Source: Lama glama (taxonomy: Eukaryota). Taken from it: a stretch of 64,000 bases of DNA. Numbering within the stretch: the first letter of the stretch is position 1; every line of letters begins with the position of its first letter. The stretch covers positions 17,918,001 to 17,982,000 of the forward strand of contig CM052847.1 in the NCBI GenBank assembly GCA_028534125.1, in the 5' to 3' direction. This document shows, piece by piece, positions 1 through 64,000 of the stretch. The notes under the pieces are model-generated. The model made no database searches, had not been told where the DNA came from, and saw only the letters and a list, made by a program, of their open reading frames with translations. Position numbers and translations under genes: made by a program.

Positions 1-107
1 GGGTTAGTAATGGCAGGGGACTTTGTACGGGCAAATCTGGACCATTCAAGGTATGACTCCCCACTCTGAGATTTCTCTGCACATCTGCCCTCCCCTCTGG
101 TTGAGAA

Positions 108-119
108 CCAGCAGGGGGC
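108..119 (+). promoter_or_regulatory. CTCF core-like motif
   Basis: CCAGCAGGGGGC fits CCASYAGRKGGC; motif match only. Confidence 0.35.
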
Positions 120-384
120 TTAGCGCTCCTGACTCCTCCACCAGGGAACAGAGAAAGGGAAGCAGAGGTGAGGAACACTAACGAGTGGGTCTGAGTCCTG
201 GCTTACAGCCTTGGTCTGACAAGGGGGTTTCACCTAATGAGGCTCCGGGATGTCTGGTGGAGCTCCTTCCTCTGTTCAGTCCCTGGCCCCTGTCCACGTG
301 GATAAGTGAGTCACCTGCATTTGTAGAGGGCTTTCTGATGCTGGTTATTTGTGATCCGTTCTAAAAATATCGCAGGTGATGTAT

Positions 385-520
385 TGATAGCGTTCACCTT
401 GCAACTCGGAGGACACGGAAGCCCCGGGAGATTAAATTAACTTCTCTGACCTCCCCTGGCAAAGCAGTGACAGAGCTAGAATTAGAAGTCACAGTTGCTG
501 AAACTCCCCAGTAGCTTGGC
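385..520. mobile_element. MIR SINE fragment
   Basis: Degenerate MIR core: ggacacggaagccccgggagattaaattaactt...cagagctagaattagaa. Confidence 0.5.
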
Positions 521-714
521 CTCCTGATGGTGGATTTTGGCATGATGTTCCCCACCCTGGAGGGAGCAGGGAGCGTGACTTCAACACAGCAGAACAGTGA
601 AAATCACTACAGAGTGAGGGCAGCTTATTGGTTGCCCGGGTACCAGGTACCACCGGGAGCCTCTCGGGAGTTTGTTACTTTGAATGGTCATGATAGCTCC
701 ACAAGGCGTATATC

Positions 715-835
715 TTACAGCCCCCTTTGCTGATGGGGAAGCTGAAACGCAAAGAAAAGGAGTGACTTGTCCAGGTTGCACAGCTGGTCACCGTGAGTTG
801 ACAGACAGTTGGATTCAGACCAACGTCTCTGGCCA
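715..835. mobile_element. MIR SINE fragment
   Basis: ccccctttgctgatggggaagctgaaacgca...gtgacttgtccaggttgcacagctggt resembles the MIR core. Confidence 0.6.
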
Positions 836-3374
836 CTGGCACCTGGAGACATTCCAGAGGAGGTGTGTTCCCTTCCGTTGCTTCATTGATGAGGTCTGAG
901 TGACCATCCCTGCTCCCTCCACAGCTGTCCTAAAACAAATCTGAAACCTCGGAAATCCCACCACCACTGCCAGCGCTGTTGCAGGGTGAGCTCACCTGAG
1001 GGCCGGGGCACCTGGGCGCGGCTGCTCCACTGCGTAGACCCACCTAGCTGCCACCCGGGTGCCCCTGCTCCACCAGTCAGTCCTGACGCCTAGTGTGTTG
1101 GGACACCGTGGTGGCATGTGCTGCTTCGCCCAAGAAGTAAAACCATGCTCTCTGGCACAGGCAGGGGGCCCTGGAAACACCGGAGGTGGCCAGGCGAGGT
1201 TTGCTTGTGACTTGGGGACACGACTACTGACACCAGGCTCTCTAAGATGGAGCCACAGATCAAAGGCAGTTGTTACCCTAAGAGGAACCGCTTTGCAAAA
1301 ATGATTATAAATGCACCGCCTTTCTTCAGAGAAGTGTAGCTTTACCAACATCATCTCATTAACATTCATGTTATTAAGGGGACTTTTCTTTATCTGCTTC
1401 CCCAGGCTCTCTGTCCAAATCCACAATCTGCATTCTGATGTCCTGTCTCCATCCAGCTGGCCTCCACCATCCCATCTCCCTGCTCCATGTCCAAGGGGGA
1501 TGGGCAGATGGGGGCTGGGCTCACCTCCTCATCTCAGGAGTAGGCATAAACCCCATTACTTGCCCCCCGAAGCACAAGGCCGTAGGCTGTGGCCTTGAGG
1601 AATGGCTCGGAGGAGCTCCCGCCCACCCTCCATCATCACACCCTGCCGCCCTTCAGAGACCCGGGGGCCTTTAGAGAACAACCCGACTCCCCCTCTTACT
1701 TGATGGATGAGGAGCCAGGGTCCGGGGGGTGAAGTCTGCAAAACTGTCTAAGCATCTGTCTCTGCTTCCAAAAACAAGGGACCAGAATCCACCCCAGATG
1801 AGGCATTTTAGGAAGACTCATCAAACACCACCTGGGGGCTCAGGTGTCCTCCTCTCCCTGTCCCCCTCCAGCCATCTGCTCCCTGCTCCCCCTTTGTCAA
1901 GAGGTGAATTTGGATCTAAGGCTGAAGGGTGGGCGAAGATACGAGGTCAGGTTGTGTGGTTGATTCTGTCCAGTTGTCATGCTGTGGAATTGCCCTGTTG
2001 GCTAAGAATGTGGTAAGTGGATTATTGTGTAGGCTTAGACATTGTCACCTCTGTGGCTGTCTTGGCCATGGGAGCGTGTGATGCTGGGTGTGCAGGGTTA
2101 TTAGACCAGGAGATCTGTAATCTCTAAGCCACACTTCCTGCATTCCTGTCCTCCGTCAGGGGCAGGAAGGACCACATAGGAGCCAAGAACGGGTTCCCTG
2201 AAACTCGCCTCCATCCCTGGAAGACCAGCCTGAGCCACTGCTGGTCGGCGGGGTACATTTCAGGCTGTTCCGTTCCGTGCTCTGCACGTAGACTGTAGCG
2301 TAATGTCTTCAGAAAAGCAGATATTTAAACGAGTCTCAGGAAACTGGGCCAGATGTTTGCATGAAGCAGTACATGGAGTCTGGTGTACAGTTATGAACCT
2401 CCCACAAGTCGTGTAGATTAAGAGAAAACTCACTGGAGTCATTGTGTGCATACGATGTCCTGGGTGAAGACTCAGAATGGCATTTGTAGAGCCCCGGGAG
2501 GAGCAGGTTCCTAGCAAATCCTGCTTCTGTAAATCTTTCGGCCACATGACCAATACGTTTCATTGGCTTTCACAATTTATACCATTTTAACCAAATAATC
2601 CATGTTCAATAAATGAAAATCATAGTAAACAGTTAACATTTCTTGACCACTTAGTATGTCTTGGGCATTGTGCCAAGGGCTTTATCTTCACCTGAGTTCA
2701 TGTAAATGATAAAATCCTAGATAAATAATCAGACACTGAGTAATAATTTGTTTTCTCCTTGTGGTTGCCTTTTCAACTTAGTCTGTCATTATTGACCCAA
2801 GAAAGTTGAAGTGGCTCTGGCTATTAGAGGAAGTCTCTGACAAATCAGTAAATACCTCTCATGGCTAATGATTTACCTCCTCCAGCTGAATGAGGGGAGA
2901 GAAAGCTGTCAGCTAATTTCAGGCTACCAGCGCCCTGCCGTCTTCATCCATCGCTAATACCTGATTTACGATTTACTAGTATTTATAATCTATCCTTTAA
3001 ATAGGAAGGCTAGCATTGGAGAGTTCTAGTTTAAACGGTTCTTCTGCAGTTCATGGAGATGTTAACTATAATCACAATGCCTACAAAGTAAAAATGAAAA
3101 ACTCACAAGTACCATCGGTAGTTATTTATCAGAGAATCTCCATCACCAACTTATGTCAGAGTTGCCCAGATATAAAAACCCTGGAGGTTATTGACAAAAC
3201 CTGTCATCAGTAAGGAAAATAAGAGTCACGGTCGCACACCCAGGAAACCCGTGGCTAATTTCAGTAGGTTTCTGTTTATTTGAATGTTGTTCTCACAGTC
3301 TGCAAAGGAACACAGTGCATGTGGAGGAAAACAGACCAAGTCTCATCGTACGTGTTTTTAGAAACAGTGCCATC

Positions 3375-3510
3375 CAGCCCCCTCACTTTACAGTCAAGGC
3401 AACCGAAGCCCAGAGAGGTTAGGTGATGTGTGGAAGGTCACACAGCCACCGGGCAGTGGAGGTGGGACAACTCGTGTCTCCCAACTCCGAACCTGGTGTT
3501 CTTTTCAGTG
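3375..3510. mobile_element. MIR SINE fragment
   Basis: cactttacag...aaccgaagcccagagaggttaggtga...aaggtcacacagc. Confidence 0.65.
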
Positions 3511-3811
3511 CATCACGTCCCCACAACTTCACTCCAGGATTATACTGAACACGTCATTTTAAAGAATCAGAAATTCAGAGCCCAGATTACCAGGAGCCTG
3601 TTCCTGGATTGTACTCTGTGATGTGAGGCGACTGAACATGGTGATTCTTCTTCTCATTTCCATTCCCCGTGAAAGACCCGGAGAGACGATGATAATATTC
3701 TTCCTGGCCATTTACCTAAAACGGTAGGTGAACCAGATGAATGGATAAAGGATGGATGGAGAAAAAGGAAGGGCCTTAATGTTTAAGTCCGTTCTCATCT
3801 ACACATCAGGC

Positions 3812-3993
3812 AGTGACTGGTAACCATGGCTGCACAGCATCCCCCGCCCCGGGGAGCTTTCGAAACTACACACGCCGGGGCCACACCGCAGGCAAATTAA
3901 GTGAGACTCTCTCAGGGCGGGGGCCTGGTGTCAGTATTTTTGAAGCCCCCCCACCCCGACTCCAGCGTTCAGGCAAATTTGAGAAGCACGGTT
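3812..3993. mobile_element. MER5-family (hAT-Charlie) DNA transposon relic
   Basis: aaccatggctgcaca...gggcctggtgtcagtattttt...tttgagaagcacgg is typical of MER5. Confidence 0.6.
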
Positions 3994-4121
3994 GGGGGAC
4001 TGAATCATCGCCAACCCCAGGGGGGCAGTGGTGGTGATGAACTGTTCTTTCTCCCACGTTGATGTGGATGCGTGGGAAAGTCCGCTCACCTGCTGATAGT
4101 CTTCCCACGAGGACAGCATCG

Positions 4122-4285
4122 CCTTGCTACTCAAAAGTGTGGTCCGTGGACCAGTGGCATTGGTGTCACCTGGGAATGTGTTAGAAATGCTGACTCTCCG
4201 GCCACGCCCCCGACCTGCATCCAAACTAGCTTCCGGATACTGTGTGTGCCTAGCGTGTGAGCTTGATGCTGGTGCGCTGGTGGAA
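4122..4285. mobile_element. MER5A-like DNA transposon relic
   Basis: gctactcaaaagtgtggtccgtggaccagtggcattggtgtcacctgggaatgtgttagaaatgc. Confidence 0.7.
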
Positions 4286-5000
4286 ACAGGCCTCGCGGAG
4301 CTGCTGCCCAGACGGGCTGAGGAGGATTTTCGGACGTACCCCTCCAGTGACTGCGCTCACTAGCCCTCCACGTGCTCTCCTCAAGGGGAGGACGAGGGGA
4401 TGGCCTGCCGGACGCGCGGAGCTGCCCGTTTACCTCCGCACGCTCTGGGAGCGTGTGAACGTTGTTGTGTTGCGTCTTATGGCAGAAAAAAAATGGACAC
4501 AGCTGCCGAAGCTTGAGGGCGAGCACTTCCTGCCACATCCCTTGCTTTGTCTTCAGCTCACAGGCTGTGCTCCAGCCCAGGGCGCTCTCGGAGGCCGCCT
4601 CACGCTTCCCGCGAGGTGGAGCTGAAGGCTCCTGCCTGGTCATCCGGGTAGCGGGTGCCGAGCCCCACGCCGCCGCTCTCGGGGGCCCCTCCCACGCGGA
4701 GCCCAGGCGCCTGGCGGAGCGGGAACGTTGCCAGAAGCCAGCGTGATGCCGCACGCTGCCAGCGCCTTCTCCACAGACGTTTGTGGATTGAACGAACTCC
4801 CGAGGATGGCTTGTACTCACAGACGCTCTCACAATATCAAACAGTCTCCAGAGCTCCTTACAAACTCTGGGGTGAAAGCAGGAGCGGGAGGGAATGTCGT
4901 CTCAGCGCTCTTGTTGTCCGTTGCAATCCTGCGGGTCAGGAAGACCCCGCCCGACAAACGGGAAGCACGTGGAGAGACGCGGACTCTCCACGTGCAGTGA
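4190..5000. promoter_or_regulatory. Intragenic CpG-island-like region
   Basis: About 45 CpG counted by eye in 4261-4800, GC-rich; CACGTG E-boxes at 4369, 4966 and 4989. Confidence 0.6.
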
Positions 5001-6561
5001 GCTTTCTGCTGTGATCCTTGTTTCAAATATGAGTTTCCTGGGGCTCAAAGAGGTCGGGTGGCTTGACTGTAAGTCCATAGAGTTGGCAAAGCCAAGTGCA
5101 GACCTTATGATTCTGGCTGAGACGTTCTTTTGGCCACAAAACAAACATAAAGCAGCCCAGGTCTCCCAAACCCCCATTCAACCCTGCACGTCCAGGGAAG
5201 TGAGAAACCATCCAGGTAGACTGGCCACTGCAGATCGAGCGTCAGTGAAGGGCTCTTACTTCCTTAGTATAAATCTCTCCTATAGTCTTATCTCATGTAT
5301 CCGCTTTCTCAGTTCACCTTTGCCATTTAAAATTTGGGCACAAGCCATATATTGAAAGGCCCAAGCCTTGAATCTGATCGTTAGAAGACCGGGCTTCAGG
5401 ATAAGGTATTTATAGAACAATCGAACCATCCTAATTTCCCTAAGCTCTGCCAGCAGAGAATTTCCAAAGTTGGTAAACGATCTTGCGCATTCGAATAGAA
5501 GGGGAAAATCAAAATGAGACAGTGAAATTAAGCTCGAACTCATAAAGAATTAGCAGCGCTGGAGGAGAGATCTTCGTTTGGCAAAACCAAAACTTTAGTG
5601 CTTCGGCAAAAGATGAAATTAAATATAGCTGCTAAAAACAGTATCAGATGTCTCACTCAGATATTTAATGTATTTTTTCAAACTTGCCATCTATTTTTGG
5701 TAGGGAATAATTTTTTTATTTTTAGCCAGCCTCGTTTGTTTAAAAAGAAAGAGAGGTTTAATCATTTTTGCTTAAACGTGATGAAGGAAAATTACACTTG
5801 TTATCTACTTTCATTCACTTAGTACAAATCCCAAAGGCCATGGCAGCAGTTAAATAAATAAATGAGGAAAAGACTGCTGCATGAGGTATAGTATTTATTT
5901 GTCTGTTGTAAATGAAGTTGTCATTCCTAAGCCAATCAAATCATGCATTTTTTATGAGAGGTTGCAACTTGCAGAGAGATGGAAATGTTAGACACTAATT
6001 AATAAACGTGGCTGGCAGAGCAACTCAAACAACTCAGGACTCGGAAGCTAAGCCGTAGAAGGATCTTTAGAATACGAACTTCAGGGGTGCTTTTCTGTTG
6101 ATTGGATGAAATGCCTACACCCTGTCAGAAGGTTCACGATAAAATACAGTTGGCTTAAATTTTCCAGGTTAGTTTTGAACCAGAGGTTTTAAAGATTTGC
6201 TTGTTAGACAGGCATTGTGGTAGTGGCTTTAGTTTGCCTTAGACTTGAAAGGAAACTGGAGATTACTGGATAAGGCATCACTAATCTTAACAGAGCATGG
6301 AAGCTACTAAGAGTAGATAAAAAAAAAGTCTTGTGTTGCCCACAAAATACCCATTAACTCCCCGGCTGATTTAGAGGGTGGTGTTCTTTTATGTCACCCA
6401 GACCGTGTTTCATTGAACTGATACAGCTTGTAAATATTACAGATGAATTACTGGAAAGTTCTCCAAGCCTTCCAAAGGAGATAGCCTGCATGACTTGAAC
6501 ATTCGGAGCTTTTTATGGGTCATCTGAGAAGAAGATAATGCAGTTCCATTGCTGTGCGATA

Positions 6562-6644
6562 TATGAGGTTGCACCGTGTGAAATTGTCACCATGCAACCG
6601 TGTTTAATCTATAGAAGTGGCAATTTCACATGATGAACCTAATA
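6562..6644. mobile_element. MADE2-like mariner-derived MITE
   Basis: 83 bp with imperfect terminal inverted repeats tatgaggttgcaccgtgtgaaattg / caatttcacatgatgaacctaata and TA ends. Confidence 0.8.
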
Positions 6645-6699
6645 ACCTGATGTATAGATAATTTCTATATAACATACACCAGTGATAGTGACAAGGAAA

Positions 6700-7100
6700 A
6701 TACCGTCTATGTGCATAGAAGGGGTCATGGTGCCTTTTTGTGGATAAACTCGTGGCAGAAGTACCAGTGAGAGGGAATTGTCCAGTTTGACCTGAAGAGA
6801 AGTGTAGACTGATCATGAGAACTAAGCCCAAAAAGGCAATTCGGGGGCAAGGCATGGAGTGCCTTGGAAGACAGGCCAAGGAGCTGGGGTTTAATTTGGC
6901 AGAGAATGGAAAGGTTTTGAGCAGGGCAGAGAAATGACACCTGCGTTTTCCGCAGACTTTCTGAAAAAGCAGCAGTGTGTACGGCGGTCCAAGAGGCAAG
7001 GACCAGAGCGGTGAGGAGCCCACTGCAAGAATGGAAAGGACATTTAGCCAAGGTAGATCTACAATGAGAATTCCAAGAGGCAGAAAAGTAAGCAAATTTA
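6700..7100. mobile_element. L2 LINE fragment
   Basis: aggccaaggagctggggtttaattt...gaaaggttttgagcagggcagaga is L2-like. Confidence 0.6.
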
Positions 7101-8045
7101 GGGCCAAGCAAGGATGTCTGATCCATGTAGCGTCTGAGAATGCAGCGCCAGCAGCTGCTCCTATCCCCGAGGTGATGCTTCTGAGGCTACAGGCTCAGTC
7201 CAGCACTGACCCTTCCAGTGAATGACCAAAATCCTAATGCCATCTGAGCAGGTTTCACTGTCAAAGGATATTTCCTGTGGGGATGGGGCAGGGGTGCGGC
7301 TGGAATTGTCTGAGCAGAGATCCTTCTAGGAAGCAGTACCAGGGGCTATCAGTAACTGAGCTGGGTCCCGGGAAGATGGTGGAGAGATCCAGTAAAGGAA
7401 ACAAGTTCCCAGTTTGGCTGAGATTCCAAACTGGGTACAAGGAGTCCTGTGGGCCCAGGCAGGAGGGCCAGTTAAACAAAACGGGCGTCTCTACCCCGAG
7501 TGAAGGCAGAGAGGAAGGTACAGTACCCTGCGCTCACCAGCCTGCAGGCCTCGGTTCTTCCCGGCTCACAGGGTGTTGAGAACTGGGGAACACTGAACTT
7601 CCTGAAAACAGCTGGTGTTGGGGAGGGAACCCCCGCAAGCCTGGCAGGCTGGGTTCTGCTTCATGCCAAGGCCGCGAGAGAGCCAAGCCCGAAAGTGGCT
7701 GTTACGGGCCAAGACTAATGTCAGAAAGAGAGCTGATTTTAAAACCAGGCTCATTTGTCCTAAAATGTGAGATTATATGAAGTTTGTGGCCTGTAAAATC
7801 GTAATATTGAAAATGTAGGTGAGCTATCAGGTCATTAAACCTCTCCTCCGTGGCGAGGTCAAGCCCTGTCATTTCAGTATGTACTTTGCCTTGGCTCCGT
7901 TAGGGAGCATGTCTCATTTAGCATCTGGGTGACATCTGGAAGAGTGACTCAGAGCATCCATCACTGATTTTGGAAGACAGTTCCACAGTCAAAGCGAAAT
8001 CACGTTTGAAAAGGATATCTGTATATTGGGGTTTTTTCTTTTAGG

Positions 8046-8140
8046 TTTTTTTTTTCTCCCCTTAACAGAGGCACTGTGATTGAACCCAGGACCTCACGCA
8101 TGCCAAGCACGGGTTCTACCACCGAGCTGTACCCTCCCCC
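8046..8140 (-). mobile_element. Vic-1-like tRNA-derived SINE
   Basis: Reverse complement GGGGAGGGTACAGCTCGGTGGTAGAAC...GAGGTCCTGGGTTCAATC with A/B boxes and A-rich tail. Confidence 0.85.
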
Positions 8141-10414
8141 GTATATTGTCAATTTCTGGCTTATCAAACGGGAGTGATGGTCACCCTCTGACTGTCTCAC
8201 GAACTCCACGTGTGGTCTTCTGCTGTGTTTGTGGTAGTTGTAGCTTTGCTTTAGCAGCCCTAAATCCTACACTCCTCTTCTCGTAGTAAGTCTTTCCACT
8301 CATCTCCATTTCCAGTCTTTTGTCGTTAAAACACGTAGACTCTAAACAGAGGATTCCAGACAAACCTAAGTACGGTCGTTCCATTTTGACGAGTTTTGTT
8401 TTGCTTTTCAGCGAATTTCTTTGGGAGCTCACCTAACTCGATCAGTTGTTTATTCTGTCCCAAAGGCTAGTGCCGGGGAGGAAAGAAGCAAAGTCTTATC
8501 AAAGACATGGCTTTCTGTTCACAGTAACACTGCTAAACCCAGTGATAACGCCTTCTACTGAAATCACAGCTAACTAGGCACCAGCTCGGGGTTGCGGGTT
8601 AAAAAATGTCATATATTTACCTCTCTCAATAATATAATAGTTGCAAGAAAAATTAAACGAAGAAAGGATTAACGTTCTTCTTCAACCGCAGTGTTTCTAA
8701 AGGCGTGAGGCTCACGCTTAGTTGTAAGTTATTCTTTTGTTCACATTTCGTGCCTCTTACTCCAAGCCTATTCATTTTTCTTCTAATTAAGAGAATACAT
8801 AAAGCAAAATGGAAGCTTGTGTTATTATTTAGTATGAAAACATGGAACCTAATCATAGCTAATGAGTATAATAAACGCCGGCTGTACCTCCTCTTGTTTG
8901 TGTGTGTTTTACATACAGAAGGTAGCACAGGCTGGGGAACCAGGACGCCAGGCTACAGGTGGGCTTGCGAAATGCTGTTTGACAGCCGGTTAGAGCAATC
9001 TGTCAGAAATGATGACTTAATCACCATAACAGACTCCAACTCCCCTTGTAGCATTCCACCCAGAGTAATCTAATTTTCCTGCGGTATTTTATTTATTTTA
9101 CTTTTTGCCAGGGCTGCATGGTTACCCTGCTTGGCTTTTCCCCTCTAGTGTACCACATGATGCTAACAGAGAGGTAAACGGGTTAGTGACATTACAGCTA
9201 AAGGGGAGCCTGAGAAGCCAAAAGCAGATACGTAATTCTGGAGTCTGTAGGTTGGCCTCCATCATTGGATCATACACGAAAAAAGCTGAGAGCAGTATTA
9301 GCTGTCTGCTTCCCACGTGACCACAAAGGCTGTTCCTTCCAGGATATCCTCTTAGGTTTTGAATGAGACCCTTTCCTTTTTCCCTCAAGGAAACCCTTTT
9401 ACTTTGTAAAATAGTGATGATGATGATGATAATTTTATTGGGCAAATATTATCCAAACAGTGCTTTAAGCACATCACATGACTCAGTGGCTATAAGAAAG
9501 AAATAGCCATTTATTTCCACTCTAGCTTCCACCCCGCCCCACAGTTGTGATTTGCCATAGGGAGAGAAGGGATAAATTATGTTTCTTTGTTATTGTCATA
9601 TTCACATCCCCTCTTCTTCTTGGCTTGGTAACTTTTATAAAAATATACATTGGCAAATGTTAGTTGCAAGTTTTCTGTGTACCTGCTCTGTTAACTCAGT
9701 TAATGATGATGCCCCAAAGAGGAATTTGGAAAAGCATCGTGACTCAAAGCATTGATGAATCCCTTACACTCTTCCACCAGGGGATTCGTGTCTTCAGAAG
9801 ACAACTATGTGCTGAGTTTCGTCCAGAATTTCCAAAGCACTGTTCAGATAAACAGGCATTTCACAATCCAGTCAGCATGAAGCCAAAGACCAGGGCCTAT
9901 GGGTTTAAATGCTGGACTGGCCAATATCTGCTCCACACTCCAATTGATTTTATAGATTCCGGTTACTTCTTTGCACTCACAGTTTGTGAAGAAACCACAA
10001 AATGCCGGATCAACTCATGTCAGTTATTCAAAACTATTATTTTCCTCTCAGAATAACCAACAGCTCATTTTGCTTATTACCAGTTTATTTCTTATTGACA
10101 TACGTATAGAACATTTCGGATAATTTGGCCATGAAACAAACCTCACAGTCGAATTCCATTTTGCGTGTCTATTTTAAATAGCCTGGAGGGACTGTAGAAG
10201 GACCAGCATTGAATCTCCCTGGAGCAGCACACATAGTTCCTTTATAGTCAAGTGGCACCTAGATTGGAGCTCTGCTTTCCTAACATGGCTGTTACAGCTA
10301 TGTTTTTTCTTTGAATCATTGCAGCCTTTTAAGTTTCCTTTCCTGCCTTTTTCATGGAGAAAAGCCAGACAATCATTTTTGTTCTGAGGCTAATTTAAAA
10401 TATTTTAGTTCTTG

Positions 10415-11305
10415 CTTTCCAAACTGGATGCCTTTTATTTTTTTTTTTTTCTTGCCTAATTGCTGTGGCTAAGACTTCCAGTACTCTGTTGAATGAAAGG
10501 GGCAAGGTGAGCATCCTTGTCTTTTCCTGACCTTTGAGGAAACGCTTTCAGGTTTTCACTGTTTAGTATGCTGTTATGTATGGCTTGTCATACGTGGGCT
10601 GTATTATGTTGAGATGCATTCCCTGTGTACCCACTTTGTTGAGAGCCTTTATCTAAATGGATGTTGAACTTTGTCAGATTCTTTTTCTGCATCTATTGAG
10701 ATGACCATGTGATTTTTACCCTTTGTTTTGTTAATATGGTGAATCACGTNNNNNNNNNNNNNNNNNNNNNNNNNNNNNNNNNNNNNNNNNNNNNNNNNNN
10801 NNNNNNNNNNNNNNNNNNNNNNNNNNNNNNNNNNNNNNNNNNNNNNNNNNNNNNNNNNNNNNNNNNNNNNNNNNNNNNNNNNNNNNNNNNNNNNNNNNNN
10901 NNNNNNNNNNNNNNNNNNNNNNNNNNNNNNNNNNNNNNNNNNNNNNNNNNNNNNNNNNNNNNNNNNNNNNNNNNNNNNNNNNNNNNNNNNNNNNNNNNNN
11001 NNNNNNNNNNNNNNNNNNNNNNNNNNNNNNNNNNNNNNNNNNNNNNNNNNNNNNNNNNNNNNNNNNNNNNNNNNNNNNNNGGGAAGTTTTTGATTGCTAA
11101 TTCAATCTCCTTACTAATAATCAGTCTGTTCAGGATCTTCTGTTTCATCATGATTCAATCTTGGTGGGTTTAGTGTTTCTGGGAATTTATCCATTTCTTC
11201 TAGGTTGTCCAGTTTGTCGTTGTGTGCGATTGTTCATAGTAATTGCTTATCCTTTGCACTTCTGTGGTATCAGTTGTAACATCTCTTTCATTTCTGAGAT
11301 AGTCT
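10415..11305 (-). mobile_element. L1 ORF2 fragment, antisense, interrupted by a gap
   Basis: ttgcctaattgctgtggctaagacttccagtactctgttgaat...gcatccttgtctt and ttttctgcatctattgagatgaccat are L1 ORF2 antisense hallmarks; the minus-strand LNRLIISKEIELAIKN peptide is ORF2-like. Confidence 0.85.
10750..11080. other. Assembly gap (331 N) inside L1
   Basis: Run of N flanked by collinear L1 sequence. Confidence 0.99.
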
Positions 11306-11409
11306 TTATGTCTAGGATGGAAGAGGAAATTTTGGTAATCGTGTAACTTCTTAGAAACCGCAGTCTCACAACACAGCTGTCTGGATATGCTAGGGACCGG
11401 TATGGAAGA

Positions 11410-11640
11410 GTGGTTGGGGGTTATGCTCCAGCCGGAGACAATCCCAAATCTGAATCCCTGTACCACTGCTGACTTGCTGTGTGCCAAGATATTTAATATC
11501 TGTCTCCCTCCTTCCTTCCCTCTTCCTCTCCACCCCTCACCCTTTAGATCCTCAGTCACATCTATCTCAGGGTTGTTGTGAGAATTAAATTAGATAGTAT
11601 ACATATAAAGAGCCTGTAGCAATGTTGAGCACAGAAAAGA
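11410..11640. mobile_element. MIR SINE
   Basis: aatctgaatccctgtaccactg...tatctcagggttgttgtgagaattaaattagata...taaagagcct. Confidence 0.6.
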
Positions 11641-12632
11641 CTGAGAGCCCAGGGAAGATTTCTTCAGTTTTCACCAAAAGTGCCTAAATTCTCCACTTCA
11701 CTTAACAAATACGGCAGTGAGCTCCAAAACCAGCTTTGTCCCAGAGATAAAATCTGGCTTAGACTGATCCAACAAGTGATTTTGGTCATCTCTATTCTTG
11801 CAGAAGTGTTTCATTACTTTTTTTAACTATGTTTTTAACTTTAAAATTATTAAAGATGGTTTGGCATGATGTCACCATTTTAAAAACTATTCGATAGTGA
11901 CCAGTCAGCATTCCCAAAATTCCCTTTCGTTTCTCCCCAATCCTCCTTACGCAGAGCATAGCGCAGCGGTGGTGGGACTGGCAGAACTTCCTACCTAGAC
12001 AGACAGGCAAGCCTCTGTAGCTCTGAGGGCACCTCACTGTCACAGCAGGTCCCTTGATAACGCACACTTCGGTTTGGAGCGATGGCATGCCTCCAGTTGG
12101 TAGCAGTTATTTTGAAACTTATTCTTGCCCATTTACAAACCATTTCTGAGAAAAATTCAGAAAGCGTAGGTGCCTCCAGTATCTCAGAGTCTGCTGTCCA
12201 ACAAGATACAAAGTATATTCTGCAGGTCACATTTGCATTGTTTCATGGAGCAAAAGAAAAATTCCAGTTCACCTCTACTGGCTGAAGTCCATTAATTTTG
12301 TCATTTGGCACATGGCTTTTTTGTGAATTCACATCTTCCCGCCACCCACCCACCTCCACCCGATCCCGCAGTCTCCCTTTAAATATTTTATGGGCAGTAA
12401 GCTTATACGGCTGCTCTTTCTGGGGGTCAGTGTGGGTTTAATAATGAGACGTGTTAACAGTGCCTCTGTAAACTCCCTTTCAGGTTAAATATGGCATGTT
12501 TTATTGAATCTCACGTTCACAGTGGTTAAGTCATCCACTGGTGATGGCTGGGGTTAAACAATTTTCCATGTGAGTTCTCCTGGATGTGAAAAACTGGCCA
12601 AGTCGCCCTCCCCTGGGTCCTCCATCTCCCAT

Positions 12633-13010
12633 TTTTTAATTGAAGCATAGTCAGTTTACAGTGTGTCAATTTCTGGTGTACAGCATCATGTTTTAGTCAT
12701 ACATATACATACGTATATTCCTTTTCATATTCTTTTTCATTATAAGTTACTACAAGATACTGAATATAGTTCCCTGTGCTACACAGTAGACATTTGTTGT
12801 TGATCATATTTTATATGTAGTAGTTAGTATCTGCAAATCTCAAACTCCAGTTTATCCCTTCCCACCCCTTTTCCCCACTGATAACCGTTTGTTTTCTATG
12901 TCTGTGAATAAGTCATTTCTGTTTTGTAAGTAAGTTCACTTGTGTCTTTTTTTTTTTAATTCCACGTATAAGTGATACCACACAGTATTCCTTCTCTTTC
13001 TGGCTTACAT
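12633..13010 (-). mobile_element. L1 3' end (cetartiodactyl-type), antisense
   Basis: ttttaattgaagcatagtcagtttacagtgtgtcaatttctggtgtacagc...gaatatagttccctgtgct...ttccacgtataagtgata. Confidence 0.85.
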
Positions 13011-13629
13011 AGCCTGAAAGTTGAAACGAGAAAGCCTCTTCCTTTACAATACCTTCCCTACTCCGCTCAACAGATCTCCCAAAGTTCTTGGAATCATGAG
13101 ATTTTGAGGAAGTCAAAACATTTTGAGAACAACCCCTGCAAATCTTTTTTTTTTTTTTTGGTCTTCCTTGACATTTACATCCTGTATCTGATCAGAAATT
13201 TGTAACTCAAATGAACTTTATGATTATGAGCCATTCATAATACAGTTGTGATTGAACACCTCTCTCCAAGAAGGTCACGGTGCTTTACATACATTATCTA
13301 AAGTGTCTTGAGAGCAAACCTGGAGTAGGGTGACCACCCATTCGGAATTCACCTTGCTCTGACAATGCAGATCTCCGGGAGGGTGACTTTTTTCTTCCTC
13401 TGGGCACAGGAAAGACCGAAACCAAGTTCAAGTCTGCAATGGCAGCAGCGGTTTTATTACTACCAGTGTTACATTCCTGAGCCTTCAGAAACGGACCTAA
13501 TTCTCTGAGCAGCTGCAAGAAAGCCGGGAGTCAAGTCTCGGTGTAATTGCCACCAGTGAGTGAAGCCTGCAGTTCGTCACTGTGGGCTCATGAGTCCTAA
13601 TCCCACGTTGGGCGTTTTGAAGGGGAAGC

Positions 13630-13805
13630 TGTGTGGTTTGGGGGAATCAGCACTGGATTCAGAGCAGGGAGCTTAGATTTCTGGCCTCAGCTCTGACATG
13701 AACCAGCTGTGTGTCCTTAGTGACGTTGCTTATTCCCTTCAGACCTATAAATTGAGAGCCTTGGATCAGTGATTCCCAGGGCCCTTTACAGCTTTGGGGT
13801 CAAAT
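13630..13805. mobile_element. MIR/MIR3 fragment
   Basis: cagcactggattcagag...ctcagctctgac...aaccagctgtgtgtcctt. Confidence 0.55.
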
Positions 13806-14149
13806 GCTTCTCTCCCTGCAGCTCCCAGATTTCCTCCTGCAGACCTCCGTGCACATCGCAGACGGATCTGAGTGCTCTCCGCACTCTCTGGGCTGCTTGT
13901 CTGCCGCTGGTCACCATCTTTTCTCCTTTGTGTGTGTATCAACCAGTGTGATGGGTTGGCAGCTCCCTGAGGGCAAGAGTCCCATTTATTTCCTTTGTGT
14001 GTCCTGTGCCTAACGTGGGCACCCTGATCGCCTCTCTCCTGTTCCTCTAACCTGCGGCTCTCACCTGAGTCTTTTCAGCGTAGTGACCTGGACAAGTCTT
14101 TCCCACCTGGAGAGACTCCATCCCCATCTTCTGTGGAGCTGCCTGTCTT

Positions 14150-15250
14150 TTCCCCCTTTGCTTGAAACCTTCTTGAAATAGGTGTCTGCATTTATCACGT
14201 TACCTTTGCCGTTTCGGCCCCACTGCCTACAAGCTGGCATCCTGGCCCCCCTACCCCACAGAACCTGCTTTTGATAAATTCCCTAAAAATGATCTGTGTT
14301 GCCAACTGCAGAAGGATACTGGGGCATGTTCATCATAGCATCTAGCGCCACCTGCTCTGACCACCTCGTTCTTGACACTCTCCCCGCGTGGCTCCTGTGC
14401 CCTGCTGTTCTGTTTCTGCTTCCCCGAGTCCCCTTGCTCTGTCCCTCTTAGATGCCTCTTCCTGGATGTCCTCCGCTGTCCTGCCTTTGGCTGTCATCTC
14501 TCCCTACTCTGAGTCCCCTCTCTGAACAGTGTCAGCCATGCCTGTGGCGTCCACCACCTCCCAGAGACCTGCTGACAGCTTGAGACCCGCATTGCCAACT
14601 CCACACCAAGTATAGCATGTCCTGACCTGTGCCCATCAGTCTACCTCTCCCCCCAAAAAAACTGCTTTCTTGTGTTTTCCCCATTTAGGCAATGATCCCA
14701 CAAGACATTTAGTTGTCCTGCCTGCCCCCCCATCCCCACAACCACCCAGTTAGCACTGAGGTTTGGCCCATCTCCAGTTGACATGGGCTGTTTGCAGTAA
14801 CCTCTTAACTGTCCTGCCTGCCTCCAGTGTCTCTTCTTCAATCCATCCTCCACGGGGCAGCCAGAAATGGCAAATTGGAGCTCATTGCTTTGCCGCTTAA
14901 ATATTCCATGCCTGATCATTGACTTTTAGACAAAACTTCAGTTCCTGAGCACATGGGATCCTCTAAGGCCTGGATGCAACCACCCTGCTTGCGTCTCGTG
15001 CCTTCCCCCACCCCACACTGTGGCCTCCCGCCAGGAGGAACTGTGTCCTTTCTCACCACCGTGTCTTTGCATGAGATGGTCCATTGGTTTCAAGTGCCCT
15101 CCCCTCCCTCTGTGGGCAAGTCCAGCCAGCCTTTAGGACTCAGTGTTCTCACCCTCCTCACCAGGCAGAATGAAGTACCTGCTCCCCTGGGCACCCACAA
15201 TACCTTTTCTGAAAAGAAGGGTCTATTTATGACCCCCCAACGTTCGTTTC
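14150..15250. mobile_element. Degenerate L2 LINE
   Basis: Pyrimidine-rich L2-like segments such as tgcagtaacctcttaactgtcctgcctgcctccagtgtct...caatccatcctccac...gcagccaga. Confidence 0.6.
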
Positions 15251-15918
15251 TCATTCTAGTCTCTTCTCCACAAATTAAATTTACTAATGAGTGGAAGGAG
15301 CTACGAACAGACCCCACACCTCAAGGCCTGTGTTTTCTGCATAAGACCATCTTGCCTTTAGAATGAAGGAAGCAGCTCTGAATGACCTGGCCTCTTGTCC
15401 CCCAACACTGCTCCCTCTTACCTCTTCCCCTTGTGGTTTGAAGACCCTGGCAGGAGTTCAGTACACATGGTCTCGACCCACCTGGTAATCATTTCCCATC
15501 ATCTAAGGGCTAGAGCCAAGTACCATTCTCCTTTCATTTAAATTACATAAAACCCAGATCTGTGGCTGGCAAGTGATGGAAGTCCACTGGGGAAATTAAA
15601 GGGTCACAGAGAACAGGACCCATTATAATAAAAGCATTTGCACAGCCAGTGATTCCATCTACCCTGTGGCTTCGGTGTTCCTTGGGGTGTGGTGAAATAG
15701 GAAGCAGGAGGACCTGTGAAAGTCGTTTGAGGAATTTATTTTCATTGGGAGTGGTGGTAGCATTTCTGTGCTCTGAGTAGACTGCAGATCGTGCAGTTGA
15801 TGTGATCGGCGTCGTGTACAGAGCCATAGAGCATCCAGTTCTGCCACGATTCAGGATCTTGGTACCACTTGGGTTCTCTCTCCTCCTCCGTATGTACACA
15901 CTGAACATGATTGTAAGG

Positions 15919-15986
15919 TCCCTCCCTCTCCTCCTCCTCTCTCCTTCCCTCTTCCCTCCCTTCCTCTCTCCTTCCTTCCATCCCTT
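15919..15986. repeat. CT-rich low-complexity tract
   Basis: tccctccctctcctcctcctctctccttcccttccctccc... Confidence 0.85.
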
Positions 15987-16169
15987 CAGTGGCTCTGTAT
16001 TCCTGTCCCATACTTGGTTTTTAATTAAAATGATGGTGCCTAAATCAGTCAACTGTAGACCTTCAAATTACTTAGAACTCTAAGACCTAAGAAGCATCCA
16101 TGCAACAGACATAAAATGGGGGGAAGAAAAACAAAGACAACCTGTATTTAAATGTGTAATAATACAAAA

Positions 16170-16450
16170 TAACAATGACTATTTTTTTTCCTATGCCCTG
16201 TTTATTAAGCATTTCACAGGCATTCTGTCCTGTCATTCTCATGGCCCTACCATGAGGGCATCCCCTCCATCTTGCAGATGAGGAAACCAAAGCTCAGAGA
16301 AGTTAAGACACTTGTCCAAGGTCACATAGCTGTAATGAATGGCGGGACCAGAATTAGCTGTAAGATCCAGGCAGAGACTATACTGAGTGGCAAAATCCAG
16401 ATTTCGAACTTGAGTCTGACCGCAAAGCCCACATGTTTCGACACCACGTC
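16170..16450. mobile_element. MIR SINE
   Basis: cagatgaggaaaccaaagctcagagaagttaagacacttgtccaaggtcacatagct MIR core. Confidence 0.8.
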
Positions 16451-16642
16451 ATAGTGCCCCGTGACTTAAGTGCATCGTGAGGTTCCTGCCCATCAGACAC
16501 ATGTTTGCATTTTAATGGAGCTCATTCTCACTGGGAGGGGTCCTTCTAACAGTGTCAGCAGTGGAGTTGAGTAGTCTGGGGTTTCTGAGACTGTGAAACA
16601 GTTGTTCAATCTGCCTTTACTTTCTCACTTTTGTGTTTTTAG

Positions 16643-16691
16643 ATGCATCATCCCATTCAGATGAAACCTGCAGATAGTGAAAAATCAAACG
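16643..16691 (+). CDS. CELF2: CELF2 coding exon (about exon 4), 49 nt, MHHPIQMKPADSEKSN(A), end of RRM1 and linker
   Basis: Acceptor ttttgtgtttttag|ATGCAT, donor AACG|gtaggt; phase 0 to 1; too short for the ORF track. Confidence 0.96.
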
Positions 16692-17891
16692 GTAGGTGGT
16701 AACCAACGATCTCCTTTAATATATGGGTTTTTTTTAAGTGAAGAAGTCAGGTGGGGTGGGAGGAGCTGGCCCCAGGTGCTGCTTCTCTAGAGGAGGCAGA
16801 GGGAAGTGCTCCAGGCAGCTTCCGGCATGACTGGTACCTCCGGAGTACCACAGACTTCACTCCTGCCTCCTGCATCTCTGCTGTAAAGATCTGTGAAGAT
16901 GCCACAGGAGATGGTTTTATGTGGGAGTTGATCTGTGTGGTGGCCCTGGGCCACTCCTCCCACAGAGCAGCCCGGGCACCCGGTGGTGAAGGGTGACCTT
17001 ATACCGGGCAGAGAGGGTGAGCGAAGGGCATCGCCCACTGAGCATTAGGCTGTCTGTTCTCCGCTCTCCTTTGGCTTTAGACTGTCTCCTCGCACTTTTC
17101 TCGAAGTCGTGCCAATGCATTTGCATCCAGATTCATTCAGAATTCAGCCTCTGATTAAATAAACATACGCTCAGTGCAAAAAAGTGTGCATTCGACAAGG
17201 TTGGTGAAATAATGGAGAACTGCCTCTCCAAGACACCAGAGGGTTGACAGTCACATTTCTCTCTTCTGAAGTTTTTGCTTCCACTTATACAAACCTTCTG
17301 TCCCTGTTTTGTTCTTCAGATCTACTGAAATGTATGCTAAAGGAACCTTCCGAAACCTCAGCGCTCCCCTGTCCCACAGGACTGACGCCGTCAGCCTGGT
17401 TTCTTTCCCACAGGCCGCTGTGCACCTCATTAATTAGTAGTCAGGGCAGAAGCCACGCATTTAGGGATCTGCGTGTCTGCAGATGTAAACTATGACAGGG
17501 CTCGACCTCCCTCCACAAGACACTTTTTGCTCGTTGTAGTGCGGCCCATTTCCTGGCTCCACAGACTAGAAGGTTTTGAGGGAAATTCCATGTCGTACGG
17601 TGGTACTGCCAGTGCCTGCGTGGTCCTGTGGTGGGGGGTCGACGCTGGTGCTTTACCCGCCACCTCCTTGCCGGCCCCACGCTTCTCTGAGCATCTCATT
17701 CCCATTTTCCCGCAGTACGTTATACAGACGTGGCAGTTAGGGTCGCTGGGGCTCAGGTCCACCACTGCTTGTTGTGGGATCTTGGTCCAGTCCCTTCTTT
17801 CCTTTATTGACAGTTACTCGTCGATTACTTACTGTGTGCCAGGCGTGTTGCTGGAGCTGAGGTCACAGCAGTGATTTGAAAAAAAGAAGGA

Positions 17892-18039
17892 GGGGAGGGC
17901 ACTGCTCAGTAGTAGAGTGTGTGCTTAGTGTGCACGAGGTCCTGGGTTCAATCCCCAGCACCTCCGTAGATACATAGATAGATAGACCAATGAATCAACC
18001 GATCTGATTACCTCCCCACCGCAAAAAAAAAAAAAAAAA
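17892..18039 (+). mobile_element. Vic-1-like SINE (first of a tandem pair)
   Basis: GGGGAGGGC...GCTCAGTAGTAGAG...GAGGTCCTGGGTTCAATCCCCAGCACCTCC with poly-A tail. Confidence 0.9.
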
Positions 18040-18050
18040 TTGTTTTTAAA

Positions 18051-18204
18051 GGGACTGTAATAGCTCAGTGGTAGAGCACATACTTAGCAGGCATGCAGTC
18101 CTGGGCTCAATCCCCAGTGCCTCCATTAAATAAATAAATGAGCCTAGTTACCTCCCTCCACCCTCCCCCCCAAAGAAAAAACAAAAATTAAAAGAAGAAG
18201 AAAA
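18051..18204 (+). mobile_element. Vic-1-like SINE (second of a tandem pair)
   Basis: TAGCTCAGTGGTAGAGC...GTCCTGGGCTCAATCCCCAGTGCCTCC with A-rich tail. Confidence 0.9.
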
Positions 18205-19074
18205 GGACACAAAAGAGGCTGTCCCGTACCTCCCAGAGCTCAGCTTGACTGCTGGTTTCAGTGTCTGATAGTCACTGAAAGACTGAACTTCAGTCTCCTC
18301 GGTCGTAAAGTAGTAGCTGCTTCTCACAGGGCAGCTTGCTTTCTTTTTCAGACCCACACAAGGTAGCAGTGCTCTGTGAAGGATCGAGCACTTCTACAGA
18401 ATGCTGGTTAGCATCACCACCCAGAGTTCTCCCTGGCCTGTCGGGGTCTGAGCGAGTGTGTCTGCCCGGGTGGAAGGCCGTATCCCCTGCCCATCTGCTC
18501 CAGAAGTGCACACTTACAGTCTGTTCTGTTCCTCCGGGGAGAGAGGAGGGACGAGTTTAGACTTTGTGGGGTGAATTCCATCAGTGAAGGTCACCTTAGC
18601 GCATCCGGCCGCCAGGAGATAGATGCTCCCTGTGCCTTGGCCCCGGATTCTCTGAACCATTTCAGGATGCGGGCCGTGGATGAAGGTCTGTGGAAGGGAG
18701 TTGGTCTGAAGCTTAGGCTGTAGTTATAAATGTGACAAATTAGAGAACCAAGATGAAAATGTCTGACTTCAAATACCCAAGTAGTTGAACCAAGAAAGGA
18801 TGTCTTTGGCATTTTCTGCTGCGTGGGCAGGAGCCCTGACTGTCCCTGGGAGAGCTGCCGGGGGTGGGGGGGCTCCCAATGGCCAGCTGCCTTTGCTGTC
18901 CAGTGTTGACTCTGGACCTAGAACCACAGCAACAGGACAAAACTGCCATGGTCCCATGCAGTTTTGCACAGTCTCAAAAGCCAAGCAGGGTGAGATGCTA
19001 TTTTACTAAGAAGGGCAAATACCTCAAAATGCCATTTTTCACGAAGCGTGTCTGGGTAGCAGATAAAAACTATT

Positions 19075-19295
19075 TGGAGGCACCCAGACTTGACCCCGGA
19101 CCCTGCACTTACTGGCTGTGACCTTGGCAAGTCCCTTATTCACCTTGCCCAGCCTCCGTGTCTCCACCTGTCAGCGGGGCTAGGGTTGTGTAGTCTGAGC
19201 TCTTCCTGTAATGCCCACCTTATGAAGTCACCAAAGAATGTGCAGGGAACACCTGCACAACTTAGCTTGATACCTGGCACGCAGCGAATACTCAC
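19075..19295. mobile_element. MIR SINE
   Basis: cacttactggctgtgaccttggcaagtcccttattcacc...cagcctccgtgtctcc. Confidence 0.65.
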
Positions 19296-22211
19296 TTTGC
19301 AGAGTTGGCGGCGTAACTCCAGCCCCTGGAAGCAGGCATTTTGGTGCGTCCTCAAAGCAGAGGCCATAGCACAGATCTGGACATAGGAAGGAAAGACCCC
19401 CAGACCTTCCTAATGGGCCAGCTGACCCTTGGCTTTAGAGGTTGACCTTCATTTTCTGAATTTCCAGTGGGGGAAAAAAATCAAATAATGTAATAGACCA
19501 AAAGCTGCTTTTAAAGAGCTCTCCTTTATGAAGCCTTGGGTGGAACCCCACCTCACATAGCCATGAGCAGACCACAGGGTTCTCCTTGGACTTGATTTGA
19601 GGAATCAGGAGAAATGTGTCATTTCACAAAGCCAGGGATAAGAGCTGCGAGCCAGTTCTGATTCCACATGGTATTTTTGACAGGTAAGCATAGCTTCCGC
19701 AGCTCAGAGCAAGCAGCGATTTCTTGGGCTCAGATGCTCTAAATAGCGCCAGTAGTTGTGAAAGACGCGTAACGAGCTCTAATTGCACTTTTGGTGGGGG
19801 GCAGTTTGCTGACATTTATGGATAAGACAAAGGGCTCATCACAGTTAGACAGCCCCTGTCTTCATTATCAGTGTGTTCAGATGTCTCAAACTTCATATTT
19901 GCTGAGCAAGAAAGGGCTGCTCATCGCAGATTAATTAGTGATGGACAAATGAATTCCAGAAAAGCAGTCGCTCTCGGAAGCTTTTGTCCATCTGGGGATT
20001 CTGAACCCTGCAGCAAGCCCAGAAATGCCCTTTTATCTGCCCGTCATTTTTATGTTGTACCGAATGGGCTTCCAAAATCTCCGTGGCTTCCTAGAACCCG
20101 CCCGTCCCGTTGGCTCTAGGTTCAGCCGCAGCCTCTGGCTCACTGATGCAAACTCACTGCCTCTTAACTTCCTGTTCTTGTGCTTCGGCTGTGCCAGGTA
20201 TCCAAAAAAAGAAAAAAGAAAAATCCTACTCTGGGTTGGCAATAAAATAATCAGGGACTTGAAGAATACATTGAATACAGACCCAAATTTCAACAACATA
20301 CCCCTTCGTTGGTTATTTCTCTACCGTACCAAGTAGGGTTGATGTTACTCAGAGGAAGGGCGTCTGAGGAGGTGTGGACCATTTCAGGGGCACTCGTGCA
20401 CACAGTCCCTCTGTTTCCTTCTCTAGACCATGGGGGGCACCGTTTTCCAGCTTTCAATCCTCTATCAATAGGCCGGGAAAGCACCCGGCTGTGCAGGATG
20501 GGAAGTAAAGGATCTGAAGTTGGTGTAGCAGTGGGTGGTAAGAAAAGCATAGGGGCCACCTTGGGTTCTGCACTTGGGTTCTCGGTGGTGGAGGGTGGCC
20601 AGAGCCAGCGTTCACTGTTAGGTCTGCTCCTGGCTTCAAGGATTAGTTTTCACTCTGTCGACAAGAGTGTAAGGTCCACCCTGCTTTAACCTCCAACCTC
20701 GCAGCTTGTCAGGGGTCCTTAGACCCTCGAATCCAGAAAGGCCATTTAAACCTCACTCTCCTCCAGGGCTCTGAAGCCCGTGTCAGCCGAGCGTCAGAAG
20801 AGTCAGGATAACTGACACTGTCGGGGAGGGCGATGGCTTGTGCAGGGAGAAACCACGGGGCGTTCCCGGGCAGTCGCTTTCTGATGTCCTGCAAGATGAA
20901 GAAATGATTTTGAAATTCAAAGCAGAGAGACTCGTGGATTTGGAGGAAGTAATTAAATGCCATATGTTAGCACTAACACACTGAAAAGCTGTTAATGAAT
21001 TCAGGCCGCCCCGAATCCAGGTGTGACTTTGACAGATTGTACACCAGGGTGTTAGTACTGACTTAAAATTAAGAGTTTTTTTTTAAAAAATCAAGTTTCC
21101 AGTTCCTGAACTTTAAAAAGTCCCCATGTACATTTAAGATTAACCCCTTCTCATTTATACCTAGGAAGGGGAGCAGGCGGTGGTCGCTGGTATGAAAGAA
21201 CTTTCAGTTCTGCTACTGACATTAACCCCACCTGTGCCACACCGGGTACCTAAAAGTACTTCCCCTCGCTCATTCATTGGTTCTTCTAAAGGAAAATAGA
21301 CTTTCCTTAGAGGGCAAGGGCCTTATCTTTTCATTCTTTTTTTTTTTTTTTTCAGTTCCTCTAAAGCATTTAGCAGAGAACTGTGACCATGGTAGGTTTG
21401 TTTAAGCAGTTGGCATTCTTGTGACTGAAAAAAAAAAAAAGAAAAAAGAGTGAAATGCTTACTGCCTGTGAATTCTTAGGAAAGACCCACCAGGAAATTC
21501 ATCCAACATTGATGGAAAAGTTAAATGAATTCAAGATAATTATGTTTATTTAAAATGTAGACAAAGCTGTTTAGCCATCCTGAGAATGGGAATCCGAGGA
21601 ATGAATTTTATGAATAAATTTTCACCGGAAGAGCAGGAGAGCTCCAGGGAGAGGAAAGCTGGGTATTTGTACTTATTCCCATTTTGCCCTTAAAACAAAC
21701 AAGACCCAACTGTTAAAACCACAGAGCTACTAGGGCTGCAAAAGATTGCAAACATCCAGGGCCCTTTGTACATGCACACACGTACCCACGCACACAAGGA
21801 GAAAGTCTGCACCAGCCCTAAGCTCTTCATTTTTCAGATCGTTCCTGTTACCGACAACAGTGAGAGTTACCTCCCATCTCCCTGCCTGTCTGAGTTACCC
21901 CTCCGTGGTGCCCACGAAGTCTCACTCTCTTCCTAAGTGGCTTCCTTTTGCTCATACTCATCTTAGGAAAAAGTCCTTTTTGACCTCACTCAGGAGCTGC
22001 ACATCTAACTTACCGTAGCCTCCCCCGAAACTCAAAGCCTGAACATTTTTTGCTAAATACTGTAATTGAAGATTTACTGGGGAAACCAAGGGCCACCTGG
22101 GACTTTATCATTTGCTTTTGTTTAAAGGAACTGAAACCTGATTCTTTAGGACAGAAGGAAAATACAACAGGAATTTTTTTTTTTTTACCTTTTATCAAGA
22201 TACCAGCTGGT

Positions 22212-22338
22212 GGGGAGACGGTGTAGCTCGGTGGTAGAGTGCGTGCTTAGCATGCATGAGGTCCTGGGTTCAATCCCCAGTACTTCCATTAAATAAATAA
22301 ACCTAATTGCCTGTCTCCCCGCCAAAAAGACTTTTAAA

Positions 22339-22381
<43 letters not shown>

Positions 22382-22407
22382 CACCAATCTCTTTAAAAAA
22401 AAAAAAA
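22212..22407 (+). mobile_element. Vic-1-like SINE with target-site duplication and (TAA)n tail
   Basis: A/B boxes; TSD AAGATACCAGCTG 22197-22209 and AAGATACCGGCTG 22408-22420; (TAA)n at about 22343-22380. Confidence 0.92.
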
Positions 22408-23928
22408 AAGATACCGGCTGTAGTTTCCTTGAGGTGGGAGTCCCAGAGATGAGGTAAGGATAGGGTCAGGATGGGGGACGAGAACTACAGCTGGACACTT
22501 TCCCTCCCTCCTCTGCCCCATTTCCATCAGTCCCATCCAGTCCCATCCAGTCCCCTCCTGGTTCAAGGCAATGCCACATCCTCTCGGGGCCCTGGAGTGT
22601 TAAGGAGTCTGGCATCATGAGGGAGACCCAAGGCTCCCATTGGAAAGAAAGGACATCTTCTGGGGCATGTGATGCTTCTAACAACTGGACCCTTGTTGTG
22701 CCAACACCACCTTCGAGTTACGGTGCTTTCATCAGTTTCCAGTAGTTCACTTACTCTCACAGGAGAAAGAAGGATTTCTTAAATATAGAAATCTTCATCT
22801 ATATGAAGCAAGTGGCATCCTTGCCTCCTCCCAGGAATCAGAGCGAGTGACACCCACTGCCCGCACTTCCTTGATGAAGCTCAAGACAGGCAGTTGCCCT
22901 GGACCACCTGGGACCCTCCTTGTGCATCAAGCCCCTCTCTGTGAGGCTGACTGTTGGCCAGTCGTCCTGAGCACAAGCTTGTCGGTTTGGGGGAGAATCT
23001 CAAGCCATCAGAAGTAACCCTTCCCTATTCTTTACCCGCTGTCAGCTTCCACGGTTAGAATTTGCCGTGACACCCAAGATGCATTTCTGTTCATCAAGAT
23101 TCCTGCCTCTAAGTGGGTAGAATCGTACTGCTCCTTCCTTGTTCCTTTTTTCAGTCATGGTTTCTCCCTGAGATTGGGGCCACCTGCCATGATTCTCAAG
23201 TAGCCTTGGCCCCACTCACTTCACTAGAATTGCCTTCATTCTTAGTTGTAACGTGGAGACCGCGCAGGCTGCCCTGGCTGGGACTGCGGAGCCAGTGCTG
23301 CCGACAGAAGGTCACTTACCTCCTCTCTGGAAAAAGTAGCTTCTCTCACCTGTCTTCTTCTCACCCGCATCAGTGGGAATGAAGCTTTTGAAACCAGGGA
23401 AGGAGAATGTTTTCTTCCGCTGAATACTTTATTTAAAAGTTTTATTTACTGCTCTCCCACTAAACTGTGTCTGTTTCTGTTGCTTCTCCTCTCTTGAACG
23501 TTTTCTTTCCCTTTCACTCAAGTTAAAAGAAGATATACCCAAAAAAAGAAGGAAAGAAAGGCAAACTAAAATTTGTATCCCAAAATATCTCTAGGGAACA
23601 GTAGCGCTTAGCAATTACTCAGAGCTTTGACATTCTAGTAAACACATTTCTGTTTGTTTCCAAATGGGAGAGGAGGACTTAAAAACAGTGTTTCATGTCC
23701 TATGAAGTCGTTTTATTAGTAAGAGCAAGCTCCCAGCATTGAAATCAGAGATGAGATGTCGAGGAAGGGCTGGGTTGGGGAGCAGGGGCGAGATGCGTGT
23801 GGCGCTGAGGAAGGCAGCCTGGGTATCTAAGGAGTTAGCCTTGGGACCTGGTCAGATGTGGTGACGAAGTGTTGATTACAGGGAAGAAGATGAGATGGCC
23901 TTTCTCATCCATTCTCTCTGTCTCCTAG

Positions 23929-24063
23929 CCGTGGAAGACAGAAAACTGTTCATAGGAATGGTTTCGAAGAAATGTAACGAGAATGACATCCGGGTGATGT
24001 TCTCTCCGTTCGGCCAGATCGAAGAGTGCCGGATCCTCCGGGGACCCGACGGGCTCAGTCGAG
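23929..24063 (+). CDS. CELF2: CELF2 coding exon (about exon 5), 135 nt, (A)[44 protein letters not shown](G), first half of RRM2
   Basis: ctctctgtctcctag|CCGTG ... CGAG|gtgagt; RNP2 motif LFIGMV; phase 1 to 1; within ORF 23895..24167. Confidence 0.98.
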
Positions 24064-27000
24064 GTGAGTGTGCTGCCTGGAAAGTCTCCTCCCTCACGTG
24101 CAAATTGGAGCTCTGTGTCCCAGTCAGGGTAGACGTAGCCACCGCATGCAGCCAGAGGTCACCCTGAGATGCGTCCCCCGGGACGAAGTTACCCGACCTG
24201 AACTTTTCACCACAGCTGAAATGATCACCTTTTATTTCTCCAGTCGAGGAGACCTTAGGGCCGACATCCTAGCTCAGGTTAGCACTGTCAGACGGAGGAA
24301 GCCCACAGGCTGCCCTGTCACCACACGTCCCTTTTCTGGCTGAAATTGAGGGAGATTTGGCAGGGGGGTGGGGGAGCTGGGGTTGAGAGAGAAGATCTGC
24401 TTTTTGCATCTTAGTCCTCTGGCTTTCTGCCTGTGCCTGAGAGAAACGCTGAGGGTGTGGGCCTCTAGACAGAGAAATAAACCATCCTCATGTAGCACAG
24501 AGCAGATGTGGACTCGGTGTTAGGGTTGTATTTCAAAGAGCAAAACTCCTGGAGTCCCAAGCGCAGGGAGTCCATTAAGTGACAGAGAAATGACTTTGTC
24601 CAGGAGAAGATTGTAGGTTCTTCTTTGTCACCACAATAGAGGCAAAAGCCAGGGCCCGAGCCTGGATGAAAACCAGTGTTTCCCACGCAGCGACGGCGGA
24701 GTTGGAGATAACTGTTCTCTTTCCACATTTACCTCCCGCTTTGACAGTGACACACGCCTCCTTCTTAGAACCGCTCATAAAGGTTGTCACCCTGTTCCCA
24801 GTCATCAGACTAGTGTCCTGAGTCAGCCCGGGGAGGCCCAGGTGCACCCATAAAGCGCATTTATTTGTCCATTCTTGTAAGAAATCTGTGTTTTTGCAAC
24901 ACAGAGAAGGTTTCATTCAATTCATGTAGTTTTCAGTGCACATTCCATGGGGCTAATGAGAACCGTCTCTCCTCTCCCAGTCTCTGGTTCTGGGTGTGCA
25001 CTGCCACCCCAGACCACGTCTGGAAAGAAGAGGTTAAGACCAGTAATCAAGGCCAAGGCACTCATCTCCCTAGTTTTACCTAACTCAGCGCCCTGGGAGG
25101 AGGAAGATTTGTTCCTTTGATGTTCAGACAGAAAGCTTCATGCTGTCAGAATTGAAGGCACAGGGAACAAAAGTTTTCCACCTGCCCCCACCTCCAGAGC
25201 CCCAGCACGGAGGTGGTCTGGAGGAATAACTCCTAGCTTGTGGTCCCTATGTTTTCTTCTGAAGGTGCTTTAAAAAAACGGGGGAGGGGGGAGACATGGA
25301 AATGACAGTTTACATTCTCTAAGAGTTCTGAAACTTGTGTTACCTAACACTACCTGGAAGATGTGAGTCTAAAAGCTGAATAAGGCATGATGTCGAGTGG
25401 GGTCCCCAAGCAGGGGGGGAGGCTGATCTGTCACTTGCCATCTGTGCCTTGAGCTGTACCACCTAACATATTTCCTTGTGCCAGGGCCCTGTACCACTTC
25501 TGGCCCCCGCACAACCTCACAGGCAGAAGGATCCCAGGATTTCCACCCTGGTTCCCTCTGTGCCATCCTGGCAGATTCCCACGTGGCGAGCTCAGCTTCT
25601 CCCCACTCTGATCCTCTGATCCTGGGCAGCCATGATGGTAGATGCCCACATAGGCAGACAAACCAGGAGCGCAAACACCGCCAGACAGAGCAGCATGGCT
25701 GAGTGAAAACTTACATATGCAGGAAAGACACAGCAACGTTTCTGTGATCCCTTTTCTGCTGCCAATTTAGTAATAAGAACCGCTATTCCCTCCGATTATT
25801 TTTCTCTGACTTCCGTGTTATCATTGCATTTTTGCATTCACCAAGGCATACAGCATGGAGAAAGAATGGACAGGCAGGCCCTTAAGTACTAACAGGGAGA
25901 TTTACGGTGCCTGGGAGGTGGATGGCCACAGGGCCCAGTCCTAGAAATTCTCCTGACATGAAACATGGGCATGGTCCATTCATTTTCCTATCTTGTCCTT
26001 CAGTTCCCCCAATTGAAAATGGCAGCAAAGTATCTGCCCTGCTCCTCAAAGGACATGATCAGCTCCTGCCGTGGGAGGCTTTTTGTATAAGCAGACCATC
26101 CGTAGGGTTTCGTGGAGGCCTTGACTGTGAAGTGGGAAGACTGGACATCCTGCCCTCCCTCTCCCAGTTTACAAGCTGACTGTCCATCTGTCCAGTGGGG
26201 ACAGTGATCAAGAGCACTGGTGCCAACAGGAGCACTGGTGTCTAGAGGTCTTTGAGTGGACGTTAGTTACCTCTGCAGGTGAGGTTTTAAAAGAGCCAAC
26301 ACTTTCATAGGAAAGAGCGGGACACTGCTTGACTGGAGAACTTGGTCAGTTCGAGCTGCCGTTTGCTCGATGAAGCAGCACTTGACACCAGAACAGCCTA
26401 CTTCTGCAATCAGTTATGTGAGCACTTCATCAGTATTTTAGGCAAATGCTGGTTGAAAGTCCTCCTTCCTCCCTGCCCCCTTTCTTTTTAACAGAAAAGT
26501 AATTTCTGACCAACTGATGAGAATTCCCTGTGGCAAAAAAAGAAAAGAAAAGAAAAGAAAATATTCATTTAGAGCCATTTGTTCTGAAATATAAAGACAG
26601 ACAGTGGTACATTTTTCAATTAGCAGGACCCAGGGACTCCTGGGGACTGGGGACTGTTCCCGAATCAGTGTATTTGTTGACAGAACAATTCTCTTTCATG
26701 CTCCTCTTTTGCTTTCATTAAAGAATTGCATTTTTGCAATCAAATATTAACAAGTGTCTCCCATTAGCGGCACTGGAGATCAAGGGGTGCTCAGCATTTC
26801 TGGTCTCAACGCCTACTGCTGGCTCAGCTGTTTACAAAATAAATAAAAATGAAGTGAAATGAAAGCTTGGCTGCTCCGGGAAGTATCTTCTAGTGCTAAA
26901 CCGGGGTACAAAGTAGTCAACAGAAAAGGTTTTAAATCAATCCATTTGATTGATTATGATGAGGGAGATGAGCTGTTGGGCTGTTCACATTTGTTTTTCT

Positions 27001-30000
27001 TTTTTTTCTTTTGCTCAGTTCAGCTGTAAGAGTGAGAGCGGAGACTTAATAGCCTTGGCTCCCCAGCAGGTGTCTAATGTCCTTCCTTCTCTGCACCGTC
27101 AGTAGTTTGAATCCAGATGTTAGACTGAGGTTCCTCCGGGCTTGTTGACCAGTGCCCCCGCCCCACGTCGGAATAGTGGGCTGCCAGGACCCACGTTTTT
27201 GTATCCCTGAAGCCCTGCTATACTTTCCATTAGAATCACTGTCTTTTAAAATAAAAAAATCACGATCTACACTTTGGCAAGAAAGATAATTTTAGAAGTC
27301 CCAGAGTTACTCACCAGCACCCAGAACTGAACCATGTTTTAAGACAGACTGCCCTCCCCCCACCCCCCGCCCCAGGAAACTGTCATGCCTCTGTAAGGAC
27401 AGTGTCTGCCAAGCCTGTCACAACCACCCGACGGGTACCAGGACTCTGCTTCACTTTCCGCTGTACACCCACATCTAAACATGCGTTTTTCCCCGTTGCA
27501 GGCAGCAACCCATTCTGCCATTTTTTTTTCCCCTTAATTTGGAAAATCTGGTTTGAGATACTTCAGCCCCTCCTGATGCTCAGAACCGTCTGCACAACAG
27601 GTCCACCTGCCAGGCCCACACGTGGCAAGTGAAATGAGATGTTTGCTCTCAGAATCAAAGCTTGAGGCTTCTAAGCCAATGTGTTTATTGGCCAGTGTCA
27701 CCTTATAGCATGTTGATTTCCTCAAATACACATACTCTCGCTTACCCACAGTCCCATAGTTGGAATGGACTATTTGGGTCCAATGTGCCAGGTTTGCAAT
27801 GCCATGGCAATTGAATATCTGTAACTCAGAGACAGTGAAGGGGTTGATTTCATCTTTCTTTCCCATAAACCGTAGTCAAATCTTCACTGCCATTTAAGGT
27901 AACTTTCTGCTTGTTTAAGAATATTCCAGCTGCATTTATGGTGTTCCAACAGCCTCCTGCCAAAACCCTTGTCAAATGAATTGGCAATACTCTCAGGGAC
28001 ATTGCTGAGCACAGAGTGGATTTAGCTATTAAATCCTCATTTGTTTTTGTTTTATCTGATCGGGATATTGGGATAGGACTTTTGACACTTAAAACATGTA
28101 CACAGAGAGGACTTCAGTTCTGATCACGACATTTTAGTCTTGCCCATGTGGTACCCAAACATTCAGATATGTGGAAACCTTTATCAGATGCCCCCTGGGG
28201 TATTAACTGCATCTTGTTGTCTTGCTCTGGGTACAATCTTCCAGTCTCATCTCAGGAATGAGATTTGGCCAACTATAAAGTCCTCGTCTGCACTCAACCT
28301 CGGGTGCCAAAAGCAAATGATCGCTCCCTGCCAATTTTGAATAAACTAACCCCACATTGGGGATTGTCCATTAGGGTATTAATTTTGATGCTCCAGTACC
28401 ATCCTGATAGCATATGTTTAAATCCTGCCATTGCTCAAAAAATACAGTGAGGAAAATCAGCCGCATTAAATCTTGCTTTGGCTGAAAAGGAATTTGTAGA
28501 TAAGTTTTCCATAGGCTGAAACCTCCTCACGCCACACAAATTCTTTTAAATTAGGTTTCCCTCGGTTGAAATAAAGCAGCTGCTGCTCCTCTTTCAAAGG
28601 AGGGCAGGAAATCAAGAGGCCCTGGCATTGTATGTGCTTTTGAAAGTGCCGGTACTTCTTTGTTTGCTTTATTCCTTTTTTTTTCCTTGGTGCAGAGCAA
28701 GAATTCACCTAGATCTCTCAAAATTCTCTTGCAGCCTAGAGAAAAGCTAGAACACCTGAGTTAAGATAGCCTTTCAGTCAAGATGACAGGAGGAATAGAT
28801 GTGTTCCAGAATCTGCTGTGTGACAGGCCTATCTGCTCTCCTTAGATCCCGTCTGTAGGAGGAAATTACTTGGAGAAACCTTTCCCAGTCAATCACGTGT
28901 CCATTTTAGCAGCAAGAAGGTAACCTCGTCGAAATAAGAGGAATTCAACTCCTTTCATTTCTATTAGCAATCTCTGACATTCTGAAAGTGGAGATGATAA
29001 ATAATGGACAGCTAAATTACAGGTTGGACACATCTACAGGTGGAATTTTTGCCTTTTAGTTTTTCCATTAGGCATTTGGAGGCTTTAAGATGGTACTGTG
29101 TGGGATCTCTTACCAGCCTCCCCCACCCCCCACCCCCCCCCCAAAAAAGAAAAAAGTAGCTTCACTATTTTGGTACCAGTTTTGATTTGTTTTTTTTACT
29201 CCTGCAGTCTAAGTTCTTCTGCATTTTGATCAGTAGCCAGAGAACTGACTGCTGGCACCCCATGTGGAACAGTCTAGAACAGTCAAGGGCTGACCCTGCA
29301 AGATCAGAGCAGTTTTCCAGACCCAGTAGACTCCACTGTCCCCAGAAGCTCGTTTTCAGAAAAAGAAGGGGGTAATTGACCAAAGCAATTTCTCACCGGG
29401 GGAAAAGCCGCGGGTGAGCTTGTGGAAGGAGCCAGCAGCCCACGGTGATGGGAGGAGCCCGTGTGACCTGTGTTAGCAGAAAGTCACAGATAGGCAGCCT
29501 CACCCCAAAGCCCGTGTTTTCAGTGGTTTTGAAAAGAAAGTGAAAATCTAGCCGTAGGACTACCTTGACCTTCTGTTTTAAAGACATGACACAGGTTAGC
29601 AAGCTAGCCATCCGTGAAACACTGGGTTCTGAAGTTAGCTTCCCCTGGAGTGACGGAGAGAGGGAGTCTTGTGTAGCCCGTGTTCCCACTTTCTGAGTGA
29701 CATAGTCATTTTCTCTCTCAAGTAACTGAACACCACACACAGCATGGAACCTGACCAAGCCCCCAGGAGACAAGGTGTCCCTAACCGCACCCTGATAGAA
29801 TAAAAAGGTTAAAGAAGTCATCGGGTTTGTCAGGTCTTTTTTTTTTTTTTTTTTTGGATGGGATGAGGATTGTATAATTAGAAGCATCAGTCAAGCTTTT
29901 AATTGCAGTTTTCATAGAGGAAAGGGCAACAGTTCCAGTTTCTCGAGAGAGAGTTTCATCATCCTGTTGCTCAGACTTTTCTTTTGAGCCCTTGTTCATT

Positions 30001-32269
30001 GTTAGATCTTTCTCACGAAGTCAGTTACTCACCCAAGTTCTGCTTGTTCTGAAGGTAAACTGTACCTTATTGATTTTTGTTGACATTTTACGTGTTTTCT
30101 ATGCATTCTTAACCTCCATTTGGAAACTGTCAGTTTGGCACATGCTCCCGGGTATTAAGAGCCAATGAAGTGAATGAAACAACCTTCTTGACTATTAAAA
30201 GCAGAGTTAGTCCAGGCTCTGCATGGTTTCAAATACGGCTCCATCAGATGGCATGCTCTACTGTCGTCTCAAGATAAGAAATGAAAAGGAGAAATCTTTT
30301 AGTGTTATTTCCTCTGTCAGCAATGCCAGTACTGATCACAATGTTTTTGAAGAGAGATGACTTTGAAACAGATGGTAAATTTAAGACTCTCTAATTTCAG
30401 AGCTGAGTATATTTCAGTATGGGACCCAGCAGAGGTATGTCACATGTCTTACACTGTATTCCACATGTCATCTAGATGCCTTGGAGAAGGCCACCAAATT
30501 GCCTTTATTGATGACAAAAGCCACAGTCAGTATGGGTACAGGCAGCACGTTGAAACGGCATCACCAGCTGCTGTAACGTCAGAAAACTGTATGAAACAGC
30601 TTGATGTTCTTAGCGAGCTAGACGTCAGGCTTCAATGAGGACAACTTAAGAGGGAGGTGAATGAGATGAACTTCCCCTGGACTGAGAGTTTTTCTGTATT
30701 AAAAATTACAGCCTGATGCAAAAAAAAAAATGCATTGACTTATTTTCATGATTGGATGTTGTTGTGCCTTGGGGTTAAATGGGCGGGTGTTGCCTTCTCT
30801 TTTGCTGTGTGATTAAAAGGTGCTAATACAGTATTGACTTGATAATCTCACCAGGTACACATGCAGAGCCAGTGAAGAAAATGTATTTAATGGCTCACAC
30901 AGAGATTCACCTACGCCAAGCCATCCGCTGGATGTTTGGCTGTACAAAGTTCCATGTGGCTTCCCGGCCACAGCAGCAACCCATCTCGCGCTTGGTGCCA
31001 GAATTCTGCCTTTGAGGCACTCGCTCTGAGATGACAGCAGGCTTCAGACCCTCAGTCTTTGGATCTGCTTCATTTGGGAATCTTTTAAGTAGTAATAATA
31101 GGAATGTTTTGAGGAAATTGAGTGGAACACTGAATTATTCTCTGATACCTTAGTTCAAACTGCGCCAGGCTAGAGACGCTGAAAATCAATGCACTCAAGT
31201 CATTAGAGATCATAAGTGAAATAGTCTGCGTTGCCTTAGCTAAGCTTTTAGTGTGCTGTGGTATTATTATAAAATCAGCCTGAATCTGCATGAATTTCAC
31301 AGTCTTTTTCTCTGCGAAGCCCAAGGGTGCGTGATGAATAAAATGTAAATTTCAGAAGGCAGTGTTTTTATTAGTGGAAAGGGCAATGAGCCATGTAGTT
31401 GGAGCGGTGACCTGCGTGGTAGCCAACGCTGCTACAAGGAGAGGAACAGGCACTATAGAGTCTAGCTGTTTTACAGCAGGAGAGTAGAATAGCCACGGAA
31501 AGTTCGATGAGTCTCCTGGGAGGTTTAGAGAAATGTACATGATCTTGTGTATATTACACTTGAGGTCAGACCTCTGGTGGGAATCCGAAAGTCGAAACTT
31601 TCAAAAGTCATGAAGGTTTGATGCAAATAAGAAATCCAACGCAAATTTTTAAATTTTACTTTACATGCACGGTTGACTATTCCCAGAGAAATTAGCATTT
31701 GTTTTTGTTCCTCATTAACAGTTACTAAATAGTTGGTACAGGGTTGGGATCTATTCTGTTTGCATTTGAATAGCATCAATGTATATGTATACATATGTCT
31801 ATTTTTTTTAACTACTCAGAGGAGGTGAGATACATTTATTGGCTGACGTTTCGAGCTCTTGGAATCCATTTGCTAATTTGCCCTGGGTGTGAGGATTTTG
31901 TTATCTGCTGCTTAAAAAGCAAGGCTCCCATTTGAAAGAACAAAGCCCGAATGGGTGGATGCCCGAAGTCAAGATAGTCAGCCAAGGAGAAAATGTAAAA
32001 TAGCAACTTTTCATTTTAGAAAATGCAAACTAGGTCTTGGGAATTTCAAACCAGTGGCTGAAAAAAAAAAAAAAAAACAATGAGTACCCAGCTTCCTTCC
32101 CCATCCCTGCCCCCTCACCCCCGGACTCCATTTTAAAAATAAGTAAATAATCTAATCAAGCAAGCAGTCAATCTTTCTGCTTTGGTCCGATTAGCAAGTC
32201 AGCACTGTAAGTAAAAAGCGACCCGAGATGAATCCAAAGAGAGAAGTTGTTGGTTTTATGTACTACTGA

Positions 32270-32513
32270 NNNNNNNNNNNNNNNNNNNNNNNNNNNNNNN
32301 NNNNNNNNNNNNNNNNNNNNNNNNNNNNNNNNNNNNNNNNNNNNNNNNNNNNNNNNNNNNNNNNNNNNNNNNNNNNNNNNNNNNNNNNNNNNNNNNNNNN
32401 NNNNNNNNNNNNNNNNNNNNNNNNNNNNNNNNNNNNNNNNNNNNNNNNNNNNNNNNNNNNNNNNNNNNNNNNNNNNNNNNNNNNNNNNNNNNNNNNNNNN
32501 NNNNNNNNNNNNN
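32270..32513. other. Assembly gap (244 N), probably hiding the ~80-nt CELF2 exon (G)[26 protein letters not shown]
   Basis: Run of N; flanking exons are phase-incompatible (1 vs 0); the RNP1-containing segment was not found elsewhere between 24064 and 36590. Confidence 0.8.
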
Positions 32514-32599
32514 ATGGAAAGCGATTCTCTCCTGTGTGGATTGTTCACATGACAATCACAGATGTAAACTTTCACCACCTCTCTCCTCGTTCATTCATA

Positions 32600-32676
32600 T
32601 CCCTTCTCTCTCTCTCTCTCTCTTTCCCTCCTTCCCTCCCTCCCTCTCTTCTTCTCTCTCTTTCTCACTCTCTTTC
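32600..32676. repeat. (CT)n/(CCCT)n microsatellite
   Basis: cttctctctctctctctctctttccctcccttccctccc... Confidence 0.9.
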
Positions 32677-35600
32677 TGATTTTTCCCCTAATGACTGGAG
32701 ATGCACATAGTGAAACCTTCCACTTAGTCTACATTCTTTTTGGAGCCTTTTATTGCAGGGGCCCAGGTCCTGCCATGTAAAGTTCATGATGCCATGTAAG
32801 CCAAGTATCATTGTGTACCTCAAAGATCGAGGGCGTCCCCCAGCATGGGGGTGGCATGGATTAAACCGTAACCACCCCCACTCCAAATTGCAGCTGGCCC
32901 TGCGCTACATCACAGGGTTCGTTCTTTTCTTTTTAGTTTTTGTTGTTTTTTTTTTTTAACGTGGGGTCAAGTTATCTCTAATCTAGACAAACAGAATTGC
33001 GTTTTTGCATCCAGAATGTTGGAGAAAGTTTATACTTCTCCCACGTCCATTAACCAGTGCAAGTATTCACATATGAGAGTCCCTCAAAAAATTAATTTGT
33101 CACCTTATTAAAAAAATACGAACAATAACCAAGAAACACAAAGGCTCAAGTTTGGTCTCCTAATGAGAGACAGTGGCTTTTGGGGAAGATGAATATTTAA
33201 TGGGCGTGGGTCCCCGGAGGTAGACAATGGCTCTGTAATTCAAGTCTGTGATTTGGGTCATGGCCTTTCAGAATTTTGCACAAAAGCATTCCAAGAGTGA
33301 GATGCTGTTACTTACTCTGTATTGTCTGACAGAACCCTTCGGGAGTGCATGTTCTGGTGTATATGTAAACTGTATCTCTGTGTGCGGGTGATCTCTTCTG
33401 GAGGTAGCTTTGTGGTGTTCTCTGAAGTGATGTTTTTCATCTTTCAGAAAAAGAAAAAAATAATTTTTTTCGGTTTTATTTTAATGTGCCGAAAGTTCTT
33501 TCTTGTTTGAGCTTCTTTTTTTGCCTCCATTTGGGGGGAGGGGATATTTATTAATTTTTTTTTTTTTTGTCCGTTTGTTTTTGTTTGTTTTTTTGCAATG
33601 CTGCATCTCCCGAAGCATGCCGGGAGCTCAGTGATCATCACGGGTCATGTTTTGTGGGCAACCTTTTTAGAGTGAGCCAGAGGGCGGGTGGAAGGGGGGA
33701 AAGGCGTGTGCATGGCATTGTCATTAAGTGTTGACCGTCCTTTTCTGAGTTTTGATACATCAGCATTGCAAAGCCTCTTGTCTTTTTCGAACTTCCTTTT
33801 GACTTTAATATTCCTAACATATCTTATATAATCACTGTGTTTTCCTTTCAGTGCAATGCATTTTTAAGACACTCACTCCCTCCCCCTACGTGAAGGCCAG
33901 CTCAGGTGAAAATCGGCCACGATAAGAGAGAATTAGCAGAGAATTTGAAATGTCTAGGAATCCAGTTTTGAACAACATGCACATACACCCGTGATCATGG
34001 TTTCGCATTCCCCCACCCCCCGCCTTTTTGCATCTTGGGCTGCTCCGTTATCGTGGACCAGTCTGGTTTCCAGCTACATGTCAGTTTGGAGATGGAAAGT
34101 GAAAGTACTGATAAGAAAAAGAAAGCTGTGACCTGTATTTATTATCTTCCATATATATGTGTTTCATTCTTAATTATTTTTATTTCCTGTCCTTGAGTGA
34201 TTTGTACCTAAATTGGTCTCACCTTAGATGATTTTTTAGCCAGAACCCTTTCAGCTCTGTTGGAAGTTCTGCCACCGCACCCAGTTCCTCCACCCCGGGC
34301 GCCCGCCTGAGCGGAGGTCTGTGTCCTCCTGTGTTTTCCCAGAAGGAGGCTACAAGGATGCACAGCAGAACTGGGTGTGAGCCCGAACCAGGGAAGTAAT
34401 AGGCTCTCAGAAGGAAAGGAACTTACGATAGAGAAGGGGACATGTTTATCCTTAAAGAAACCCTCGATCCTTTGTGAATATCACTATTATAAGAAATCAA
34501 ATTCAATGCGCTTGTTTTTAAATCTGGACATCCATGCTTAATCAGCAGGGCCCTCAGACACTACAATTTCTTTTTTTTTTATTTTAAATTTCTTGTTTAA
34601 TTCAAAAATACTGACAGGTAAATGAAAGATTACATATGACACAGCCTCATAGTTGTACAATTGAAGTTTGTTTTTTTGAATTAACTACGTTATTTTCAGG
34701 ACCCAGGCTCACACCTTCAACCAAGATACATTATCTACGAGATTTGAATTCAGAATGATGTGAATATCAAAGTTTGAAAGAATACTTTTTAAAAAAAAAT
34801 CATTAATTTTTATATGGTACCTAGATTTTTCCACTTTCCTCCAATCTCTCCCCATCCTGTTTTTCCCTTTCATGGTTAATCCAAGTCATTTTTGAGCTAT
34901 AATTATTGGCCTAATTTTCTGCTTTTATAGCATTTTGGGGGCACTGAAGGAAGAAAAAAGCCAACAGTAAGTGTACTATTAGGATGAGATGCTATAATTT
35001 GTTACAGAACAAATTTGATACAGTAACAGCCCTTTTCCGTGCAAAACCCTTGCTTTCTGTAATTTCCACCTTCAGAGTGTTTTGCTCTCGTTAAAGTGAT
35101 GAAGTGCTGAAATACAGAGCAGATGAAGAAAAATAAAGTATAGATTTTTTTCTTAATGGTGGAAATACTCCTTTAAGAAATTTACTGACACTTAACACTC
35201 AGTGCTGTGATGTGACCCCCAGAGCTGAAGACCAGGTCCGTTGGAAGTTCACAACTGAAACAGCCACTCACTTTTCTCACATTTTGGGGGATAATATCAG
35301 ACCTGATAGCCTCACGTATTCATAGCTACATCCCCAGTAACTCCCCCAGGTGATAAGAAAAAAAAATGCAACTTTGTTTTTGTAGGAGAAAGAAAAATGA
35401 CCCAGAAGGAAAGGGGGAAAGCTCATTTCAATAGGAGTAGAAGATTTCTGAGAAGAGGGGAGTTTCAGTAAAAGTCATGCTGAGTTTCAATAAAAGAGTT
35501 TTTTTAATCACTTGAGGAGAATTACTTCTTTTTATCTCAGCAGCTTTAATTGTGATGAAATGTACAGGCAGGTATGCAGAGAGAGAGGAGAGTTGGTTTC

Positions 35601-36590
35601 TGCAGAGTACTTACCGAGTGGTGAACACGGAAAAGGTGCTTTTGAAAGGAAGTCGTCCTGCCTAAGGTGTCAGGCCCTTAGTTTCCCTCATGATTTTTCT
35701 CTGTCTCAGACATGAAATCGTTCTATTTTAGAACCTTGGCCGTTTCTCACTCACTCACTCCCCCTCTTCCTTGCTTTTTAAAGGAAGGGACCATGGAAAG
35801 AACCTTCTAGGACAATGAGCTTAATTAGGAAAAGAAACCAAGCAGTGATCTCTGCTATTTAAGATCTATCTCCTTTGATGAAAATGTGCTTCTGATACAG
35901 GAGCCCCTGGGAACCCGCGTACAGTAGATGTCATACAGGTGGAGAAACCCTTCTGAAAACGTGGGGACAGGACACTGGCCCGTGCCTGTGTTCCCTGAAT
36001 CTCTCCTTCCTTCATCCACGTTCGTAAAACAAAACCCACTTCTCCCAATCATATTCCTGGGTCAGTGGTTTCCCATGGTTCCAAAGTTCAAAGTGCATAA
36101 CTAAACATTGGAAGGAATGAAAACTAAATGAGCAAGAGGCATCTTCATTCCCCTTACCACTGCTCCCCCTTTGTTCCCTGCTCACACATGGAAACAGGCA
36201 GACACACAAAGACAAGTGCATCTTTGAGACAAGCGAACCGTGGAGCTTAATAAAGAAAAGTAAGGTCTCCTGTCTCTGAGGAGGTCCTGGGATGGTCGAA
36301 GGAAGACCCGTGAAGAGAGAAGGCAAGGCAGTGTCATAATCAGAGCACGGAAGCACATGGCTTCATCGACCACCAGAGCCCCCGAGACACCGGTGACAGT
36401 GTCTGGAACTGTCTGTTGATGGTACCATTCCGAGAAGAAGAAAGACCATCAGACCGCTTAGAAACCATGCCAGCCCCGTCCCTGGGCTCCCGGGTAGTTC
36501 AGGAAGCTAGACCCCGTGCTGACTGCGCGTCATGAGCGGAGTCGACCCGGCTGTAACCCCCTGTTCACTTTCCGCTGTGTCTGACCACAG

Positions 36591-36749
36591 GGCTGCTCTT
36601 CACCCATCGTGGTGAAGTTCGCTGATACCCAGAAGGACAAGGAGCAAAGGCGCCTCCAGCAGCAGCTGGCCCAGCAGATGCAACAGCTCAACACTGCCAC
36701 CTGGGGGAACCTGACGGGTCTGGGCGGACTCACCCCGCAGTACCTGGCG
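36591..36749 (+). CDS. CELF2: CELF2 coding exon (about exon 7), 159 nt, [53 protein letters not shown]
   Basis: ctgaccacag|GGCTGC ... CTGGCG|gtaagt; phase 0 to 0; end of RRM2 and start of the divergent domain. Confidence 0.98.
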
Positions 36750-39700
36750 GTAAGTGCCGGGGACCGCGGGCGGCCTGTGGTCCCCTGTCCCCTGAATCCA
36801 CCAAAACACGCATTTCTGGGACATGGTGAAAGCCAGGAAATTATTGGAATCAGCATTGGTGCAGAATATTTTTCCAGGTGAAAACGATGAGCATAGGGAC
36901 GTGACTAGCTTCATGCAGCCTGATGGAGGCTGAGCAGAGCCCCGCAAGGCCGAATTGCTGATCAGCGTTTCAGCATAATATCCCGCATGGGGAGGGGGCG
37001 GCACACTCCACAGGGGACTCTGTAGCCGTGGGTGGAGCACTCACTGCCTCCCAGGTCTGCGGACGTCAGGGCCTCAGATGGAAGCCCCCTGGGACTTTCC
37101 TTCTGTGGTCCTGGGTCTTCCCAGCAGAGCCATGTAGACTCCGTCACATGTTTCTGTATCGATTTGAAACCAAAAAAAAAAAAAAAACAGATTCTGTTTC
37201 ACACCGAACAGACCTAGTTCTCTCAACCAACCCTGACATTTCGTTGTTTCTAAACTTTCACTTCCTTGTTTCTGCCTCTCTGGTGCTCATTTCATTTTGT
37301 CACTCTTTATTAAAATACTTTAACTGGGCTGTGAGATAGTTCCTCCAGTAAGATCTAAACAGCACAGAGCAGTGACCTCTAGTGTGGACTGTGAGGTATC
37401 TTAGTGTAGCTTGGGAGTGGTAGAAAGCAGCTGATACTCCTCTAAGATTTTCTTTATTTTTGCTTAAACTGCTGCTCAGTCATACGCCTCTACCCCACTC
37501 ATCTGCTTTGGAACCCCAATGCTGGACTACACGTTTACGGATACAATTTCATATTGTGCACCGGGGTCTTTACCTGTAGCCTCTGTCAGTGTGTGTCCCC
37601 TAATTCTGTCCTTTGACCTGTGAATGTCCCTCTCAGGATTGTCTGAGCCATTAGCCTTCCTTTGTAGCAGACCCAGTCCCGTTCCGTCAAACAGTCCTCC
37701 CCGTGACCTTGAACGTAAGATCAGCCCGATCGCACAGGTGAGCAAAGCAAGAGACCTAAAGAGGTCCATGACGTTAGCCAGGACCATGGGGCTGGTGGCC
37801 GGGTGGGATGTCAGCCCTCCCTCTGGCTGTGCTACTTCTCTGAGTCCGATGTGACCCCCGTCCTCTTTGCACCCACCACGCCCCAGTGCCTGTCGGGGTC
37901 TGACAGGTACTAGCTACTCAAGATGTGTTTGGATGTCTTGCCGGGGAAGCTTCTCCTGGTTTCATCTGAGTCGTTAATAAAAACGTACTGACCAAGTTTG
38001 CTATCACCTTCCAGCCGTTTCTCCATTTTATCCACAAAGACCACGAGAGACTTCGTCACATGCCTCGGTAAAACCCCACCCTGTCTTTTTCTTAGTCAGT
38101 CAGTCTTGAAGTTTCATGATGGTTCTAGCTGAACCATCAGTTCTTTTTCACCAGGCTGAGCTTTTCAGTTGTTCCCAGATCGTCATCGGTCTCATTAGAA
38201 GAATTTCTGTTGGAGATGGATGTCGAGCTCACCCTTTCATAGTTTCTAGGAATCCAGCTTCCAGCTCCACCATTTCTGAAAAGCAGGACCCCTGTGTGTG
38301 TCCCTGGTCTGCTGGCCCATTTCCTAGGCCCCCCATCCCCTTCCCAACTTACAGGAATCTCTGGTCTGTGTTTCTTTGATCACATCTGAAAATTATTCCT
38401 GAACCCTGAAGAGGAATTCATCTCCGCCCATTTAGAAAAGCACGTGCTTACAAGCGCTATAACTATGTTTTCTCCCACCGTGGGCGTCCGCTCTTTCTCA
38501 GCCAGGTGTGTGCTGCCCCTTTTGGCTGGAAGCGCATGTCTGTGGAAGGACCCTAGGCCTGTGAGGCATCTCCTGCCTCTGTGCTGGGGACAGATTCTGA
38601 CTCTGGCTCCCCAGAGAGTGGGCGTCAGTAGGCAGACTCCTTGGAGGCAGTTAATGACACTCCAGGTAGGGCCACTTATCTCAGTAGGTGTCACTAACCC
38701 CTCACAGTGTCTCCAGAGCTAACTGAAGTTTGCTTAACTCATTTTTTTCAGTGTCTGATAGAGAGAGGTAGGGCTTGCCGCCACAGGGAATGAGGAACCC
38801 AGGAAATCAAGCCAAGAGGAGGGATTTCTATCAAAATGGATTGTCCCTTGCTCCTTCCTCCTCCTCACTGCATAGTCTGTCTGTGTGTCGTGTCTAGCTA
38901 GTGTGTTACTCCGAGTCGAGAAGGATGAGAGAAGGTTGCAGACGTATTTCTGGTAACTGTTAACGTTCATCCCCATAATATCATTGTAACTAAGACTTGT
39001 TCTACTCTGCTCAGTGCTTCTAAGTCAACTGATAGATGCCCATGGCTGAGTCATACCCTGTTATAGGGTTTCCATATTCTGAAGCCAAGGAGACCTACAC
39101 ATACCTGGAGGAATGACAGTGCTCTCTGTTACATTTTGCAGAGCTCCGAATAAACCCTGAGAGCTTATCTTTTAAATAGTCAATTCATCTGGTTCCTCCC
39201 AAGCTCATAAAATCATAGCAGGTTTCAGTAATAAATTTGGCAAGTCTATGCTTTGAGGGCATTCACATACAGGAGGTAGCTCCACACTTGCTCCCACGTA
39301 CAAACTACGGCTGTGTTGATCAGCCTTAGCGAAAAGAGAATTCAACTGAATTGGACAAATAAAGGAGCCCTTTCGAACAGGAACCACCTGCCTTTTCCTT
39401 GTGGTACCCACTGATGCTACGTGGGGGATAATGTATTTTTCGAAGCTCTGGAACAAAATGCAGACCCCTTTGCCCAGCTATCTTAATTTCATTTTAGGAG
39501 ATGCTGATGTATTTATAATGCATCGCATCAAGGTATATAGCACCAGAGACTCCTAAGTTCTGACAAATAGTGTGTTTCTCTCTGCCAGCGAAGACCACCT
39601 TAAAATGGGTGACCGTTGTCTTGGTCCTGTAGAACAGCTGAAACTGGACAGCCATGAAGAGATACATTTATATGTGTCGTTACTGCGATGATTTCTCTGT

Positions 39701-40144
39701 GAGCCCAGGAGTCAGTGATTCTAGGTGTTTCTAGTGAAGGATGTGGGAAACTGAGCTGGGAGTGAGAGTGGAGGAGACCCAGGGATGGACCTTGATTGGC
39801 GGAGATGAGAGGGTAACCGTGAGGCTCCAGAGAGAGAGAGCATTAGTCACGCCATGTTGCCTTCCATAGATTTAACACCTGGTTGTTAAAAAGTGTAAGT
39901 TGATTAATTGTTTTAAGGCAGCAGTGTTACTGAGTTTCCCCGGTGTCTGTGTGTCTTAATGGAGATTAGACATGAATACGGATTTACAGCCCCAGCTCTG
40001 GGAACCTTCAGTCCTTTGAGAGGCAGCAGCAGGAGCCAACCACATAAATGTGAAGGACAGCGGGTGGTCCCCCGGCGGACCTGGGAATTTTGCTTGGTCC
40101 TCACCCTGGCTGCATTTTGACAAGACCTCTCTTGTCCTTCCCAG

Positions 40145-40208
40145 CTCCTGCAGCAGGCCACCTCCTCCAGCAACCTGGGTGCGTTCAGCGGCATTCAGCA
40201 GATGGCTG
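40145..40208 (+). CDS. CELF2: CELF2 coding exon (about exon 8), 64 nt, LLQQATSSSNLGAFSGIQQMA(G)
   Basis: cttgtccttcccag|CTCCTG ... GCTG|gtaagt; phase 0 to 1. Confidence 0.97.
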
Positions 40209-40418
40209 GTAAGTCTGGAAGGATGCCTTGCCTTCTGACCAAGCTCTTGTCTGAATCTGGTTGGGGGGTGGTGCAGGGTTCAGAGGACAGAGAGAAGCAG
40301 CGGGGGAAGAGAAGACCAGAGGGCGACGACCAGTCCTGTTTGCTTTCTGGCCGAGGTGCGAAAATCAGAGTCAGCTACTTAGAAGCTGATTTTCCCCCTC
40401 TGGCATCTCCAACAGTTA

Positions 40419-40921
40419 TGTTACCCCCCCCTCCCCGAAGGAAAATACCCCAGTCCTCGTCTTACCCAAAAGATAAGATCACAGACAGGAGACGGAGAGC
40501 CTTACGTAGCAAAAGGTTTTAAAGGATTTATTTAGGAAAAGGGCACCTCCGAGAACGGGAGGCGGGCTGATCCCAGGGGGATTCTCAGCGGTCTCTGTCG
40601 GTGGGAGGCCCTTGCCCCTGGAATGCTTAGTCACGTTTGGTCCCTTTGCGCATGTCCTTACCCATGGTGTACGCAGAGAAAACCATGGAGTAGGGGGCTA
40701 AATCAGAATATTAATTATATTACAATGAGCACCGGGTCCTGTCTGGCCAAGTCTTTCTCGCTGCCAGCAGTTGCGACTGTCAGGTTTTAACTGGTTTTTT
40801 GCTGACACTCATTTGGAAGGAGTAAAGTCCCTTTATGCTGGAGGCGAGCATAAAGCCGTCTTCTGGACCACCCACCCTTTCCTTCACCTGTCTGCCCGGT
40901 GCCCCCACTTATTACCCAGCA
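40419..40921 (-). mobile_element. ERV1-type solo LTR, 503 bp
   Basis: TG...CA ends; 4-bp TSD GTTA at 40415-40418 and 40922-40925; minus-strand AATAAA (TTTATT 40527-40532). Confidence 0.75.
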
Positions 40922-43900
40922 GTTATAAAATGATAAAATCAGGGAGCTGAGGGTTCCTGCCGAGTGCACTCCAGAGTTGTTTTTTTGTTTTTGAAAAGAT
41001 GGCTCTAGACTGGGGAAATTACCAACAGGATTCCTCTATCCGGAGCAGTCACCATGATTGACATCCTTCTAAAGTTTTAATAACGGGCAGTCAATAAAAA
41101 ATGTTCTGACCTCCATAATGAAAGGCAAGCTGGCCGGCCTATCTTTGGCACAGTTTGCCGTCCCTTGATACCCGCAGACAATTAACAGGATGCCTTTTTC
41201 CACTTGTGAACCCCCAGTCGACGGGATGGGGGCATCGGAAGTTTTATGTGAAAGTATAGTCTTTGTTCTCGAGAAAATCAAAGTGTGACTGGATTTGAAA
41301 GCCAGCTCATGAAGACTTCCTTCTCATTATGAGCTGCGTCAGGAGTAACGGAGGTGTGGTGATTAGCGAAAGGTCACTCCTACTGGGTCATCTTCTGGGC
41401 TGATGTCCCAGCTCACTGCCGGGCCAGGGAAGGTGTCCTGCACGATGCATCAGGACACGGGGGCCGCTCACCTGCCTCGAGGAGCAGTGAGAAAGCTGCT
41501 TCCTTGTTTGATCCAAAAAAAATAGGGGTGAGCGGGCAAGGAGGGGAACAGATTTTTGGCATATTCGAATCGAGCCGTTTGTTTTCATCAAGGACACCCC
41601 GAGGCCATGGCGTGAACCTGGGATCCACACACAGAAGGGATCCACAGCACAGAAGCCTGATGTCTTTATCTGTCACCATGAAAACTCCTTTTTTCTCATC
41701 TTTTTTCCCAAATACACATCCTGGATTTTTTTCTGTCCTAAGAGGATCTGAAATGACTTCCGATCAGCATACATAGGTTTCCCCTCCTGTGTGTTGTGTG
41801 GTTGTCAGCCCAGCTTTATCTGGTGGCCTCCAGGGCTCGTGGTGACTGGTCTGACGGGACATACTGGTGAAAACACTGCTGAACTGCTCTCTGAGCTTTC
41901 AGTTTGCCAGCACCGCCAGCTTGTTCTGTTGTATTAAAGCTTTTGGATTATTAGAAAAAATATGTATGTTAAAATAATAGGTAGTTACATCATTCAGCAG
42001 AATCTTTATGAGTACAGTTGGGGAAGTTGGCCTTGGCACTAAAAATCACATGGAACGCTTCATTTACCTTTAGTTCTGTGAAGGGAATTGGAGAGACAGA
42101 AGTGAACTCTCTGGGGGAGTTCTCTTTAAAAAGAGCAAACCTCCAGATTGAAAGCTCTGAAATAAATCTAAAATGTGTCGCGTTTTCTACCAATATGAGA
42201 TTTTTCTTCTAATAGAATGCCCCACCCCCATGCGCCCCAGATCCAGAATTAGTCTTTCCTTAGAGGAAGCCTCAGGCTCTCCCGTTCCCACAGCTGAATT
42301 ATGCAGAGATGGCCACTTGGTCCTGAGGCAGCTGGTAAGCATGTCTTCATGTCTTCCCGGGTGGACGGAGCACCTTGTCACCCCTCATTAGTCTGTGTGT
42401 GCCTGTGCCTGGCCGGCTGTGGGTCAGGATCTGAGCATCTGCGGGCTCTGCGTGCTCATGAAAAGACGAAGGTGCGTGGAGCAGGTGGCCAATTTAAAGG
42501 CAGTCTGGAATGTTCTGGGATTTCCAAAATACCCCTTTCCTGACCCGTGGCATATTAAAGTCAGCACACTAAGTCTGCCCAGGCCGTGCAGTCAAATGCC
42601 AAGGGGTCATTTCTCTACAGTCACCTCGAGTACAGAGAGCAGAGATGGATATAGATGTCAGTGCTCGGTCTGCTTGGCCATTTCTACAGCGAGCGCCCTT
42701 CATTCATAGGAAAAATGAAGCCTCATCTTCCTAAGTGTCAAAAGTAATGTGATTTGGGTTTTTTAGGGGTTTTTTCCCCCAACAAAGTTGTTTGGCCCCC
42801 TGCTCTTTCATCTTCTCCCAAAAGTATGGTTAACTTTTGTCACTGCCAGTCACCGAAGCCCGTGTTGTAACCTGAACACTGATGGATTAGTGCTAGAGGT
42901 CACTTCTTGGAGGAAGTTTCTGGAACCAAGTCACCAAAATGGGGGAGGGGAGCCCCTCTTGCACATTCTCATAAAAACTCTCCCTTCCTTCCCTTCCTCC
43001 GTCACCTCTGAATACTCCTGAATCATCCGTGCTCCAAGAGGGCATGGCCTGGGTGGATGACCTCAGTCTTTACTCCTCTAAGAGGCACTGGTGGCTGTTT
43101 TCAGATGGATGAGTGAGTAAATTTACAAATCAGCAGGTGCCCATTTATGTTTCGGACACACTCCCAATGGAGCTTAAGTTAAATGCCTGGTTTTTGAATT
43201 AAGACATTTGACTGTAGCCAAGCACCATAAACTAATGTCAGTATCTTCATGAATGAGTTGTCAAAGATAGGAAATGAGAGAGTTGGCTCAACATCAGACA
43301 TGGTGCACAGCACATGGTACACACCCTGTGGGCGGCAAGTGACAAGCGGGAACCCAAGAGGTCCTTAGTTTATCCGAAACCCCATCTGGGCCCACACTGC
43401 TGGTTAAGTGATGGAGATTGGAGCAGAATGAGAGTGGGCGTCAACACAATTCACTTGTGGTTTTTACGTCCTCCGGTGCCGTGTGAAAAACTCCACGTGG
43501 AAAATTCAAGTCCTGCAGCTGAGCACACCATCGCCAAAGAGAGTGAAGTATCATTTCGGAAAACAGTCGTATTTTGTTGTGAACAGCTCTCAAAAGAGAA
43601 TGGTCCGTCCTTCAGGAAACTGAGGTTTCTCACCAGAGTCTAAAATGTCTCATTTGAATGAGTAAACATTTTCTATTTGAGAAGAAGATAAAAGCAAGCT
43701 GGGAAAAAAGAAAACAGGAAAAAAATTTAGGCAACAAGTTCCTAAGTAGTTAGTTACATCAGTAAAGTGACACATCAGCTCCACTTTTTTCAAAAAAAAA
43801 AATTAGTATTTTCCTTTCAAACTAAAAAATAACTTCAGATGTGTTTCATGATTTGATAAAAGGGAAAGGAAGTCAGAAAGCAGAGAACTAGATGAGGAAG

Positions 43901-44409
43901 GACCGCATCTTTATAAGCTGACTTTTATGTACACTTTTTGTGCATCCTTGAAGTTGATTGATTTTTCTTTTCCCTCTTAAAACTTCTGATAAAAACGTAT
44001 CCATTTCTCACTCAGCTGTGGTATTTGTGCTGTGAGTTTCTGAAATCTCCCAAATGTGGGGTCTGAGCTCAGAGCAAGAGTCTGGGATTTTCCCTGAAGA
44101 AGGAATAAGGAAAAAGTGGCTTTTTGGTCCTGGGTGTCTTTGTAATAACAATCATCTCAAAAAAAATCATGTTAGAAAAACAAGGGTAGCACTTCACAAT
44201 TTTGTTTTTCACAGAGCTCCTTGAAATAATCACGTGGTTTACCCTCACAGCAGGCCAAGGACTAAACCACCACCTGGTACTACCTAACAGTCGGAAAAAC
44301 TGAAGTACAAAAACGTTGAATAGGTTATTGAGGCCAAAGACCAGTAAGTGGCATTTTGTGGATGAGACTACAACATTCCCAAATATCATGATGACTATAT
44401 AAGGTAGGG

Positions 44410-44545
44410 ACCCTTAGCATCCCATTTTACAGGTAGGACAACTGAGGCTGAGAGAGGTTAATAAACAAACTTGCCCAAAGTCACTCAGCTGGTAAACGGC
44501 AGGCCCAAACTTCAAATTGGCCTGACCCAAACGCTGAGCCTCCTT
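44410..44545. mobile_element. MIR SINE fragment
   Basis: catcccattttacaggtaggacaactgaggctgagagaggttaa...acttgcccaaagtcactcagctggtaa. Confidence 0.8.
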
Positions 44546-47103
44546 CTTGCCCCCAAGCTTGTCAGACGATGTTCCCCATCTCCTCAAATTCAGGTTTGTT
44601 TGTGTGAAAACAAGCTAGAGTGACTTGGCTGCACAGAGCATTCAACAGGCCAATAAGAAACAAATCTGAGCTATAAACAACACAGGGAGCCCCAGAGCTG
44701 CTCAGAAAGAAACAGTTCAGCGTCAATCACAGGAAATTCACCTCCTTTGATTCTGGACAGCATTTCAAATTCGTTAAGAGGGGGTTGTTTTTGGTTCGGG
44801 GAATTATTTTTCTAGGAAAGGGATTGTTTGTAAGAAAGTACTGAGCTGTGGTCGAAGAAGAGGGTCTTTTGATAAACAAGGGAGAACTGCTTCACTTCAC
44901 TGCTGATAGTCATTAAAGAGGGTAGTCATTCGCCTCTGAAATATCTGGTCTAAGTGGTCAAAGTCGCAGTGAAGTTGTCGTGTGCAAATATTTGCTTAAA
45001 ACAATCCAATAGCAATTGCTTTACCCACTGGAGATCTGCTCCCAGAGAAGATGGTCTCAGAGTGCCTGTGACAAGCGGAGAAGAGGGAAGACTTTTGCAA
45101 AAATTGTGGACTGGAGGCTGAGAACCTCACATCGGGGACACACTTGTGAGGTGTGCATCCTGGACCCACAAAGACCCCAAGATCTTCCCAAAGCCAAGTC
45201 TCCCGCCCTCCACACTCCACACTCGACACTTCCTGAAAGTGTTAATAGGCCTTATGAGAATGTTCCATAACCACCCATCTGTCACTTTTTAACAGACCTG
45301 ATTGGCAAGCACTTGTAACAACTGACATCTGTTCTCGCTTATTGATATGCAGATTTATGGTAATTGCTCCGAACAATAAGACACAGAATTACCTAAGGTG
45401 AACATTAAATTAAATTTTCATGCCCTTCTCCTTATAAATAATTTTTTTAAATCTTAAGTTTCAAGTAGGCATAGTGCTCATCTGTCTGGTACATAATTTC
45501 TTAGTTTGGAGAAGGGTTTTTCTTTTCCCTGGAAATGACTGAAAAGTTGAACTCCTATCTGCCCAACTTTTTTTTTTTTTGGCCATCATGATCTTGACAC
45601 AGTGTCGGAGTTCCTAAAGCTTATTTAAATGTTTTGCATTTCTAGTCACCCAGATGATTGCCCCTGGTTTAAGGGGGCCCATCCCACCCAGCAGAGTGCT
45701 TTGTGAGGTTAAGTGGGGCTGGTTTTCCTTCTCAGAGAAGAGCTGTTTGCCAAGCAGGAACCAGCACCCCCCCAACCCCCGGGCGATGCTGCCTGCTCCC
45801 CATCTGGTGCCATTTCAGTATCGTGGTGTGGCAGCAGCCACGAGGAGACGATGGGGCCAGGTGGGCGGGAAACCCGAGGTGCTGTGAGAGGTGCTAAGAA
45901 GGAGATGGGGGGGTGCTCACACACACCCCGAAAAGCACAAGAGGTTGAGAGAGAACCAGAAGTGTGAATTCAGAGCAAGCGGAAGCAGACACCCCTGCTC
46001 AGGTGGCCCATGGGGCCCAGGGCTGGCCAGGCCCTGGAGGGGAGCAGTGCAGAGTCAGGGTGGAGGGCCCCGTCCCAGCCAGGGGCGGAGCCGGCCACAG
46101 CTGCAGATCTGGAGAGACAGTGATGCCAGATACTCGGAAAGTCTGGCCCCGTTAAGGAGGTAGAGGATGAAACTCGGGGTGAGTCCACATGGCTTCCCGA
46201 GTGCTTTCCCAGAAACAGTGTGGCCCCCAAGCCCCCAAGCCCCCTTCCCAAAGAGGAGGGGAGGTGTCCACACCAAGGGTGAGGCCCTCTGGCTGTGGGG
46301 ACGTCAGGGGCAGGAAGAGCCAGAACATCCATCGCCGGGGACGTGCGCTGCTGTCAAGGAGGAGTCCAGGGAGCCCGCCCTACCGGAGCATCCCGAGCTT
46401 TCCACGCACCGCAGGCACATCCCTGTGATGTGCCGGGCGTGGCAGCAGGACTTGGAAGGCCGGGGGTGTCCTCGCTGGGAGGGACGGGCTAGAGAAGGGG
46501 CCTTGGGCTTCTGCCTGGCTGGACAGAAGGACACGCTGCAGGGAACAGGTGCCTCTGTTGCCCCATGGCCCACATCCAGGCTGCAGAGGGAACCACGGGA
46601 GAGCAAGGGGGAAAGCCTGGCACATCTCCACATGCCTGCCGCCTCCAGCTTCCTAGGCCCGGCCTCGGCACGGGCGCCCCCTCCCCTGGTTTCAGCCATC
46701 AGCTCCGGGGTTCTTGGAGAACCTCTGGCTAGTTTTGTTTCCTTTTGTTGGCTTGATTATATGTACCTGCTTGTTCTGAGTGGGACACGCAGGGAGAGGA
46801 CAGTGGAACCGAGCACCCGAGTGTGGTCAGCTGGGCTCTGGGACAGCGGTGAGTGTCAGTGCGGGTGAGACAAGGAAAACACACTGTTCTGATAAATATT
46901 TGTAGGATGGATTAGTTAATGATTGAGGGAAACAGTCCATATTTGAAGCTGCTGTAAATATCAAAGAACCGAGAAAGAACAGAGGAAACCCTTGTTTGGG
47001 TCTGTAGAGAAGGCTCTGGAGCAGTTTGGGACCGTTTCCTGCTGTTGGGTGCCCTGTTCCCTCATCGCCGTGGGTCCGTCTGTCACCCACTGTGAATGCA
47101 GCC

Positions 47104-47137
47104 GTGCGTGTGTGCATGTGCGTGCGTGTGCGTGTGT
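47104..47137. repeat. Alternating purine-pyrimidine (TG/CG) tract
   Basis: gtgcgtgtgtgcatgtgcgtgcgtgtgcgtgtgt. Confidence 0.9.
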
Positions 47138-48254
47138 AACTGTAGGTGGACTTGAATGTGAGTAAGGCAATCTCCTTGTCCTCCAGGGGCTTTGTGTCTA
47201 ATTAGGAAGGTGAGCAGTACGAGCCCGCAGTGTCCCAGCAGGGTGTGGTGAGGGCAGCGGGAGTTGACAGACAGCACGCAGAAAATGCAGAAACTCACCC
47301 CGAGTTTCATCCTCCGTCTCCTTAACGAACTATCAGTCACTTCGGGGGGAGGCTGAGAGCAGGGCTGGAGCGCCGCCCCAGCCTCGGGGGGTCCAAGGCC
47401 ATCAGCTTTGAGTCCCTGTCTCAGAGGAGCAGGCTGAGCTCCTTCCTGCTCCGTGCCCCCCCCCCAGGTGGGTCAGAGCCAGTGTCCTGGGGAGCCCTCC
47501 GACCCAGGCGAAGGAGGGTGGCTCTGCTAGTCGTTAACCATTGCCAGATGTGCAGGCTGTAATATTGTGCTACACCCTCCCCTCACCTGCGCGGCCATCT
47601 GTCAGTGATGTAGTTGGTCGCCTGCATTACATCATTTACACGTTAGGGGCGCGGGAGCCAGACGGGTCCATGCAGATGCCCATCACCCCCTGCAGCACCC
47701 CTCAAAGCCCGGCCCCTCGTCCCACTGAGCTGCTCGCAGGAGCCAAGCCCCAAGCAGGGTCCAGGTTCCATTGTCCTCGAGCAAACCTGAAAGGGAGGAC
47801 CTGAGATTTCTCTCCTCACGCGGTCTCATCAGTACCACCCTGTCTGACGCTTGATCCGAGGAGAGAGAGCTTTGTTCCCCGGTGCACGTGCTTGATAGAG
47901 CCGGGCCCCATGCAGAGGATGCCACCAATATTCCGTCCTGCTTCTGAGCATCCTCAGAAATACATGGGTTTGAGAAACAGGTGCTGGCTTGGCCCTAAGC
48001 CACCAGGGCTGGGTGTCTCCTGGAGCAAAAGGAGAACCCATGTGGCAGCTCTTTTCTGAGTAGAAATAAGTCCTGACCAAGGTGGCCAGGACAGAGGAGC
48101 AGCGTCAGCGAGCCTGGCAGCCGAGCTCTAAGCCACCCTGAGGCTGAGGCTGCACACAGTGGCAGGGGCTTTACAGACATGTTGCTAGACTATTCTCTTG
48201 CCCCTCCATGTACCCCCCTCCCAACACATGGAAGCTGTGGTCAGACATGACAAC

Positions 48255-48395
48255 CATGTGCGGGAAGGTGCAGTTAACTCTTCCCACTCACTAAGCAAGA
48301 ATGGCGAGGTTAAGAAACTTGCCCGGGGTCACACAGCTGGTGGAGCCAGGACGCCGTATCCGTTCAACTTCAGAGCAAGAACTGCAACCAGTAAA
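48255..48395. mobile_element. MIR SINE fragment
   Basis: gaggttaagaaacttgcccggggtcacacagctggtggagccagga. Confidence 0.6.
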
Positions 48396-48737
48396 GCATC
48401 ATTTTTTCCCTAATACCTTGTCCGTGCCCCCGCCGAGATCAGGGATGGAAACTGCCCTGAAGCCGCTCCTCCAGCCTCCCAGCCTGGATTTCCTTGTTTC
48501 TTACAGCCACGTGGCAGAAAGCCCTGGCTTAACTTTTCCAATGATCTCAGCAATGAGAGAGACGGTTGGGAGGAGGGTCCTGTGTGGGGATGGGCAGCAT
48601 GGTGACCCACCAGTCCCTGGGGTCAGCTCGGGCCAGGGTGCCATCATGAAGCCCTCTGCTCTTGCCACCTGCCCTCTCTTTTTGAAAACCCACAAGGTGG
48701 GCGTGTTGCTGAAATTTAATGTGTCTTCCCCCTACAG

Positions 48738-48872
48738 GCATGAATGCTCTGCAGCTACAGAATCTGGCAACGCTGGCAGCGGCTGCAGCCGCAGCCCAGA
48801 CCTCAGCCACCACCACCAATGCAAATCCCCTGTCCACCACGAGCAGCGCCCTGGGAGCCCTCACCAGTCCCG
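48738..48872 (+). CDS. CELF2: CELF2 coding exon (about exon 9), 135 nt, (G)MNALQLQNLATLAAAAAAAQTSATTTNANPLSTTSSALGALTSP
   Basis: cttccccctacag|GCATG ... CCCG|gtaagg; phase 1 to 1; within ORF 48719..48946. Confidence 0.98.
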
Positions 48873-50152
48873 GTAAGGGGTGGCTGTGCCTCGTGGGGGT
48901 GGGAGGCGGGAGGCGGGGGGACAGTGCGCGGGGCTGCATCCCCTAGGTGCCAAGTGCAGAGCGGACTTGCCCAGACAGAGCCGGACATCCAGCTCAATTT
49001 CTGTTTAATGCCTTTTAAAGAAACAAAGTTTGGATGCACATGTGTCTTATTTCCCAAGGATAAAATGAAAAAAAAGCTTTCTGTGCGTGAATCCACCCGG
49101 CTGTTGATTCTCACACATGCATTCTTGCTTCCCGAATGTGCTCTCCCTTCCATGCTCGTGAAGTCTCACCGTCAGGAGACTCAGTCTCGCAGGAACGCTC
49201 CTTTCTCCTGCCTTGTTTGTTTGCTTGTTTGTAGCAATTTAAGAATTCTTTGTTCAGTCTCAAAATCCCCATTCATTTCCGTGTGGTATTTCACACCAGC
49301 TCCATCCTCTGCATTTGGCTTTTAGACGCCTGGGTCTAGAGGGGTCCATGTTTGTTGTTCCTTGGTGGTCACATTCCAGGCCATGTCATTTGAAGTGGTT
49401 CTTTTCCTTAGAAATTCTGTTGCCTTATTCAGGAGCAGGGGCCATTGTCCCTTTCGTCCAGGACAGACCTGACGTGCTTGTTCGGGCAACAGGATTTGTT
49501 TGTGAACAAATGTCTCACTGGCTTGTCTTCCTCTCTGGCTTTTCTGGACCTGGAGCAATGACCTCACCTACCCTTCCGGTCGATGGAGGAGTTGGCCGGG
49601 ACAACCTCCAAGCTCCCTTCTAACTGAAAATCCCAGGGCCCATCAGCTCTGCCCAAAAGATGAACTAAATGTCGAAAACACTTACGTGTAGTGCGGGGTT
49701 TTCTTTCAGAAAAATAGGGAGGGAAGGAAGGACGTAGCGTCCCCCAGACCTCAGCTTGCTAAGGCTTCCGGCTTCAGGGGAGCAGTAAAGCCCCTCCTTG
49801 AATCAGTGACCTGCTCACATCAACAGCCCTTGGTGTGTTTGCAAAGCACTGTGCTTCTGACCCACTTCCCTCCGAGCAGTTTCAAAGGAGAGACCCCGGA
49901 GATGTTTGGGAGTGGCTGGAAGGTTTCACCTTCGTGTGCTGTCTTCTCAAAGCAGCAGCACAGTGGCCTTTGCCTTCTTTCTCCCAGAATCTTCCAAAAA
50001 GTACTACTGGAAGGGCCTCATTTTATGCACTAGCTAGAATTCCTGAAAAACTAAACTCTCAGTCTTTTTTTTTTTTCAGGAAATTGTTTTAGCTCTAATG
50101 CAATGCATGAACTTGCTACTGAAATAAATCCTTCTTAAGAAATGCACATTTT

Positions 50153-50250
50153 TGTAACTGAAACATTATGCTGTACACCAGAAATTGACACTTTGTAAAC
50201 TGACTCTACTTCAATTTAAAACAAAGTGAAAAAAAAGGAGAAAAAAAGAA
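50153..50250 (+). mobile_element. 5'-truncated L1 3' end, sense, with A-rich tail
   Basis: actgaaacattatgctgtacaccagaaattgacactttgtaaactgactctacttcaatt plus A tail; flanks aagaaatgcacattttt / aagaaatatattttt resemble a decayed TSD. Confidence 0.8.
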
Positions 50251-51159
50251 ATATATTTTTGATATGGTATATTCCCCTCTATGAAAATTATAGTGATTTT
50301 TCTTAAAAACAGATTAAATATTTGACCTCTCTAATGTATAAAGTTATTTATTATTACAAGTTATAAACCAGATTGAAAAGTATTTTCAATTAAAAATTGA
50401 TACAATTGAAAAGACTGAAATTACAACTGAACAGTATTCTTACTGTTAAATAAGAATTACCATCTCCCCATGAGGACTATGAAACGGTCGCGGTAAAACA
50501 GCACCGAGCATGATACATGCACTTTGTTGTATCTTTGTTCAGCAGCTGGTATTTTTAACTATATTTTGTTTGGAGAGAAAAAAAAAACTAAACATCTCTC
50601 GAAATCTGAATGCTTTTTTATTTGCTTATATAAAAAGGAAGAGGCTTAGCTCTTTTTTTTTAAGAGGAGATAATAATAACTTTATTTTGGCAAAAGTAAA
50701 TTATCATAATTTTTCCAGCCTTGTCCTTCATCCTGACTCCCTTTTATTGAGAGTAACCAGCAGAAACTGGCCACATCATTGGTAACAAGGTGGAGAAAAG
50801 AAGAAAACTCTTTTTCCCACAAAGACTCTCTTCCTTGTATGGCAAGGAGCTGGAGTCTACCATTTGGACCATCAGCCCTTAAAGAATTTAATATTGTAGT
50901 TACATTGAAATTATTCTGTTGTTCCCAAAGTGACCATTATGCATGGACATTGGAGTTAAGGGTATAAGACCTATTGTTGGCTTGTGAAGGTTCATTTGAC
51001 TTTATTAAAACATATTCTGCCCTTGTAATATCTGATCAGGATTGTGCCTTGGTACCAGGGAAGCAGAGTTAATATTAAAGCATCTCATTCTCCTTTAAAA
51101 GAGGACTTGGTTTGAGAAGCCAAGTGTGAAAGTGGCTCGGCTGATCAGTGTCAGTAATG

Positions 51160-51600
51160 TGATTGACACCTGATACTTTTCAGCATCTGGATGGCCTGAG
51201 GCACTGGCCTGGGTGCTGAGGACACAGCACTGAGCAGAACAGACATGCTCCCAGGCCCCAGAAGTCTTACTGTCTTTTGGGAAAACTGGGATGGACAGTC
51301 AGCGGCTGTGTGCGACGTGTGCCAGGCCGGTGCTGGGAAAAGAGACTCGGCAGAGTTGGATGGCAAGAGAGGAGGGCAGTGGAGAAGACGGTGTCTCTGG
51401 AAAGGTGGCATCTGAGCAGGAACCTGAAGACAGTGAGGGAACCACATGGACGTCCAGGGAAGGGTGTTCAGGTAGCGCACAGAGCAAGTGCAGGCCAGGA
51501 GGGAGGAGGAAGCTTGGCGTCATCACAGGCTGGCAGGGGAGGTGTGGTATGGAGCAGGGGCAGAGGGAGAGGTGAAGAGTCAGGGGTGAGAGGTGAGGTC
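51160..51600. mobile_element. L2 LINE 3' fragment
   Basis: ggcactggcctgggtgctgaggacacagca...gcagaacagacat...ggaaaggtggcatctgagcaggaacctgaag. Confidence 0.7.
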
Positions 51601-54439
51601 CATGACCATGGATTTACCTCAATTCCATCCATTGTGGTCAGAAGCACGAATCTGTAGTAACCTTCTTAAAATGCAGGGCACTCAAACTGCCTGGGAAGCT
51701 GGCCGAAGTATTTAAGAAACTTTCAACGTATTTGACCATTTGCAGCTTTTTTCTGAGACCTTAATTAAGAAAGGGAAAGTGTTCTGAGATGGAGCTTCTT
51801 TCTCTCCACCCCAAAGGTCCTTCCTCTTTACTCTTAACGTGGGGAAATTCTGCCAACTGAGGTACCGGTGAGAGAGGTTTTGCTCTTCTCTGTTAAGGAA
51901 TGCTTTGCATAATAGCTGAAAGTATTTCATTAGCATCCTGAAGGGCAGCAGCCGAAAAGATTGAAATCTGTGTTTCAATTATTTTTCTTAAGTGTAACTA
52001 AAAAATCTGGCATTTAAGCGAAAGTGAATGATTTGTCTAATTTCCATCAGGGACTCTTTCAAAGTCACAGAAAATGTGGTTAGTAGAATTCATGACTCTC
52101 CACTTCATCAGAGCAATTCCCCAGGAAATAAAAGGGGCAGGAAGCAGTTCGCAAGGCCAGTGCCTTTTACCTTTTTAAATAATAAAAAACTGGGCTTCCT
52201 ATTGTGACATTAACCCAGTTCATTCAAACTGTAAAGTGCCCCGAAGAATCATCCCAACGCTCCTGCACAGGCCTTGGTCTTGCCCTGCTTTTAAAGATTT
52301 CTCCTGTGCCTCAGACAGATCCGTCGGGAAAAGGGACAACTCAGTCCCCCAAACTGTTCATTTATTTTTATAATTGTAAATTCATCATTTTAATTTTACA
52401 CACCCAGGAGCAGGCCCCCAACAGCATTATTATAAATGATTTTAAACAGCCTGTGCTTTAAAACATCAAAAATTAGGCATTAATGTCTGTTAAAAAAAAA
52501 TCCCCCTAGGCAATAAATAGGTTTCTTTGTCTCCTGGCCTTGAAATAAACATTGAAATGGTCTCAATTGCCCATGGTGAGAATAAGTGTTTCGTGCAATA
52601 ATCAGATGGTAGGGAATAAAATTAGAAATTAAATCATGAAGCTTAAAAACCAGGTAAATGCATATTATGCCTTTTTATGACTTTCTCTTGGGTCTTTTGA
52701 AGCCTAGTTTAATCGTGTTTCTTGTCTTTTACTTTGATATGATCCTTTCTCCTTTGTTTACTTTAGTCTCCCATTTGGTTAATTAATTCTTGGGTCATTT
52801 GTTCTTAGCCAGTTCTGAACCTGTTTTTGAGGAACATGTCTCAATGCTGGTATAAAGAGGCACATTCTCTATAAGGAGTGCAGCCAGGTCTTAAAGAAAG
52901 CTGATAATACTTGTGTTTCACCAGCTTGTAGAGTTGGTGCCCTTCCCTGGGAGTTTTGAGAGCTAGGGTGAGAGAGTTATCCTGACTGCATACGAACATT
53001 TCTTTGGCATTTTCTGTCTGAAACAACGTTGCATTCGTGTACCACGTTATTCCAATAACCTTCTGTTTTCTGGTTTGTTTGTTTTTTTAACTATAGAAAG
53101 ATGTTTTAAAATTCTCCAAATGCTCCTAAGTGCATTCAGCCAAGTGTGCACTTCAGGATAATAGATAATTTGTTTCAATAGTGGGAGGCACTTTTAAAAG
53201 CGAAGAGAGCATTTTCCCATTCCCTCCAATGGCTTTTCAAATGGTTTTCACTTTAAATTCCAGGCAGTATTTTTTCCCCATCTTCAAGATGTTGCCTGCC
53301 CATCCTTGAAGGCTGGGACAGGCTCCAAGATCCAAGAAAGTGGTGACAGTTTTTTGTGGACTCTTTGAGGGGAACAGAGACTGGGAGGGTTTCCCTGGGA
53401 TTCAGACCTTTCCTGGACTCCTCATATCGGAAGAGCCGGCGAGTGGTCACCTCCAGTGTCACACACTGGTGTCTCCAGGCTTGCTGAACAGTGGGGAACC
53501 AGAAGTTACCGTCTGAGTCGCCCCAGAGCCCATCAGTGTTACAGGAGGCTTTTGTCCCCTCACTTACTGTATCTGCATGTGTATCACATGAGCACTCATG
53601 TCATGTGAAGAGATGGATTTGTGGACTGATGAAACCCACACTTTGGAGCTGTCTGCTTTGTACAGGGCAAGTACATGAAAATGAGTTGGGCTTATACTGG
53701 CCCCTCCCAGCTAGGAACATGCAAGGGACATTCATGCAGGGTGATGTCTGATGGGGCCAGGAGGCAGGGACAGACAGACAGCAGGCGCTGGAGTGGCCAT
53801 CTCCCAAGGCTGCCTTGGCAGTGATGCTACAACCTCAGGAAGTCTGAAACTGACCTGCTTCCACAGTCCTGTCCTTCCCGTTGCCTTCCGTCCCGCCAAC
53901 CGCACGTGGCCCTCGGGCGCCCCTGCTGGGTCCACGAAGCAGGACTGCATTTAACTTTGGGGTTTTTTTTTTTTAACTTCACTTCAGCATCTTACTAATT
54001 CAGGGATCTGTTACTCATCTGACAGTTACCTAGGTCTGTTCCCCATTTCTCCCAAGGCCCATCTCTTTTCCTCGCTTATAATCAAGGAAAAGAAGTAACT
54101 CTCAAAACAATCACGTTTCCTCCTTCGTTCGCTACACTCTGAAGTGTTTAAGGCAGGCAGAGTCGAGCGGGTTTTAAAATGAGCTCTTTATTTGTGGGGT
54201 TGAATCCACCAGTCTTACACCCTGATTGCTACAGAACGAGAACTGATGTCCCATTCTTGGCTCATTTCCTGCAGGTTTCAACATTTTGTGCTTTTTTTTT
54301 TTTTCCTTTGAGGTTTCCACACCTTAACTTGATCTTGACATTACGGGGCTCGGTCTATTTTCCTCAGTGTTAATGAGGTTGGACATGATGTATAATGTTC
54401 TGTAAGTAACACGTCACTGGAGGGACCATAACTTCCTAA

Positions 54440-54570
54440 TAGATTTTTTCATTCATTTGGCAGATGTTCACTGAGCATCTGTGAGGCGCCTGGGACTGTT
54501 CTAGGCATTGGAGTCACATCCGTGGACAGAGCTGAAAAAACCCCTTCCCTCATGTTGTTTATAGTTTAGC
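54440..54570. mobile_element. L2 3' end fragment
   Basis: ttcattcatttggcagatgttcactgagcatctg...ctgggactgttctaggcattgg. Confidence 0.7.
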
Positions 54571-54989
54571 ATTAGCTTTTAAAAAGGCACATTTGACTAG
54601 ATTCCCACTGGAGGAAAATGATTTGATGATTCGCCTTTCAGTGTAAACTATACCTTCTCCCCACTTTAAAAAAACTTTCATGACCAGTTTTTTAGTACAC
54701 CTCATGTTAACATTTTATGGATTAGACCAGGGTGAGGAGAGGAGGGGTCTGCATCTCCGCACGTCCCTTCTGTCAGCTGGACCATTTTTCTATACGTTTA
54801 ATGCGACAAAGAGCCCTGAGACTAGTATTCACCATTTGAGTGGATCTGCTAAGTGGTAAAACCGGAAACAAGAGAAAAGTGTCCCAGGCATTTCATGAAA
54901 ACCAAATATTTCTGAAGTCCTTGGGCATCTAGAACATATTTTAAAAATAGATAATTGGGAGCAGTCTGTCTTTCTAGTAAATGGTTCTT

Positions 54990-55152
54990 GATTGATGTAT
55001 AGTCAACTCCCAATGTTGCGTCCGCTTCTGGTGTACAGCGTAGTGATTCAGTTGTACAAATATATCCTCCTTTTCATGTTCTTCTTCCTTATAGGCCATC
55101 ACAAGGTACTGAATGTAGTTCCCTGTGCTCTGCAGCAGGACCTTGTTGTTTA
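54990..55152 (-). mobile_element. L1 3' end fragment, antisense
   Basis: attgatgtatagtcaa...ttctggtgtacagcgtagtgattcag...actgaatgtagttccctgtgct. Confidence 0.8.
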
Positions 55153-56615
55153 GATAGTAAATGGTCCTTTATTGGGCACTGACCGTTCTACTTCTAGGTT
55201 TTAAAAAAAAAAAGGAAGTATTCACATGCCACCCAGCTGGAGTTTGGATGGCCCCTGCCCACGCTGGGTGTTTTGATGTGGAATTACCTTTAAATTTCAC
55301 TTACCATCAAGAAAATGAGAAGTCCAGTGGTCCACATAGTCAGGACTGCAGCTAATTCTCTAATTCATCCCAGTGTCCTGAGCTGCCCGAGGCCTCTCGC
55401 CACCTGCCATCAGAACATTTTGCACTGTGGACGGGCCGGCCCGCCAGCCCATGAGACGGCCCCTACCGATAGCGGGCGTCCTGAGCTCATGCAATGCTTC
55501 ATAAAGCTGCCCCACCGAGGGTGGACACAGGGATGGTCCTCTGCTTTGCGCAGAGCCCAACCTCAGATCTCTGCAAGCTTTCCCTGTGTCAGGACAGATC
55601 CTGTCCTGCATTCTCAGTGCTTTGTTCTTCCTTGGTTTGGAGTGCACTTTCTCGAATATCTTCAGATCAGGGCTCTCGTTCTCTGTGAGTCTCAAGTCTC
55701 CGCTGAGCCTGTGATTCAGGGTGAGCATTGCTGTGCAGTGTCTCCCCCCTGTGTGCGGGTCCCCATCGGAGCCCCGGTGAGGTGTGGGTGAGCCCAGAGG
55801 CGTGTCTTCTGTACAACACAACCCCCCATGAGGACTTGCCAGATGCTCTGCTGCTGTCTGATACAACCACATTACCACTACTGGCACTGGTAAAAAGCGT
55901 GTATTAATTGCTTAGATGTGTTTCTATTAGATGGAAAAACCAACACAACTTGACTCTAGTAACAGAGGTTTATGACCTAAGGTCAATGTTGTAAGTCTGA
56001 AAAGCAACAATATAGAAGTGTATAGTTGGTATGCGGTTTAATCCCATGAACTAGTGGCCATGTGCAAGAAAAGAAGCAAAATGCACCAACCTGGACAATC
56101 CAGTTGAAGAATCCAGGGAATCGGATAAGTTACAGGTGTCAGTGATGGGAGAGTCTGTCATGAGGAAATAGGGGTAACGTGTAAGAGAAGTGTTGACGTG
56201 TGAGCCAGAATTTTGAGATGGGGTGGGATTTCGAGAGGAAGGAATGGAGTGGAAGATACACCAACTGTCAAACATGAGAAAATGAAGAAAAAGGGTTCCG
56301 TCAGCAGATGGAAAGTCATCTCATTTTCACCAGCATGAGATGTTTGGAAAATAAGAACCAGGGAGGAAGAGCCCTGAGAGCCATGGCCAAGAAGCGAGGA
56401 GTTTCTCTGGCAGGCAGCGAAGAGCCATTTAAGGACTCTGAGCCCAGGAATGAGGGTACCGATTGGATGTGAGGGAGACAAAGGGAAGGCGTTGAGGACA
56501 GAGGTGTGTCCAGTTTGGATCACAGTGTTTTCACAAGCAGAGAGAGGAGGGTCGGGAGGAGACGGAGTTTGTAGTAGAAGTTGGTTGAATCTTGTATGTG
56601 ATGAGCTGCAGCCCA

Positions 56616-57146
56616 TGAGACAGGAGGGAAGGGGGCAGGGCACAATCATGAAAGGAATAACACGGCAGCTGAGGACACGACATACACTGGTTACAACCAA
56701 GATGGCAGACTTGACTCTCAGTAGACCTTGAGCTTCGTTACACACTCACCGTAAGTAATATACGAGCTGCTAAATGACACACCCACAGGTGCTGTGACAC
56801 TTCCAAGGCTGACCTTCAAAGGCCAGATATGGGCAGTGGCCCAGTCCCCAGCATCCCTGTCCCTTCCCCGAGGAAGTCAGTTGGAATAACCCTCTTACGT
56901 GTTAGCGTAAGAAATTACCGAGCCCAGAAAAACAAAACACCCGCACCTCGCAGCCTCTCTCCCACCTCTTGAGATGTCCTGCACTCTGTCTGTGGAGTGT
57001 GTATCTCCCTAAATTAACTTGCCTTCACTGTAAACTGGCTCACTCTTGAATTCTTTCCTGCGTGAAGCCAAGGACCCTCACTTGATGGGGCACATCCCTG
57101 AGATCTGAGACGTGACCATCCTCTTGCACCCCATTTTCCTGCAGCA
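56616..57146 (+). mobile_element. ERV-type solo LTR (MER41-like by eye)
   Basis: TGAGACAGG start, caaccaagatggc, 3' end ctcttgaattctttcctgcgtgaagccaaggaccc...gcagCA; no clean TSD seen; sits in purine-rich L2-like flanks. Confidence 0.65.
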
Positions 57147-59039
57147 AACGGGCCTTTCACTGAAATACATCCCACAACCATTGGGTGCCTGACCCTCCAG
57201 CTTGTCGCAGATGAGCTGCAGAGGAGGTGAGGTGGGCTGATGTCCACTTGGGCCCGAGAATCACCAAGCAAAGCCGAGGAGGGGCCTGGGGCAGAGCCCT
57301 GGTTGATGACTGCGTCTGCGGGACAAGACAGGAGGAGCCAGGTCGGGAAGGGAGCCGCCCAGTAGCCTGGTACCAGGGAAACCAAGAGAAAGTGATTCAG
57401 GCAAGAAGGTGATGAAGGGAGAGCCGAGAGGAGGCATCTGGATTTAGCTCCTGGGCTGTCTGTTCACCCTCGAGTGGCTCGTCCACTGCAGAGGTGGATG
57501 GATGGACGTCACGGGTCTGGAAGCAATGAGGGGGATGTGAGACTGGAGGCAAGAATTATGTATGACATTTTCAGGAAATTGAGAGGTTTTTTTTTTAAGT
57601 CTATTAAAGAAGCAGGGTGAATTGAGGACAGATTTTAAGATGGAGGAAACAAATATTTCTAGACTAAAGAGAAGGAGGCAACAAGAGGTGAAAAACTGAT
57701 GGACTGAAGTGGGGAGGAGGTTGGAGGGACGGAACAAACCCTCTTTTAAGGTCCAGCAGCGCGTGGATGGATCTCCCGTGCTGGGAGGAGCGCTCTGCCC
57801 CCGAGCTCCTCCAGCCGCACCCCACCCCCAGCACCATGTGTCCACTGATGTATGTGACCGGGCCGGGGCCCATGCAAATGCTCAAATGCTCAGTAAGTGC
57901 ATGGTGTACCTTTAAAGAGGGAGCGCCTTTGCCGCTGAGATGCGAACAGAATGAAGTCAGGACTGGGGAGGATGTAAAAGCCTTGAGACAGGAAGGTATT
58001 TACATCACATGTGAGTCAAGACTTTAAGTATCGAGGGCTAGGAATGGCGAAAAAACAGTTAATGCCCAGGGCAGAGGTTTAAAAAAGGAGTTCATCTAAA
58101 GGATGTGATAGAGGGACTACGATTTCATTTTCTTTCTAGCGTATGTGGACATTTTGAAGACTGTGGTTTAGAGCAGATCATTTCATCTTTCTTTGCTCAG
58201 TTTTTCCCACTGTGAAATGGGATTGTCTACTTTTACTTTTATTGAGCTATCGAGAGAATATGTAGATATAAAACATACGATTACTTTGGTTTTTTTTTTT
58301 AAAAAAAAGACACCATTAGAGTATCATCTGGGAAAGGTTATTATTTTGGGATGACACTAAATTCTGCTCCTCTGACAATAAGAAACTAGGTTAAAACTGG
58401 ACTAAGATCCAGTTGTTGTTTTTTTTTTCTCTGAACATTTGCCTTTGGAAGACAAATCTCTCCCCACCCTTCCTAAAAATATTAGACTATAAATGCAGGG
58501 AGTAGGCCCTTTCCTGACTTTCTGCTCTGGGACTTGGCTGAACACGTTGGCAGTGAACTTCCCACAGTGCCTTAAACTTGACTTGAAGTTATAGATCCAG
58601 CACACCTCACTTACCAGCGACAGGAGGGCACTATTGGGTTAAAGAGAGGACAGGAACCATGGCCGGGCGGGCTTCCCTGTAGCTGTCACCACTGGAGTGA
58701 AGCATCGGGCCCCTGGAGAGCAGTCTGACTTTCTTCTGGGCAGAACAGAGTCTGTGCTCTGTGGGCGGCCCTTTGCAGAGGCGGCTGCCCAGGTAGCCGA
58801 GGTGCGTGCTGGGACCACACCTGCAGCTCGCAGCTTCTCAGACCTACAACTCTGCCAGGGGACAACTTGACCCTTCCCAACCTTGGAGTCCTCTTGCCCA
58901 AAGGAAAATCTGCCCCCTTTCCAGGACCTCCTAAGACCAGGATGCAGACAGGTCCTCTGTGACGTCCCAGTGCCTCCCCCAGAAGTTCACGTCCCTCGCA
59001 TTTTATCTCCAGAGTCCGGAGCCTGGGCCGGTCACCACA

Positions 59040-59165
59040 TGTCATAATTACAAGGAATCTGTCCAGGTGCCTCATTCATGATCAGATGAGGCAGCCGAAG
59101 CCCACCAGGTTAAACGATCTGCCCGAGGGAGCCCAGGTGGTTAGCAGCAGCGGAGGGGAGTCACT
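59040..59165. mobile_element. MIR fragment
   Basis: cagatgaggcagccgaagcccaccaggttaaacgatctgcccgagg. Confidence 0.55.
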
Positions 59166-61509
59166 GCGGCCACCCCATGACCCATTCAGAAGCAGGAACT
59201 CCCGGAGAACAGGAATCGTTTTTATGGGGGGTTCTGTTTGCATGTTCTCACCCTTGTAAGGAAATCAGCATCATTTCTTTCAATCTGTACCCCTGACCGT
59301 CCATAAAAAAATATCTGAGACCAGCTATGGGGAGGCACGTACTTTTATTTAATTCATAAGCAAAACACCGTGAGAAGGGAAAGCAGGTCCAGATCTCTCT
59401 TGCCTTGGCTCCGTTCCTGTTCGATCCATAAATACTGACTTTATCTAAACTGACTTGTTCAAGCTTGTGGCCCCACGAGACGCCTTCATTTCTAAGGGTC
59501 CCTCCTCATGGGACTGGGGAGGGTACTGAAAATAAGGCAGGGTGAGGAGATCCCAGGTTTGATGACAGCTAATAATGCAGGTTCTTTTCTGGGAAACATC
59601 ACCCGGTGAGAGCTCCGGTGATACTGCCCACATCCATTTCTGCACCACTTTAAACCTTCTGAACTGTTTGCTGTCTTAGAATAATGCCTCCAGAATAATC
59701 TGGAGTTCCAGCAAGGGGCTTTCTTCATCCGGTCCTTTAGACTCGGAGGAGTCCCTCTTCCCCATCTAGAGAACCAGTAATGATGGCTCTTGTCTGGCCC
59801 AGCATGGCACCGAGCCGACTTGCTGACTGTTCTCCTTGTGAGTTGGAAGTGGGTCAGTGAAGGAAGATACAGATGTTTATGCGGTAAAGGATGTGCCCGT
59901 TACAGATTGCAGAGTGGTGGGATCAGAGCACCTCGGAAGCTGCTCCCTCCGTGTCCTTTCATAGACCACCTCCTCCCACCCTGTCATCCCTCCTCTCCTC
60001 ACCTCTCACCCCCCAAAAAAAATTCTTTAAGGGAATAAGTTAAAATAAGAGGTGTGGTTATTGTGGAATAATTAGACCTCGTGGGAGAAGGGACACTGTG
60101 CTTGGCTAATGCCCTGGGGTGGTGATTAGCTCCTAACGGTGGTGCCTGTGTAACCGCTTAATTATCTGACCTCGAAGTCTTCCCCGCAGCGCTGGATCCC
60201 AGCACCCGGCAACCACAGGCTCCACCGCCCTGAGAGTGTTTGGTTGATGCAGGCAATTTTCTCTGTGTTTGCAGTTGTTTTATTTCCTAAACCACAAAGC
60301 CACTGTGCTTCGCTGTCTGATTGTTCTCTGGCAAGTGTGTCGTGAACGCACTGAAGACAGATTCTTGCTGTCTTCCATTGATGTTGTTTCATTGTAGCTT
60401 TTTAGAAAACTCTCTTGCCGCCTGGGAAAAGTGGGGAAGAGGGTTAATACGAGGAGACTGATGCACTGGGTTCCCAGAGAGCACGGGCGTTGCTGGGACG
60501 GTTGTATGCAAGACAGAACCTGCCAGCGCTCGGATAAAAGAGGCGGGAAGGTCAGCATCCACACAGGAAGAAGATGTTACATGGACACGTGGTCACTGTG
60601 AGAGGTTGGTGGCCCCTAATGGTCGTTTCTCTCCCCTCTTTGGTGGATCTGGAATCTGTAAAAGGATGGAGAAAGAGCCACATTCCCTACACTCAGCGGT
60701 CAGCCTACCCCCGAGTTGTTCGACTCTCTCCTTATACAAAGAACAAGGAGGAATCTGGCGTCTACTCTGCGCCCCTGACCCCGGTTCCAGGAGGGTGAGG
60801 TCACGCCACAGGCCTCTGCACTTGGCCCTGGGCCTGTTCCTGCCTCTCAGGGGACGTGCGTGGGGCGGAGCCTTGGGACGCAGAGGGGGCATCCGGTACC
60901 TTCTGCATAAATACGTCAGAGGCACAAAGCATCTCTGCTCCTGTCCTGGTGACGAGGCAGCGCCTGGCTCTGCCGGTTGTAATTTTAACAATATCCACAC
61001 CCTTTCTCTGACGTATGAGCCACAGGGACAGGGTCATGAGAGCCCCTCCCTGAACCCCAGCCTCGGCTGCAGAGGGAGCCACAGCGTCAGGTGGGGTGGG
61101 ACCCCGTCATCCAGCTCCCTGACCCCCAGAGGTTGACCTCATCCAGAGAGAAGGGAGATGTGGGGTCCTGTGCACCTGCCACAGCCATCAGTGGAATTCC
61201 CTTCCCTTCCCACTCAGCAAATCCTTATGTGGCGCCTACCCTGCGTAGTGGGTCCCTCTCATGGGTTCTAGGAAATAAGACAGGCAGAACTCCTGCTCTT
61301 TAATAAGCTTATCTTCAGGGAGGACTTTTTATATGGAAGTGAGAACCATAGCTGACTGTTCTTCCACAGTTTTTGACCCGTTTGCTGCTTCCCAGCATCC
61401 GTTCCCCTGTCTCACCCGCCATCACCTCTCACTGTCTCATGCCCCAAACTCAACTGCACACCCAGCCCTGAGGGAAATTGGTGACGCTGCACTTGGACAG
61501 CCCTGGGAT

Positions 61510-61660
61510 CAGTGGGTCTCCAACTTTAGGGAGTAGAAGATGCACCAGGAGAGCGTGTTAATTCAGAGTCCTAAGCCCCACAACCAGAGGTTTCGTTCGG
61601 TGGGTCTTCGATGACCCCCAGGGGACCCTGGTACCGGGGACCCTACATTAGAACTTTTCC
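61510..61660. mobile_element. MER5A-like relic
   Basis: cagtgggtctccaactttag...caccaggagagcgtgttaa...ggggaccctacattagaac. Confidence 0.55.
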
Positions 61661-62004
61661 CCATTCAGTGGGGATGTGGTTACCACGCCCTTAAAGGGCA
61701 GCATGGTCCCTGCCTCTAGTGACAGTGTGGCCGGCGGAGCATCCCAGCTGCAGGCAAGAGGGCATGTCCGCCACACGAGTCCGGCCTTTGCCTTCCTCTG
61801 GCCGGAGAGCGCGGTTAAATCCTGGCTGAACCACGCGCAGCTGCATGACCTTCTGCCCACTCCTCTCCCTCATGGAATAATCATCAATGATGAAATGAGC
61901 CAATACGCGTAAAGTTCTTAGAATGATAACCGGGACGTGGTGAGCCCGCAGTAAACAGCAGCTGTCATCACGAGGAGATTTCTTCCTGATAGAAGTGAAC
62001 TGGA

Positions 62005-62494
62005 GAATAGGTTAGTTTTCTGTTGCTGTTTGGGACAAAGTTCCACAAACTTAGTGGCTTAAAATAATACAGATTTCTTATCTTGCAACTCTGTAGGTCA
62101 GAAGTCTGCTGTACGCACGGGGCGAAGATCAGGGTGCCAGCAGGGTGCGCTCCTTTCTGGAAGCTCTCGGGGAGAATCTGTGTCCTTGCTTTTCCAGCTT
62201 CCAGAGACCACCCTCTGACTTTCCTTGACTCGTGGCCCATCCTTCCGTCCTCAGAGCCCGCAGGGTCTGGCCACGTGCTTCTCAGGCCGCCATCTCCCTG
62301 GATCTCTTTCCAGCCCCTGATAAGAACCCCTGAGATTACACTGGGCCCATGCAGGTCATCAGGAAAACCTCCCCAGCTCCGGGTCAGCGGAATAGCTGCT
62401 TTCCATCCCTTTGGGCCATGTGACCGACACAGTCGCCGGTTTCTGAAATTATCAGAAAATTATCATCTTTAGGGGGATCATTACTCTGCCTACA
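62005..62494 (-). mobile_element. MLT1 (ERVL-MaLR) solo LTR
   Basis: gttagttttctgttgctg...acaaagttccacaaacttagtggcttaaaataatacagattt...ggtcagaagtct...ttactctgcctaca. Confidence 0.85.
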
Positions 62495-64000
62495 GTAGAG
62501 AACAGAGCAGTCATTCTTACCTCCCTCTCTAAACACAGCCCTGGGGACCCAAGCAAACTTAATTTACCCACTAAAGCAGGAGTTAGAACAGGAAGAGAAC
62601 AGAGCAGGAAGGCCTCCCTCAAGCACCCTGCTGAAAGGGTGTCTTGTATTTCAGTTCAAGGGCCCCGACTCCAGCCCTGCCATTGTCGGTTTCTCCCGAG
62701 AAGCTCTCAGAGACATCCTTCGTCTGAGACATCCCATAGCTCGAGGAGAAAGAAGCTATCTTATCGCTTGGGTTGGGGTGGGTGTTCGGGGATTCCTGAA
62801 CTTGGAGTCTTTCCAACAGTGAACTGACCGGATCCCGTGAGCAAAGCAGAGTCCCCCTTCCTCACCACCTGTCCCCTTTCCCCCGGCCCCCCTCACTCTC
62901 CATGCCCGCCTCCCACACTGTTTTCAGCCAAAGACGCAGACTTGCGTCACCCTGTGAGGTGATATAAACCTGGCTGTCTGTTGCGTGGCTGTTTTATTTC
63001 CTGGCTACCAGCTGGTTGTAACCTCTTGGGGCTGCTTCGTAGTTTTGAGCCAGTGATACAATAGGCATAAAACACATGTGTGACAGGTTCTGTCTGTCAC
63101 TGGCAGGGAAGGAGGCGGCCTCCGCCCCCCGCATTCCTCTGGGCTGGGCTGTCCAACCTCCCCGTTGCCTGGAGCAGACTTCTGCTCTCCGAGGTGCCGT
63201 GGGCGATGACGCGCCAACATTTATTGACCACCCCTCTCCTGAAATGTTCCTTTGGCCTTTTGTAAACAGTTTAATTGAGAAAGCGAAGGAAGGATGCTGT
63301 TCTCCGTGGAGACCGAGGGGGAGTTTAGGTGGGCAGAACGCAATTACCCAACTAAGGCAGCATCCTGCCCACCCACCAACACAGACATAGGGAAATGTGT
63401 GTGTTGGTGGCATTTAATTTGTCTCTGTGTATCGTGTCCTAGGGGCTCTTTCTCTGTGACGTCTCTGTTGAATATTTGGGTTTGAAGTACTTGATTGAGA
63501 TGGGCTGTGAGACAGATTGGAGTTTTCCTTTTGCTTTAAACAGACTGCTAGAACTCAGAAGGTCCTTAAAGGCAGCTTGATACGCAATCGAGAGAGCTTT
63601 TCCAAGTTCCTCAGCCAGGGGAGAACTTTCAGAGTGTTGTCCAAAGCAGTGGGGCGCGTGGAGCCTTCTTATTTCAAGGCATTGTTTAGTTCACTCCATC
63701 TCGTGCTTGATCCCTCTCCCTCCAGTTTGCACCCTGTCCCCTCGGACCCCCCAGGAACAGCACGAGAAGGGGTTAGAAAACTATAATGCACTGTAGCCAG
63801 TCTTCCTGGGTTTTTAAAGAAATAGGAAACCAAGACATAAAGAGACCTTAAGTTGTGTATCACCCTTCACGATCACAGCCCGCTGAGGTTCCCAGCCTCC
63901 TCTGGGCTCGTGTGTTACACGCGTCTGTCTGTAACGCATTCGCCTTCCCAGCAGTGAATGTTCCACACAAGTGCAGGGGTGATTTTCACCCACCTCTGCC

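Follow-up and report, generated by a model that had tools for sequence, protein, structure and literature searches.

Intron 6 of CELF2 may be a regulated retained intron that adds to the self-control of the gene by staying unspliced and not via three poison exons. We favour this reading tentatively and give it a little under an even chance. In this reading, intron 6 would be excised slowly or conditionally, possibly because binding of CELF2 near the branch site of exon 7 slows the excision. The U-tracts of the intron and an acceptor at 33852 could contribute as a U2AF-binding decoy comparable to that of SF3B1 intron 4 (PMC6097662). The region studied, positions 32514–34000, had been proposed to form a module of poison exons; it consists mostly of background-level sequence, in which one candidate exon, 33852–33905, stays plausible. 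Splicing-factor genes are well known to contain retained introns and decoy or poison exons, and CELF2 would thus be one more example of the mechanism and not a new principle.

The window, that is, the whole 64,000-nt stretch of Lama glama DNA that was analysed, holds part of a mammalian CELF2 gene, in plus-strand orientation; the exons, splice sites, motifs and helices described below are all on this strand. Exon 4 (16643–16691, 49 nt) was located with tblastn, exon 5 (23929–24063, 135 nt) encodes the first part of RRM2 and ends in phase 1, and exon 7 (36591–36749, 159 nt) starts in phase 0. Human CELF2 exons 4, 7 and 8 are 49, 159 and 64 nt long, and the exon lengths in the window are equal; the human 49-nt exon 4 is a regulated skipped exon in organoids (PMC10842930). 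At exon 8 of the window, tandem CAG acceptors (40154 and 40157) lie 9 and 12 nt inside the exon, and both keep the frame set by the main acceptor at 40145. Between the peptides of exons 5 and 7 there is a gap of 27 residues in 113 of 120 homologues (28 residues in five, and two could not be parsed). Combined with the phases of exons 5 and 7, this gap gives an 80-nt exon 6 that runs from phase 1 to phase 0, and we infer that it sits in the unreadable stretch directly before 32514. The original prediction had named the gene as CELF2 and the hidden exon as an RRM2 exon, and both assignments are right. The readable part of intron 6 starts after the unreadable stretch and spans 32514–36590 (4.1 kb of a total of ∼4.1–4.3 kb), so the region studied is its first 1.5 kb, or first third. 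It carries a (TCTC)n tract at 32605–32677. When exon 6 is skipped, the reading frame stops at 36623 in exon 7, 124 nt before the end of that exon.

Self-limitation of CELF2 by unproductive splicing, which had been put forward for this locus, is already published, and its route is the skipping of exon 6. CUGBP2 represses exon 6 of its own transcript by way of GU-rich motifs around upstream branch sites, and inclusion of the exon in a reporter dropped from 100% to 18% (Dembowski and Grabowski 2009, PMC2715136). Loss of the exon causes a frameshift with a stop in exon 7 (PMC2715136). This corresponds to the situation found here, as the gene is the same, the regulated exon lies directly upstream of the region and the skipping stop falls at 36623. 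The difference is that the elements mapped in the published work are located 5′ of exon 6 and therefore outside 32514–34000. The available part of PMC2715136 describes neither a cryptic exon nor retention for intron 6, and the pattern at the exon 7 acceptor described below is an observation of the present analysis.

Evidence for retention comes from mouse smooth muscle. Llorian et al. (2016, PMC5062968) list a Cugbp2 ‘Retained Intron’ at mm9 chr2:6525229–6528928 (elements E11–E13), with array estimates of higher retention in the differentiated state, both for aorta (dI +33) and for bladder (dI +46). The primers given in that study place the E8–E10 event of Cugbp2 at exon 4/exon 5, so E11–E13 are likely exons 6/7. 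In mouse, the end of exon 4 and the far end of the event are 20.5 kb apart; the distance from the end of exon 4 to exon 7 is 19.9 kb here and 21.5 kb in human. Judged from coordinates only, the intron retained in mouse likely corresponds by orthology to the intron 6 studied here. Regulated retention of what is likely intron 6 is thus on record for Cugbp2, but as a mouse array prediction and with no mechanism: in the part of the study covered here, E11–E13 is not among the validated events, and the prediction comes from two rows for one mouse array. Retention in aorta rose in 216 introns, and since these shifted alike, the Cugbp2 event may belong to a global shift (PMC5062968). A different Cugbp2 event of that study, the validated ‘bleeding exon’, was also considered as intron 6 and was rejected, because its primers sit at exon 4. 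This event (an alternative 3′ end or retention, with extension of exon 4) maps by its primers to intron 4, corresponding to 16692–23928 of the window (PMC5062968). Fourteen RNA or probable-RNA contig sets share 0.25–0.38 of the sampled words of 32514–36760, which could mean that one species contributes a portion of the intron or that a relative contributes all of it; we do not count this as evidence.

Within the open-licence literature, searches listed no publication on CELF2 intron retention that covers intron 6 and none on a poison exon in this intron. CELF2 is absent from the main texts of PMC6547761 and PMC3967051, nothing on intron 6 was found in the available parts of PMC12179342 and PMC10723155, and PMC4448682 has a single splicing row for Celf2, which concerns a 3′ end event. 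The splicing programmes of brain, heart and T cells depend on the dose of CELF2 (PMC4962813). If the feedback by intron 6 retention is true, it would complement exon 6 skipping with a nuclear reservoir or a decay path, and would provide an antisense target to raise CELF2.

The exon 7 acceptor (36553–36590) is the weakest of the five readable real acceptors, with a score of 3.7 versus 5.6–7.4 for the others. All acceptor and donor scores come from an approximate weight matrix and not from MaxEntScan. Upstream of exon 7, a GU at −38 and a UGUGU at −15 have a YUNAY match between them. This is the perimeter pattern described for CELF2 (UGUGU and GU 10–30 nt apart around YUNAY, within 100 nt; PMC2715136). 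Two of the five real acceptors carry it, namely those of exon 4 (16600–16643) and exon 7; with a perfect YUNAY required (the paper allows one mismatch), it was found at none of the three candidate acceptors in the region. The background frequency is 16 of 208 AG sites that score at least 3.5 (about 7%). The pattern at exon 7 was noticed post hoc, is low in information, was defined for skipped exons and is located outside 32514–34000.

A more elaborate form of the retention model would turn this acceptor into a second self-limiting arm of CELF2. In it, CELF2 would bind the UGUGU and GU elements at its own weak exon 7 acceptor, and the 33852 decoy or poison exon would be gated by a mutually exclusive helix (33761–33773 paired either with 33591–33603 or with 33852–33859), so that intron 6 would be detained at high CELF2 levels. 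We consider this a long shot. Such an arm at the exon 7 acceptor is unreported, and if it is true, three acceptors of one pre-mRNA (exons 4, 6 and 7) would carry the same CELF2 code.

Within the region, the three AG acceptors that had been claimed are present directly before 32759, 33448 and 33852, with scores of 5.8, 7.3 and 7.1. A fourth acceptor (32917–32937), overlooked earlier, scores 8.1; it has no donor after it and runs into a U tract. These four compare with 87 sites of at least 5.8 in the whole window, which is 2.0 per 1487 nt; at least three such acceptors occur in 16 of 43 tiles, and at least four in five of 43. The acceptor density of the region is therefore at background level and not beyond chance.

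The first of these acceptors would define a 37-nt pseudo-exon (32759–32795) with a weak donor at 32795; where a branch point would normally be expected, it has no match. It has no stop of its own, and its inclusion shifts translation into the frame that stops at 36623. The pseudo-site at 33428–33448 likewise lacks a branch-point match, and no donor above 2.5 was found within 400 nt of it. Since the U-tracts are sufficient by themselves to explain the extra acceptors, it is most likely that those at 32759, 32937 and 33448 simply arise from such tracts. A premature stop had been predicted from each acceptor. This is true of phase-0 read-through without a donor, which stops after 66, 20 and 13 codons from 32759, 33448 and 33852, respectively, but only 33852–33905 has an in-frame stop of its own. 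At the protein level, a search with the 66-residue phase-0 read-through from 32759 retained none of 20 candidates at an E value of 0.01, and 7-mer peptides of intron 6 occurred in none of 120 CELF2 proteins, mostly full-length forms from fish; both results are weak evidence. Intronic polyadenylation was set aside, as 32514–34000 contains no AATAAA, and ATTAAA occurs at 32860 and 33107 only. Two more pseudo-exons are located later in intron 6, at 34343–34617 (donor 5.2) and 35541–35571 (donor 4.4), and their donors are better than those of the candidates named originally.

The best cryptic exon candidate (33814–33905) comprises a CTAAC at 33814 (−38), a 76-nt AG-free zone and a 54-nt exon at 33852–33905 with an in-frame TGA at 33891. 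This TGA has several junctions downstream, so that inclusion would place a stop more than 50 nt before a junction. The acceptor of this exon is the one convincing 3′ splice site of the three, and only 33852–33905 looks like a complete stop-carrying exon. It could thus be one real poison exon that is included at a low level, degraded by NMD and perhaps modulated when its first bases pair with 33763–33770. In support of this, 33852 is the sole plus-strand site in the window that combines an acceptor of at least 7, a CTRAC branch motif and a donor, and it is one of three sites with an AG-free zone of at least 60 nt. However, the combined criteria were set post hoc, and the minus-strand control also yields one site. 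The donor at 33905 is weak, with a score of 3.0 versus 5.3–7.2 for real donors. The pairing of 33763–33770 with the start of the exon reaches 0.41 and 0.67 in two folding settings but falls to 0.00–0.09 in the others. Human organoid long reads contain two novel CELF2 exons, with none near exon 7 in the eight of eight rows available (PMC10842930). CELF2 is also absent from one supplement file of a study of conserved cryptic poison exons, a file that may not hold the exon list. Taken together, we regard a functional poison exon at this position as unlikely.

The two organoid exons start at chr10:11,258,732, are 612 and 1133 nt in length and lie ∼12 kb upstream of exon 7 (PMC10842930), which places them outside intron 6, since human intron 6 lies directly upstream of chr10:11,270,666 (hg38). 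They are likely early in intron 5, and the matching place in the window is estimated as ∼24900–26100.

For the retained-intron reading, the relevant precedent for 33852 is the decoy exon. Large introns that are retained show an enrichment of decoy exons (Parra et al. 2018, PMC6097662). As in SF3B1 intron 4, we find a large (>1 kb) intron of a splicing-factor gene and short candidate cryptic exons that would contain stops. The SF3B1-type decoys differ in being highly conserved, with junction reads and U2AF CLIP, whereas 33852 is a candidate predicted from sequence. The main text of PMC6097662 makes no mention of CELF genes.

Stems bracketing the candidate exons had been taken as a gating device. 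Helices are indeed present, and the three best exceed 200 shuffles (P = 0.025, <0.005 and 0.01), but their pairing is low or depends on the folding window. Among real tiles, the two best helices rank only seventh and fifth of 43. Windows of 120 nt with z < −2 make up one of 33 in the region, compared with 8% of 256 background windows, and 33520–34010 folds worse than its own shuffles (z = +1.55). Pairing probabilities were derived from six folding settings, in some of which span limits cut or excluded longer helices. The only robust predicted hairpin is located at 32846–32880, with a pairing probability of 0.95–0.98 in the five settings that include it. It overlaps the GCATG at 32843 and contains the one at 32854, so both motifs are predicted to be paired. 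A 14-bp helix (33040–33210, with arms 33040–33053 and 33197–33210) has a probability of 0.06–0.47 depending on the window and contains no candidate exon. A 13-bp helix (33591–33773, with arms 33591–33603 and 33761–33773) reaches 0.00–0.19. Its second arm can alternatively pair with 33852–33859, the first bases of the 33852 exon (0.00–0.67 across settings); the two alternatives could form a possible switch, although neither form is predicted to be stable across folding windows. A metagenome scan for the arms of the 33591/33773 helix returned 14 loci, none of which is orthologous, as none is similar beyond the arms, and the scan is uninformative on conservation.

The helices that would bracket candidate exons have still lower or more variable probabilities: 0.00–0.06 for 33637/33995, which encloses 33852–33905, 0.00–0.09 for 33337/33615, and 0.00–0.67, depending on the window, for 33532/33888, a G-run/C-run helix that reaches into the 33852 exon. 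Most of the predicted stems are thus most likely incidental. Poison exons of BRD2 (exon 3b) and BRD3 are reportedly looped out by pairing of conserved complementary regions (PMC10789245, PMC11632617). The likeness to our region is that complementary stretches flank a candidate stop-carrying exon; the difference is that the flanking helices here are low or unstable in predicted pairing and do not provide the stable arms of the BRD2/BRD3 type. Four 120-nt windows elsewhere (24340, 29860, 37060 and 57940) have z of about −4 or lower and are stronger than any fold in the region.

Five (T)GCATG motifs had been reported for the region. GCATG occurs at five positions (32843, 32854, 33347, 33615 and 33710), but only two of these are part of TGCATG (33346–33351 and 33709–33714). 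Dinucleotide shuffling of the region (5000 shuffles) gave 1.1 occurrences, so that five is an excess (P = 0.003, or 0.009 by Poisson), and the count is the highest of 40 tiles, two others of which reach four. TGCATG alone is not significant (P = 0.07). The excess of GCATG is therefore mild but real. The region had also been described as carrying UG/U-rich tracts. It is U-rich and not UG-rich: its 91 U-rich pentamers are the highest count of all 43 tiles, whose median is 24, but GU-rich pentamers rank 18 of 43, at the median, and TGT[GT] was observed 26 times with 22.7 expected (P = 0.23). In G-run richness, the region ranks fifth of 43 tiles.

The GCATG excess raises the possibility that these motifs are downstream RBFOX enhancers that promote exon 6 inclusion and oppose silencing by CELF2, with helices shortening the distance. 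An RNA-bridge idea of this kind, in which helices shorten the distance for RBFOX sites, is said to have been put forward by Lovci et al. in 2013. Such a role would be compatible with retention of intron 6, and FOX has been named as a candidate counter-acting enhancer for a different CELF2 target exon (PMC2715136). The arrangement also resembles the (U)GCAUG clusters that lie deep in introns within LASR-binding sequence (PMC12435732), in that the GCATG excess occurs within sequence rich in U and G-runs. It differs in density, since there are at most three (T)GCATG motifs per 500 nt and the cluster rule of that study asks for at least four, and none of the 13 human CELF2 clusters in the available part of its supplement is near exon 7. 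Four of the five GCATG sites are moreover predicted to be paired, and only 33615–33619 is mostly unpaired. Without any added factor, the exon 6 reporter is already 100% included (PMC2715136), which also speaks against an enhancer. A role in exon 6 inclusion is thus decidedly unlikely.

Another possibility is that the intron is unselected and that all CELF2 feedback operates via exon 6 skipping. Slippage-prone U/TC tracts would then yield, by chance, both the pseudo-acceptors and the stems of A/U or G/C runs. This would account for the background levels of acceptors, GU motifs and local folding, and for the nature of the best helix, which is simply a G-run/C-run pairing. It is also in line with the exon 6 reporter, in which mutation of a UGUGU located 70 nt downstream of the exon had a negligible effect (PMC2715136). 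On the other hand, the top ranks for both U-rich pentamers and GCATG fall directly after a regulated exon, and the retention rows for mouse Cugbp2 (PMC5062968) also speak against it. We consider an unselected intron doubtful, but a serious possibility.

The full model of the original prediction, in which three stem-gated cryptic acceptors are read jointly by CELF2 and RBFOX and set the unproductive fraction of the mRNA, is very improbable. All of the motifs that it names exist, and its best helices are better than shuffles. However, three structure-gated poison exons are unsupported, given the background acceptor density, the donorless acceptor at 33448, the branch-point match missing at two of the three sites, the lack of GU enrichment and of the perimeter pattern, the unstable stems, and a GCATG density below the cluster rule. 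Regulated retention of intron 6 remains the reading that we prefer.

An Rfam search over the window gave no match in the region and three tRNA-like matches elsewhere. These matches are weak and are all located in intron 4, at 17904–17958, 18060–18118 and 22217–22288; they are probably the heads of tRNA-derived SINEs.

Follow-up and report, generated by a model that had tools for sequence, protein, structure and literature searches.

As set out in the available part of PMC4962813, splicing in brain, heart and T cells is shaped by how much CELF2 is present, and the known self-limiting splice event of the gene is the skipping of exon 6: in the sections of Dembowski 2009 consulted (PMC2715136), CELF2 (CUGBP2) silences its own exon 6, with the control mapped to the exon 6 branch region, and intron 6 receives no mention in them. 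A second class of relevant systems comprises decoy exons. According to the accessible text of Parra 2018 (PMC6097662), retained introns of >1 kb contain non-coding cassettes more often, short cassettes of this kind can promote retention there yet splice only rarely, and decoy introns typically hold several weak cassettes. The decoys of SF3B1 intron 4, OGT and ARGLU1 lie in >1 kb retained introns of RNA-processing genes; the SF3B1 cassettes measure 29-56 nt, and the outcomes are nonsense-mediated decay (NMD) or retention. CELF2 does not appear in the main text of that study. Two further sets, the cryptic poison exons that lie within conserved intronic elements (Margasyuk 2024, PMC11632617) and the poison exons that SR genes carry (Pineda and Bradley 2018), are described in the portions of the papers at hand as unannotated premature-stop cassettes in introns of protein-coding genes.

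The mouse orthologue of the intron that hosts the exon proposed here has been called as retained. From the accessible sections of Llorian 2016 (PMC5062968), an annotated retained intron of Cugbp2 (mm9 chr2:6525229-6528928) has retention scores of 90-100% in smooth muscle cells of aorta and bladder when these are differentiated and of 46-63% when they proliferate; this is a junction-array call, the validated Cugbp2 event there being the 'bleeding exon' of intron 4. The size of the retained mouse intron is 3699, and its distance to exon 5 is 7726 after subtracting 135 and 80. As these sizes equal those of the introns that flank the 80-nt exon 6 of mouse (7726 and 3699 nt; Weyn-Vanhentenryck 2018), the retained intron is identified as intron 6.

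Against this background, a 54-nt candidate cryptic exon, recognized from the letters only (33852-33905, plus strand), was analysed in a window of 64,000 nucleotides of Lama glama DNA. It resembles the decoys of Parra 2018 in length (54 nt) and in its setting within an RNA-processing gene and a >1 kb intron, and it shares an intronic location and a premature stop with the exons of Margasyuk and of Pineda and Bradley. The Parra decoys are backed by minigene tests, by deep conservation, by U2AF binding and by junction reads obtained with NMD blocked, and the other two sets are defined by conservation plus RNA-seq support, whereas the present candidate is known from sequence alone. Exon 6 skipping likewise concerns the same gene and region, truncates RRM2 and is predicted in the consulted text to cause NMD; however, it is a coding exon that is skipped there, while here a non-coding exon would be included, in the next intron. 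The event in Llorian 2016 involves an intron orthologous by exact size and non-productive processing of Celf2, yet it is, as far as the available text goes, whole-intron retention called from an array, with no internal exon. At the array level, the mouse orthologue of the host intron is a retained intron of >1 kb.

CELF2 was identified as the gene carried by the window through protein matches and exon mapping, in which one CELF2 protein was placed by tblastn and splice context. Exon 4 was mapped from this protein to 16643-16691 and exon 9 to 48738-48872. Exon 5 (23929-24063, plus strand; 135 nt, ending in phase 1) codes for the start of RRM2, with a Pfam RRM_1 match and a 98-100% match to named CELF2 proteins, in addition to support from tblastn and splice context. 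Exon 7 (36591-36749, plus strand; 159 nt, starting in phase 0) was placed by tblastn and equals in length its human counterpart at chr10:11270666-11270824, and exon 8 lies at 40145-40208 on the plus strand. The called bases from exon 5 to exon 7 contain no match to the exon 6 peptide, the best stretch agreeing at 7 of 26 residues. Placing exon 6 in the 244-base N gap at 32270-32513 gives flanking introns of 8.2-8.4 kb and 4.1-4.2 kb, a spacing near that of mouse; because of this spacing and the missing match, the 80-nt exon 6 most likely sits in the gap. An annotation made from this sequence would then miss coding exon 6; a second N gap is found at 10750-11080. Since exon 5 ends in phase 1 and exon 6 adds 80 nt, intron 6 would be in phase 0. 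The candidate is located between exons 5 and 7, that is, in intron 6 if exon 6 is in the gap. It lies 2685 nt upstream of exon 7, which by projection would correspond to about hg38 chr10:11,267,900-11,268,000.

All the letters cited by the sequence-only reading were found in place. A branch-point-like CCTAAC (33813-33818, plus strand) has its A at 33817, at -35 relative to the exon, and is contained in an AG-free zone (33774-33851, plus strand) with UGUGUU, a pyrimidine tract and a CAG acceptor; this zone extends for 76 nt between the preceding AG at 33772 and the acceptor AG at 33850-33851. The acceptor carries 14 pyrimidines of 20, as against 14-17 of 20 in five real acceptors of the gene (exons 4, 5, 7, 8 and 9). 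The moderate donor CAG/GTGAAA (33903-33911, plus strand) has a 6/9 match to U1 at -8.4 kcal/mol; the five real donors match at 6-8/9 and -8.7 to -12.7 kcal/mol, making the candidate donor the weakest of the six by duplex energy. Both flanking sites look usable from their letters, with the acceptor in the real range and the donor falling a little short of each of the five. Use of another donor, at 33890, would turn the exon into a frame-restoring replacement for exon 6; this donor was rejected (U1 match 4/9, -3.0).

When included after exon 6, the candidate reads CNAFLRHSLPPPT and then stops at the TGA of 33891-33893, as the phase-0 translation proposed earlier had it. A stop codon generally triggers NMD when it lies more than 50-55 nt upstream of a downstream junction. 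From the end of the candidate stop it is only 12 nt to the junction at the 3' end of the candidate itself, and 171 nt separate the stop from the junction of exons 7 and 8, the first one that is >55 nt away. The predicted NMD therefore rests on the exon 7-8 junction, the exon's own one being too close. With this refinement, the earlier expectation that inclusion leads to NMD stands in its arithmetic. Given exon 6 in the gap, inclusion of the candidate is predicted to make an NMD substrate. If exon 6 is also skipped, the candidate contains no stop in frame and translation would end in exon 7, just as it does in the skipped form already known.

The chance expectation of such a structure was estimated from 500 block-wise dinucleotide shuffles of the intron, in each of which an acceptor-plus-donor pair was sought. 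The initial pair thresholds failed the candidate itself (10/12 pyrimidines, where 11 were required) and were relaxed, then graded. With a tract and a branch point demanded, the intron holds two pairs, and 37.8% of shuffles have one; adding an AG-free zone of at least 40 nt leaves one pair in the intron, with 16.4% of shuffles having one, and gives three plus-strand and two minus-strand pairs over the whole window. At thresholds fitted to the candidate, one plus-strand and no minus-strand pair remained in the window and 2.4% of shuffles had one, a figure flattered by the fitting. Of all acceptors in the 4077 called bases of the intron, only that of the candidate combines a tract and a branch point with at least 40 nt free of AG. 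Thus the candidate exceeds chance only weakly. The other plus-strand pairs passing the tract, branch-point and AG-free test lie at 9112-9173 and 27752-27898, and a second splice-like pair of intron 6 was noted at 35541-35571 (31 nt, with a branch-like motif and CAG/GTATGC).

These rates bear directly on an alternative to which we would give short of even odds, nearly as likely as the reading preferred below: that a T-rich stretch of intron resembles splice sites by chance and is neither used nor selected. Such a pseudo-exon is favoured by the shuffle rates of 16-38% at unfitted thresholds, by a minus strand that yields about as many pairs, and by intron 6 being the most T-rich of introns 4-8, as well as by the absence of the candidate from every protein and table row examined (see below). 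The stop codon does not help to separate the two cases: among 152 loose splice-like pairs in the window, 92 shift the frame and 40 of the remaining 60 carry a phase-0 stop, so that 132 of the 152 would be 'poison' by frameshift or stop and an in-frame stop is uninformative. On the other side are the uniqueness of the candidate in the window at the fitted level, the retention of the host intron in mouse (as far as described in the source at hand) and the helix predicted to bracket the exon.

The proposal of a poison exon was consequently upheld in part: the frame, the predicted NMD and the best signals of the intron favour it, while the stop carries no weight as evidence and the donor is the weakest of those compared. 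On paper the candidate resembles a poison or decoy exon and is a plausible one; if real, it would fit a well-known class. The reading we prefer, with a probability of roughly 0.45, is a cryptic exon of rare use, which would reduce CELF2 output through NMD if it is included and through retention of intron 6 if it is only half recognized; the odds of this reading are raised because intron 6 is retained in mouse, because the decoys of Parra 2018 provide precedents, and because exon 6 of CELF2 is already subject to unproductive splicing. In such a scheme, U2AF and U2 would engage the candidate acceptor, and the moderate donor would allow splicing to be completed only now and then. The resulting mRNA, with exon 6, the candidate and exon 7 joined, would end RRM2 early and presumably be subject to NMD. 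In the more frequent case, the incompletely defined exon would act in decoy mode, competing with the real ends of the intron and so favouring retention of intron 6. More speculatively, the bracketing helix might loop the exon out, and the UGUGUU of the tract might let CELF proteins compete with U2AF65. If true, the regulated retention of intron 6 would have an explanation in cis, and the exon would be a site at which deep intronic variants might reduce CELF2 as well as a possible target for antisense reagents; such exons being a well-known class, what is gained would concern this one gene.

The occurrence of the candidate in proteins, DNA and published tables was then surveyed. The protein scan, with eight peptide words of the candidate, covered 120 of 3494 hits, 120 of 396 hits restricted to short forms and 25 cluster members, and none of these 265 proteins contains the candidate peptide. 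Truncated CELF2 that skips exon 6 (P0127, P0128 and P0241) is among the same 265. These three represent the skipped product from horse, primates and another assembly, ending in GLLFT..GEVR or similar, and the product matches the frameshift read from the window. In a warthog CELF2 model (P0095), exon 5 is joined in frame to exon 9 with exons 6-8 skipped, and joining of this type constitutes an NMD-free route round the region. Look-ups of two minus-strand reading frames yielded one match of 59/60 with the species of origin unstated; two repetitive proteins with ~40% identity over 20-odd residues to minus-strand frames were rejected as chance.

The protein scan also weighs on a very unlikely alternative, in which the candidate acceptor opens an alternative last exon and the transcript continues through the weak donor as far as a poly(A) site within the intron, leaving a stable short CELF2 that escapes NMD and is composed of RRM1, most of RRM2 and the C-terminus CNAFLRHSLPPPT. 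The pairing of a strong acceptor with the weakest donor would suit such an exon, and AATAAA occurs at 35132, 35489 and 36249, with T-rich sequence after the first two; moreover, a comparable proximal 3' end event is described for intron 4 of mouse Celf2 in the consulted part of PMC5062968. However, the C-terminus was found in 0 of the 265 proteins, the search of short forms included, and the occurrence of AATAAA three times over 2.7 kb of AT-rich intron is probably unremarkable.

For the cryptic exon as proposed, searches of nucleotide data and of the literature brought no record. An exact 27-mer had no match in metagenome contigs, a result that says nothing on conservation, as judged by the exon 7 control, for which 15 loci were obtained (best 85% identical, from 27 of 64 parts scanned), none of them aligning to the candidate. 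Among 24 sequencing runs, the share of 370 sampled words present came to 0.29-0.40 in 14 RNA or guessed-RNA runs, none of which carries the organism code of the best-matching runs, and to 0.92-0.95 in six runs; the words include exon 7, and nothing is inferred from either range. A table of cassette exons in mouse brain (PMC5989265, 12 of 15 files) lists two Celf2 exons, neither inside intron 6. Celf2 is absent from 12 of 13 files of a cycloheximide study (PMC11188260), which is not a direct test, and CELF2 was unmatched in one supplementary file each of PMC6547761 and PMC11632617. Among the uncatalogued exons of PMC10842930, none in intron 6 was present in two of the eight CELF2 rows, and the other rows could hold the candidate; two further tables of that study gave none in intron 6 among two of four and two of three CELF2 rows. 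The available parts of PMC13042764, bioRxiv 2023.03.25.534016 and PMC4962813 contain nothing on the candidate, and no publication on it was found in the open literature, including by sequence and by peptide. It may already be catalogued in GENCODE, VastDB or subscription papers.

Local structure and motifs were examined around the candidate. Duplex prediction joins a G-rich 5' arm (33676-33701, plus strand) to a C-rich 3' arm (34007-34031, plus strand) in a long-range helix of -38 kcal/mol that brackets the branch point, exon and donor. Flank pairing of this strength was reached in 0 of 250 random 54-nt placements and 0 of 106 GC-matched ones, and 8-37 of 5000 shuffles of the arms paired as well, the arms having been picked after the fact. 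In a scan of 16000-49000, the helix is only ninth among local duplexes, and its arms are low-complexity. An equally good partner for the 5' arm, which has a G-quadruplex-like pattern, is found near 32624 in a TC-rich stretch that follows closely on the gap. The predicted helix is hence regarded as a lead only. The 181 nt around the candidate do not surpass their shuffles in local folding (z +0.39), a helix of 11 pairs across the branch point was set aside at only -10 kcal/mol, and Rfam gave no match at E up to 1 in 33650-36600. TGCATG, which we take to be an RBFOX-type motif, is located at 33709-33714 (plus strand) and is one of two in the intron; with 18 in the window, there is no enrichment. 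The branch-site perimeter code of CELF2, in which, according to the part of the source available, GU and UGUGU 10-30 nt apart flank the branch site, does not occur at the candidate: UGUGU at 33836 comes after the branch point, and the interval 10-30 nt upstream of this UGUGU contains no GU.

These features could also belong to an element that acts through its structure or through bound proteins to adjust how far exon 6 is skipped or intron 6 retained, the splice-like letters being incidental. This is the least probable of the readings considered, since the helix is unexceptional in the region-wide duplex scan, the motifs are not enriched, and the control of exon 6 was mapped to its own branch region in the sections of PMC2715136 consulted; in its favour are the competing partner of the predicted helix just downstream of the gap, the two TGCATG and one UGUGUU of the intron, and the fact, taken from the same sections, that exon 6 is regulated. 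The cryptic exon and the helix can also be combined into a so far unreported second brake on CELF2, where a poison or decoy exon would be looped out by the long-range helix of G-rich and C-rich arms, for which a second partner close to exon 6 competes, and folding would switch among productive splicing, retention and NMD. We consider this combination unlikely; if true, such a helix-switched brake would account for the regulated retention in smooth muscle and offer an antisense target for raising CELF2. Separately, the strongest local duplex in 16000-49000 is formed by 16751-16784 with 16935-16968 (-47.5 kcal/mol), just downstream of exon 4 and in the same intron as the regulated 'bleeding exon' or proximal 3' end described for mouse Celf2 in the text at hand.
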